From positions 14,260,001 through 14,324,000 of the forward strand of contig CP075495.1 of the NCBI GenBank assembly GCA_021613535.1: a stretch of 64,000 nucleotides of DNA, read 5' to 3'. The stretch's first letter is position 1. Each line of letters begins with the position of its first letter. This document shows positions 1 to 64,000 of this stretch, in pieces. The notes under the pieces are model-generated. The model was not told where the DNA came from and made no database searches. It saw only the letters and a program-made list of their open reading frames with translations. The position numbers and the translations under genes are program-made. The stretch is from Adineta vaga (lineage: Eukaryota > Animalia > Rotifera).

Positions 1-75
1 ACGTTCTAAAATAAAATGAAATAGATGCTCATATTCGCTCGTCCTCACCACACCGTGTCTGTACATATATGTGTG

Positions 76-112
76 AGCGCGCGCGCGCTCGCGCATCGAG
101 AGAGAGAGAGAG
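76..112. repeat. Compound (CG)n/(GA)n microsatellite
   Basis: GCGCGCGCGCGCTCGCGC followed by GAGAGAGAGAGAGAGA. Confidence 0.7.
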
Positions 113-3100
113 AAAAAAAGAAGCGAGATCGTGAGAAAATGCTTGCTCGCACGCTTGGCGCATCAACAGCGAACAAGAAGAATAAGTCAAGGTAGATCAA
201 TATCTCTTCTGGCACAGATCCAGATACATGACCAATTCATTCCAGATTGCTTGTCCTATATAAGTTATATAGAATGGTGTCAATATTGATACTACGCATT
301 CATGGACAGATTTTTCATCGATGTATTTATTATCTTCTTTCATAGAAGAATAATCATACTGGTTCTCAAGTATCATTATGAGTATTATGAAGAGGAAGAG
401 GAGGAAGAAGAAAATATTACGTTTGGACATATTCACGTGATTTGATTTCATTCCTATCCAAAAACTAGAATTGACTGTTCTGTCCATGAAAAAGTATAGT
501 TATTATATTAAGACACAACTCAAACAATCTAGTCTTATAATGCTTACTATGAAAATTATTCTTGTCGATTACTATCTTGTTACTATTAATCATCATTGTA
601 AGAGTAACAATTTGTTTGGCTATATGTATAGAATGAATGAATGAATAAATAAATAATAAGAAAGATGGCTGGAAATGAGCCAAAGAACACAGAAATAGAA
701 ATAAATGAACTTTGTCTACTTCTTCTTCTTCTTCTTCTTTCTCTTCTTCTTCGTCTATATCTCAATATGTATTGACTTGGCAATATGCCAAGTAGACACA
801 TAGATCAATAATGAAATAGCTAACGAGAAAGCAACACGATATGAATGAATGAATGAAATTATAGTACGATAGAAAGGATGTAGGCTGATGATGAATAATG
901 TATGAATGTATTCTTTAACGACGACAATGATGATGATGATAATAATAGTTGTACGAACTCGAAGAAAGAAAAATAAGTAAATATAATTATAAAAGTATTG
1001 ACAAGTAAAATGGTTCTATGAAGAGTATTGATATTTATTAATGAGAATAGATATAGTATACGTATTAGTAAGAGTATCTTTTAAGAAGATTTTAACACTC
1101 GAAAGAAAAGAAAAAGGAACACGTGAAATCAGTGTCAATATTAATTTTCGATGAAACTGTTGTTCATGAGTTATTCCTAAATCAACGAGAACTTCTTTCA
1201 TCACTTACTTTAAGCCATTTCATTCACTCAATCTTGAGATGCCTTGAAGCATTCTTTTTACTTTATACGTACTGTTCACTGCATATATAACATCGATGTT
1301 CTATAAGCGGCACTTTGCCTTTTTTCATTATTTCAACGGTGAGCATATGAAAATAGAATATGTCTTCTAGCGTTTAATGCTTGTGTCTCTTTCTGTATAA
1401 ACCTGTGTATATGTGTGACGATTAATCTTATCATCATATAGTGCATATCAATATGATTTACTATTCTATAAATGTCTGTAATGATCAATTAATATTCATT
1501 AAGTATAATATTGACATAATCGAAAGTAACGACTATGTTTAGTTTACAAAAGTTTTTTTCAATTAAAAGTCACAACATTTCTGTAGACACACAGACACAC
1601 ATATAAGGATGCAGAACTGATTTAAAAAACAACATCTTGACCTTTTTTTCTGGGAAGATTCGTATAAGTAGTTGAATGATGATGATACTTAAGAACATAA
1701 ACAAATCGAAAGATTTCTATTCACCGTTGTCTGAAGTAGACGAAAAAAGAACCTTCATTCGAAAAAATGCAAACAATATTCTACTCGCTGCACTTTTATT
1801 CAAGTGTTAACATTTCTACAAATACGTTGAATAGATGTGAAAAAGTTGTTTCTATGATTTCATAAGCTGTGTACTTGAATGAGACGAAGAAAGAATAGTA
1901 GTGAAGTTGGTGATAGTAGTAATAATGAATTGAAACGAACGAAAAGACATGAAGCTATAGGATACCATCATTCGAACGAAACTATCGAGCTTCAATTTGA
2001 GAAAAAAAAGATTCACACCAAAAGAAGAAGAAGAAATTTCTTGTCATTACTGTTGTTAACATACAAACATTAAATTTGATTATATGCATACAAAGAGGTT
2101 ATATACACTTGTGTTTGCAATTCTTAGGTTTCATATTTCAATGTATTGAAATGATTTATTTTCAAACGTGAGAAAAGAAGTAGTGATAAACAGCTACCAT
2201 AGTTTAAGGACAATAAATGAAGGAGAAGAAGAAGAAAAAAAAATCGAATGATTGTCTCGTTCTATTGTATTCAAATTTTACGTACATTCAGTCCATTGCT
2301 TATTTACTCAGTGATATAAGACTAAGTTGATGATTACCAAAACTTGCTGATGTATTCGATCAATCTGTCACTTCACGATAAATATACTGGATAGTAGACG
2401 AAATGATAAGATCAATAATATATTCACTATACACATCTGGAAAAATCATCTCCTATCAATTCTATCGATTATAATGATATACATATTTTTGTACTATCCG
2501 TTATAACCTTGTATAACATCAAGTACATATCATCATCAATATATATATATATAGAGAGAGAGATGTGTTACTTACACAAAAATCTACACAAGAATATTAA
2601 TTATTAAGTCTATATTCTCAAAAGATGCAAGAAAAAAAGAAATTTTCGATTAAAAATTGTTCTAAATGATTACCAAATATATACATACTATTCCCAAGAT
2701 TAATACAATTATAATCATCTTTCTATGTTGCCATTCTAAACAAGTAACGACTTCTATGTTATTGTATGAATGTAAAAGACAAATTCTTACACATGCACAT
2801 TTCTCGCGTTTCTTTTCTCTAGGGATCTTACACTATGCAAAGGCGGCATTTACATCTGAATGATTGAACGTTGGCTTCGCTCCATCAATATCTCTATGAA
2901 ATAGCGGCATGTTAGAAAAAGAATTTTACTTCTCTGTATCAACACTAGACGTTCTCTTATAGATTTCAATGTAAAATAGAAGACAGACGCATAGACATTG
3001 TTTTTATTTCCTTTTTCTCATTTGTTGTTATTACTTGTCGCACGACAAACAATAAGCAAAAACAAGTGAAGTGAATGGACATTTGCACTGTTTTCTTTAA

Positions 3101-6100
3101 AATATTCTTCTGAAGTTGTCCAAAACAAAGGAAGAACAAATGGGTACATTGCCGAAAATGAAAATAACGATTGATATTTTCTAGTGCAAAACGAAAACAG
3201 GTGTAGATACATCCTTTGAAATATCCACTCCTACACATATAAACGTCACTTACATTTGTTAGTAGAGTAGAACGCGAGATAATGATATGAAGAAAGAGGA
3301 AGAATGTATCACTAATAACATGAAAATATATATATATGTTTGCGGAATGACACATTAAAAAGACGTTAGACATATCAATGATCTCGACTTTTATCCTATG
3401 TACTTTTTTGAGACAATCAATATTTTTGTTGTTTTTTTCCTTCTTATGTCAAATAAATAATGATATACGTATGCGCAGTCACTCATCAATGTTTTGTCTC
3501 CTCCCACACAAACAAGTGACATTATCACGATGGCATAGAAAAACATCGAAGAATGGCGTGAATAAAAGGAAACGACTAGATGAGTTTTACTTAATAACTT
3601 ACCATTATGCATGTTTATGAAACAATGAAAATCGTTACGATTGTGACGTGTTGTTTGTCTCATGTGGACTGAATGAAGATTGCTGAATGAATACAAATCC
3701 ACCTTTTTTTGCTCGCTTCTTTCTTTCTTTCTTTCTTTCTCCTTTCTGTCTGTGTCTCGCGTTCTTTTATCAACAAAAGTAGTCAGAAGCATCAAGTAAC
3801 AACGGAAAAATGAAAGGGAAGGAGAGTATGCGCGTGAGAGCGAGTACGGTGGCCGGTAATTAGGTGACGAACGCGAGTGCTCGCTTGACGTTGTTATTTT
3901 TGTTGGTGATGCAAACGGCGCAAAAAAAAGGGCATATGACTACAACAGAACAAGAAGAAAAGGAAAGAAGAAGAGAAAAAACTGACGAAAGAGAGTAGAA
4001 AGTATTGTTCTCTCTTCCTTCACGTATATATATATATATATATAATAATATTAAAAATCATTTGATTTAATCAGTGACATAGTAGCTTTGAGTAGAAAAA
4101 GTCAGGTTAGACTGATTATTAGTAAATAAAGATTTGTCATTTTTTTTTATAAAGTACTTCTTTAGAAAAAAAAAACTTAAACCCATATATTTCATTTCTT
4201 CTCTCTCTTTCATGTACCAACGATGTTAAAATGTTTGTTATTATAAAAAGCAAGAAGAAATGAAATATCATTTTATAGACATATCAAAAACAGACGAGAC
4301 TGTGTCTAATGCAAATTTCATGCTATTTTTTATTTCTTTTCATGCATGCATATGTCTACTATTGGCAAAAAAGAAGAAGAAATACTATACAAAACGAAAT
4401 GAAAAAAAACCCAATCCATATGTCGATATTGTAAATTATTCTACATGGAAGAATATTTTAATTGCTAATCTTAACATCCAGATTTGCGTATGACTAGATG
4501 ATATATAGGTTTTTCTATATTGAAAAAAAGCATGCGTAGATATTTTTGATAGGTATATGTAAAGGATACGTTAATTAATTAATTAGATTTGAATAGTTTA
4601 TGTAATATTCAACAAAAGAACTATTTGCTTTTTTTGTCAATGATTAACTTTTGTCATCATCAAGATCAATGAAGAGATTAATCTTTCAAAAAAATATAGT
4701 CAAATAATTGGAAAAAAAGTTAAATGAAGAGTTGTATGTAATGACCAATATAATAATAATAAAATCTGCTTCAGGTCATTGAGTATTTCTGTAAACATGA
4801 AATAAGATATTACTCAAGCGAGAAAAACCTGTTCATTTTGTGTAAAAATCAATTTATTCCGTCTGTTGCCTAAATTATTTTTATTTCTATTCCTTGAATT
4901 CTAATCAATTGATATATATATATATATAAGTAAAAATACTACTTAGATAGATACTTCTTCATAATCATTTTTCTTAATATGCACTGAACAGCCTCTAGTA
5001 TTTCTCTCATCAAGGGAATCGATCTACACTTCCGAGTGATTATGTCTACTTAACAGACATTGTTATGTCTGTTTAATGGACAGAGCATAATCTTCATAAT
5101 TTACGCGTTATGTTTGTATAATAATCAAAGAAATAATGATAAAGCCATTTGCGTATGCACACATACTTATACCACACGTCTTCTGGGAATAAATAAACTG
5201 ATATTTTCAGAAAATAGAACTTTGATTGACATCTGTTAAGCAAATGGATAGAAAGTAAAGTGACCTTCTCAAACAGCTCGGTCATCAAGAACTATTTCAA
5301 TGACAATAGAATGTCCTAGATTTAACTGTTGTGTGCACTGAAGTGTAATTGTAAATTCAAGGCATCAATGTTTATCTATTCGAGCTAATTGAGGTACATG
5401 TATTTATCTTCCATCAAACTAAATAGCATTCTTTCAACATATTAAGCATGAATAAATTATTACATATACAATGTTTAGAATAGATTTTTAGGATAAACAT
5501 TATTCTCTATTGAAATATCAAATAGTTATCTAAAATAATATTATTTTTTAATATATTATTCACGATGTTTACAAGTAATTTACATGGATACATCTATTCA
5601 AGATGTACATATTATCCTTATTGATCGATGAAAACAAATACCTATTCAGTCTGCTAATATCAGTATCCTAAATGTTTTTCGTTACGTTAAATAGCTCGAA
5701 TATCGCCATAGATCCCGATTATCATCTTTTTTTGCTAATTTTAAAATATTTCAACTTACTTGAATTGTTATCATAGTTATTGTAATGTTGTGGTCGATGA
5801 TGATAATTATTCGTAGTTTTCAGAAACAACAAAGTATGACACATGATAGAAATATTTTTTCGTAGAAAACTTCATATGGAAGAAAGGTAACGAAAAAAAA
5901 AGGATAAATAAAATGAACTGGAATGATGCTATTTGATCACAAGTAGAATTTAAAGAAAGAAAAAGAAAGAAATGATTATTTGATATTTTGACATCGATAT
6001 ATATATAGAAGATATCGATAAAGTGATATGTATATACTATAATCGTCTTCTTTTATTGTTTAGTTTATTTTTCTTTTGTCTGTGAACAAGAAAATAGTTA

Positions 6101-7184
6101 ACCTTGATCTTTCTGTATATATATATATATAGTTTAAGAAAGTTGCACATCTATGTATAACCAACTATTTATCTTAGTTAGTTTATGGGAATCAAAATAT
6201 GTGCTAAATAATCCATTTCATAAGTTTTTATCGGCGTTTTGATTTTGTGGACCTAGATTATAAAAATAATTACACTGAAAAGGACAAGTGAAGATTATTA
6301 ATAAGCCTTGAAAAAGCGTTTATAAACTTTTTCCGTCATAAAATTGGGTAAGAGTATGAATTTATAATTCTCTGCTTATTTCATTTCCAGTGCAGAAATA
6401 AAGACTTAGAACCAAGTATACTATTGTGAGAAGAATGATTATCGCAGATGATCTATGGATATATAGCTTTGACGAAAATAAAGATAAAACGAGTTTGATA
6501 GCATCTTCGATACAATTGCATGTCTAGTAATCATATAGTGAATTATTTTAGAGACCTAGCAATGAATTTCAACACATAAAATGTTAAACTGAAAGACAAA
6601 CGATGAATTTCGAGTTAGTTCAAAAGAAAATATAAAAGATTTTGTTTTTATTCAATCCAAAAGATTGTACAATAAAACGTGTTCAAGTAAGAAATTCATA
6701 AAAGATCTGACATCGTCTGAAAATTTTCGTTTGCCATTTTAAGATTGTCTACTAATAGTGTTTAGTCCCATATATATTATGCATATCTCTCTCTCTCTAT
6801 GTACATAATTGTATAAGGAATTGGTTTTGAGTAAAGAAGTTTTAACGATCTTTATTGTCATAGAAGATTATAAATAAAAAATACGTCAAGATCATCGAAA
6901 AACAGAATAATCAAAGACAATCATGAAATAATAATAAATATACCTGAAAATAAAACAATCTATTGATTTGCTATGAACTCGGCCGTTGTCTTTCTCCGAT
7001 CAGACCCAAGATAAACTGAATTCGCCCCTTTACGATAAATTAACAACGAGGTTTTTCTAGAATCATGATGTACATATAATTTTTAATGAAATTCACGATG
7101 GAAATATTACGAGACGTTCAAGTTTCTCTACATAAGCAAACGAAATGTATCTATCATACTTTCTAACGGATTAACACTAGTAAC

Positions 7185-7434
7185 GCTCGTCGAGGCAGAC
7201 TCGCTCAATCCTCGACTGAATGACTAACAGTAAACGTTTTCTCTTGCTGAAGTTATTCATAATAATTTGAATTCGACTATTATGTACTCATCATAGTCCT
7301 TTTTTTAAGCTTATAATCTTGAGAGTCATGTCGTAGGTATTTCAAAAAAAATGTTTTTTTGACCTTTGACCCTGACACAAACAGACACATACAAACTATT
7401 TTTTTTCATATGACCCTCCTTTCAGTCGAGGGAA
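7185..7434. mobile_element. Non-autonomous Helentron/HINE-like (DINE-1/pearl-like) element, copy 1
   Basis: Perfect 11-bp inverted repeat CCTCGACTGAA (7210-7220) / TTCAGTCGAGG (7421-7431), a small hairpin CGAG-GCAGA-CTCG just outside it, and internal TTGACCTTTGACC and ACAGACAC motifs. The last ~85 bp are similar to 23669-23754. Confidence 0.55.
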
Positions 7435-7780
7435 TTTCCGTTCCAGCACATACTACGAAGTTTTTGAAGTCGAATCTTTGATGATTATAAATAGCAATAT
7501 AAATTCACTGACGAATAATCGCTGCTGTTTGAAACCCTATTAATAATTCTTCCAATATTTACAGCCTTGTTGAAATATGCCGTGTATTTTCGGCATCACA
7601 GACATGTTATTTATTTGTGTCGAATTGCCTGTTGAAAATTGTACAATATCACCATGTAAATAGTTGATGTTAGTCTTAAAATACATCAAAGAAGCTATAT
7701 TGATATCGAACGAAACTTAATGAATCGATTTGAATAGTTTATTAATGAGAACTAAAATAGATGCCAATGTAGACGAAAAT

Positions 7781-8518
7781 TTATTGATGTCTTAATTGTG
7801 GTAAACATAAATTATAAAACGAACTAGAGATGAAATCTTGAGGTACAGTATACCATCGTAAATAGCCTGATTTTCGCAATTGATCCATTGATGTAAAATT
7901 TGGACCAGAATAATGAGGATCCTAAATAAGAGAATAATCAAATATGTATGTTTTATGATAGAAGATATGTACAAGTATTAAAAGCTCTTGATTAGATCGT
8001 ACAGCAAGAATACATTTAGAAGCAGCATCAGCATCACCACCCATCATCACTGGTGAACCAAAGTCACGAAAATGTTGAGAGAGTATATTCATATACTTCA
8101 ATAGATCATGACCATTAGAAATGTGAACTATTTTACAATCAACCTAAAGATTAGTGCACTATATATTAAATAAATTGATTTCATCGAAAGAAAGCAAATT
8201 TACATCATACAATTGACTAAGTATCATCGCTGCTTCACATGTTCCAATCCATTGATTTGATTTAATGAATGATTTTGGTTTATCTTCTAGACTAACAAGA
8301 GTTTCTTGAATGTTAGTAATGGAAGGTATATTTGAAGAAGAAAATCCTTCTTTAATATTGATTATCCATGAACATATTGTTTGTAATGTTCGATATCCAC
8401 AACCCCAACCTCGATCATCTTGTCCATCACATGTATAATGATAAAAAGTGAGAACACCTCGTACAGCTTCTATAGTTTCATCAGTTTCCTCATGAACTTG
8501 ATCGATTTTAAGTGACAT
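7781..8518 (-). CDS. UFSP1: Ufm1-specific protease 1-like (peptidase C78), 3 exons
   Basis: Exon 1 has DDRGWGCGYRTLQ (catalytic Cys motif). Spliced exon 2 has GSPVMMGGDADAASKCIL and exon 3 has DPHYSG...FYNLCLPQ*. The short protein lacks the UFSP2 N-terminal extension. Confidence 0.88.
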
Positions 8519-8618
8519 CTGAAATAAATTTAAAATTTTCGTCTAAAAAATATTGCGCATTATATATTGCATTTTTTTTGCTATGATTAGTATTTAAAAG
8601 AAACTTCAGAGAATATTC

Positions 8619-9269
8619 ATGAATTTAATGTCTCAAATAAATGAACAAATAACAGAAACGTTCGAAAATCTACTTAAATTACGTTCTAAATATAACTCAC
8701 TCAATATGTTGATAACATCACCACGTAAATCTCGTACATTATATCGTATTAGTAAAGATAAGCTTCAAAAATTTCATCAAAATAAACAATTCTATATTGA
8801 AGACAAGCAAGAGAGAAATTTGATACCAATTGATACAAATTTCACAGAAGAAAAGATAAATTCGGTACTAATAAGTACACAAACATCCTCTACTGAACAG
8901 ATTGAAACATTATCAGCTAATTCACGAAGTAAATAACTATGCCTATCATTAAAAGCACTCAATATATTGAAAAGTATAATCTTCTTCATTTTAGCAAGTC
9001 ATAATGATTACAATGAAGGACTAACAAATGCTTTCTCATCATCATCATCATCATCATTATCTATACTCAATACTGAAATAACCGAATCAAGCAAAAATTC
9101 AACACTTCATCAGTTAAATTTATCTCATAATTCAGACGGTGAAATATCAACGGTTCAACAACATAATTCGAATAATTATTCGTCCAAACCACAAACAGCG
9201 AACTGTCGTGTGCATATTCGTTCAATCACGCGACATATGTTAAGCGAGGATTCATCGAATGAAATCTAA
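8619..9269 (+). CDS. Orphan ~194-aa Ser/Thr/Asn-rich protein, 2 exons (intron ~8929-8994)
   Basis: Two adjacent ORFs join in frame across a 66-bp GT-AG intron. No recognisable domain. Confidence 0.5.
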
Positions 9270-9419
9270 TGTATTATTCGAAATTTCATAACTCATTATT
9301 CTGTTAATGTTTTCGACTACTTCTCAATTCTTATAAATATAAATTTATCTTTCCGGAATGAAATATAAATCACAAAACCGTTTATTTTTATTTATTTGTT
9401 TGATATAAAATGAAACATT

Positions 9420-12248
9420 TCAGACAAAATTATCATCCTCAAAAAGAAGACGTTCATTAGCATGACCCCATGAAGCTTGTTTTCCTCTACTTAATTGAAC
9501 TTTTTTCATTAATAATTCGTTCATTTGAGGACCAATATCACTAGCAACCTAAGAATTAAAGAAAAGAAGAAACAACATGACAATATTGATATTTTCTTCT
9601 TGTCAATAAAATATACTTTTGCCATTGAACGAATATTTAATGCATCAAGACTACCACCACCATCTTTATTCATATAAACTATAGAACCCGATGGTTTTAT
9701 TCCGTAAGTTATTCTAAATAAAGAAAAATAAAAGTTTATTAAATCAATATTAAAGATTATTTCTACCGTGCTAATGTGACCGAATCTTCTTTGATCGATG
9801 TATCAACGGTATGAACTCCACTAATCTAAAAAATGAATCAATAAAATACTGATACGTTTTCTCTTTTACTTACTTGTCCAACAGTAATTAATACGGGTAG
9901 ATTGGAAACATCAAGAGTACCAAATTGATACGGATCATCACAGACATCCACGGAAACTTCATTCGTTTCTTCATCATGAGTGACTTTCAATGCTGGAACT
10001 CTAGAATAGTTAATAATTACATATTTTTTAGTAAATTTTTCTTCAATAATGTCTTTGTTTTTACTTTGTTTCACTCAATGCAGCTTTCATTGCAAATGAA
10101 CATGTATCATGAAGATTTCCTTCATAACGTAGAACCTTTTCGAAAAAAATAAAATAAAATAAAAATTTAATCTTTTATAGAATGATGAAAGATACTAAAA
10201 TCTAATAAATATTATATTTCCTAATCTGTATTTTTTTTTTCTTTTCTTTATCTCTGTTTAATCAAGTCGATATATCATTTTGATATTTTCAAAAGAAGAA
10301 TACTTACAGAAATATCGACATGAACAAGCCAACAATGATGTCCTTTGACTACACATAATTGACTGAGATCAAAACATTTCGAATTATTCAATATATAATT
10401 AAGACTTCTTGCTATTTGTTTTGTATATTGTCTTCTATGTCTTCCAAAGATTCTCAATGATCGACAACCACTTCTAAAAAAATCAAGAGAAAATAGATAC
10501 GCGCATATTTTAGTTTTTTTTCTTCTATTAATAAGAAAATAATATGAAATTAAAAGAATTTCGTATTCCAATGCCTTTAACAATTGATGAATATCATCTC
10601 GGTCAACAATGGATTGAAATTGAATTACTTAAAGAAACTTTACAAACATGTTTAACATGTGTAACTATTTATGATAATATCAATGAACAAGAAAAAATGA
10701 AAATAATCGATGAAAAAGTTCCATTATTATTCAAAACAAAGATAACATCATTGACATCAATGACACATAGAAAATATCATATTAAAGATCAAAAATCAAA
10801 ATTTTTAGATTTCATATTATTAAAACCAAAAACTGATCTTATTTTAGAAGAATATTCATGGGATTATTGGCCATATACATTGACAATTATTGAAAATCTT
10901 GAGAATTATATTCGTATTATTATTCAAAGTTATTGTCAGACGAATTCTTTCTCATCAATTAATCGAAATTCTCAAATGTGTTTTACTTTAAATAATGAAC
11001 AAATGAAGATTTTAAAAGATTATGAAATAATCAATATTTCAGAAAGATTCGATGATAAAAGAGATTATCGAATTGATGAAGATCCAACAAGAAATATTTC
11101 ATTAAGAAAACCAAATCTTCTTCCATTACAACTCAATAGTAAATGGTATGAAAATCAATCGACATTATGTGTTTATAAACTAATTGAACTTGTTATGTTA
11201 AATGAAAAGAATAATGAAAGATCATTGCTTTTCAAAGCAACAAATAAAATTATTGTAAAAGATTTTCAATGCATTTCTTTTTCTCATTTAAATGAAAATA
11301 TTTCATTTCTTTTTCCGAAAAGTGGTCATCGATTATTAAAACACAAAGAATGCTCTATCATCGTTTTCATCAGAAAATGATCTGTAATATTGATCAATGG
11401 ATTGATAAAACAATAACGAATATTCGTGAAGAAGAAAAATTATTGAAAACATTTATTTTACAACATCAACAAACTCAGTTAGGACATATGAATAAATAAC
11501 TTACCCATCAACAGTTGCTTCTATTCGACCTTCATTGGGTTTATCTTGACTCGTACGACTGAATTCAAATGTAATACCAACCATAACAATTGTACCACCC
11601 TAGAAGAACATTTATTCCTATTGATTTTTGTCGTATTTCTAATAAAACTTACTAATTTAAGTAGACAGGAACCATTTGCAGTATTGACAACATCAGTAGC
11701 AAGTAGTAAGGGACGATAGGAACGACAATCTCGACCATCATTACGAAAATTTGACTAAAAAATAGAGAATTATTTTCAACTAAATTAATAATCGCGAAGA
11801 TTTTTCTATTCAAAAAATGTGAGAGTATAATACGAAATACACGAGATGGCTGATTTTTAAAATAAACTCTTTCGATTCCAAATATAGATCATCTAACATA
11901 AAGCTCAATTTAAACATTGCCAATCATTTCGAATGTTTTCTCTAATAACGCAAGACAAAGTCAAAAGTACCATCATTAACGATTAGATTAGTTTCCTGTT
12001 TATTCATAAAGTCATTTTCAATAAGACGAAATAGAGTCTCAACAATCCAGAACTTTCTTTTATCCTATCTCACAGACAAGAGTTAAGTGAAGCGAATAGA
12101 CAGGAAAAGGAAATAATCTTCTTATGACGTACAATCCATTTTTCATTTTAATATAAATATATATTTATCATCGAAGAATTCTTCTTACCTGTATTCCATC
12201 TACAATGAATTTTCTTTCATCTTCACTTGCAAGAGGTACACGAGGCAT
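9420..12248 (-). CDS. EXOSC7: Exosome complex component RRP42 (RNase PH-like), multi-exon
   Basis: MPRVPLASEDERKFIVDGIQ | NFRNDGRDCRSYRPLLLATDVVNTANGSC | ...FDLSQLCVVKGHHCWLVHVDI | ...DVCDDPYQFGTLDVSNLPVLITVGQ. The DDPY motif is typical of Rrp42. Confidence 0.85.
10544..11499 (+). CDS. Divergent phosphatidylinositol transfer protein (PITP/IP_trans domain), nested antisense in an EXOSC7 intron, 2 exons
   Basis: N-terminus MKLKEFRIPMPLTIDEYHLGQ, then EYSWDYWPYTLT, DYRIDEDPT and LCVYKL. After intron 11255-11322 comes FHQKMICNIDQWIDKTITNIREEE. All are PITP hallmark motifs. Confidence 0.82.
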
Positions 12249-12493
12249 TATCTTGAAAAAATATACATTTATTAGAAATGAAAAAAATTCAAAGACAAAT
12301 CGAAATCAATATATGAATATATATTTATATATGTATTTAGTTCGTTTTTCTTTTGGGTTAGTAGTAAGTTGAGTTCTAACTATGCACAAAAGACAACACA
12401 ACATCGAATAAAAGAAAAAATGAAATGAAATGTTTATTTTATTTCTGTTTTTGCCATCAATGTACAGAATATTTCGTATATTATTGTTCATAT

Positions 12494-14207
12494 TTATGAA
12501 AAATCTCGATCAGGAAATAATGCAGGTGCAACACATGTCCAAATATATAAAACAATACAGATCCAACTGGATACGATTTTAACCCAAAGTGACGCATAAT
12601 TATTGTTATAAGTACTGAAATTTTTTGCAGGTTCATACCAACTAGAAAAAAAACGAAAGATAAGTTCGTTTCGAACAAATAAAAAATTCTCGTTATCTTA
12701 CTTTGTTAATGTCATCATGGCATAAAGTGTTGCAAGTACAAATAAGAAATGAAATAATGAATAATTATAACTGACCGAACTACGTTCATCATCAACAACA
12801 TGTTGACCAGTTCGTTCTTCTTCATCACCTAATAAACCTTGATCATCTGATACTGATGTATCATCTAATATAGTTGAATAATCTGTTGATGAAGATGAGA
12901 GAAATAATTTCTTTGCTCGATGATTACGTGAACTTGTGAAAACAGAATAAAAAAGTGCAATAGTAAACATAACTAAACCAATAATAGTTATGGGATCGAA
13001 AATATTTTGTTGTCGTGTTGGACCAGGACTTGGTGTAGTTGAATTACCCGGATGAATTATTGAACGAATACTTGGATTACATGCAACATTTGGATTATTA
13101 CTCATTGCTGACCTAAAAAATATAAACATAAATTATGAAAATAATTCAAAGGAAAAAAAACAATTTTAACAAACCATGTATAATAAGTAACATAGAGACT
13201 AACGAAAGATGATTGAAGTAATCCACATGATGAATTGTGTTCTCTAACTTGTGGTAAAATTGATATAATTGATAGAATAAAACAGAGACATAAATTGAAT
13301 GATATAAAGAATGTATGTAAACGACAAACACTGCGATCAGGTGCATAATAGATGTAAAACAGAACGATACCAGTGATTGATAGAGCATAAAAAAGAAGCG
13401 TAAAGAATAATAATCCATAGCCATGTTTTTTTGAACCAGATTCTACATGATCGATCCATGATTCATTCCATCTAGAAAATATTTTGTTATTCTATTTAAA
13501 GATTCTTTTTTTTGTCATTCAAATACTTACGAATGAACGAAATCAATCGATAAAAGCAATTGAACAAGAATAAACTAAAAGGAGAAAAATAGTTCTAATT
13601 CTCTCGACAAATATTTTCTGTTTTTGTTTTCCTACTAGAAATCCTCCAATCATTCCGAAGATCATAAATGTTTGTGAAAATCCATGTTCTGGAATAAAGA
13701 ATGCCGCAACTACTAAACCAATCAGTGCTAGTAATTTAAATCCCCAAAAGCCATTTTGAATTTTTGCTCGAAAATCTTTCGATGACTTTACATTGATCAT
13801 CTAAATAAAACATATGTATAAATATCTTCGTTGTTTTGTTTTCCACCAAATAAACATACCAATAATGATAAAAGAAAAAAGAAAATTGTCATTCCAAATG
13901 AAAGACGATATACTGCGAGAGATCCAACGATCTTTTGACAATCAATCGAAGGTATTGATGGCATAACGATATCTGTTAGCTTTGATCCACCAGAACATAG
14001 AGCTGGAATTTTTGCCAGAGTTTTTTCCAGACCAGGTATTAACATAATACATGATGTTATTAAACCAACCAGAAGGATAAGTCCATAAGCAATACGTGAT
14101 GATGTTGAGCCCTTACATGCAGGACATGCTGCACAACAGAGTGAGCAGAATGCATTACCAAACAAACATGCAATTGATGAACCTAGTGAACCAATACATA
14201 AACCCAT
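12494..14207 (-). CDS. SERINC: Serine incorporator (SERINC/TMS1 family), multi-exon
   Basis: Cys-rich MGLCIGSLGSSIACLFGNAFCSLCC N-terminus, RAKIQNGFWGFK, YNYSLFHFLFVLATLYAMMTLT and C-terminal WVKIVSSWICIVLYIWTCVAPALFPDRDFS*. Confidence 0.93.
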
Positions 14208-14602
14208 TGTAACAGATTTATGTTGAGGAGAATAATTATTTATAGATCTAGAAAAATAACAAGAATATCTGAGAAGAAGTTAAAATAAAAAAATAAACTT
14301 ATGCAAATAACAATATTAGTTTTATTTATCTAACTATTTTTTTCATCAACAAAAATGGTTATTTTTTAATAGGATATCGTCAATAAACACATAAACAAAC
14401 AAAAAAAGATGCAGACAAGTAGTTTGTTATTTCGTTTTTATACAAAAGAAAATAATCTATAAAACAATTAATAATCATTAGAGAAAAACCGAAACTATTT
14501 TTTTACAACTATATGAGACTATATATGTATATGCAATATCTGACATGTAGAATTTCTTCATAAAATAAAGAACAAAGAAAATATCTGATTTGTTGATTGA
14601 AG

Positions 14603-16272
14603 TTAAGCAATAATAACAAGTTCCTTGAGTTGTTTTTTGTCTTGTTGTTTTTCTACTAATGTTGGTAACCACGAAAGATGATTTAAAAGATCACGAAATG
14701 GTCGAATTGTTGGAACAAATTTTGGACGTTTTTCATAAACATTTTCCTAGAAAAATCTATCATTTAAATATCAAAATATAAATAACGATTTACCAATAAA
14801 TCAATTGATATATTATGAATTTGTATGGAATAAACTTCATCCATTGGTATTTCTGATCCTAATCGCATTGATGGATTTGTTGGTGAATTGAATAATACTT
14901 CCGAAAAAGGTTTCATCCATTCTTTGCATATACAAATATCATCATTGGTTAAACCTAAAGTACACTTTATTTTTCTACGAAAAAAGAATTTTCGTCATCG
15001 TTTTACCTGTGATTTTTTCAAGAGACCAATTCGATTTGCATAAAAGAATAGCCGAAGCAGCAAGAATATGTTTCGAAAACTGACTATATTCAAGATCCAA
15101 TGAACATAAATCTAGTAACTAAACGAGAAAAAGTTTCAATTTTTCTTTTTCATTATCAAGAAAATTCGAAAAAGAATTTTACTCGAACAGTTGATGAAAA
15201 TGTTTGAAGAAAATCTTTTGATCGATGTATATTAGTTAATATCGAACTTCGAAGAATTTCACTGTTTATTAATCGTCGTTTTTTTGATACTAATGATTCT
15301 TTTTCATCAGACAAATTTTCAAGTTCTTTTTCAGCTTGAAGATAAACTAATAGCCAACTAATCGATGTTATTGGACTTATATACCAATTTAATGTCTAAA
15401 TTGAAATCATTGAAATCGAAAAACAAAGAAGATACTCTTTCTCTTACATTCATTAAATCTAATTCCATCTCAAGAATATCTTCTTCACAACAAGTATTGT
15501 CCGTTACATAAGAAAAATCAGATAAACGTGGTGGATAAATTTCCTGAAACAAATCATTCGTATTGTTGAAAAGAAAATCATAAAATCTTACTTCGATTTT
15601 TGCGGCTACAAAAAGGGCTGTAATACCAAGTAATTGAAATTTATTTTTTGCTAAATTCTTTTTCTGACATAAATATTGATCAATATAAGCAATTGCTAAA
15701 TGATACGTTTCACGATGAAGATGATAAACTTCACAAACCTTTAAAAAAACAAACAAATTCGTTTTTTTTTCTCAAGAATTCTTTCATGAAAGAGATTTTT
15801 ACTTCAATTAACCAATCGAATAGAACACTTCGCATTTTTGTTGTTATTGATGGATGTGATTCAAGAAAATTATGACGACATTTATAGGTTTTATCATGAG
15901 TCTTATTCATCAGATTTAACCATAATTGATGTGAATGATACCAAGAATTCTCCACTGATTTTTCTTTTTCTTTAAAAATAAATGATGAGTGTTTTGTAAA
16001 TACCATTTCTAAATTTAATTCAACATTGTCAATTTTTTCATTCAAAATCAATCATCTTTGCTCTTAAATGACTTTTATATTCAGTTGGAACTTGTCATTT
16101 GTAGAAGAATGCCTTTAGGTATATTTCCCTATAGATATCTTACCAGATTGAACTCGTTTAATAAGATTTTCTTTATTTCCAGCATTTTTTTGTACCTAAA
16201 TAAAAAAGAAATATAAACCAATAGAAATGTTTCATTTCCCACTTTCAATCGTCCTTGTTTTCGTCGTTTCAT
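14603..16272 (-). CDS. CCNE: G1/S cyclin E-like, multi-exon
   Basis: Cyclin box MRSVLFDWLIE|VCEVYHLHRETYHLAIAYIDQYL, FQLLGITALFVAAKIE|EIYPPRLSDFSYVTD. The LHRET signature indicates cyclin E. Confidence 0.85.
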
Positions 16273-19200
16273 CACAATCAACTTATGTAGCACACCGATT
16301 CATTTGACCGATCGGACAATTCGATATTTTTTTCCTCCTTTTTCGTTTCTTTGCTCTTTTCTTTTTTCTTTCTCGCTAACAAAAGAAAAGGAAAAGATAT
16401 AATTCGTCGAGGTATATAGCAGCGAACATGATGCACAGAACTAGACAAGACCTAATTTTTCACAATATCACATGAAATAAAAAGAAGGTCTCATATAGAT
16501 TGTGCAACACCTTCAGCAGCATTAATGATCTGATTTTCTTTTATGAAAAAAATCGATCATTTATATAGGATGAGAAATAATTTGAAGAAATCCCGTCAGT
16601 TGTTTACTGATAAGTAAAGCAAGAAGAAGAAGAAGAAGATGAATTTGATATGGTCTCATGAATTCTATGCATATTAACTAGATGTGAACACCTGACTGTG
16701 AACACTCACACACACGCAACAGGTGGCTTTTTTTCTTTTTTACTAATGAGAAAGATTCAAAATTTTTATGATTGTGATGAACTGACGTGGAAAACGAGTA
16801 GTATTGAAAAAACATAATCTTACTTGAAATTTTCCTGTTTTGAATTTACGTTCGAGAATTAATGATGAAAAATCAGGCTAAAACATAAAAGATGTATTCG
16901 AGAAAACTCTAAATGATGTTCTTCATACTGAAATAGATCGTTTTAAAGGCCGTAAAATTGATGAACTATTTTCATCATTTATTTGTATCATCATTGATAA
17001 TGATAGATCTACAATAAAAAAAAAGAAAGTCAAATGTTAATCATTTGTTTATCATCGTCATCAGATTACTAAAGTCTTTTCATTGTTTTAGAAAAAAAAT
17101 ATAAAAGAATAAAATTCTGTTTGCTTTTTTCTTTTAAAATCTACTCATTGCATATAAGACTTCGGAGAAGGCAATGGAGACGAATAAGAAAGAAAATAAG
17201 CTGATTGATTACTCTTTGCATGGCCTTACAATGGCTTATTAGTTAGTTTCACAGATAGCCATCAAGATTTCATGCAAATATTTTTTTACTCAACACGCTT
17301 TATTTCATCATATGACGATTAAATTAGTGTGAAGAAACTTAAATCATTTTAATGTTATGGATGAAACATAAGAAACTTTGTTTACGAATGACTAAGACTA
17401 ATGAATGTGATCATGATCAAATTTATTTACGTATTTTGTTTTTCCAATCAACAACCTTTGTTATTTGGAGCAGTAAGTTTGAAAACTACTGGTTATAATA
17501 AATGATGTCGTTTTTCTTCCTTCGATATAGATGGCAGTAGTAGTCGTTCATATGTCCGAAGAGAATGTTCAAACTATATATATTGGGTGCAGGATAAATG
17601 AAAACGTCTGCTCTTGGATATTTTCGTTCAATCCATAAGATAATAGTTGTTTTTATCTATTATTCAAAGTTCAACTATGGAAATAAGTATTGGCAGGTAG
17701 AAATAGTTATATTACTCTTGTCGTCATCGCTTTCGATGTTATTAAAAACATCGATCTATGTTAATTTCGAATAGACAAGTGGAATATCAAGAAACCGGAA
17801 ATGGTTACGTTTGATAAATTGAAATATCTTTTTTGTTTCTCCTTTGTAAATACATGTTTATTTTACTTATGTCTTGTTTTAAATAAAATGAAATGAAAGT
17901 TGACAGTAAGCAATGACACGCATGAAGTTATAATTAAGCTCCAAAGCCATGGGACACACCCACATCCTCATCGTTGATACTTCCTATATATCGTTAAGGA
18001 AAATAGAAATTTTTAGGAAAACTATTCTGTAGGAACGTCCTTTGCACTCAATATACCACCTAAGAGAGCATCCTTGGACCTCATGTACTCTGATATTGAA
18101 TTGTACCATTAAATAGACTATCTAACTATGAATCCAAATATAGGAATTTTTTCTGAAAGGTGTTTAAGAAGGTGACCGGTGAAATTTTGGTTGAGTCTTC
18201 TCATGTATCCAGGTTATGGAAAAATTCAAATATAAGAAAGATCTATATAGAGTCACCGAGTTATATATTCTATACTTAGGTATTCAAGGAATTGTTCTCC
18301 TTTACGAATTTCTCTCCCTGTTTGTATTGAAAGAAGACTAGAAAATACTGAAGAAACACCGAAATTTGGTTCAGTCATTCTTCTCAAATCTGGATTCTTA
18401 CTGACCAGTATATTCAATAGAAAAGAAAAACTACTCGACGAACGATTAGACGTTGATTTCAGACACGCGTCATTATTGCACATCGATTTTTTAAATAAAC
18501 AAAATCGTCATATTAGACAAAGAAACTATTGTGGATGTACATTCAACAACTAAATGTTCATTATCATGTGTAGTTATTTCAATGTACAGAATGAAAAACT
18601 TCAAAAGATCTAATATAATCGGTTTCATCGACATCGACGATGAATATATACAAAAAGAAATATGTGTGAACTCGAGATAGAACGACTTAACCACTCGCAA
18701 AAGATTGCTACTCTTGTCATTCTCTGAATGTCAATCAGAAAATACGAACGGAATATAAGTACGGATCACTACATAAACATAAAACACTGTTTGTGTTTAC
18801 AAATGCATCTCGCCGCATTTGATTGAAACTCGAGTATATCGGAAACTGCATCCAGATGGGATTTATGTTACATTGTGTCTCTGCGCATTTGTTAGTCGAC
18901 ACTGAGATGCAGTCTTTTCTCTAAAAGTTTCTATTTTATGTTGAAAGATGTACGAATACAGAACATCTTTCTGTCATCAGACATAAAACGTCAGATCCAA
19001 GAAGCAACTAAATAGAGTTGTAAAAATCGTCATTCACTTCATCTTGAGGGCAAACCCAACTCTCTAGCGTTCAGATATACTAAAGATTTGCGATACACAC
19101 AGACATTAAACTAAACTCTCGGTTATGAGAAATACTCAAAATCAAGTTCGGAAGTATATTTTGCTACGTTTTTAATCCCGACACAGTATTTAAGAAATAA

Positions 19201-19638
19201 TTTCCCAGTCGTTCCCAATAGATCAACGATTGGAATGCGTGCAGCGGAGCTATTAAAAGGCTTATAGCATGCACCGACGGTTGTGCTTTTTCTTCATAAC
19301 CTTTGTGTTGTTGAAACTTTTTCAGAAGACATGATCTTAAGAGTACATAGTTTCAGAAAATATGATCTCATACCCATCAAGCTTCTCCCATAATTGATAG
19401 GCTATAGTGCATTTCAAACACGCGCTTTCACTTTACCGGACCTACACAAATCAAAAACTTAGATGAAACATCCACCTCTTTCAGTCGGAAATCATGAGTT
19501 ATAAACACACGAACCTATCATACAAATAATACGACTTCGAAACACAGAGTGTATTCTATTTTCTACCCATCAGTTCGCTCTAAAATCAAACTCTCCCAAA
19601 AAACCAATACAAATCAATGTCCATTCAGCCCGCCCTGA

Positions 19639-22273
19639 CTACCACTTCACCCTGTTTCCAAAACGATTTCGAAGATATTCTGCTCCCTGTTCGCCAATTC
19701 CATTGTAGCGCAGTCTTAGTGTGCTGAGTGTCTATGTATCAGAGAAACAGAGCGTGGAGATGTGAATTAGGTGAAGGGTGAATGACTATTACCGTGTTTG
19801 TTCGCAAGCCATCAGTAATGTTTTGTACTCCTTGTTCGCCGATTGGATTGCTCCCGAGATCTAGCGTGGTGAGTGTCTATGGACAAGAGAGAGTATCGGG
19901 GTGAGCATTAGGTGAAAAGCAAATGACTATTACCGTGTTTGTTCGCAAGGCATCAGCAATATGTTGTGCTCCTTGTTCGCCGATTTGATTGTCGTAGAGA
20001 CTTAGTGTGGTGAGTGTCTTATGGACAAGAGAGAGCATGAATGTGTGAATTAGGTGAAGGGTGAATGAATATTACCGTGTTTTTTCGCAGGGCATCAGCA
20101 ATATGTTGTGCTCCTACATCGCCGATTCGAATGTCTAGTAGGTCTAGTGTGGTGAGTGTCTATGGACAAGAGAGAGCATGGAGGTGTGGATTAGATAAAG
20201 AGCGAATGACTATTACCATGTTTATTCGCAAGGCATCAGTAATATGTTGTACTCCTTGTTCGCCGATCGGATTGCTCCCGAGATCTAGCGTGATGAGTGT
20301 CTATGGACAAGAGAGAGCATGGAGGTGTGAATTAGGTGAAGGGTGAATGAATATTACCGTATTTGTTCGCAAGGCATCACTGATCTGTTGTACTCCTTGA
20401 TCACCGATTTGATTGTAGTGGAGACTTAGTGTAGTCAGTGTCTATGGACGAGAGAGAGAGAGAGAGAGAGCATGGAGGTGTGAATTAGATGAAGAGCGAA
20501 TTAATATTACCGTGTTCGTTCGCAAGGCATCAGCAATATGTTCTGTTCCTTGATCACCGATATGATTGCCTGCGAGATCCAGTGTGTTGAGTATCTATAG
20601 ACAAGAGAGAGTATGGACGTCTCATTCGGATGAAGGGTGAATGAATATTACCGTGTTTTTTCGCAAGACATCACTGATATGTTGTATTCCTTGTTCGCCG
20701 ATTACATTGTACGCGAGATTTAGTGTGGTGAGTGGCTATAGACGAGAGAGAGTATGTGGGTGTGAGTTAGGTGAAAAGCAAATTAATATTACTGTGTTTG
20801 TTTGCAAGGCATCACTGATATGTTGTATTCCTTGTTCGCCGATCTGGTTGCGTTCGAGTTTTAGTGTGGTGAGTGTCTGTGGACAGGAGAGAGCATGGAT
20901 GTGTCAATCAGGTGAAGGGTGAATGACTATTACCATGTTTGTTCGCAAGGTATCAGCAATATGTTGCGCTGCTTGTTCGCCGATTGGATTGCACCCGAGA
21001 TTTAGTGTGGTGAGTGTCTATAGACGAGAGAGAGCATGGATGTGTCAATGAGGTGAAGAGCGAATGAATATTACCGTATTTGTTCGCAAGGCATCACTGA
21101 TATGTTGTGCTCCTTGATCACCGATTTGATTGTAGTGGAGACTAAGTGTAGTCAGTGTCTATGGACGAGAGAGAGAGAGTGAATGGAGGTGTGAATTAGA
21201 TGAAGAGCGAATGAATGCTACCGTGTTCGTTCGCAAGGCATCAGCAATATGTTCTGTTTCTTGATCACCGATTCGATTGTGGTGGAGATTTAGGGTGGTG
21301 AGTGTCTATGGACAAGAGAGAGAGCATGGAAGTGTCAATTAAGTGAAGAGTAAATGACTACTACCTTGTTTTTTCGTAAGGCGTCACCAATATGTTGTGC
21401 TTTTTGTTCGTCGATGTGATTGCCTGCGAGATTGAATGTGTTGAGTATCTATGTATAGAATATTTTTTTCGGAAATGTGAGTAAGGCGATCGGAACTTTA
21501 GGTATAGGTTTTTGAATTACATATAGTATTATACAAGAGCTGTGGTGGTGGTGTTGTTTGAAAGACTTCAGAAGGTGATTGGTTTGGGTGAGTCGGCTGA
21601 AAAGAAAAATGGTTGCTTGACTGATTATTACTGAGTTAGTATTCGAGTCATCGGATGAGTAGAGTGACTACTGTACTGAAGGCGATGATACCTGATTATT
21701 TCGAATGGTTTAGGATTGTCATTTTTACAGTTGGTTTGCGAGAGGTAGTAATGAGTCGTGGCATAATAGGAAATAGGTCACTCTATTTTATTCGGTGGGT
21801 TTCAAAGATAGTTGTGGCATTTTTTAGGAGTTGTGATAAAGACATTTGTTTGAAATGAGAAACGCGTTTTATAATTCTGTGGTTTTATTCTTTTTCGGTA
21901 CATGAGGGCACATTTAATAAGATGCATATTCTATAGACATGGATAGAAAAGAACAGATGAAGGGAAGGGTTGTTTTCAATAAGATGAGTCAATCTTGTGG
22001 GCGTTTCATTCGTGAAAATTGCTTCTGAATTGTGCAGAGTGGTTTTTCTTTGAGTAAACTCATTAAGTTAGATTTTATGAAGCTTATGTGTGCTTGAACA
22101 GACAGGAAAATAGGTAAAGCACTTAGCAAACGTACTTGATATCGATGATAAATGTTGAGAATTTGATTAAAACGTTTGCAAACATTTTGGATCGAAAAAA
22201 ATAGGGTAAAATCAGGCAGATGATCCAAAATCCGATAGACGAGCTCGATCGGTAATGTTGAAAATGTGTACAT
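19639..22273 (-). CDS. F-box + ribonuclease-inhibitor/NLRC3-type LRR protein: F-box exon (22273-22136), twelve 84-bp LRR exons and a terminal LRR exon
   Basis: F-box TLPIELVYRILDHL...VCKRFNQI...YQ|GT. LRR exons such as TLTTLDLGSNPIGEQGVQNITDGLRTNT are each flanked by AG/GT in phase 0 and contain no stops. The last exon reads TLSTLRLRYNGIGEQGAEYLRNRFGNRVKW*. The F-box-to-LRR1 junction across a ~690-bp intron is inferred. Confidence 0.85.
19732..21448. repeat. Tandem array of 12 units of ~141 bp (84-bp exon + ~57-69-bp intron)
   Basis: Exons at 19793, 19934, 20076, 20217, 20358, 20511, 20652, 20793, 20934, 21075, 21222 and 21365. Introns share the consensus GTAATATTCATTCACCCTTCACCTAATTCACACCTCCATGCTCTCTCTTGTCCATAG, and length varies mainly in the (CT)n tract. 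Confidence 0.95.
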
Positions 22274-22473
22274 ATTCGCTTTAGATTCTGCAAAAGTCAG
22301 CTGAGAATAGAAGCTATTGAATAAACTTTGTTTGTTATAAGAAATTTGCTTTACGAGAACTGAAAGTATTGTATTTTTGTTATTGAAAAAAGTGAATGAA
22401 GTCTGACGATTTCAACAAAAGCAAATAGTTAGTTAATGAAGAAAGATGGCGTTAATGTATGTGTTGAGATCAA

Positions 22474-22563
22474 GGGAGAAAAATCTCATTTCGGGGCATT
22501 CCGAATGCCATATAATGCGTGGGAATGCACCAGACTACCAGAATGCCGGAATGAGATTTTCCC
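22474..22563. repeat. ~90-bp imperfect inverted repeat (mini-MITE/hairpin) upstream of the F-box-LRR gene
   Basis: GGGAGAAAAATCTCATTTCGGGGCATTC pairs with GAATGCCGGAATGAGATTTTCCC. There is also an inner GGCATTC-C-GAATGCC hairpin. Confidence 0.65.
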
Positions 22564-23540
22564 ACTTGGTTTCAATATACTCTCAAGATACGTATTTTCC
22601 ATTAGTAGGTTTTGAGTTTTACAAAAGAGTTCATTTTAATAAAGGATATTTTTGCACGTCATATTCAACAAAAATTCAATCAGAAAAGGAAATCTTTGAG
22701 GGTAGGTGATGTCGATAGTCTCTTCTTTTCACACCCTCATAAACTAATTTCATTCTATTATAGTTCGACGTAATTCAATTTTCATTTCAAATATGTCTCC
22801 GTAAAGACCTTATTAAGAAAATAAATTGAATTAAAGAAAATAAAGCTGGTTCATCTTATCGCGATCTACGAGATAAATTTAATGTATGAACAATTAGTGG
22901 CGTATCAAATATTCTCAAAAGCAAGAGAGAACACATGAAAGTATAAACTAAGTTTGAGTCTGACTCTCACCTAGTTAACTGAGATTGTTGCATGTCTATG
23001 CGATCGTATCTTTAAGACGTTTTTCATTGATTACAATGGTGTTCAAATTAGACAGATTTTACTGTATTTTATTTTTCTCACACCTGATACTAGTTCGATT
23101 CTAGTTGTGTTCATTTATTGAATTATCATCTCTGGAATGATCGATAGTTTCTATTTTAATATTACTTAAATTTGAATGATGTTATGTATAAATAACGCCG
23201 GACTGATTGTACTATCGAATTATATCTATAAAAATCTATATGATGTTGTTTGTTTTGCAGTCGGTCGTCGTCGGCCCTTCAAACCGTCACTCCTAACTGC
23301 TCAAGTGACGGAATCGCATGTAAGATCACATACAGTTGTACACATCCTTTTCGTTAACTACACATCAACTAGAAAAAGACAGATCACATGTGAGTAACAG
23401 CTTATTGTGTCCCAACAGTACGCGTTGAGAAAAGATAAGTTCGTATCAGTTTACAACATCATTCAATCGCACTCAAATATTACTACCCGAGACGGTAAAC
23501 ACGGCGAACAGAAAGATCGAAGACGAAAGCGCGTATCTAG

Positions 23541-23754
23541 CTCGTACTGAAGGGTACAGCAATACTTTTATGTTGTTTCGCCTTTAACTTTTGACCCTTC
23601 ACATTGATCCCAGCCATCATCCTACCCTCACCCTAATCTCGATAACTAATATTTAAGACAGTCTCGAAGAAAATGTTTTCTTGACCTTTGGCTCTGACAC
23701 AAAACCACATAGAAACTTTTTTTTTCTATATGACTCTCCTTTCAGCCGAGGGAA
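23541..23754. mobile_element. Non-autonomous Helentron/HINE-like element, copy 2
   Basis: End TTGACCTTTGGCTCTGACACAAAACCACATAGAAAC...TATGACTCTCCTTTCAGCCGAGGGAAT matches 7348-7434. Imperfect inverted repeat CTCGTACTGAAGG / CCTTTCAGCCGAG. Confidence 0.5.
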
Positions 23755-24420
23755 TAAGCTGTGGATGGAAGTGTTCCTTGACAGAGTACACAACACACAA
23801 ATACGTCTACAAAAGGAGAAAAGACGGATCCTGGATTCTCATAGTTCCTGAGATCGTAGAATTCATGTAGATTTGCCTGTCATGAGATCCTACAATTCAT
23901 GATGATCCATTAGGATCCGAAAGTTTTATAGGTTCCGCTTTTTCTCCTTGCACACAAACGTCTAAACCCACCCTCACTGTCACAAATAGACTGTGTGAGT
24001 TCCACATTTTAGTCATAATAGGACTGCGCTGAAAAGCGTTTTTTTGTAGTGCTTATATGAATGACTCATTCGATAGGTACAGAATAAGACTACCATATCC
24101 ACATATGGTAATTTTTATAGTTTTGATTGATGAATAATCCAGCTCGTATTCAAAAGGTATCGTATGATGATATGAAAACGAGCATATAGAGTAAATATTG
24201 GTATAAGATTTCAATAGCATATACACTTCTTTTAGATGATGATACTATAGTCATTAATGTTATGAAAAGGGATGTATTCGAAAGAAGTAAATAATTTATG
24301 TATATGTCTAGAGTGATTAATAAAAAGAAAAGAAAAACGTTATAGAATGTATTGCTTAACAGAATATTTCTTTTTGCAATATCGATCGAACATAAACGTA
24401 ATATACTAAGTACAAATATA

Positions 24421-24682
24421 ATGCGATTTTGGATTGTAGTTTTCCTTTTGATCAGTTTTACTGAATTAAAGTAAATGAAATAGTTTTTAATGTTTTTTTC
24501 TAATAATCTTTTATAGCTTTGCAGGTTTCTTCAACCGACAATTGTATGAACCTTGTATACCATTGATAGATGATTGCAAACCTGGTCTTCATTGTCGTAC
24601 ATCTGCAAGTTGCCTTCTGCTAGGTAAAAAACCAGGAATATTGTGTTGTCGATCAACTCGTGGAAAACGCAATATACCATAA
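24421..24682 (+). CDS. Small secreted six-cysteine peptide precursor (71 aa), 2 exons, with a C-terminal GKR processing site
   Basis: Exon 24421-24470 + 46-bp GT-AG intron + exon 24517-24682 gives MRFWIVVFLLISFTELNFAGFFNRQLYEPCIPLIDDCKPGLHCRTSASCLLLGKKPGILCCRSTRGKRNIP*. Confidence 0.75.
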
Positions 24683-25531
24683 TAAACTACGTCTATCTCA
24701 TTGACACTTATTATTTATAAACATAATACTTTTAGTAGAATATTATATGAGTTCACTTTCGATATGTCTTATGGTTATGCATTTTAATCTGTTAAATTCA
24801 TTTTATTCAGCTTTTAAATAGAAAAAAATAAGGGTGGGTGTGGATGGTGTATTTACAACTGAATCTCATCGACAAGTACGGGAACATTCACGCCGTCAAC
24901 GTTGAAAAGAGATTATGAAGAGAAAAAAAGTGTTTTAGTCGACAGTCGAGGGTAACGTGAGTCGAAACGACGAACGTTACATGTAAAAAATGAATGTAAA
25001 AATATCTATGAAATTCATTGGTCATGATTTGTCTTTTATTATTTATCAATAAAGATAAAGTACGTACTAATTTGACTTTAAGTAGTTGAATGTCTTTCCT
25101 GTAATTGTGTAATTACAAACTAGAAGTTCCATTTTCCTTTTTTTCCATATTATTATTTTATCATCAACGACTATCATTTTTATTTTTATGATCATTTTCT
25201 TCGAGAAAAACACAATTCTAGTTTTATTATACAAAGAATATATTTATGAAAATATTTAATCAGAAAAAAGTAACGACGACTAACCAATCTTCATTATCGT
25301 ATTCTTTTCTGTTAGGAATATCTTGCTCTCTTTTGATGTTATTTTTTTTTGTTGCATAGAGATGAATAAGAATAATATAGAAGAAAGAAGAGAACTTATG
25401 GTAGTTGAGACAACTTCTAAAGCGAAATCATAAGAAATGTTGTTTCCTTTATATAAATCTTTCATTCCTCGCTTTTATGATTCTTTTATCTTAAATTCCT
25501 TCAGGCAATCAGCATTTTAGTTTAATATGAA

Positions 25532-26510
25532 ATGAATGCAATATTCAATACAAACGTTGACGTAAATATCTATTCAATTTTTCTCATTAATTTAATTTCT
25601 TTTTAATCTACTTTGTAGTTTAAACCATATATTCCACGAAAGAAATCATCAACTCGATTAGATGATTCTTATCGAATATTTCATATAACAAGAAAACAAG
25701 AAGAAGAAAGTGATGACGATGATGATGATGGGAAGAATACGAATGGTCATCGCCATATGCATATCATCAATGAGGATGAACATAAAACTTCAAAACCTCA
25801 AAGAAAATCAGTTAAAGGATCTGATCGACATGGTTTTGTAGGTTAAAGATTCTTCTCGATATAAAAGTAATTTGTAATTACGTTTTAGGATGGATGGAAA
25901 CGAAAAAGTACGAAAAATAAACGTTTATTATTTCTTCATAAAACATCATGTGAATCAACATCGAATGAAGCAAAAACTCCTCCATCACCAATTCAAATAA
26001 CAAATGATATATCTCCATCAATCATATCTGTAAATAATTACTCTTTTATCTGCATATTTATTGAAAGAAAATTAATTTATGTAGAATGATGCAGCATCAA
26101 TTCAATTATTAAAAAAAGATAAAAAACAAACGAATGAACAACAACGACATGATGGTCAATCATTTGAATCCGATGGGTTAAGCGAACCTATTGATGAAAC
26201 GTTGAATAATTTACTTGCTCGAGCTGATCAATTAGAAACAACAGTGAAACAACAAGTTCGTTGAAATATTTCTTTCTATGACTAAAGAAGGAGATTTTTA
26301 TCATTTGTTTTCTAGGATTTCAATAAAATTCAACGTGTATCACGAATAAATATTCAACGAAAACGATGTCTAATTATTTGCAGTACTATTCTCATAGCTA
26401 TAACAATTACTATTGCGATTATAATAATTGTAATAATCATGATGTTAAAACATAGAACATATAACGATCGAGTGGTAAAACCATCATTAATTTATGATAC
26501 ATTTCGATAA
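25532..26510 (+). CDS. Single-pass C-terminally anchored protein with a weak R-SNARE/VAMP-like juxtamembrane segment, 5 exons
   Basis: Five phase-0 exons form an open frame with an acidic EEESDDDDDD tract, LNNLLARADQLETTVKQQ, a basic RKR and a ~25-aa hydrophobic segment near the C-terminus. Confidence 0.65.
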
Positions 26511-27413
26511 TATTTCATGTTGTTGGTTTTATTTTTGTTCTTATAACTATCTGTGTATTACTGTTTTACATAATAAATATGAGATTCTTTATGTGTTGAT
26601 AAAAGAATGCGAAGTACTATCAATAGGCATTTTATATCGAAAACGAGTTTTCGATTGTTTGTATAAATAGTTTAGGCAATGATTTGTTGTAAGATTTTCT
26701 TTGTATTTTATTGTATAGATAGGTTAAATCCTTTGGGTATTTTGATTTTTTGAATTTGATAATTGAATGTCAATACAAATTGAACAATCATTGATAGGAA
26801 ATTCTACAAAGCTTTTATTCGTCATATATAGACTCTAATTATTTTCGATACTATCTGAATGAGAGCCAGTGAATTTAAAAAGATACTTTATGTGTATCTA
26901 ACTCGTTTACCCTCAATGATGTACTCATACAATCGTGTCATACCATCTAACTTGTTGTATACGTCGAGTATTCAAGCGTAATAATATTTGTTCCACTGTA
27001 GTACGATTTATTTTAATATATTCTTGATAATAGAAACGGTGACTCAAATACATGTCTGCTTTCTGCATTCTTGTTTGGATAGTTTTGAAATTTTTCTAGT
27101 GAAGTATTCATCGTTCAGTGAACTTTATTGAGAAATGATTTTTCTAAAACTGGTAAAGATACCCATTCAGATGTACAAGTTAAAGTTCATCTTCAATGAC
27201 AAAATATATAAATAATATCAATTCTAATAAATGATATTAGTTTTCTAGAAAATTTAGCAATTCCCTTCTTTTTCCAGGCAACTTTTCTCTGTATACAATG
27301 TGTCTGCTTAATTAAAAAAAGGCATTTTGTTTTCGAATTTGAGTTTCATATATTTTATTTCAATTTGTGTTTACACATTTATATATTTTTCAAGTACTGA
27401 TGTTGAAGAGTTC

Positions 27414-27993
27414 TTAAAAGAAGCCAAGAAAAGGCATGGTTGGTGGGATCCATGCTTTTAAATTAGCCATTCGCTTTTCAATGCTAGCAAGTACATCATT
27501 GACTTTGCCTTGAACTTGTTGAAGTTCTTCTAATGTAAATGATGATGATAGACTTGAAGATTTCTTAACGGCTGTTTGTCCTGTTGTTGGCATTCCGATC
27601 ATACGATCAATTTCTTGTTGAATAACATCATGTGTAATTTCAAAGCATTTATTTAAAAATGTAAGTACTTTGATTTTATCTGCAACTTCTCTTTGACGTC
27701 CAACAAGATTTTCAATGAAGTTTTCACTTGATTTTATCGATGAAACGTATCTAAGATTTATTCAGGAAAGAAAATCTTTTTTTATAGAACACCAAGTGAT
27801 CTTACTTGATGATTTGTGTTATAACAGGAATCATTCGATTTTGACCATCAGATGAAGGCATTGCATTAGTTTCATCTTGATTAACAGATGAAAAAAGTAA
27901 TGGTATGAATTGATCAGGTCCATTGATTGTTCGACTATGAGCCGTCATTACAAACGAAGCAATAAGAAAAAGAAATGTTGTTGATGATAACAT
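27414..27993 (-). CDS. Secreted orphan helical protein, 2 exons
   Basis: Signal-peptide-like MLSSTTFLFLIASFVMTAHS. A GTAAG...TAG intron (~27752-27805) joins the two ORFs in frame. Confidence 0.7.
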
Positions 27994-29548
27994 GATTGAG
28001 ACCGGTGTGAAGAAAAAGTATGAACTGATAATATGCCGTTACATCTTCACTCAACATGAATATATATATATATATATCAATCGGCAACGATGTTTTTCTA
28101 TTCAACCTTTGTTATCTATCGATTTCAAACGGAAATTAATTAAAAGTAAGAAATGAATCCGTTCATGGTAATGATGAACAAGTTCCGCAGTAAAATGATG
28201 GTTTTCCATTTTATGACGTGTTCGAAACAAAAAAAGTGATTAAACGTCATTCATATAGAAAAGAATAGATTGTATGTTATGATGTGAAAATCGGGATAAT
28301 AGCTGATAATGATTTTCCATATAATATTTCCATATGGAAGTATGCATTAATTAATATCAAGAAAGGAAAAGTAGTTCTTGTCATGCATTCTATTGATATA
28401 GATTTTAAAAAAAACGAATTGCCACTTAAATCTGATTTATTCATCTAGAATTGTATGAACTCTATCTTATGTTCTTTTATCGCTACTTCGAAAATTATAA
28501 ATATGATCAATGAATGAACCAAAATAGTCTGCTGATTCTCGGACATGATCGATAATTTTATTATAAATGATGTAATGATAGTTGCGCATATCTCGCTTAA
28601 GTTGATTGAAAAGTTACTTTAACCAGACTCGTCAAAGACTTTTATCGAATCACTGGGAATAATAATACAATGATGAATTTTGAGATTTGTTTATGGCAAA
28701 CAGTTGATCAAGAAAAACAGTGAACTAGGTCAGAAATACCTTCGTAGTTATTGAAGTATTTAGTCTGAAAAATGGTCCCGGATTAATTAGAATTAATCGC
28801 CGTTGTCATAGATTTTAGAGAAACAGACTTTTAGATCATCTTCGAAAATGTATGGATTAAATCCGCGTGATTTAGAATCGACAATGAACGTCATGATGAC
28901 TTCATAAATGAATAATTCATCGATTGAGATAGACGTGTGAGAGTGAATAAGCTAAAGAAAGATAAAACTTCTTTCCAAGAACTATTTGTTAATACTAATC
29001 TATACATAATATTCTTTAGAAATTATTCATATTTTTATAACAATGTGATTGATATATCATTGGTTATTGAATCAGAATGTATGAGAAACTGCCGTCTAAA
29101 AAATTTCTGATCTTTTCGATCAGAATCTCTTACATATATTGAAATAAATATTTCTCAGTATTCTTTTTCTGAAAAAGATTTCTGAAGCTACAGACATTCC
29201 TAATATCATCTAATTTTCTCTCTCTCCAAAACCATCATCATCCTTATATTTAGATAGAATAGTTCCTATCGATTCTATTCGACTATCAACTAAATATTCT
29301 TGTAATGCTATTTGTAGTTTCGTCTTTTTAGAGTATATTGATCGGTTCCAAATATCAGATACAGACAAGTACGATTTAAAAAAAAAGTTTATTTTATATG
29401 CATGCCTGCTATATTAAAAAAAAGTCATAAATGAGATCATTTTTATCACAAAAATATTTAGAAAAAAACAGTTCCAATCAAAGATCATTTCAAACTCGCT
29501 GGAATATTGATAAATAGCTTGTTTAAATCACAAATAACATTCAACAAT

Positions 29549-30861
29549 TTATTGTTTTGGTTTTTTTCGGCTGAATTCTGGATGATTACTTAAATTATCT
29601 AAAAATACTTTTGGTTCTATTTTTTGTTCACAGATAAGATGTGCATCACGGAAAAGTGGATATTCATCCAAAAGATTTTTCGATTGAAGATAACGATATA
29701 CTTCTTTGGCAGTACCAGGTCCTTGTAATGATTGTCCTTTAAGATCTTCTTTTTCAATATCTTTCAAAGATTTCTTTGTTTCAGTCATTTTCTTTGCGCC
29801 ATTATAATTTCTTCCACCTAACGATGAAGCAATAAGATCGGCTATACCACATGATTCCAGAAAAATATCTGGTGACGATTCTTTTTTATGTAAACGACAG
29901 AAATTAATCATTTCACGAAAACCTAAACGAAGAATCTAGAAAAAGCAACCAAAGTAAGACGTTGTGAAAGTCGAATGAAAAGAAATGAAATCCTACCGCA
30001 GCACGAGTATTACATCCTGCTTGTAAACCTTCAGAAAAACCGGCTAACATCGACACAATATTTTTCAAAGCACCTAACATTTCAATAATTTCTACATCAG
30101 GATAAAATCGTAGACGAAACACAGGCGTATCAATTAATTCTCGAATCATTTCACTGTATTTATCATCACGAGAACCAACAGTTGCTTCACAGAAGACTTT
30201 TTCAGCTACTTCATTAGCAATATTTGCTAGAATAAAATTTCCTCTTCGATTGTATAGGCCAATTCTTATTACATACCTCCCATCATACTAAGACATGGAA
30301 TATTCAATGTATTTTTAATAATTTCCGAGACCAATAAAAGTTCATTGGTTTTTTCGTCAACATAAAATCCCTAAGTATTAAATGAAATATTAAAAGTAAA
30401 GAATAAAAGAATTTAAACTGTTCTAACTTTGATTAATGTTAATGCAAAAACATCTTTTTTAACTTTGCCTTTTAATTGTTCACAAGTTTCTTTAACAAAC
30501 TGATGTGGAATAACAAAGATTAAAATATCGGCATCTTTTACTGTTTCAATCAGATCAGGTATAGCAATAACATTTTCAGGAATCTTTTTATCTGGTAAAT
30601 ATTTTACATTTTCATGTTCTTCATTGATAACTTTAGTTAATTTTCTTCCATCATCTAATGTTTCTTCTTTACACCACATCAAAATTCGTTCATTATATTT
30701 GCCTTTTAATTCACGAACTTTCTCCCCAATATGACCAGCACTAGATGAACATGAATTATATTTATAGATGAAGAAGATATAATAAAGAAAAACACTTACA
30801 TTGCACTACCCCAATTACCTGATCCAACAAGTGCAACATTTTTTGGTGATGACGATGTCAT
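29549..30861 (-). CDS. GPD1: Glycerol-3-phosphate dehydrogenase [NAD+], cytosolic
   Basis: VALVGSGNWGSAI, INEEHENVKYLP, ILIFVIPHQF, LVLMGGNIANEVA, GALKNIV, ESCGIADLI and GGRN. Confidence 0.93.
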
Positions 30862-31181
30862 AATACCTGAATTGTATACTAAAACAAATTTAAAGTCGAA
30901 AATACTTTTCATCGAAGTCTTATTTCGCTTCAAACTTCGATATAGAAGAATTTTATAAAAATATTTTGAATAATAAGTTTAGGATATTTTTTTTATTACA
31001 TATGAATTACATTCGTTTGATTTCTATGTTTTGCTCTTTGTATATCATTTCTCTGAAGTATAACAGATACATAGATGAAGGAAAACAATCTGAACCGTTG
31101 AAGAATAATAAAAAGAAAGAAAACAACAAAAATTAATAATCAATTTACAACAACTAAGGAATGTTTGATAGAATTGATAAT

Positions 31182-32287
31182 TTATTCTTGATTTGTTCTT
31201 TGACGAAGATGATTGATGTTGAATCCACGTAAAAATAATGTGTAGATAATCATACCAAATAATAAAACATATCCAACAGCAATCGATATGGAATAAACTG
31301 GTGTTTTTGTTCCATTTAATAATGTCTAGAATTATTTAATATTGATATTTGAAAGAAAAAGTGAAAAATCAATGACTTACAATACAAGAGAAAAGCATAT
31401 GCGTAAGAAGAACAATACCGGGACCAAGAATTCGATGCATACCACCTTTGTCAAGTGAGGTAAAGAAAATGACACCCCAAAATGTATTCAATAGAATAAT
31501 ACATAGTGTCAGAAAAGCTAAAATAGATATATCAATGAGTGCAGTTTCTTTCTTAATACGTCATTGGATAAGCGAAACACCTTTTGAATATGTCATTGAG
31601 ACAGTGAGTAATAACTATATTCATTCTTTTTCAAAATAAAAGAAGGGTGTGGCAAAGTTTGCTTATTTATTTACCTGTCGCAATAAAAAAATCTTGAGAA
31701 TGTCCAAATATACCAATCGTTCCTGGACCAATCATATCACTAAGAACATTGACAATCGCAAATGTTCCACTAATCAAACCGAATCCATAACCAGACGCTA
31801 AAATATAGATTGAAATAAACATAAAGGTTTTATCTTTTTCTTCGTACCATAAGCAACAGCAAATCGATCGAAAACCATTCCTTTTGCTGTTAATTCTTGC
31901 AATTGTACTTTTTGTAAAGCAACTTCCGCTTTTCTAATTATAAATTTAAAATAAAATTTAAAAACCAATCAAATCCTTACTTAATAACACGATAAAATAA
32001 ATATCGAAAGATTTCTTGAAATATAACAGCAAATGGTACAGCAAAAGCTAATTGTTCCCGTAATGGTACAACAGCAAACCAAAGTAATGATGATATAAGT
32101 AATGACATAAGCCAAAAAAATGCACTAAAAATATAAATAATCAATGAAAGAAGATTTCATTTTCTTTATTATACCTTGTCATAGAAATGATTATACGAAA
32201 TGGATGATGTGCAATTGTAAAGACAAACATTGAAAATGGTACACCATATGCAATCAGTGTACATCCAGCACATTCCATGATAGTCAT
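31182..32287 (-). CDS. APH1: Gamma-secretase subunit APH-1, 6 exons
   Basis: MTIMECAGCTLIAYGVPFSMFVFTIAHHPFRII, AFFWLMSLLISSLLW, IFQEIFRY, SGYGFGLISG and GPGTIGIFGHS. Confidence 0.92.
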
Positions 32288-33020
32288 TTTTTTAAATTTT
32301 ATTTTCCTATCTAAAATGATATATTTAAATTGAAATCTCTCATTTCTATCTACGAAACCAAACAGCAATAGATATCGTTGTTGTATATTTTAAATGGAAG
32401 AAAACGATTCTTTTAAGTAGTAGCCTGAATACGATTATCAACAAAATGAGGTTCAACTAAATGTTTCATACGTTCAAACCATGGTTGAATTTTTGTATTA
32501 TTCATAAGATCTTGAAATGCTTCAGTACCTTGAATAGCTGTTAGAATACCATAAACATTTAAATCAGCAAGATTTGATTCAGATTCACCTAAAATGACAG
32601 AGAAGATATCATCTTTGAGATTATATTTCTTTTATAAACGTTCTGTTACACCTTGTATAATAATTGTACCAACATAATCAATAATCCAACGTTGATATCG
32701 TGGATAAAATTTGTTTTCGATCTTTACTAATATTTCATGCACTAACATTAATTAGACATTGTTCTTGCCAACAATCGTGATGATTGAAAGAGAAATTTTC
32801 GTCGTACGAAAGAAGAAGATTGTAATGTTCGACTTGTTGAGATCAGTAGAAAAGACATACTTGCTCTTTGTTTGTCAAGAAAAGCATGTAGAGGTGTAAA
32901 ATCTTTTTACTTGCTTTGCAAAACGAAGAAAAAACTAGTCATATTCTTTCATAAACAGAATAGAAATCTTGACCAACTAGAATGATATGGAAGAAAGATG
33001 TCGCACATATACTCTTTCAA
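32176..33020. repeat. Tandem segmental duplication, copy A (partner 35547-37610)
   Basis: A 420-bp tract (32176-32595 vs 35547-35966) differs at about 4 positions. The upstream block TCTTGACCAACTAGAATG...GATGTCGCACATATACTCTTTCAA is shared at ~32966-33020 and ~37556-37609. Confidence 0.9.
32413..32858 (-). pseudogene. PTGES2: Internally deleted, decayed duplicate of PTGES2 (last exon intact; fragments of the penultimate exon and exon 1 diverged)
   Basis: 32413-32595 is nearly identical to 35784-35966. 32650-32715 resembles 36185-36246 and 32790-32860 resembles 37375-37442. The central exons with the CPFC motif are absent. Confidence 0.8.
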
Positions 33021-34319
33021 GAAAATCGTTGTTGAATAAAAGAATTCATACATATACTATTTACTTTCACTGTGAATTTTTATTATGAATAACTTCAAAA
33101 GTTATTTTCTTTAAAACAAAATCGTTGAATTTTATTTATTGGAATATGTTACTTGCGCCAAATAATTTCAAATGTGTTGATGAATTATCTCATGAATTCA
33201 TTCAGAGCTATTTTAGCGCACCATACAAGCCAATTCCAGAAGGTTCACGAAAACCTGGAGAAATTTGGTTTTGTGTCACATTGTATTGATACTTATCAAC
33301 GTGACCTTAAATAGGAAAATGTCTGTTCAATTTAGTCATTATGAGAGTACTTTCTGTTTTACTTTCTTTTAAATAAGATTAAATAAAGAGTTTTATTTTC
33401 ATATAAACTGTAGACGTAATAAGAAAAAAGTTAATAATCATAATCAAGAAAGATCTTTTTGTCATATTCATATAAAAAATAAATGAAAAGAAACAATTCT
33501 TTATAATGAAAAATATATCATCTAACCATTTGAATATTGTATCGTATATCATTACTGTTTATTCGGTTTTGTAAAGAAAATCTACTGTGTTTTTTTATTA
33601 ATATCTTTACATTCTAGTAATAATCAAATGAATAAATTGTTTGAGTTAATTCTGTTAGTATATAAACGAATCAAGTGATTACAATTAAACATGGGATTAA
33701 TTGTTGATAGATCATTTAAATGAATAGATGATCGAAGTGCTGCATCAATAATACGGGAACTTGTTTATTTTGAAAAATGACAACTAAGTAATGAAATCCA
33801 TTTTTTCATTTGCTTTCCATATTATCGAACTGTTTCATTTAAATATCAATATCATTGATTGATAGTCGAAAAACACACGTTAAATGACAGCAATAGTGAT
33901 TGATACACATTGCGACAGAAATCTATTCTTCAAATAAAAATAAAACGAAACCAGATGCAAGCGAATAATACGATCGATTGATATTGATGTTTGAAGATTG
34001 AGAAGGGCTTTAATATTCTCGTGAATATCTCAATTTACATGAGAACAAATCGCGATTGGTTATTGATTACCAATTAAATGAAAGGACCAATATCATCTTC
34101 AGATGATTCAAACTCATCCTTACTCTTCGTTCATTATCAATCGTTATCTAAATATACCTGTGTTTTTTCCTTTGTTCAATAACACGAAACTTTATCATAT
34201 TCGTTCGCCTATTTTTATTCTTTAGTCGTAAAAAAATCTATGTTGTGAAATCAAAATCTAATAAGTCATTTTTATTGATTAATCTGAATTATTGTACAAA
34301 TATAAAAAGGCAAAAACGA

Positions 34320-35250
34320 TCATTTTAAAATTTTCATTATGACCATTCCAAGAAAAACGCAAGCAATGGCTGCTCCAATATGACTTAAGTGCAGTTCAGG
34401 AAATTGTTGGCTTCGATTATGTTGATGAACTTGATCAGGTTGCATCGGTGGTGCTTGATTCTGTTCAAGAGCTTGACCAGATTGAACCGATGGTGTTTCA
34501 TTATGTTGATGAACTTGACCAGATTGAATCGGTGGTGCTTGATTAGGTTGAAAAATTGGCATTTGTGGAGGAACAATAATATATCGACGCTAGAATAAAA
34601 GAGATCAGTCATTCTTCAAAACAGAATAGAAGTATGGTACTTACAGATGTTTCACCAATATTTAAATCTTCAATGAATTCAATATCATCGGCCAAGTCAT
34701 CATCGGTACATATCCACAGGAAAAAAAAGAGAAAACTGAATAAAAACAGTTTGTTGAAAGAACCGATTTATGGTCGTTCCCAGGTCGAAAAATCCGAGCC
34801 GGATCCGGTCGGAACCAGAACATTCCGGTCATTTCATGGAAGCAGGATTCCGACCCGGATATTTTCGGACTTTTCCACTCGCTTCTGACTAACTTCCAGT
34901 AAGTTCCAGTCGGAAAACGACTGGAATTCACCAGAACAGTCCGAGAAATTCCGATCGGAATACTGCTTCCACTCTCCTTTTTTTTCCGGTTGGAACCTTT
35001 TGGAACTAGCTGGAACCGTCCGGAATATCCTCGGAAAGGCGTGATTTCTGGCAGGTTCCTTTCGGATCCGGAGGCCGGAACGTCCGTTCTGGGTTGTTAC
35101 GAATATCAGCATTAACATATTGGAGAGGTGGTGATTCAAGAGCTGGATCTAAAATTTATCATAAATTAGTCCCTTTTATCGATTCAGATTCATATTAAAC
35201 TTACCAAGACGCAATTCACAACTATTTGCTTTCGTATATTCCATGGCCAT
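34320..35250 (-). CDS. Putative orphan tail-anchored Q/P-rich protein with three 14-aa (42-bp) repeats
   Basis: The last exon encodes NQAPPIQSGQVHQH / NETPSVQSGQALEQ / NQAPPMQPDQVHQH plus a C-terminal hydrophobic helix. Upstream small exons have GTAAG donors, but the exon-3 phase is unresolved. Confidence 0.45.
34779..35093. mobile_element. MITE-like non-autonomous DNA transposon (CCCAG...CTGGG termini, probable 2-bp TT TSD; CMC/EnSpm-like)
   Basis: GC-rich 315-bp island with imperfect TIRs CCCAGGTCGAAAAATCCGAGCCGGATCCG / CGGATCCGGAGGCCGGAACGTCCGTTCTGGG, TT on both flanks and many internal TCCG/CGGA motifs. Confidence 0.7.
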
Positions 35251-35546
35251 TGTTGATTGTTTTTTAGTCCGATAAATTTATTCGATGTTATGTAGAATCC
35301 ATATGTGTGATCATATATATACGTACATAGTCACATCGTGATCGACTAGAAAAGAAAGAAAGTTATGAATGCTATACTTTAATTTGGCGAAAGATAGTTT
35401 AGACAGAAAATCCTCATGTACAGCGCAGAACGCAAGAGAGAAACAATATTACGACGCTACTGAACATAAGAACAAAAAACAAATGTACTTACTTTACTCG
35501 ATCATATTGCGTCGAACTGATTTGCTGAAAATTCTTTTTTAATTCT

Positions 35547-35658
35547 TTGTCATAGAAATGATTATACGAAATGGATGATGTGCAATTGTAAAGACAAACA
35601 TTGAAAATGGTACACCATATGCAATGAGTGTACATCCAGCACATTCCATGATAGTCAT
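35547..35658 (-). pseudogene. APH1: Orphaned duplicate of APH-1 exon 1 (no splice donor, no downstream exons)
   Basis: Near-identical to 32176-32287. Similarity stops at the exon-1 donor and the frame ends at TKN*. Confidence 0.8.
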
Positions 35659-35783
35659 TTTTTTAAATTTTATTTTCCTATCTAAAATGATATATTTAAA
35701 TTGAAATCTCTCATTTCTATCTACGAAACCAAACAGCAATAGATATCGTTGTTGTATATTTTAAATGGAAGAAAACGATTCTT

Positions 35784-37440
35784 TTAAGTAGTAGCCTGAA
35801 TACGATTATCAACAAAATGAGGTTCAACTAAATGTTTCATACGTTCAAACCATGGTTGAATTTTTGTATTATTCATAAGATCTTGAAATGCTTCAGTACC
35901 TTGAATAGCTGTTAAAATACCATAAACATTTAAATCAGCAAGATTTGGTTCAGATCCACCTAAAATTGAAAAACAGTTTTTTGATAGTTTAATGAATACT
36001 TGAACGAGTTATCTTTCATTCATCGATTATTAAAGATATATATATATATATGTGAGTATGTCAAAATCTTACCAAGAAAATTCTTCTTTCCAACTGCTTT
36101 AACCCATTCATTTCCACATTCATATAAAGAAATTCGAACATCATCATTGAGATTGTATTTCTTTCTTAAACGTCCTGCTACACCTCGCATAACAATAGCG
36201 CCAACATAAACAATAATCCAACGTTGATACCATGGAAATATTTGTTCCCAATCACCAGCTTGTGAAAACCAACGAAATGTATTCAATGATTGTCTTAACG
36301 TACAATAAATATTTGGTGATAATGTATGAACAAATTTCGTATCAACCCATTCACGCCATTTACGTTCTAATCTATATTGTTCACTTGATTTATTATAAAT
36401 TGTTTTCTCCTTTTTACCAATATGTCCAGAACCAATATTAACTAGACCTTGTTCATTTTTTGGTTTTGATCTTGAAAATAATCGTGCTGAAAAAGAAACG
36501 AAATCATGTTCAAATTAAAATCATTCTTTCGTGATTACCGAAAAATGATTCTGATGATGGATTGTCAGCAGTTATTGTTGTCTGATTATCAGCAGCATCA
36601 TTTTTCGTCTTTTCTGTTTGAACTTGTTTTGTTGGATCCAATCGATCATTTACTAATGGTTCAGTAAGAAAATATTTATTTGGATAATTAAATGATAATT
36701 TCCCTTTTTCATCTTTTTCAATTACGGCTTGATATAATTTTGATACATTTTCAAATCGTTTTGTTGGCATACGTAAATATGATTCAATAGCAGATATAAT
36801 CATACTTGAGTCATTCAATTGAATTTCTTCATTTTCGACAACAAGAATTGGAACTTTTTTATACAATGACCATTTGGTTTCAGAACGCATTACACTATTA
36901 ACTTCAACGATATTATATGGTATCCGATTGTAATTGAGAAATGCACGAACTTTACAACAGAATGGACTATAATAAAAAATTAAGATATAAAAATTGAAAG
37001 ATTATTTGACAGATAAAAATAAGAACAAACCATGTCACATATTGATAAAGTGTTAATTTAAATGGGAAATTTTCTCTTGGTAATTCATCAAATGTAATAT
37101 GTTTTGTAACAGGTGGTGGTACTGGTCGAGCTTCCATTGCTTTACGTTCGAGTACTTCAGTATTGGACATATATTCAGGCATGAGACCTTCATATCTTTG
37201 CGATTGACGCAATGTATAGACTGCACCAATGGCGACTCCAGCAGCAATGGACAATAGATAATAACGATATCGACGACGAGGATTCGATGTTGGATAATCA
37301 CCTGTAGTGTGTTGATTTTGAGCACGAGGAATCTCAGAATTAATTTGAGTCGATAACAATCGTGATGTTTGTAAGAAAAATTGTTTTCGTACGAAAGGAG
37401 ATTGTAATGTTCGACTCGCTGAGATGAGTAGGAAAGACAT
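35784..37440 (-). CDS. PTGES2: Microsomal prostaglandin E synthase 2 (glutaredoxin/GST-like)
   Basis: LTLYQYVT|CPFCCKVRAFL, YKKVPIL, QLNDSSMIISAI, WVDTKFVHTLSPNIY and GGSEPNLADLNVYGIL. Confidence 0.92.
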
Positions 37441-38503
37441 GTTTGTCTTTTTTTATTAAGAAAAAGAAAACGTAGACTTGAAGTCTTTTGCTTCGTTATG
37501 CAGATTGTAGATGTAGAGTAGAAAAAGAAGAAGGAATTATATTTATAGTTAAAATTCTTGACCAACTAGAATGGTATGAAAGATAGATGTCGCACATATA
37601 CTCTTTCAACAATATTCATTATTATATTTTCATTAAAGCGAATGATTATAATCATTCTGATTGATGACGATTTAATCTCTCGCAAAAGTGTATCCTGATA
37701 GTATATGTTATTTATTTTTTCCTTACTTTTAATATCATTCTTTTACTCATGCAAAACATATCTATATCGCTATGAGTAATTGAATTTCTTCAATTTGAAC
37801 TCAACGATCATTTCAATTACGTCAATTGTTAACAATAAGAAAGAGAAGGAAGGATTTACAAGTTATGTGATATAGTTACAAATGTTAACAATTGAATAAG
37901 ATTAAAACGGAAGATTCTTGTCACACCTTAGATCAATAAAACTTAATCTCTTGAAAACGTGTATCGCATTAATGAAAAAAAAATAATCATAATCATATTC
38001 AGTTGATTATATAAGGAGATGACAATCTTCAGTTTCAACTAAATTTGTGTCGTCAGTACAAAAACTTCAAAAAACATGTAAGTAATATCTAATGTAGTGT
38101 AGTCGAAAGAAAACAAACATTCTATTCAATCGCAAACTTTGGTACATGTTGGTATTTTCTAAAAATTATTCGAACCAAAAATAAGATGAAGCCGTGCACT
38201 GAATAGGTACACTTAATAGGATGACATAAGAATTGAATTTCATATGAAAATGATATTATTGACAAAGGTTATCTCTTTATAAAATACGCATAATGATCAT
38301 TAGCATAAGAAAAAAGAATAAGTTAGACATTTTCAAAGATGACAGAGTTAAGAAGAACCTTTACAATCGAATATTTCCACCATACTGTCAAGGAATGTTT
38401 ACATTCCAAAGTTCGAAATAGATTGTATGAATAAGAACATGACTATTTAAGACTTAGATCGACGATCTTCGATAATTGGTAGATTGATTAAAGAAAAACA
38501 ATC

Positions 38504-40857
38504 ATGAAAGAACATACATTATCACAAAGTGAAATTATTCCACCAGATACATGGAATTCAGTTGTAGAAAGTGTTGCTAAACAAGAAGAAACGGGATGGA
38601 AAGGTAAATAAATTAGTTTTTTTTTTCGAATTACGACATTCTTTGATATTGTTCTATATATATTCTGTAGATATGAATCATTTAGCACGTGTAAAATATG
38701 TAACAATATTAATTGGCAAATTTATCAGTTTATTACTTTTACTTTATATTTTTGTTTGTTCACTCGATGTAATGAGTTCAGCATTTCGACTCGTAGGAGG
38801 TAATGAATGCTTTTGTTGTTTTATTGAATGAGATTATATTTTCTCATTGGATGAAATAGGTAAAATAACGGGAAAAGCGTTTACAGAAGGTGCCGTTCTT
38901 TCAAATCCAATTGCTGGTCTGATGCTTGGATTATTAGCAACAGTTATTGTACAAAGTTCATCAACTTCAACTTCAATTGTTGTTTCAATGGTTTCATCGT
39001 CAAGTAAAGAAATATCTCCAAAAAAATGTCATATATTTCTATGTTTTATATCAGTTCTACCGGTTAGAAGAGCAATTCCAATAATTATGGGTAAGAATAA
39101 TTGAATTTTTGATGGAATTTTTATCTTAACTGATTGTATTCTAATTTAGGAGCCAATATTGGTATGTCTATATATTATTCTTTTCAAGTTGCAAAATTTT
39201 CCTTCTTTTGTATTCTTAAAGGTACATCGGTGACAAATACGATTGTTGCATTAACACAATCTGTAAGACGAACTTAGATTTATAAATTTAAATTCAATAG
39301 AATCTATATTTTTAGAATCGTAGAGATGAATTTCGTCGAGCTTTTGCTGGTGCAACAGTTCATGATATGTTTAATTGGGTTACAGTAATTGTTTTATTAC
39401 CATTAGAAATTGCATCAGGTATGTGTATAATAAACTATTTATTGTGATTTTATTTGCTGAATGTTACATTAGGTTTATTATTTCATTTAACTGAAGTAAT
39501 TACTCAAAGAATAAGTCTCGATCGAAAAGCTAGTTCAAATCCACAATTTCTCAATGTTCTTACGAAACCATTAACACATCGAATAATTCAAGTAACGAAA
39601 TTTGATACAATATGTATCTATGAAAATGTCTTCTTCTTTTAGTTAGATGAAAAAGTTATTCAAAATATCGCTCTCGGATCAAATGAATCGGATATTTCTC
39701 TTGTTAAACGTTACTGTTCGTTTAAAAATACAACAGATGAAAATGGAATATTTGTATTAACTCCCGAAAAACATTGTGCTTTTCTATTTTCAACAACATC
39801 CTGGCCTGATTGGGGTATTGGTCTTCTTCTTTTAGTACTTTCTTTAATATGCCTTTGTACATGTCTTGTTCTACTTGTTAAATTACTTCAATCGGTGCTT
39901 AAAGGAACAATTAGTACAGTAATACATAAAACAGTGAACGCTAATTTTCCTGGTATTTTTCATCATTTAACACCATACTTAGCCATTGGAGTTAGTAGAA
40001 AGATCTGGTTTCTATATGATATGAAAACTTTCATTTAGGTTGGCTGTATCTTTACAATACTTGTTCAGAGTAGTTCGATATTTACATCTACTTTAACACC
40101 ATTAGTTGGTTTGGGAATTATAACACTTGAACGAATGTATCCATTTACATTAGGTTCAAATATAGGTACAACAATTACAGGTATTATGGCAGCATTAACA
40201 GCAACAACAGCTCTTGAACTTCGAAATTCATTACAAATTGCATTATGTCATACATTTTTCAATGTGTTTGGTATGATTAATCTTAAATTCATAGATAGAC
40301 TGATTTGTGTGTTTTTAGGTATTCTTCTTTGGTTTCCAATTCCATTTATGCGTAATGTACCAATAAAATTAGCAAAGAAATTAGGTGAAATAACAGCAGA
40401 ATATCGTTGGTTTGCTATTGTTTATATTGTTGCCTCATTTTTTCTTATTCCTCTAACTGTTTTTGCTATTTCTCTTGCCGGATGGTATGTTAAACTAATC
40501 ATCCTATTGATACATTCTTTCAAATTTTATTCCCATAGGTACGTGTTTATTGGTATATTCGGTCCCATTTCGTTAATAATCCTATTCGTTATTATTATTA
40601 ATCTACTTCAAGCACATAAACCAAAATATCTTCCACGAGGATTAAAAACATGGTTATGGTTACCAAGACCATTACGAACATTAGCTTGGTATGATCAATA
40701 TCTTTTCAATGGTCATAAAAGATTGTTATGTTGTAAGCAAGATGAAGCAAAAGAATCAACGATAACAATCAATGAAAATATTAACAAGAAATCTGGACAT
40801 ACGAATGAAATATTTGATGATTTTGATCGATTATCTGGAATTAGTACTCGTTTTTAG
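38504..40857 (+). CDS. SLC34A: Sodium-dependent phosphate cotransporter type II (NaPi-II), multi-exon
   Basis: [45 protein letters not shown], a second [13 protein letters not shown] repeat and [12 protein letters not shown]. Confidence 0.94.
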
Positions 40858-41427
40858 TCTTTTTCCTATCTCATTTATTATCAAACTAAAATCAACTACC
40901 TTTGATCAATGTTTATTTTAATCAGCATCTTGTATTTTTTCTTCTGTTTTATTACAATAAAATAAGAGTATACGATATGCTATGAAATAACATATTGTAG
41001 ATAGTATATCTTTCGTAAATTTATTACAAAAGTTTATTTGTAAATAGAGTCTATTTCATTTTACTACCTTTATGATCTGACATTTTATAATTAGTATGTA
41101 ACACGTTGTAACATTTCATCCAAGGTACTTTATGGTCCGATTAATGTACTACTACTACTACTACGGAGCATCATATGTTTACTTCGTCCTTCGTGTAAAA
41201 ATAACTAACTTATTTCATATGTGGAATTTATTTCTTGTAAATAAAAAATGAATCTTTCTTGCACAAAATAAAGTTTTCACAGTTACCATCCATGATAAAA
41301 TTATATGTAAATATACATGTATTATCTGACAATAATGAGTAAATTTGTCATTGGACAGAAATTAAATAAAATTATCTTGTTATTGCCATTGTTGATCGAT
41401 CATCAATATATATGTATATAGTGGATA

Positions 41428-42431
41428 TTAAAATCTTGCATCACCAGCACTAACAACAGCAACAGGTGGCAATTCAGTCGGTTGATTTGGAACAGGTCCA
41501 TTGAGTAAACTAATTGACGTTGTTGCATCACCTTCTAATCCTTCAAACCATACAAATATTCGCGCAACAATAAATCTTCTTTTTTCTAAAAGTCTTTTAA
41601 CATAAGCATGATATGTATACCATGTTAATACTGTTAATAAACATCCAAGAAAAACATCAACAGTGTAATGAAAGCGAGTGGCAATAATCAGTAAATAACC
41701 AGCAATAGAATATAACCAAACTAGATAGGTTGTGAAATAAAGTGTCATTGGATCTCCTACGGCATCTAGTTTAGGATAGAATAACCATTGAGGAAAATTA
41801 AATTGACGTGTACATCCACATTTTCGATAAAGAAATAAAAATGGTCGATATTCTTCTCCTCGAGCATAGGTTGTCCAACAAAGAGCACAAATTGTCACTA
41901 AAATAAAATAAAATATCGATTATTCATTATGAATACGACAAACCAAAAACACTTACATGCAACTGTATGACCTGAGAAGAGTACATCACCACATGTCGAA
42001 TGTATTGCGAATATAACATAAAATGCTTCGACAGCTGGTGTAGCTAGTTCTGTTATATTTGTTACACAACCAGGTTGTGGTACAGTAAGTGAAGTCACAT
42101 AAATAGAAACACTACGCATGCCAAACATAAGACCTTGAACGAAGAACCATCGACGAAAAACAGTTATACGAATGTCTGATTGTGGTAGAAATCGTATGAA
42201 AACAAATACATAAGCAATGATAATCGAATAATTATTGATTTGAAAATAAGTCCAATATGGTAAAATTTTATGACCAATGTCTGGTAGAGCTGCTTGATAA
42301 TATGGTGCAATACGATCGGCAATTGTCGTTACAACAGCGTTTGTATAGAATAAAATTAGAAAGAAAATAAATGAACTTAGTAATGGTAAATATTTCTTAA
42401 AACAACGCCATGTGATAACTATGAATGCCAT
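41428..42431 (-). CDS. Sphingomyelin synthase-like / PAP2_C lipid phosphotransferase, 2 exons
   Basis: LPDIGH, CGDVLFSGHT and RFHYTVDV catalytic motifs, about six hydrophobic segments and no SAM domain. Confidence 0.85.
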
Positions 42432-43161
42432 ATCAATTGCAAAGAGTTACTGAATATGTTGAGTCGTTGGTTTGGCCTTGCATTTCCAAATACGTAAAAA
42501 AATATAAAGAAAAAAGGAGGGAGTATTGGGTAAAGCAAAGGAGAAAAAGAAAGAACGAGATTCACCTTCGTTCTGTAAAGAATAAAGAAAGTTAAAAGAG
42601 TATTTTCTCTTCTTGCTGCCATCCACATGATTGAGCCACGCGAGTTCTTCATGGAAAATAAGAACATAAAAAAACTTCTTCTTCCTTTAGCAATGTTTCT
42701 CTCGAAGTTTATTAAGTAAAAGTTGTTTTTATTCAAACAATTACAAAGAAGAGTAATCTTTTTCTTGATTGATCTGAGTATTTGCATTTCTTCCTTTGAA
42801 TATCTTCTATTACTTCTATAGATTTATTACATATTTGTTTTCATTCACCTTGTAGAAGATGTTGAATCATTATTTGAATAATCAAGAATGAAACCTTGTA
42901 GTTCAAGTTGGTTTCAGTTAAATTTATAAAGTATTATTCTATGAATAAAGAAAATTCATAATGAAGTTTAAGAGAGATCATGGAAGAAAAACAGTCATCT
43001 TTCATCTGATATTATTCAATGTTTTGTATACTGGAAAATTTTACATAATTAGATGAATAACTTAAGAATAATCAAGCCCATTGATAACATGGTGATCAGA
43101 ATTAGTACAACCTCATTTAACTGTAATTCCATATCATATAAAATTGGTTGGTTAAGTTTTC

Positions 43162-44118
43162 TTACATAAGTCGTTTTGATTCTGTAACTGTATCATCAAA
43201 AACAATACGAAACCATTTATTTGTTTTGATTTGACCAAGTCGTGAACCGATTTTATTCCATTTTTGTGCAGATCGAATCGCATCTTCTTTCGTTCGCATT
43301 ATGTAATGATTTATACGAATTTCCTTGATATCTATATACAATCGACGAGTCGAATTATAATTACTTTCGTGAAAATGCACACCCAAAGATTTAATAGCAT
43401 CGACACGAATCATCTCTTTACCATTACCTTCACTGCATGAAGGCCATTTGTCGTACACTTGACATTTAAACAAATCTTTTATATCATTCTCTTCATATTC
43501 ACCAAGAAGATGATGAGGTTTACGCCAAAGATTAGTTTTACGCAAGGAATGATTCATAATTTCATTATCGGTCTCCAAAACATAACCTAAATATTAGTAA
43601 TTGAGAATTACGAGGAAAACAATTTCATTCATATTACCATATCGAATTTCTTTAAAATGAAATTGTTCATAGTTATGATAATTATCAAATATTACATCTG
43701 CTTTTCTAACGTTTAAATATTCATCGATATCTTGAATCATAAGGAGATCTTTACCACTCATTGGCTCATCGATAAAACAAGAGGAAAGACAATAATGAAA
43801 TTCTTGAATTCGATTCTTTTTTTCGACATATGCAATGCGAAAACGATTTCGAAGTGACATTGACAATGGATGACCAACATTAATCAAACAAACATTTTTA
43901 AATCCTAACACATTAAATTGATGATCGAGCCAATCGACTAAATAGTGTTCAGATTCATTCAATATTTGTGTACACATATAATAGGAATAACGCGAAGATT
44001 CATAATTCAAAAATAGTATTCGTCTGGTGAGAAAAACGTTCAAGATAATAAGAACAACAATGAATATTGCATAGATAATATAACTTATACGACGAAATAT
44101 TGTATCAGAATACTGCAT
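43162..44118 (-). CDS. Type II membrane glycosyltransferase, GT92/GT2-like (GT-A fold), 2 exons
   Basis: N-terminal TM, MCTQILNESEHYLVDWLDHQFNVLGF, DIDEYL (DxD motif) and RINHYIMRTKED. Intron 43587-43637. Confidence 0.72.
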
Positions 44119-44696
44119 ATTTGAAATATGTATCAACCTATATGTGATGGGATGAATCGAATGAAGAGTACAACTATTACCGTCAATGTTAATGTTTATT
44201 ATGCTACTCCTTAGTTTCAAGCATATTGATGTTACATCAGGTAGGTTGTGTGACATAGAAAAATATGACGATAAAAGTAAAGGATGAATAAGAACAGAAA
44301 CGAGGATATGTACATATAGATAGTATGAATGTGCGAAAGACTTGATAATGAATGTATACGAATGATATTGTGTACAACATCATATGCCTATTGATATATG
44401 TATATACACTATACACGTGACGGAAGAAAGACACATGCATGATTGATTCGATTTAATAAAATAAGAAAATATTCAATTTATATTGACGTGTTTCAAGAGA
44501 CAATACAATCCTCATGAAATTATCAAAAGTAAAATTTCGCTGCTAGTCTTAGTAGGTATTACTATGTGTTCATTGATGAACATGCTGATTAAACGAATTT
44601 TTCTTTTTCTTTTTTTCGACTGTATAGTATATTTAATTCATTAGTAAAATTTTTCTTAATAAAAATGTTTATACAAAGACACACTGATCAGAAATA

Positions 44697-47600
44697 TTAC
44701 AAGTATGGTTGCCAACCTGCAAATAATTGTGACAAATTTTCAATGCTTGTTGCTTCTTGTATTAACATATTTACATGTGCTTTAATGGTCATTTGATTTA
44801 AACGTTCTACTCCTTGTAATTTCTGACGAACACCTAACAGAAGCCGTTCAGCCATTTTATTTGTATCTAAAAGAGATAATCATATATTTAGATATGAAAA
44901 ATTTCGAATATACGTTTGTTCTCAATCAAACCTATTGTAACTGATTCATTTGTTGTATTTGTTGTCGATGAAGATGGTCCAGGTGGTGGTAACATACTTC
45001 CTTTACCAGAAGATCGATATGACGATGATTGAACTGAATCACTATTTGTTTTATCAAACTGTTGTTGAAGTTGTAAAGCTTTTTGAGGTGATAATTGCCA
45101 TTGATAAAGTGGATCATAAAGAAAAACTTCAATAATTGTTATTAATGTATCCGCATATTGACGCATCAACTCAAGCGTTATTTCACAACTTCTAAAAAAC
45201 ATAAATTTTCATTAGAAAAAAGAAAGATCTCTGTCTCGGTTTTTTTCTTCTCATCGTACTTCTTAAAAAGACCTTGTGTACCGCATATACCAAGACCATC
45301 AATAACATCTCGTGTTAACCGAAATGGAATTGTTTCTGGAATAGGTAACCTGAAAATGAAAATGAAAACGATTTTTTTTATTAGATTTAAATATACGTAA
45401 AATCTCACGAACATTTTGCCTTGATCAAAAGCAACGCCCAAATCAATATGAATAACTTCAGCTGTTTGTGTATCAATTAGAATATTCTGTACATGACGAT
45501 CACCAAGACCAACAATATAACCGAGAATCGATGATGTTGCAACACTTTTTGCATATGCTTGTTTTTTTCTATGCCATATATTCGATTTATTATAATATTC
45601 ATAAAAGAAATATCGAAATACAGGTCGTAATTTTGTACATGCTTGTATAAATGCACGTTGTCGTTCATCTTTACCTGAATTTGTAGCTTTATGAATATGT
45701 CGACGACAATCCATAGCTGTCCAATCATCGGGATGATAACGTTGATGAGCACCATCCGGTTTAGTTAGATAATCACCAAATGTTATTGTACCTTCACACC
45801 ATTCTAAGACACCACTTTTTTGTCTACGAAAAATTTCAAATCCTAAGAAACATATAATCTATCAACTAATTATTAAAACATACGTTAAAGGAACAACTTT
45901 ATATGTTCGAATATTCATTGATTGATGGCATGTGAGTTCATCTTTATCTAATAAACGATTCACAACAGTAAATAATTGTTGCATAACTGCATCTTGTCTC
46001 AAATCATCCTTTCCTTTTAATAATTGTGGTAATTGTCGACCTGTTGAACTATGACAAAGAAGTTTCTTTGGTGCATTCACACCTCCGACCATTGCATATT
46101 CAGCATTGAAACTTTTCACAGTTTCGACGTTTTTATAAACACCATCATTTGCAACCTGAAATCAAATGTTTGTCTACTGAATGAAACGAAAAAAACAAAC
46201 AAACATCTTCTTTACCGGTATTGTTATTGTTGGTACCGCGACTTCGTGAAAATCTTTGATATGCATAAGTCGAAGATGTTTCGAAAACGTTGGATTTTTT
46301 CCTTGTTGATCTGTTTTCGTCGGTGTAACATCCCAATAAGCAGCTTCAATATAAGCATCATTTAATTTTCTCATTTGATCAACTAATTCTGGTTTGACTT
46401 TGGCACATTCATCTAATAAATATTGTGCAGCTCGTGAACGAGCATCATTATTACTTTCATAATTTAATTGAATAAGTTCATTATTAGTTGTTGTTGTTGT
46501 TTTCTTTGTTGTACTCGATTGTTGCTGAGTAATATGTGCATCTTTATGTGCATTGGCAAGAGCGAAAATAACCGGTAAAACATGATGAGGATGATCAATA
46601 ATACATTTCGATAAATATTCGAGAAGAATTGTATGAAAAGCGAATGGTAATTTATCATTGATAAAAGCCATTCTTGCTGCCATTTGATAAACAAATGGTA
46701 AGAAAAAATGTGTTGGTATATTTAAAAGATTTTTTTTCAAAGTTTTATTCACTTCTTCATTATTACAATTTGTTAACCAATAGGAAAGACATTTTGAAGT
46801 TATCATTATTTCTGGTACAGAATTATTTTTAATAATATCAATGGATATGGATGGATTTTTCTGTTGTCTTTTTGATAAATCGGAAAATAATTTTAAACAT
46901 GTTAAGTAATTATTTAATGTTGAAATTAAATAACTGTATTGTAATCGTTTTTGTTCTTCCATTTCTTTTCGATCCATATCTAAACTACGTTTTAATACTT
47001 TTGTATAACGTCCTAGTGGATCTAATTTTTCTTGTTTATTATATTCTATTTGATTTCGTTTGATTAATGAACGTTTATTTTCAAACATTGGAGAATTAAG
47101 TAATTGATTTAAACGTTGATATTCATTATCACTAAAATGTGCCATAGCTAAATAGGATTCGAATATTAAAGATAATGATGATAGATTAAGAGTTTTCACT
47201 GATGTTGAAATGGCATCAAGTTGTTGTTTAATTGTTGAAGATGTTTCACATCGTGTTTCATTGAGCCATTCACATAATAATAAACGACAACGAATATGAA
47301 TCGAATCAGGTAAAGGAGATTGTATTAATTGTCGAAGATATTCACCAGCTGTATCTTGTTGACGAAGAACAAGAACTTTAGCACGAAGAAATGATAATTC
47401 ATGAGAATAAGATGAATCAATTAATGGAGAAAAATCACTTAAATATCGATCACATAACTAAATGACAAGAAGAATATTTGTGAAGAGAAAACAAAAGAAA
47501 ATATAAAAAAACCTGAAGTTTTTTTGATTCTAATGCATTTTGACATAATTGTGTAATAAGATCGACGAAAATTGTTTGTTTAATTTCTCGATTTTCAGAA

Positions 47601-50600
47601 TTTTGATGAATATTATGTAACAAGAGTTTTTGTGTGATAGCAATACGTGTCAATAAAATTTCATCATTATGATCAAAAAGATGATTATTCAAAGGATTCT
47701 TCCATATTTTTGATAAGATTTGTGGATTTTCATAATTTATTGTTATATCATCAATAATATTCACAAGAAAACATTCACGAAAATCTGATACATTTGACCA
47801 TAGATTATGATCAATTAATTGTGGTATAGATGATGATGAAATACGCATTTGACGTTGAATAATTGATACAATATCTTCTCGAACATGACTCAACGATTGT
47901 TCATCAGATGTTTGCCATTGTGTTAATCGATTTTGTCCAGTTATTATTCCTGTTAATTGAATACGATAAAAGATTTGATCAGATAATGAGGAAATTTGAT
48001 TTAAATATTGTTCGAGTATATGATTAAATCCACATAAACGTAATGATTGTATTAATTTCGATGAATTTATTGTTAATGCTGCTTGATCAAAATAAAATAA
48101 TGAATCATAATAATTATTATTCAATTGATTAAATTCTCCATAAAGATTTGGACGATTTTGAAAAAATTTATCTAAACCATAGAATTCTTCTGGTTGATTC
48201 ATATTCGAATGAATACGAACAAATAAATCAACTAATTCCGATGTATTCGATAATAAATCAATATCAGAATGATATAAATGTATTGAATAATCATTATCCG
48301 GTAAAATTGATCTAAAAATAACAATAATAAAAAGTTTTATGTCGAGAAAATTTGTTGAATTATCTCCTTTCTTTCTCTCTTTACCTTTGTTTTGTTGTCC
48401 AAATATCCGTATAGATAATAGCTGATTGATAACATTGATATTTCGATGCACATTTTGCTAATTGAAAATAATCGATATCTAACCAAAAATGATTATCAAA
48501 ATTGAGACTTGTCGATTTTCCTCCATTGCGTTTTGTTAAACTATCAATTGGACATTGATTTAAATAATGAATCGTTCGAAAAATACATTGAGCTATTTGA
48601 CTATAAACAACATTCTTTTCATTGGAATTTTCTAATAATTGTTCGATTAAAAACGAAACATTTTTTGTTAAAATTTCTCGCAAATTTAATTTCATTGGTA
48701 ATACTAATAAACAATGAATTAAATAAGGAAAGATTTTCTTTCCAAATTCGATTTTTAATTGAATTAAATGATTTAATTGATAGAATAAGAATACATATGG
48801 ATGTCCAGTTTCCTTTTGTTCAAAATAATAATATTCAATTTGTTTAAATAGGAAATTTATTAATGAAAGAAACCATTTTTCAAATGAAGATTTCGATTCT
48901 ATTAACCAAGGATTTGATGATGAAATGAAATTTGATTGAAATTTTCTTATTGAATTGATCGAAGAAAGAAATGGTTTGATATAAATTTGAATTAAATCAT
49001 TATTCAAATGTTTTTGATAAAGTTCTTGACCAAGAGAATGATTTAAGATTAGTTTTAATGTATAACGTGTACATTCAACAATTTCTTGTTCTTTATCAAT
49101 TAAATGAAACATAATTAAATCTTCAATAATCCAGATGGGAATTGGTTCATAGAGATCTTCATCAAGATTTTCTTCGTTCTTATCGAAGAGAAATAATGAA
49201 CATTTGGATAAACATTTTCCTGCAAGAATATGATTGTGTTTAGAAGTGATACATTCGATTAATTGTTGTTTAACTGAAGAGACTATTGTTGGATTGATAT
49301 CAAGAGAATGTTTGAAAGAATTTTGTCGTTCATTTTCAAGATGATTATGAAACATATTCAATATCCATTCAACTGGTAATGATGAACGACGAAGAGATAG
49401 ATAGAAAAGATAATCCGATGTTGTTATTGATTGATGTTTTCGTTTTATTTCAATTTTGATATAATCTCTAGATAAAAATCAAATCGATATCGGTTTTTTG
49501 TTTGTTAAGTAGGAGAAAAAAAAGAAGTTATTTACAATTTTTCAATTGTATATGAAAGTAAATTGAATACGGAATCATTATCATGTTTTATTGTTTGATA
49601 AATATGAATTAAAATCATTTGAATACGTTCTTTTGTTAAATATTCATCATAATTTATTAAAATTGAAACAATATCAGGAATATGATTAAGATAAATTGAT
49701 GAATCGAAGGCAAGTCCTTTGATACATAATTGATGAAGAAGTTTACATAGAATATTTAAAATTTTATCATTTAATTTTTGTTGATAGATTTCATGATATT
49801 TAATTTGTGAATATTTTTCGATATATCGTAATAGAATATAAGTTGAATCACGTAAAATACTATGTAGATATTCATTATCTATTATATTTAATAATATATC
49901 CGTGAGAAATAATGAAAATATATTAAATAAACGAAGTTGTTCATGAAGAGAATCTGTTGAGAATAATTGTGATGATAAACACAGAAGAATTTCTCCAATA
50001 TCCTAAAAAAAATTATATGAAATTGTCAAAACTATCAACTGTAAGAGGTGAAAAGTAAATTCTTATACCGTTAATTTCATGAATAATTCAAGTAACGTTT
50101 TCATATTCATTATTTGTTTAATATAATCTAATGTTGTTTTTATTATTGACCAAGAATAAACAGGTAAGATTGATTGTGGTGACCATGGATCATAAAATTC
50201 ATTATCTTGATCGTTTTGATAAGTTAGGAAAAGTTTGAAAATGATTATTGTTAATTTTTGTTTTATTAAACGATTATATTCTGATTTTGTAATGAATTTT
50301 TCAATAGTTTGTCGATGTTCTTCTGCACATTTGTTTTTCTTTATTAATAATGGTAAAAGAAACGCTTGTATTTGAGGAAAATATTCAATTAATGAAGATT
50401 TTATATCGGGAAATAGTCCAATTAATTCTCGACGTTCTTTTATTGTGGAAAGAAAATAAGTTGCAAAGATAAATGAACGATAGTCTTCATTGAGATGATC
50501 AATTGGAAAAAATTCCCATGGAAAATCTTTAATTTCATAAGATAATTGTTGATGATAGAATTGAATCATTCTTTGTACGGAAATATTCTTTGGTAGAAGA

Positions 50601-53600
50601 TATTTAACAATATTCTTTGATAATTTCTTTTCAAGTCCAAGTTGAATCAAATAAAATCCGATTTGATTTGAAAGATATTCACTTAGATCGATTAGATAAG
50701 GAAATAATGATGAATTAATTTCGATTAATTCATGATAGATCTTTTCTTGTTCTTCCGATGATTTCAATTGATTATTTTCATAGAACATCTTCACACAAAG
50801 TTTATTGACTTGTATTCGAACTAAATACGATGAATCATTGAGTATAGTTTGTATTTCATTAAGTGGAATAGTTTCATCTTGAACGAGAATTTGTTTGATT
50901 TCAACGATTGATTTTCTAATATGTTGATTTAATAGATGACTTTTATTCATTGTCATTTGCCAGAAGGCATCGATGATCTTTTTCATATGTAACCAATTTT
51001 CATCGATGAAGAAATCTTGTCGAATTTGTTTATAGAATTGATGAAGAAATAAATGAAAATATTCAAATAATTGTTGACATAGACGAATATCACGACGATA
51101 GATACGAAATGATTCAGTAAATAAATTGGTTAGATTTTCTAAATCATTAGGACGAAGAATAAATGTTTTCTTTCGAGAAATAAATGAGAAGAATTTGAGT
51201 AAATATTCATAAGAAATTGGATCAGGTAAGGAAAGTTCTTCGAGATAAACATAAATCTTTTCATCAAGAATACGAATTAATAGATTTTGATTTGATTGAT
51301 AAGTGAGAGAAGAATTGAATAGGAAAGATTTTGAAGAATTCTCTTGATCATATGTTGCTTGAAAACAAAGAAGAAGAAGGATTTCGAAAGATTGAAGTAA
51401 GAAGAATTTATCATTCGATTGATTATCAATTGGACATTGAATACCTTCGATATCGGATGATTTTTTTGTTGGAGATAGTTCTTGAATTGAATAATTGTAT
51501 AAATAGGAAAGAAATTTCGGTTCAAGAAATCCATAGAGAATCGAAGAGAATTTATTTAATGAAGGAGAAATTGGTTTAAGTAATGATGAAGATGTTGATA
51601 AATAAATGGAATTTTTTAAATGTTCAAATAAATCATTAATAAATGGAATTTCATGAGTTTTATCATAATGATAAACTGTTTCATCAGTTAATTCAGTAAA
51701 GAGAATTTGAATATTTTCAAGAAATGTAATTAGATTCTTCAGATTGAATTGATTCGATGAAATATAATTGAAGAATATGAAGAATATGAATACCAAGAAA
51801 TGCAAAATGAAGAATTAATCGATTACGTTCACCCTAAATAGACAAATTTGTATAGAGAAAATTGATTCTATTGAGAAAATTTTCTTACTAAATGTTTGTC
51901 TTTCAATTGTTGAATAAATCGAATTTGTTTTTCATAGATTTCTAAAATACGTTTGAAAATAGTCAAATTTAATTCACATGTATTCATTTTTGTATGAAAT
52001 TCTTCTTCATTTGATTGTTGTTGATTAACTGGATTTAGTAACTTTAATTGTAACCATTGATATTCGATTTGATCAAATTCATTTAAAATTAAATCTTGTT
52101 TTCTCTTGTCATTTGTTTGAAATGGTAATGTATCAAAAGAACTGAATTGCATTAGAATTGTTGCACATAGATGAGTATATTCCGGTGAATAGGATGAAAA
52201 AAATATGGATAAATCATATTCATTATGACGATATGAAGTAATAAGATCTGGTAGAAATTTATTTATGAATTTATTTTCATCTTCAGAAGAATATTGACGA
52301 TTGAACGAATGTGTTAAATAATTGAAAATCGATTTCATTGATGTTATAGATGAACATGAACAGAGATGTGATAGAGAGAAATGTTTATTTGGTAGAATTT
52401 CGATGACATAAGATTCACATATAGAAATATGTATTAAGGGTTGAATTAAAAGTATTAATTCTGATGTTAATTGACAATGTGTTGTATGAGTTAGAAGAAG
52501 ATGAAGACATCGAAGTGCATTGACGAGAAGTGATGGTCTAAATATAGAAAGAATTTGAAAAATTCATTGCAAAAGACAAATTATTACCTTCGTTCATCAG
52601 TTAAATATCGTTTGAGTACATTCATATAATAATCACAATCTGTTATAGATAATATCATATTTCGTTCGAGTTGTACTGAAAGTATTTGAAAACTAATTGA
52701 ATACGAAGATTTTTAAAATAATATCAAAGAAAAATTTGAATGTCTTTTTACCCAACAGCTTGATGATAGGAATCAATTGATTGAAATAGATTTTGAAATG
52801 ATTTCATTTGTGCATCAGTATTTGTTGAGATTGAAGTTGAATGTTCATAACGTGTTCGTTTGGCACTTGGTTCAAACAATTCATCAGTATCAATATCCAT
52901 AAGTTCATTTTTAATGAAAATTTCATTTGAAGAAAGCTATCGACATATGATTGAATTTATTTCAAAAAGAAGACGATCGAAAATACTCACTTGATAAAAT
53001 ACACTACTTGCTAAATGAAGTAAATCATATCGAATAAGAAATTCACTTTGATTTTGTCGATTATTTAAACGTTTTAAACATATTTCATCAATTTCTCTTA
53101 AAACTAAATCATTTATATCTCGAAGATTTTTCTAAACGAACAAGTTCGATGAGAATTTTTTAGCAAAAAAGATTTCATTTCATACCATCCAGATATCATC
53201 GTAAGTTTCTAAGGTATATTTTCTATGACATGGATGATGAATACTTAGTTGTAAACGACAAAATTTGATAATTTCCGTCTAAAATTTTCCGAGAAAGAAT
53301 TGTCTTTTCATCTCTTTAGTTCTTACTTTTGGCTTATCACTACATTTTCTTCTCCAAATATCGAGAATAGATGGTAGAAATTCATAACCTAATCGAAAGA
53401 CTTCATCTGGTAGATCAAATAAATATTTCCATGACCAAATATTGAGTGAACAAAGAAAATTTTCAATCACCGAAAAATGATTCGAATTTCTAGAAATTTT
53501 CAAGATTTAAACAAAGATTTGTCATTATTGATACTACATACGTTAGTTGTTCAATTTCATGTTGAAGAAAATCAAATAAATCTTTTTGTAATAATGATTT

Positions 53601-54435
53601 ACTCGAATCTAAATCATTGTAAACAACTAATTTCTCTAGAAGATATTTCAAATAAGAACTATAAAGTGCTTGATCACTTTCACGAAATGTTTTTTCAGAA
53701 TTTTTCGATAATGACATGTATAATTCACATAAATCTATGAAAAATCAATTGAAAAATGCCGACGTACAAAGATTTTGTCTTACCAATCCATTCTTGTTCT
53801 CGTAATTCATTAATATATTTATGAAAACAAAGAACATTATGAATTAATATATGATTAAGTTCTCGAATGACGATAGTACAAGATGACCATGCTTCACTTG
53901 TAATTATTGAAAGAATAGATTCAAGAAGAGAACGACCATCAAGTTGTGGACCATCTGAATAATATTGAAAGATGATTTTATTTAGTATTGTTAGTACATA
54001 CGTGTATTTGCATGTTCAATCAATGTTTTAAATAATTTTATCGCATCTTGATATTTGATATCGGTTGGTAAAGATTTTCCTGATTTACTTCGAATATTTG
54101 ATAATTCATTGATGGTATATTCTCGAATAATCTATAGATTTCAAAATAGAAATCATTATAAATTTAAAGTATATACAAACATTGAACATTTCATTCCATG
54201 TTGTTGAATGTTTATTCGTATTTTCATCATTTATTTGATTATCTAATAAATCATGTGTTCGATTGTCTTTCAGTAAATCAATAAATGTTTCCACATTTCT
54301 CTAAAAAACTTTTTCATTGTATAATAAAATCATATTCTATCTTTTTTTTTGTTTTTTTACCTTTCGTTCAGTTATCGTTGTGGATGAGACAAGAACATGG
54401 AGACATTTGCGAAGAGCTAATTCTATCGCATCCAT
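44697..54435 (-). CDS. ATM: Serine-protein kinase ATM (PIKK; TAN-like N-terminus, FAT, kinase, FATC)
   Basis: GGVNAPKK, KGKDDLRQDAVMQQLF, GYIVGLGDRHVQNILID, HIDLGVAFDQG, PETIPFRLTRD, FLYDPLY, FATC LSQLFAGWQPYL* and FWLDIDYFQLAKCA. Confidence 0.93.
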
Positions 54436-55159
54436 TGTTGTCTAGAGAGAGAAAAGAAAGAAGACAATTAGAAAAATAGATATTAATAAATATAGAATAC
54501 AAGTATTTCTTCATGACAGCGTAATTACATTTTTTTATACACGTGTCTGTGTGTCCTAAGAATTTATTGTAGAATGAATCATCAGATCTGTCAAACTAGC
54601 TGATTTTATTTCATCGGTAGGAATAATTCATAATAAAGATCGAAAGGTAAAGACTTTTTTTTCATTGATCTTAAAGATTGTAATGATTCAATAACAGAGT
54701 GAAAATTTGACAGGATAACATCATTATCAATCCAAGCTGTTTTAGTTTGAATAACTATGAATAAAAGTATATCTATTGTATTATATTTAGAATTCAATTT
54801 CTTTCTTTTATTGAAAATAATTTTGTTTGTCGAACGGAAGAGAAAAGAAACTGATAGGGTACTATAATTTAATATATATTTTAAGAAAAATATCAAAAGA
54901 TGACGCAAAGTGACGTTGAATGCACCTATAAATATATATTCTTTGTCAATTTTGATATCGAATGAAGTAATAGTTCTATTTCGAATAAAGTTCTAGTTAG
55001 TTAAATGTCTAACAAAGTGATGTACCCATGTACAAATATGCCTAACTGTATTTGTTTCGTTCATTCGTTATTGACTAGAAATTCTTCAGTCAGTCAAATC
55101 GAAACATACGATCATTATTCTTCCGTTTTTGAGCGTCGACAAAATTTTTGTCCTACAAA

Positions 55160-57503
55160 ATGAAAATATTTAAGAAAGTTTTGAATTCTGTGTTTAATCA
55201 CACGTCCTGTGCGATTGCTAATGATGATATTGAGTATGTAGAAAATTCTTTCATGAAATTTTTCATTTAGAAATCATTATTATTTATTTAGTGTCGAAAA
55301 TAAACCAAATAAAAGTAAATCTAAACGAGCAGAAACATCACCAGTGCAAAATGAATCTACATCAACTTCAAATACAACAGGTATGGATCATGAAGAATTT
55401 CGTCGTTATGGAAAAGAAATGGTTGATTATATAGCCGATTATTTAACAAATATCAGGTGAGAAATATTCAAATCATATCGATCTTTTTCTTTATCATTAT
55501 CGTCGATAAATCCTAGTGAACGTCGAGTAACACCTGAAGTTGAACCAGGTTATTTACGACCAATGTTACCACGAAATGCACCCGAAAAAGGTGAAGCATG
55601 GGAAGATATAATGAAAGATGTCGAACGAACCATCATGCCTGGTATAACACATTGGCAACATCCACGTTTTCATGCATATTTTCCTGCCGGAAATAGTTAT
55701 CCATCGATCCTTGCAGAAATGCTTTCATCCGGTCTTGGTGTACTCGGTTTTTCATGGGCAGCAAGTCCAGCATGTACAGAACTTGAACCGATTATGCTCG
55801 ATTGGCTTGGTCGAATGATGTCTCTACCAAGTAGTTTTCTTCCATTCAATCGTGCACATGATAATGATGAAATAGAAATGTCGATTTCGAATGCAGATTG
55901 TGAATCTAATCATAATGGAGGCGGTGTGCTTCTTGTAAATAATGTTTAATTAATTTCATTGAAATATTCTGATTTTATTCTATTTAGGGATCAGCAAGTG
56001 AATCCATCTTAGTCGCTATGTTAGCAGCTCGAACAAATAAAATGGAGAGTAAACGTTCGGAAAAACCATCGATTGAAGATGGACAAATCTTATCAAAACT
56101 TGTTTGTTATACATCAAAACTTGTATGAAGATCACAATGTAGAGAAGGAGAAAAATATGAATGAAGATTTTTGTTTTCATTCTTTCAGGCTCATTCATGT
56201 GTAGAAAAGGCTGGTTTAATTGCAATGGTTAAAGTTCGTCAATTAGCTGTCGATGAACATCATTCATTACGAGGACAAACACTTGATGAATGTATACAAG
56301 CTGATAAACAAAAAGGCTTAATTCCGTTTTTTGTTCGTATTAATTTGTCTTTTATGTATTTGAAATGAAGAGATTTATTTTTCTATTTAATTTATTTAAA
56401 TAGGTATGTGGTACATTAGGTACAACATCATGTTGTTCATTTGATAATTTCGAAGAACTTGGTCAAATATGTCGACGAGAAAATCTTTGGTTTCATGTTG
56501 ATGGTGCTTATGCTGGTTCAGCACTGATTTGTAAGGAATTTCAATATTTAATCAAAGGATTTGAAGTAAATTGTTTTCATTTGTTCACTCAATGCTTCAT
56601 GGATATAGTTTCTGTTTTTTAGTATGTTAATTCATTTAATACAAATCCAAATAAATGGTTATTGATGAATTTTGATTGTTCATGTTTTTGGTAATCATTT
56701 ATTTTTCTTTCGTTTCTGTTTATATTTTTTATCTTGATAATATTAGGGTACAAGATAAATGTGCAGTGATTAATGCGATGTCGGTGGATCCACTTTACCT
56801 TCAACATAAACATGCAGAAAAAGCAACAGATTTACGAGTAAGAAAGAGCTTTTTTCTTATTTCATTATAGTTCGTGAAAAATATATATATATTTAGCATT
56901 GGGGTATTGCGTTAAGTCGTCGATTTCGATCACTTAAATTATGGTTTACCATTCGAAGTTATGGTGTTGAAGGTCTCCGACATTATATTCGCGAAGTAAG
57001 ATCCTAATTTATCTAATCTCATTTTCTATATCGAATTCATTTTTTCATTATAGCATTGTCGTTTAGCGAAACTATTTGCTAGTCTAATAAACGAAGATGT
57101 TCGTTTTGAAATGATCGGAGATGTTGTACTTGGACTTGTTTGTTTTCGTATAAAAGTATGTTTTCTTTTTGAAATAAAACAAAATCATGAAATTTCTCGT
57201 TCATCTAGGGTAAAAACAAATTAACACAAAAGTTATTATTACGTTTAAATGATTCGGGACAAATACATGTTGTACCATCAATGGTTAATGAACTCTTTTT
57301 CATTCGTTTTGCTATTTGTGCTAAGGATGCTTCGGAACTTGATATGCATATTGCATTTCAAATCATTCAAACACATACTGATGGAGTTCTCTTTGAATAT
57401 AAAAAATCAACATCATCGACATCAATTCGTAAAGTTTAATATTTATTTCAAAAGAAATTTTTTTCTCTACTTTTTCTAGTCATACGTATTTCATAGAAGA
57501 TGA
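55160..57503 (+). CDS. tdc: Tyrosine decarboxylase (group II PLP-dependent aromatic amino acid decarboxylase)
   Basis: [17 protein letters not shown] and [10 protein letters not shown] (PLP lysine) match the TDC subfamily rather than DDC or HDC. Also HVDGAYAGS and [15 protein letters not shown]. The last small exon is uncertain (stop at 57439 or 57503). Confidence 0.87.
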
Positions 57504-57894
57504 TTTTTTTTTCTATGCTGTCTCAATTTTCCTCTCTGTCTTCTTCTTCTTCTTCTTTTTTTGTGTGTACTTGTATTTATAAATAATTTATTTTTCTTAA
57601 CTGTATAATTTATAATTTTTCTAAATGAATTTTTTTTCCCAGGAGGAGAAATCAAGAATATATAAGATATCTTTGTGATAATAAAGAGTATATCTTACTG
57701 TTTATTACGAATGATAACTGAAGATTGATCGTGTCAACATATGGAAGATAATTTTCGAAGACTGGATTCTAATAAGATGTCATAATCATCTATTATATAT
57801 ATATATATGTATATTTTTGTAAATAAGAAAGAAGATTTCTTTTGATATAAAAAAAGCAACAGCAACAAGAGAAAATTTAATCATTGTAATTAAG

Positions 57895-59335
57895 TTAAAC
57901 CTTAAGAAAAACTAATTTATCTTGTTCAAGAAGATTTTCATCATTAGTTGGATTGAGTGTATCATGTTTATTATTTGAAGTTGAACTCAATTTCCATCTT
58001 GCACTATGTGGACTTTGAATTGATGATGTTATTGTTATTCCACCGCAATTGGTTTGACTTGTAAATGAATGTTGATCATGATGATTAAAATTTGGTTGAT
58101 GAATTTGTAAATATTTTGTATTTGTGGAATTGATTTTTATTGTATGTTGATCTTTCAAATCATTCGTCACTGGTAACATACAGATTGATGTCGAACGAAA
58201 ACGTCGTTGATCTTGATATTCAACTAATACACGACGAAATTGTTGTGGTGTCGATGTACGTCGTTGATTGACAGCATTCATCATATCTGTATGTAACATT
58301 GTAGCAAAACTTGGTTTCGCTCGAAAATGTATTGTTTTCATTAATACATGACGAAATTCTGTACCCGATAGACAATAACTTAATATACTTGCATAATTAA
58401 AATACATAAGAATATTATAAACTGTCCATTGAATACGTCGACAACGCATATCATCAAGTGACGCTTTATGTGATAATAAATCGATAATAAATGCTGTAAC
58501 TGGTAATGTTGTTGCAACAAAGACAAATGATGAACAAATCATCATTAAACATAATGAACGTAGACGATTTGTTGCTTTGGAACGACTAACAATTTCACTT
58601 TTTCTATTAGGACCGGAAACAAGAAATACACGATTAATAACAGTTAAATTACAAAGAATTATAAATATAAATGGGATAATAGTGACAAGAAACATATCAA
58701 TCCATGTATAGATATGTTCGAAAAAATGTACATAATCAGGATGTAAATAACATTGTTGATATTGGAATGGATTAACAGTAGAACCTGTAGAATTGAAAAG
58801 CTTTTGTTGTTGATGATTATCATCACCTTGAACAAAGATTAATAGATGGATATTTGATAATGAGAGAACAGCAAAGACAATCGTTGAGTTGATTGATGCT
58901 TGCCGTGTTCGACACCATTTCGATGTATATATAGGAAATTTAACTGCAACATAACGATCTAAATTTAAGCAACATCGAAACCAAGATGAAAGATGAAGAG
59001 TATTACTAAAATAAATCAAATCAAATCAATCTTTCTTTCTTTCTTTCAAGAAAATAAACTTACTAGAAGAAGAAAACATGTAATTTACATAATAATGTTC
59101 CTTGTATATGAATATGAAAATTCGATGATAAAAGTAAATCACGTAATAAACCAATATATAAAAGAACTGTATCAGCAATTGCCATAAATGTTAAATAACG
59201 ATAAACACTATGTTGTCTCATTTGAATTAAAACAATAATTGACAAAAGATTTCCAACTGTTCCAATTCCGAGTAAAAATGGATAAGTATATAATTCAATG
59301 TGACGTGCAATTTCTTCTCGAAGTGAACAATTCAT
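57895..59335 (-). CDS. Class A (rhodopsin-like) peptide GPCR, FMRFamide-receptor-like, 2 coding exons
   Basis: TM1 GTVGNLLSI, TM2 MAIADT, TM3 LDRYVAVKFP, TM5 IIPF, TM6 TTLP and TM7 YCLSGTEFR. Confidence 0.87.
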
Positions 59336-62300
59336 TGTCACTATTTTCGACTAATAATAATTGAACTAATAAGACGCTAACTGACGGTAATCATTGCTCT
59401 AGGGAAAAGAAGAGAAATCATTCAATTTTAAAGATAAATATGAAAAAGAGAAAAGAGAAGAGAAGAATTCAGCTTTTGTTTTCAGGTATTTTTCTGATTT
59501 TTGTCTCCAATGTCACGCGAACAAACTGATTAGAAGATAATAGAAAAAAAAACGAGAAAAAGATTTCTTTGCTTCAAATGACAACCAACAGACGTCATCA
59601 ACATGTCGATTTGTATTACACAGTTCGTTAAAAGGAAAACATAGAACGTCATAAAAAAAAGAAAGAACTTATCCAATACTTATAATTAGTACATAGATGA
59701 AATGCCGGTTATTTGTCCAAATAGTCAACATAAACAAATCAATTTTCATCATGTGTTCTAGCGAAAGAGAATAAAATGAATTCGAAATTTATTCGATGGG
59801 TACACACTTTGACTACTTTCCGTATTCTTTCTTCAGATCGAACAATAGATATTATCAATGTACAGATTGCAAATTTTCTCAAGTAGAATCTTATCGATCG
59901 AACAATAGACGAAAAAAGCGAAAGAAACGGTTTTTTTTCTGTGATCTTCGAAGAAAAAAAAAACAGAAAATAAGAAATGTGTTTTCTCTCTCGCTGTTTC
60001 TCGATTATCTTGATATAGTTTTGATCTAGAAAAGATTTGTAAAATATAAAAAAAAAGAAATCTAACCTCTTCTCAAATAACACTTTTGCTATTTCTTGTG
60101 TGAAAGCAAACATAAAAATAGAAGATAAAGAAGAATATTGTCGACTAATTCTTCGTTTTTCTTGTTTTGATAAAGATTCCGATCGATTAGAATATCTACA
60201 TTAATCGAAACGTGAACAAAAACAAAACGTACTCACTAGTTATTCATTGATCAATTCCCTGTATGATTTGAATCAGTAGAATATCTTAAAACCAGACGTT
60301 CGAGATGTTAACGAGAAAATAACAACGAAAAATTACTCGATTCTATTATATGTGATGTGTGACATGCCAACTAATTCCCTAGTGAACTTAACATTTTGTA
60401 TGTTATTGTTCAACATTATTCTCAAAACAAGTCTATTGGAAAAAATAAGCCTGTATCACAACTATGTTTTCTTTGTCGATCGTCATCAGTCTTTCTCTTC
60501 TTTCTCTTTGCATGTCTCTATCTCGTTCTTATTCTCTCTCTCTCTCTCTGTCTGTGTCTCTTAAAAGAAACAATCTTGTTGTTGTTTTATTTTATGAATT
60601 ATGTGTATAGAATCTCCTCTATTGTTGCTGTCATCTAATGACGCGCCCATCTTTCATCACCGTCCAATTTCTGAGTTGTTTCTTTGAGTACGACACGGCA
60701 CAATATATGTGTGTTGACACAACATTGAAATTAAGAAAAAGAACGAGAAAGAAAAGAGATTGAAGAATTCACAAAAAAAAATATTCGGTATGTAAAAAAA
60801 GACAGTCACTAAGCAAGATCAAGATACTTTAACGGAAGCTACTCATGATAGACGGGTCAGAGAAAAACAATATCATATATTTAATGGGCAAAGCAATCAA
60901 TCAATCTTTCTTTTATTCTTTTTTTTCTTCTTCTTCTGTCTCTCCATTGGCATATAGCATCAGAGCACGAGCGTACGACGATCATGTCCCGAGATGATAC
61001 ATACTTGCCTACATCAATCGGTCTTTATTTCATGTCACAGTTGTTTGAATAATGTTTTCTTTGTTTTTTTTTCTCGAATGATTTGATTTTTTTCCTTCTA
61101 TCTCAATTCATACCTCCCACATACACAGCATATGTGTATTCACAATAGTGTGAAGGAGTCATTATGGTAATATGAGGAGACCTTTATAAAAGCATGCATT
61201 CGATTTATTGAATAATATAACATAGTCACATGGTTCATCTTACTGCAAAGAGAAAAACATATATCGAAGTGTAGTTTGATAAAGGTAATATGAATAGTTC
61301 AAATATTTTCTCATTAGTTATTCTAGACGAAAGAATTCTTGTCTAATTATCGGAACTTTTTATAACAGATTTTTTTCTTCGTCTATCGATGTCAAAATAG
61401 ACGCAACGTTAAAAGTGGAATGTCAATTCGAATTAACGACAAATATGTCTTTCTCTTCAATGCTTGAGAAAAACAATCATTAATGAATAATCTATCGAAC
61501 TATTATCTCATAGTAAGAACAAGAAATCGATTGCATCATTGAAGATAAATGACACTCAAAGAAGAATGTCAAGACTATATCTATATCAGACTGTTAGATC
61601 GATACCACTTTCTCAAATCGAGCTCAAGGACACATTCATTGTCATAATCATTATCATTATCAACAAGCGAATATTTCTTTTCAACGTTATGTGAATGTAA
61701 ATTAGGCGTATTTCTCATACATATACATTTCTATGTTAAACAAATTTTCTATCTAACAAACATATTAATATACATGAAGTAGAATTATAAGAAGCACGTC
61801 TTGAAAGGGCACACTGAATAGCTAGCTATAAGAGTAGAGCAAGGTCTAAAAAAAAGTAATCTATAATTCTGTTAAAGATCTACCATAACTTAATGATTAT
61901 TTTTCTATTAGATTCGACATTTTTATGATTAAATGAATACATTTTTCTTTGCATAATCAATCGATTGATATTTATAAGAAGCGATTCTTTATGATAAGAA
62001 AAAGGAAAACCTCAAGAGTATCAACATACTAACAACTTACGAAAGAAGAACGCTACGAACATCCACAATAAACTTTATACCCATGATGAGAAAAGAAAGT
62101 TCTTCAAGATAATGAATAGATTGTCCCTCAAATCTCTCTTTCTTTTTTTTTCTTCTCTGTTAAACATTACCGAACTAAGGACTTCGTGTCAATGCCAATG
62201 AAAATTAGAGATTTTTGATTGAACACCATCGATCATTGTTGATAGAAATTGTCTCATGAATAATTATTTTCATAGAACTCTGGAAAAAAAAACCTCTTCA

Positions 62301-62694
62301 AATGGGACCTTGACTTCTTTATATATATATATCTTTTTTTTGTGGTTTGCATTAATTGTAGACTATACATCAATAAATAAAATCTTTTCTTCTTATTGAA
62401 ACATAGATTGACTAGACTATTGATTAAAACATACATCAAACAGATTACCATGCAATACATAACTTTCTTCTTCTTCTTCTAAATACATTAAGTATATGCA
62501 TAACTAACGGAAGTCTATATTGAGAAACATATATATTAGATTTTCATTCAACAGAAGACAAATCTGTTACATGTATTTTAAACTCTATGAATAATTCATC
62601 GAGAGAAATTTGTTGTTTTTTTTTACTCGTTTACTCTTTACAATATATACAGTACTGCAAAAGTCAATAGATCAAATAAAATTAGAATACTTTG

Positions 62695-64000
62695 TCAAGT
62701 TTTTCGTCGTCGTCGTTTTTGTTTAATTTTTATCATCGATATTGGTTTGTTTTTTGTTATAACTTTAAATATATGTTTTCTTGTTAGTTCAATATGTTTT
62801 CTTTCGGCATCTAATTCTAAATCATTTGCTAAACGAATTGCATTTGCGAATTGAGTTTTAGCAGAACGTTGATTTCCAGTAATTAAACATTTCAGTGCCA
62901 AACACATTAAATAACGTGGTCGTAATAATTTAAAATGTTTACTTATATCATACATATGAGAAATAATCAAACGTTGTTGAACTTCAAGTGGTATTATTGG
63001 AAGACGAGTTTCGATTAACCATTTTGTACATTCATAAACTTCATAGAGTGCTAATTTAAGCATACCATTACAAACACGAAATGTCCATTCTTTTAATGAC
63101 ATACCAAATTTAATTGCACGCATATAATGCTAGAAAAATTTCGAAATATTTTGAATTATTATTGAGAGAGAGAGAAGAAAAAGGCGTATATAACATTAAA
63201 TTAGTGATACTCTATTTATTATTCATTATGTGAATATAAACTATTTTTCAATTCTATCCTCGATTTATGTATCTTGTGACTCAATAATTCTATTAACTTT
63301 TGTTCCGACATTGATCCATGTTATTAGATAAAATTGCTTTTATGATTTTCTCTAAAAGAACAGATTAACATCATAGTCTAGACAAATCCAAAAGTACTTG
63401 GACTAAGATAAGTTGAAATATCAATATATAGAGTGTGAATTTGTGTTTTTTCTTTTTGAAATTCATAAGAGAGTTTTATACCTCATTAGCTCGATCTAAT
63501 TTAATAATCTTCGTATAAGATTCAACTAAAGTTGCTTGAGCATAAAAAACAATCGTTAGAAATTTATGAATATCTCCTGGTGTTGATGTTTTCTTTTCCA
63601 CATGTTCAAGTAAATAATCAATTGCAAGAACAATTTCATTTAATAAATTTTCATCATATTCAATATTTAATTCCACAAATGTTTCTAATGTTAAAATAAA
63701 TGACCAAAGACGATTTTCATATTGTAATGGTCGATTTGATTCATTATCAATAATATCAATTAAATCTCTTATAACTCCTTCTTTTCGACCAATTAATGCT
63801 GCCTAGAATACTTCAAATAAATCGTTCATTAACTCAATTCTATTCATTTACTTGTAAACTATATGTTGCAACTGTCATTAAATGTTCATAAGCACCAATT
63901 TTATTAACTAAATCTTTAATTTTATATGAATCATTTAAAGCTCGATCAATTTTTCCTCGATATAGATTCCATATCATTGATAACCAATTTGATTTAATTG
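62695..64000 (-). CDS. 3' portion of a multi-exon gene; the helical C-terminus resembles soluble adenylyl cyclase type 10 (ADCY10-like)
   Basis: Terminal PRYLMCLALKCLITGNQRSAKTQFANAIRLA resembles the ADCY10 C-terminal TPR-like segment (recalled, not aligned). The catalytic part lies outside the window. Confidence 0.45.

Follow-up and report, generated by a model that had tools for sequence, protein, structure and literature searches.

A germline F-box gene with single-repeat LRR exons, from an expanded gene family of the bdelloid rotifer Adineta vaga

Exon structure, transcripts and predicted fold

The window, meaning the whole 64,000-nt stretch of A. vaga DNA that was analysed, carries on its minus strand a gene composed of an F-box exon, twelve 84-bp LRR exons and a terminal exon encoding a 30-aa half-repeat. 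In the canonical model its product is 412 aa long, a 46-aa F-box being followed, with no linker, by 12 and a half LRRs of 28 aa each. A scan for open frames of the form AG, 84 nt, GT returns exactly twelve 28-aa LRR exons, from 21448 down to 19793, and TRF reports a tandem period of 141 bp (12.1 copies with 77% matches, 19716-21453). All of the exons are in phase 0, all 14 are open, and every GT/AG site is intact, including the canonical acceptor of intron 1. The introns of the LRR array have GT..AG ends; seven of them measure 57 nt, and the other five 58, 59, 61, 63 and 69 nt. The parts of the gene are as follows, with the xLxx motif given for each repeat.

22136-22273, minus strand: exon 1, with the start codon and the 46-aa F-box; its end is in phase 0 and is followed by a GTACGT donor (Pfam F-box; an RNA contig ends the exon at 22136)
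21449-22135, minus strand: intron 1 of the canonical family model, 687 nt, including a copy-specific alternative acceptor (the canonical acceptor, ...catag at 21449, is kept in paralogues)
21365-21448, minus strand: LRR exon 1, NLAG, the most diverged unit of the array (AG, 84 nt, GT scan; no Pfam match alone)
21222-21305, minus strand: LRR exon 2, NLHH (exon scan; LRR_6 E = 0.004)
21075-21158, minus strand: LRR exon 3, SLHY, with 96% identity to exon 8 (exon scan; LRR_6 22.9 bits)
20934-21017, minus strand: LRR exon 4, NLGC (exon scan and Pfam)
20793-20876, minus strand: LRR exon 5, KLER (exon scan and Pfam)
20652-20735, minus strand: LRR exon 6, NLAY (exon scan and Pfam)
20511-20594, minus strand: LRR exon 7, DLAG, mosaic (exon scan; unit comparison)
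20358-20441, minus strand: LRR exon 8, SLHY (exon scan; covered by a spliced RNA contig)
20217-20300, minus strand: LRR exon 9, DLGS (exon scan; whole exon inside the spliced RNA contig)
20076-20159, minus strand: LRR exon 10, DLLD (exon scan; 5' part inside the spliced RNA contig)
19934-20017, minus strand: LRR exon 11, SLYD, preceded by a 58-nt intron (exon scan)
19793-19876, minus strand: LRR exon 12, DLGS (exon scan and Pfam)
19639-19731, minus strand: terminal exon, half-repeat RLRY and C-terminal tail, 30 aa, TAG stop (paralogue comparison)

The length of the terminal exon, its ...YLRN.FGNR... tail and the position of its stop are the same in paralogues, and in the annotated proteins of relatives the sequence ...RYQ is fused straight onto the first LRR. 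The 182 additional N-terminal residues of the annotated A. vaga protein P0003 belong to a locus-specific model, since neither the window nor another copy gave a tblastn match to any of them.

Transcription and splicing are seen in two contigs that match the gene with zero mismatches, both of low depth (2.4-3.6) and from runs guessed to be RNA, as no run on record as RNA contains this stretch of the window. The first, of 210 nt, joins 20435-20358, 20300-20217 and 20159-20112, with both 57-nt introns flanking LRR exon 9 removed exactly as predicted. The second, of 152 nt, joins 22136 to 21596 and continues through a TAA at 21500-21498. It uses an alternative acceptor AG at 21598-21597, absent at that place in paralogues, and from the alternative exon start at 21596 reads 32 codons after the F-box and then a stop. 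It is also the sole contig spanning the F-box donor; the window copy therefore yields at least one non-productive isoform, in proportions that are not derivable from a single low-depth contig. Skipping of LRR exons was not seen in the contigs, where the joints of full identity are the constitutive ones plus that from 22136 to 21596. The apparent skip joints 19985 to 21222 and 21017 to 21079 contain 32 and 4 foreign letters, respectively, and come from paralogues or chimeric contigs rather than from the window locus.

The F-box exon (22273-22136) scores 27.7 bits with PF00646 (cut-off 20.5) and 26.4 with PF12937 (cut-off 24.3), both profiles being matched over positions 1-37, and contains the LP..E and VCKRF signature. 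The LRR exons, scanned singly, give 12.6-22.9 bits with LRR_6 (PF13516), for which the whole-protein cut-off is 23.4, and LRR_6 is the best family for 9 of the 10 exons tested in this manner; the assignment of the window copy to LRR_6 is drawn from these single exons and from annotated relatives in Adineta ricciae, A. steineri and Rotaria, which score 99-121 bits. The AlphaFold2 model of the A. ricciae relative has pLDDT 80-97 in its LRR part, with strands and helices every 28 residues (strand at unit positions 4-6, helix at 13-26), and low confidence, pLDDT 46-63, in its F-box part. Foldseek matches this model to NOD2, NLRP3 and ribonuclease inhibitor (RI; TM 0.75-0.81, rmsd 1.5-2.0), and axonemal LRR proteins are also among the top matches. 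The predicted fold, as modelled for this close relative of the window protein, is of the RI/NLR type. Skp1 genes, split into exons, are present in the A. vaga genome.

The initial annotation, made from the letters of the sequence, had described an F-box receptor with RI-type LRRs, encoded in twelve 84-bp phase-0 exons within units of about 141 bp, any of which could be skipped or exchanged without a frameshift. The exon scan and TRF agree with this layout, the phase is 0 throughout, and the Pfam scores, the relative's AlphaFold2 model and the Foldseek matches uphold the architecture. Twelve of the xLxx motifs it listed correspond one for one to the LRR exons, and RLRY lies in the terminal exon.

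Variation and selection among the repeats

Mean identity between units is 0.79 in exons and 0.75 in introns, and variation peaks at unit positions 6, 8, 9, 11 and 14, in agreement with the earlier proposal that it concentrates at binding-face codons. The close relative's model places these fast positions where the beta-strand ends and within the beta-alpha loop. The introns had also been described as homogenised, and as no less conserved than the variable codons. They are less variable than those codons, but not conserved above silent sites, with 1.21 changes per site in the introns of the window array vs. 1.41 at synonymous sites; introns in this copy diverge at the silent-site rate and are not specially homogenised. 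Within the array, units 2-4 resemble units 7-9, as from a block duplication, and exon 7 is a mosaic, with a 5' half like exon 1 and 98% identity to exon 2 over its 3' half. Both features are footprints of in-register recombination.

In tree counts on the window array, the fast codons show 3.76 nonsynonymous changes per site, 2.98 times the value for silent and intron sites (p = 2e-8), and the remaining, scaffold codons show a ratio of 0.62 (p = 0.005); all such comparisons here are among repeats and paralogues rather than orthologues, and recombination violates the tree. Across the family, dN/dS against global dS is 5.6 at codon 8, 5.7 at codon 9, 3.1 at codon 11, 2.1 at codon 6 and 1.9 at codon 14. 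Local dN/dS is likewise above 1 at codons 9, 11 and 14 (3.1-5.1, p <= 0.004), but only 0.98 at codon 6 and 1.35 at codon 8, where the local synonymous count is also high, so that these two codons are clearly above 1 only against global dS. The five fast codons of the window array together have about 3.3 synonymous changes per site. Since synonymous counts are raised at the fast codons, multi-step codon paths or patchy gene conversion may account for some of the nonsynonymous excess, which on these counts is robust for codons 9, 11 and 14 only. A comparison of pairs picked by intron identity biases the neutral rate too low and is superseded by the all-pair and tree counts.

Against its paralogues the F-box exon has a pN/pS of 0.052/0.251, or about 0.2, and the scaffold pN/pS of the window copy is 0.53, vs. 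0.2-0.45 in most paralogues; both F-box and scaffold codons are under purifying selection. The sets of five residues at the fast positions number 176 distinct ones among 324 units, just 23 of them common to more than one gene, and the ten sets of the window gene are all private to it. Such mostly private sets in each paralogue fit birth-and-death evolution of the family, with target recognition subject to diversifying selection.

A dispersed family and its carrier unit

There are at least 38-47 close paralogues in the A. vaga genome. The 5' end of the gene is found at 38 places. A search at E <= 1e-5 detects 139 F-box exons, of which 132 are free of stops and about 47 reach an identity of 78% or more. 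Array length ranges from 3 to at least 23 units. The window copy is about 80% identical to the others and, with a silent divergence of about 20-25% from the rest, is an old lineage that was not recently homogenised.

Most copies sit within a transposon-like repeat unit of 10-12 kb. The window copy retains only an internal 5.4 kb of this unit, both termini being missing, and the following features are found in it.

18479-23867, minus strand: stretch common to the window copy and the family unit (about 1.3 kb upstream, the gene, and 1.16 kb downstream), delimited by homology ends common to >25 copies
23230-23538, no strand assigned: insertion of about 310 nt in the upstream part of the unit, absent from paralogues, with separate copies elsewhere in the genome
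18480-19030, no strand assigned: 3' segment of the unit, 82-94% conserved vs. an intron/silent level of about 75-80% (copy comparison)

Other copies extend about 0.6 kb further upstream and about 4.6 kb further downstream. The 5' end of the unit is common to four copies and the 3' end to five; these ends are sharp, with unrelated flanks, and the unit is found on all six chromosomes, often near chromosome ends. Self-BLAST reveals no LTR or TIR in the unit, and no long ORF of its own was found. The downstream ORFs of 75-96 aa and the one upstream ORF of 125 aa, considered as a possible second gene, match no Pfam or Rfam family. The 310-nt insertion was searched for a terminal inverted repeat, with none found, and the conserved 18480-19030 segment has neither a convincing ORF nor an Rfam match. 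The unit begins with TC and a small palindrome; a Helitron-like reading of this would be a guess only.

The lineage-specific expansions reported for A. vaga include LRR proteins, and the Penelope machinery has placed copies of intron-containing host genes, an LRR gene among them, at new sites (Arkhipova et al. 2013, PMC3846280); neither the F-box-LRR family nor its exon structure and selection pattern are described in that paper. In contrast to the Penelope-mobilised genes, the ends of the present unit show no pLTRs, nor any target-site duplication when aligned and inspected by eye. F-box-LRR genes of the same build occur in Rotaria and in other Adineta species, and some bdelloid proteins combine this LRR module with other E3-ligase domains, such as RING/B-box and U-box. 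A literature search found no published description of an Adineta F-box-LRR family.

Comparison with known systems and interpretation

The gene is probably best understood as a germline member of a bdelloid-specific expanded family, encoding a likely SCF receptor and evolving by birth-and-death with diversifying selection on target recognition. Over evolutionary time the arrays would have grown and been reshuffled by in-register tandem duplication and unequal crossing-over of the 141-bp exon-intron units, with whole genes spreading through the genome inside the 10-12 kb unit. Most likely the protein recruits substrates to an SCF ubiquitin ligase. Its F-box is predicted to bind Skp1, and targets for ubiquitination would be captured by positions 6, 8, 9, 11 and 14, which form a stripe along the rim and concave face of the solenoid. 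The targets may be non-self proteins or those of selfish elements.

In its plan, an N-terminal F-box followed by an LRR solenoid as the predicted substrate binder, the protein resembles the FBXL class (Skp2, FBXL proteins and the plant TIR1/COI1). The repeats of that class are of a cysteine-containing type of about 26 aa, whereas those of the rotifer protein are of the 28-aa RI/NLR type, with NOD2, NLRP3 and RI as nearest folds, and the rotifer gene differs further in having no linker between F-box and LRRs, one repeat per exon and some 45 or more near-copies. Thomas, in 2006, is said to have found positive selection in F-box and BTB adaptor expansions of nematodes and plants, and the idea that these degrade foreign proteins was reportedly proposed. 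These families, for which a survey of Caenorhabditis F-box genes exists (PMC8665587), are likewise large and of fast turnover, with a conserved F-box and an adaptive substrate-binding part, but in nematodes the binding domain is FTH/FBA2 rather than LRR. Unlike the nematode and plant families, that of the rotifer holds its diversity in tandem single-repeat exons, with its genes on a dispersed 10-12 kb unit. We found no infection-response data for the rotifer family in the literature.

The LRR exons of NLR and RI genes have their borders at the same place in each repeat, are of equal length and can be left out with the reading frame preserved (Hoss et al. 2019, PMC6642158), a modularity that NLRP3 exploits for alternative splicing (PMC6642158). 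The rotifer array shares their fold class, their equal exon lengths and their constant borders, and its exons too could be omitted in frame. NLR exons are of 171 bp, encoding two repeats of 28 + 29 aa (PMC6642158), in contrast to the rotifer's 84 bp and one repeat, with 57-nt introns and no alternative splicing of LRR exons seen.

The modular LRRs also invite comparison with the variable lymphocyte receptors (VLRs) of lamprey and hagfish, which likewise have variable concave-face residues on LRR modules and diversify by recombining LRR units. VLRs are extracellular proteins with 24-aa repeats; their germline genes are incomplete, and somatic assembly, in a process linked to cytidine deaminases, completes them from flanking banks of cassettes. 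The rotifer gene, by contrast, has its start, F-box, continuous array, terminal exon and stop all present in the germline; it is intracellular in type and normally spliced, no additional LRR cassettes flank it within the window, and the diversity lies in many fixed paralogues. The initial annotation had envisaged an anticipatory recognition system, and diversification inside a single animal or clonal line, whether through skipped exons, exchanged cassettes or targeted mutation, would be in keeping with the symmetric phase-0 exons, the evolutionary traces of in-register exchange, the varying unit number between paralogues and the synonymous counts that are raised too at some fast codons. We nevertheless consider it scarcely credible: a complete germline gene has no adjoining bank of partial donor cassettes, the splice joints of full identity give no exon skipping, and synonymous diversity at codon 8 (0.336) is equalled by that at the non-variable codon 13 (0.328). 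No somatic variation was found either; the DNA contigs of a 2013 run (short, none spanning the array) differ from the later assembly by a single SNP, at 21144. Diversity spread over about 45 ordinary, fixed genes is the pattern of an innate multigene family. Nor is it at all likely that the LRR solenoid acts alone, whether in RI-like inhibition, as a scaffold or as an axonemal LRR protein, with an F-box-like cap only. The F-box score is modest, that part of the relative's model is poorly predicted, and axonemal proteins and RI are among its top structural matches, but two F-box profiles match over nearly their full length together with the signature residues, no other coding part of the family is as conserved as the F-box exon, and the joining of the same module to RING/B-box and U-box domains points to a ubiquitin-linked use.

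A somewhat less remote alternative, though still an improbable one, is that a selfish mobile unit carries the gene mainly as a passenger and that the gene's variable codons reflect relaxed constraint and gene conversion rather than recognition of benefit to the host. The sharp-ended unit on six chromosomes, without a long ORF of its own, would suit this idea, as would the mobilisation in trans of intron-containing host genes, one LRR gene included, in A. vaga (PMC3846280). A threefold excess of nonsynonymous change over the silent and intron rate is beyond the reach of relaxed constraint, however, and the purifying selection on F-box and scaffold across copies about 25% diverged at silent sites, the rarity of stops in the F-box exons and the presence of genes of the same build in Rotaria and other Adineta also speak against it. 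For the window copy in particular, there is some chance, which we regard as small, that it is a decaying relic, transcribed and spliced, yet effectively non-functional and giving no full F-box-LRR protein. It has lost both ends of the unit and received the 310-nt upstream insertion, its scaffold pN/pS is higher than in most paralogues, the scaffold glycines are gone from LRR exon 1, contig depth is very low, and the one contig across the F-box donor puts the LRR exons out of frame. But open reading frames and splice sites persist throughout, including the canonical intron-1 acceptor, the terminal exon retains the family length and stop, the F-box pN/pS is about 0.2, the scaffold codons change less than neutral sites, and isoform proportions are beyond what one low-depth contig can give. 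The reading we prefer is that of a germline family of probable SCF receptors with RI/NLR-type one-LRR exons, and no evidence found supports anticipatory or somatic diversification.

As ancient asexuals, bdelloid rotifers pose the question of how such animals keep pace with pathogens that coevolve with them. Work on bdelloids has so far dealt with horizontally acquired genes, leaving metazoan immune-type genes unexplored (PMC11258130). A large set of related ubiquitin-ligase adaptors whose binding faces evolve fast, whose exons are modular and whose carrier is mobile would be a testable candidate for a source of germline recognition diversity, and, if borne out, would take the idea of F-box immune adaptors beyond nematodes and plants into a third lineage, one that uses another binding domain. 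The window copy itself, being old and partly stripped, matters less, serving as an outgroup in which the pattern persists past about 25% silent divergence. More tentatively, and against our own leaning, the roughly 45 core genes, each with largely private contact residues, may form a bdelloid-specific germline repertoire for intracellular surveillance, handing proteins of pathogens, viruses or transposons to the SCF pathway, with the LRR module reused alongside RING/B-box, U-box-kinase and ADP-ribosyltransferase domains and with new receptors arising through unequal crossing-over and the transposon-like carrier. Such a repertoire, if real, would give an asexual animal an innate substitute for the sexual shuffling of resistance alleles.

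Gene structure and transcripts

The window gene is a real F-box gene with RI-type LRRs, one repeat per exon, all of it on the minus strand, with a G+C content of 0.41 against a background of 0.26-0.32 and a strong GC skew. Tandem Repeats Finder reports a 141-bp period over 19716-21453 (12.1 copies, 77% identity), and a scan for AG, 84 open-frame bases and GT returned exactly twelve 28-codon exons, each encoding one LRR of the form TLTTLxLxxNxIGxxGAQHIxDALRTNT; the thirteen xLxx motifs listed in the initial annotation correspond one for one to the exons found. The two outer exons are:

22273-22136, minus strand: F-box exon, with ATG start and a phase-0 end before GTACGT
19731-19639, minus strand: terminal (thirteenth) exon, a half-repeat and short tail, then TAG

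The F-box exon scores 27.7 bits with the Pfam F-box family (cut-off 20.5). LRR_6 is the best Pfam family for nine of the ten LRR exons tested, each scanned singly, at 12.6-22.9 bits, slightly below the whole-protein cut-off of 23.4. The canonical protein model comes to 46 + 12 x 28 + 30 = 412 residues. Elsewhere the window carries:

10544-11380, plus strand: phosphatidylinositol transfer protein exon (E = 1e-18)
46174-47199, minus strand: weak HEAT/ATR-like match
50063-51805, minus strand: open frame of 580 aa, no Pfam family, in a stretch poor in G+C (0.25) with a high GC skew (0.26)
57895-59019, minus strand: rhodopsin-type GPCR exon (7tm_1, E = 4e-11)

Transcript evidence comes from two runs guessed to be RNA and covers small parts of the locus, at depths of 2.4-3.6. 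A 210-nt contig with zero mismatches joins 20435-20358, 20300-20217 and 20159-20112, two 57-nt GT..AG introns being spliced out exactly as predicted. A 152-nt contig, also with zero mismatches, joins the F-box exon end at 22136 to 21596 and continues unspliced to 21492; this joint appends 32 codons in frame before a TAA at 21500-21498, leaving the LRR exons out of frame. None of the 17 aligned paralogues has the AG used here (21598-21597). Proteins annotated in related rotifers (A. ricciae, A. steineri and Rotaria) have the F-box joined directly to the LRRs, ...RYQ running straight into the first repeat, and the matching acceptor before 21448 is intact in the window copy, so that the family's canonical intron 1 is 22135-21449; the window copy has additionally gained a non-productive acceptor. 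The remaining joints in the contig table contain foreign letters, which points to a paralogue origin, and no exon skipping at the window locus was seen in these low-depth contigs. DNA contigs from a 2013 run, none of which spans the array, differ from the assembly by a single SNP (21144).

Variable codons, introns and the concave face

Variable codons were chosen from 312 units (LRR exon plus intron) of the other 23 genes, the window gene being excluded; unit positions 6, 8, 9, 11 and 14 have entropies of 1.6-3.1 bits, and the other positions mostly less than 1 bit. The tree of the twelve window units was built from the remaining codons and the introns, and changes were counted by parsimony.

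Changes per site in the window array
Nonsynonymous, five variable codons: 3.76
Synonymous, all codons: 1.41
Intron: 1.21
Nonsynonymous, other codons: 0.78

In the window array the variable codons thus stand 2.98-fold above the neutral classes (binomial p = 2e-8) and the scaffold at 0.62 relative to them (p = 0.005), these selection comparisons being between repeats and paralogues, among units that are mosaics in which intron-identical pairs still differ at 11% of silent exon sites. Family-wide, dN over global dS is 5.6 at codon 8, 5.7 at codon 9, 3.1 at codon 11, 2.1 at codon 6 and 1.9 at codon 14. With each codon's own dS, where local synonymous counts are inflated by multi-step codon paths, codons 9, 11 and 14 are still clearly in excess (3.1-5.1, p <= 0.004), codon 8 is weakly so (1.35) and codon 6 shows no excess (0.98). 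All-pair estimates concur (variable-codon pN 0.378 versus scaffold pS 0.168 and intron diversity 0.145), and the variable-codon to neutral ratio rises as high as 4-7 in single recent arrays; for the F-box exon, pN/pS between the window copy and its paralogues is 0.052/0.251. The outcome that by the initial annotation would have refuted it, a dN/dS of 1 or less, thus did not occur; in the family, diversifying pressure acts on the likely contact residues. Synonymous diversity differs widely from codon to codon, and the high value of codon 8 is equalled by non-variable codon 13, so nothing points to a targeted mutator. The 324 units carry 176 different five-residue sets, 23 of them common to more than one gene; those of the window gene are all private (10/10).

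The fold was modelled on residues 1-215 of an A. ricciae relative, rather than the window protein, with an alignment of twelve relatives. The LRR part of this model has a pLDDT of 80-97 and the F-box part 46-63. Unit positions 4-6 are strand and 13-26 helix, which makes the fast positions the last strand residue, the following loop and the first helix turn; they line up as a single stripe on the concave face and its rim. The best solved matches to the relative's model in Foldseek are NOD2, NLRP3, ribonuclease inhibitor and axonemal LRR proteins (TM 0.75-0.81). NLR genes have the same strict exon modularity, but with 171-bp two-repeat exons, and NLRP3 exploits it for alternative splicing (PMC6642158).

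Mean unit identity in the window array is 79% for exons and 75% for introns. As initially described, the introns vary less than the contact codons do, but they change at the silent-site rate and show no special conservation or homogenisation. The arrays elsewhere are far more uniform (intron diversity 0.05-0.09), in keeping with duplication or conversion at a more recent date. A duplicated block is made up of units 2-4 and 7-9 of the window array (88% versus a background of 78%), and exon 7 has a hybrid make-up, resembling exon 1 over its 5' half and matching exon 2 at 98% over its 3' half; together they show in-register unequal exchange in evolutionary time.

A dispersed family and its repeat unit

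The family is large, dispersed and bdelloid-specific. In the assembly (100.8 Mb, six contigs) the whole 2.6-kb gene has 66 matching stretches over all six chromosomes, at 70-89% identity (mostly 76-81%), with the 5' end of the gene present at 38 of them; the F-box exon alone gives at least 139 exons at E <= 1e-5, 132 of them stop-free and about 47 at >=78% amino-acid identity, these F-box exon counts being lower bounds. The 324 units were extracted from 24 genes in fetched loci, with arrays of 3 to at least 23 units. The F-box exons share a 46-codon exon and its 3' boundary, their identity to that of the window grading from 93% to about 40%; a large number sit no more than 1-3 Mb from a chromosome end, and those on chromosome 3 are mostly distant ones.

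Five other copies are mutually 92-96% identical and have in common about 1.9 kb upstream, the gene and 5.5-5.8 kb downstream. In copies elsewhere in the genome this repeat unit of 10-12 kb is sharply bounded at the same 5' and 3' ends, between flanks that are unrelated; it is complete on chromosome contig C4 at 1002400-1011840 (fetched loci L037/L025/L038) and in four other copies. TC and a short palindrome stand at its common 5' start, and the shared 3' end reads ...GTTACTTGT. No long ORF was found in it, the 5.8 kb downstream of the gene included, nor any Rfam match, LTR, TIR or TSD, nor pLTR-like repeats as in Penelope copying. In its behaviour it resembles a non-autonomous mobile unit. The copying of intron-containing host genes, an LRR gene among them, via Penelope machinery is known from A. 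vaga (PMC3846280).

The window copy shares just 18479-23867 with the unit, in a stretch broken by an insertion. With about 80% identity to each of the other copies, it represents an old singleton lineage; this member of the family is partly stripped and yields at least one non-productive transcript. Two segments of the stretch are:

23230-23538: insertion of about 310 nt in the upstream region, window copy alone
18480-19030: 3' part of the shared unit, 82-94% identity to paralogues

Similar stretches at separate sites (C5:15790383, C6:1396204, C5:2450722 and C4:14367484) mark the insertion as a small dispersed repeat, in which no terminal inverted repeat was found. The identity of 18480-19030 is clearly above the 65-80% of introns and of the sequence just past the stop codon; this segment contains neither a convincing ORF nor an Rfam family, and may serve the unit as a functional element, regulatory or non-coding.

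Proposed role and related proteins

What the initial annotation observed is confirmed and its interpretation partly supported; an anticipatory or somatic system is not supported. In the reading judged most likely, the product would be a germline-encoded SCF substrate receptor, of a family that presumably diversified through birth-and-death, unequal crossing-over and a mobile carrier, and for which we infer Skp1 binding, targets and any immune role. Our literature search found no paper describing a rotifer F-box-LRR family, and a fungal-challenge study of bdelloids left out metazoan immune-type genes (PMC11258130).

Eight Skp1-domain matches lie above the Pfam cut-off (C3:4379158, C6:12323741, C6:12327684 and five more), two of them 4 kb apart on C6, so that Skp1 is multi-copy in the A. 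vaga genome. P0001, a protein of 1,246 aa from an ENA metagenome contig, has 17 separate matches to the F-box exon and would be an array of F-box-like motifs.

In five Adineta and Rotaria database proteins (P0156, P0160, P0192, P0193 and P0204) the 28-aa LRR_6 module is combined with B-box/RING, ADP-ribosyltransferase or kinase-plus-U-box domains, though some of these annotations may be merged gene models. Such combinations suggest that one recognition module may be shared among several effector types in bdelloids.
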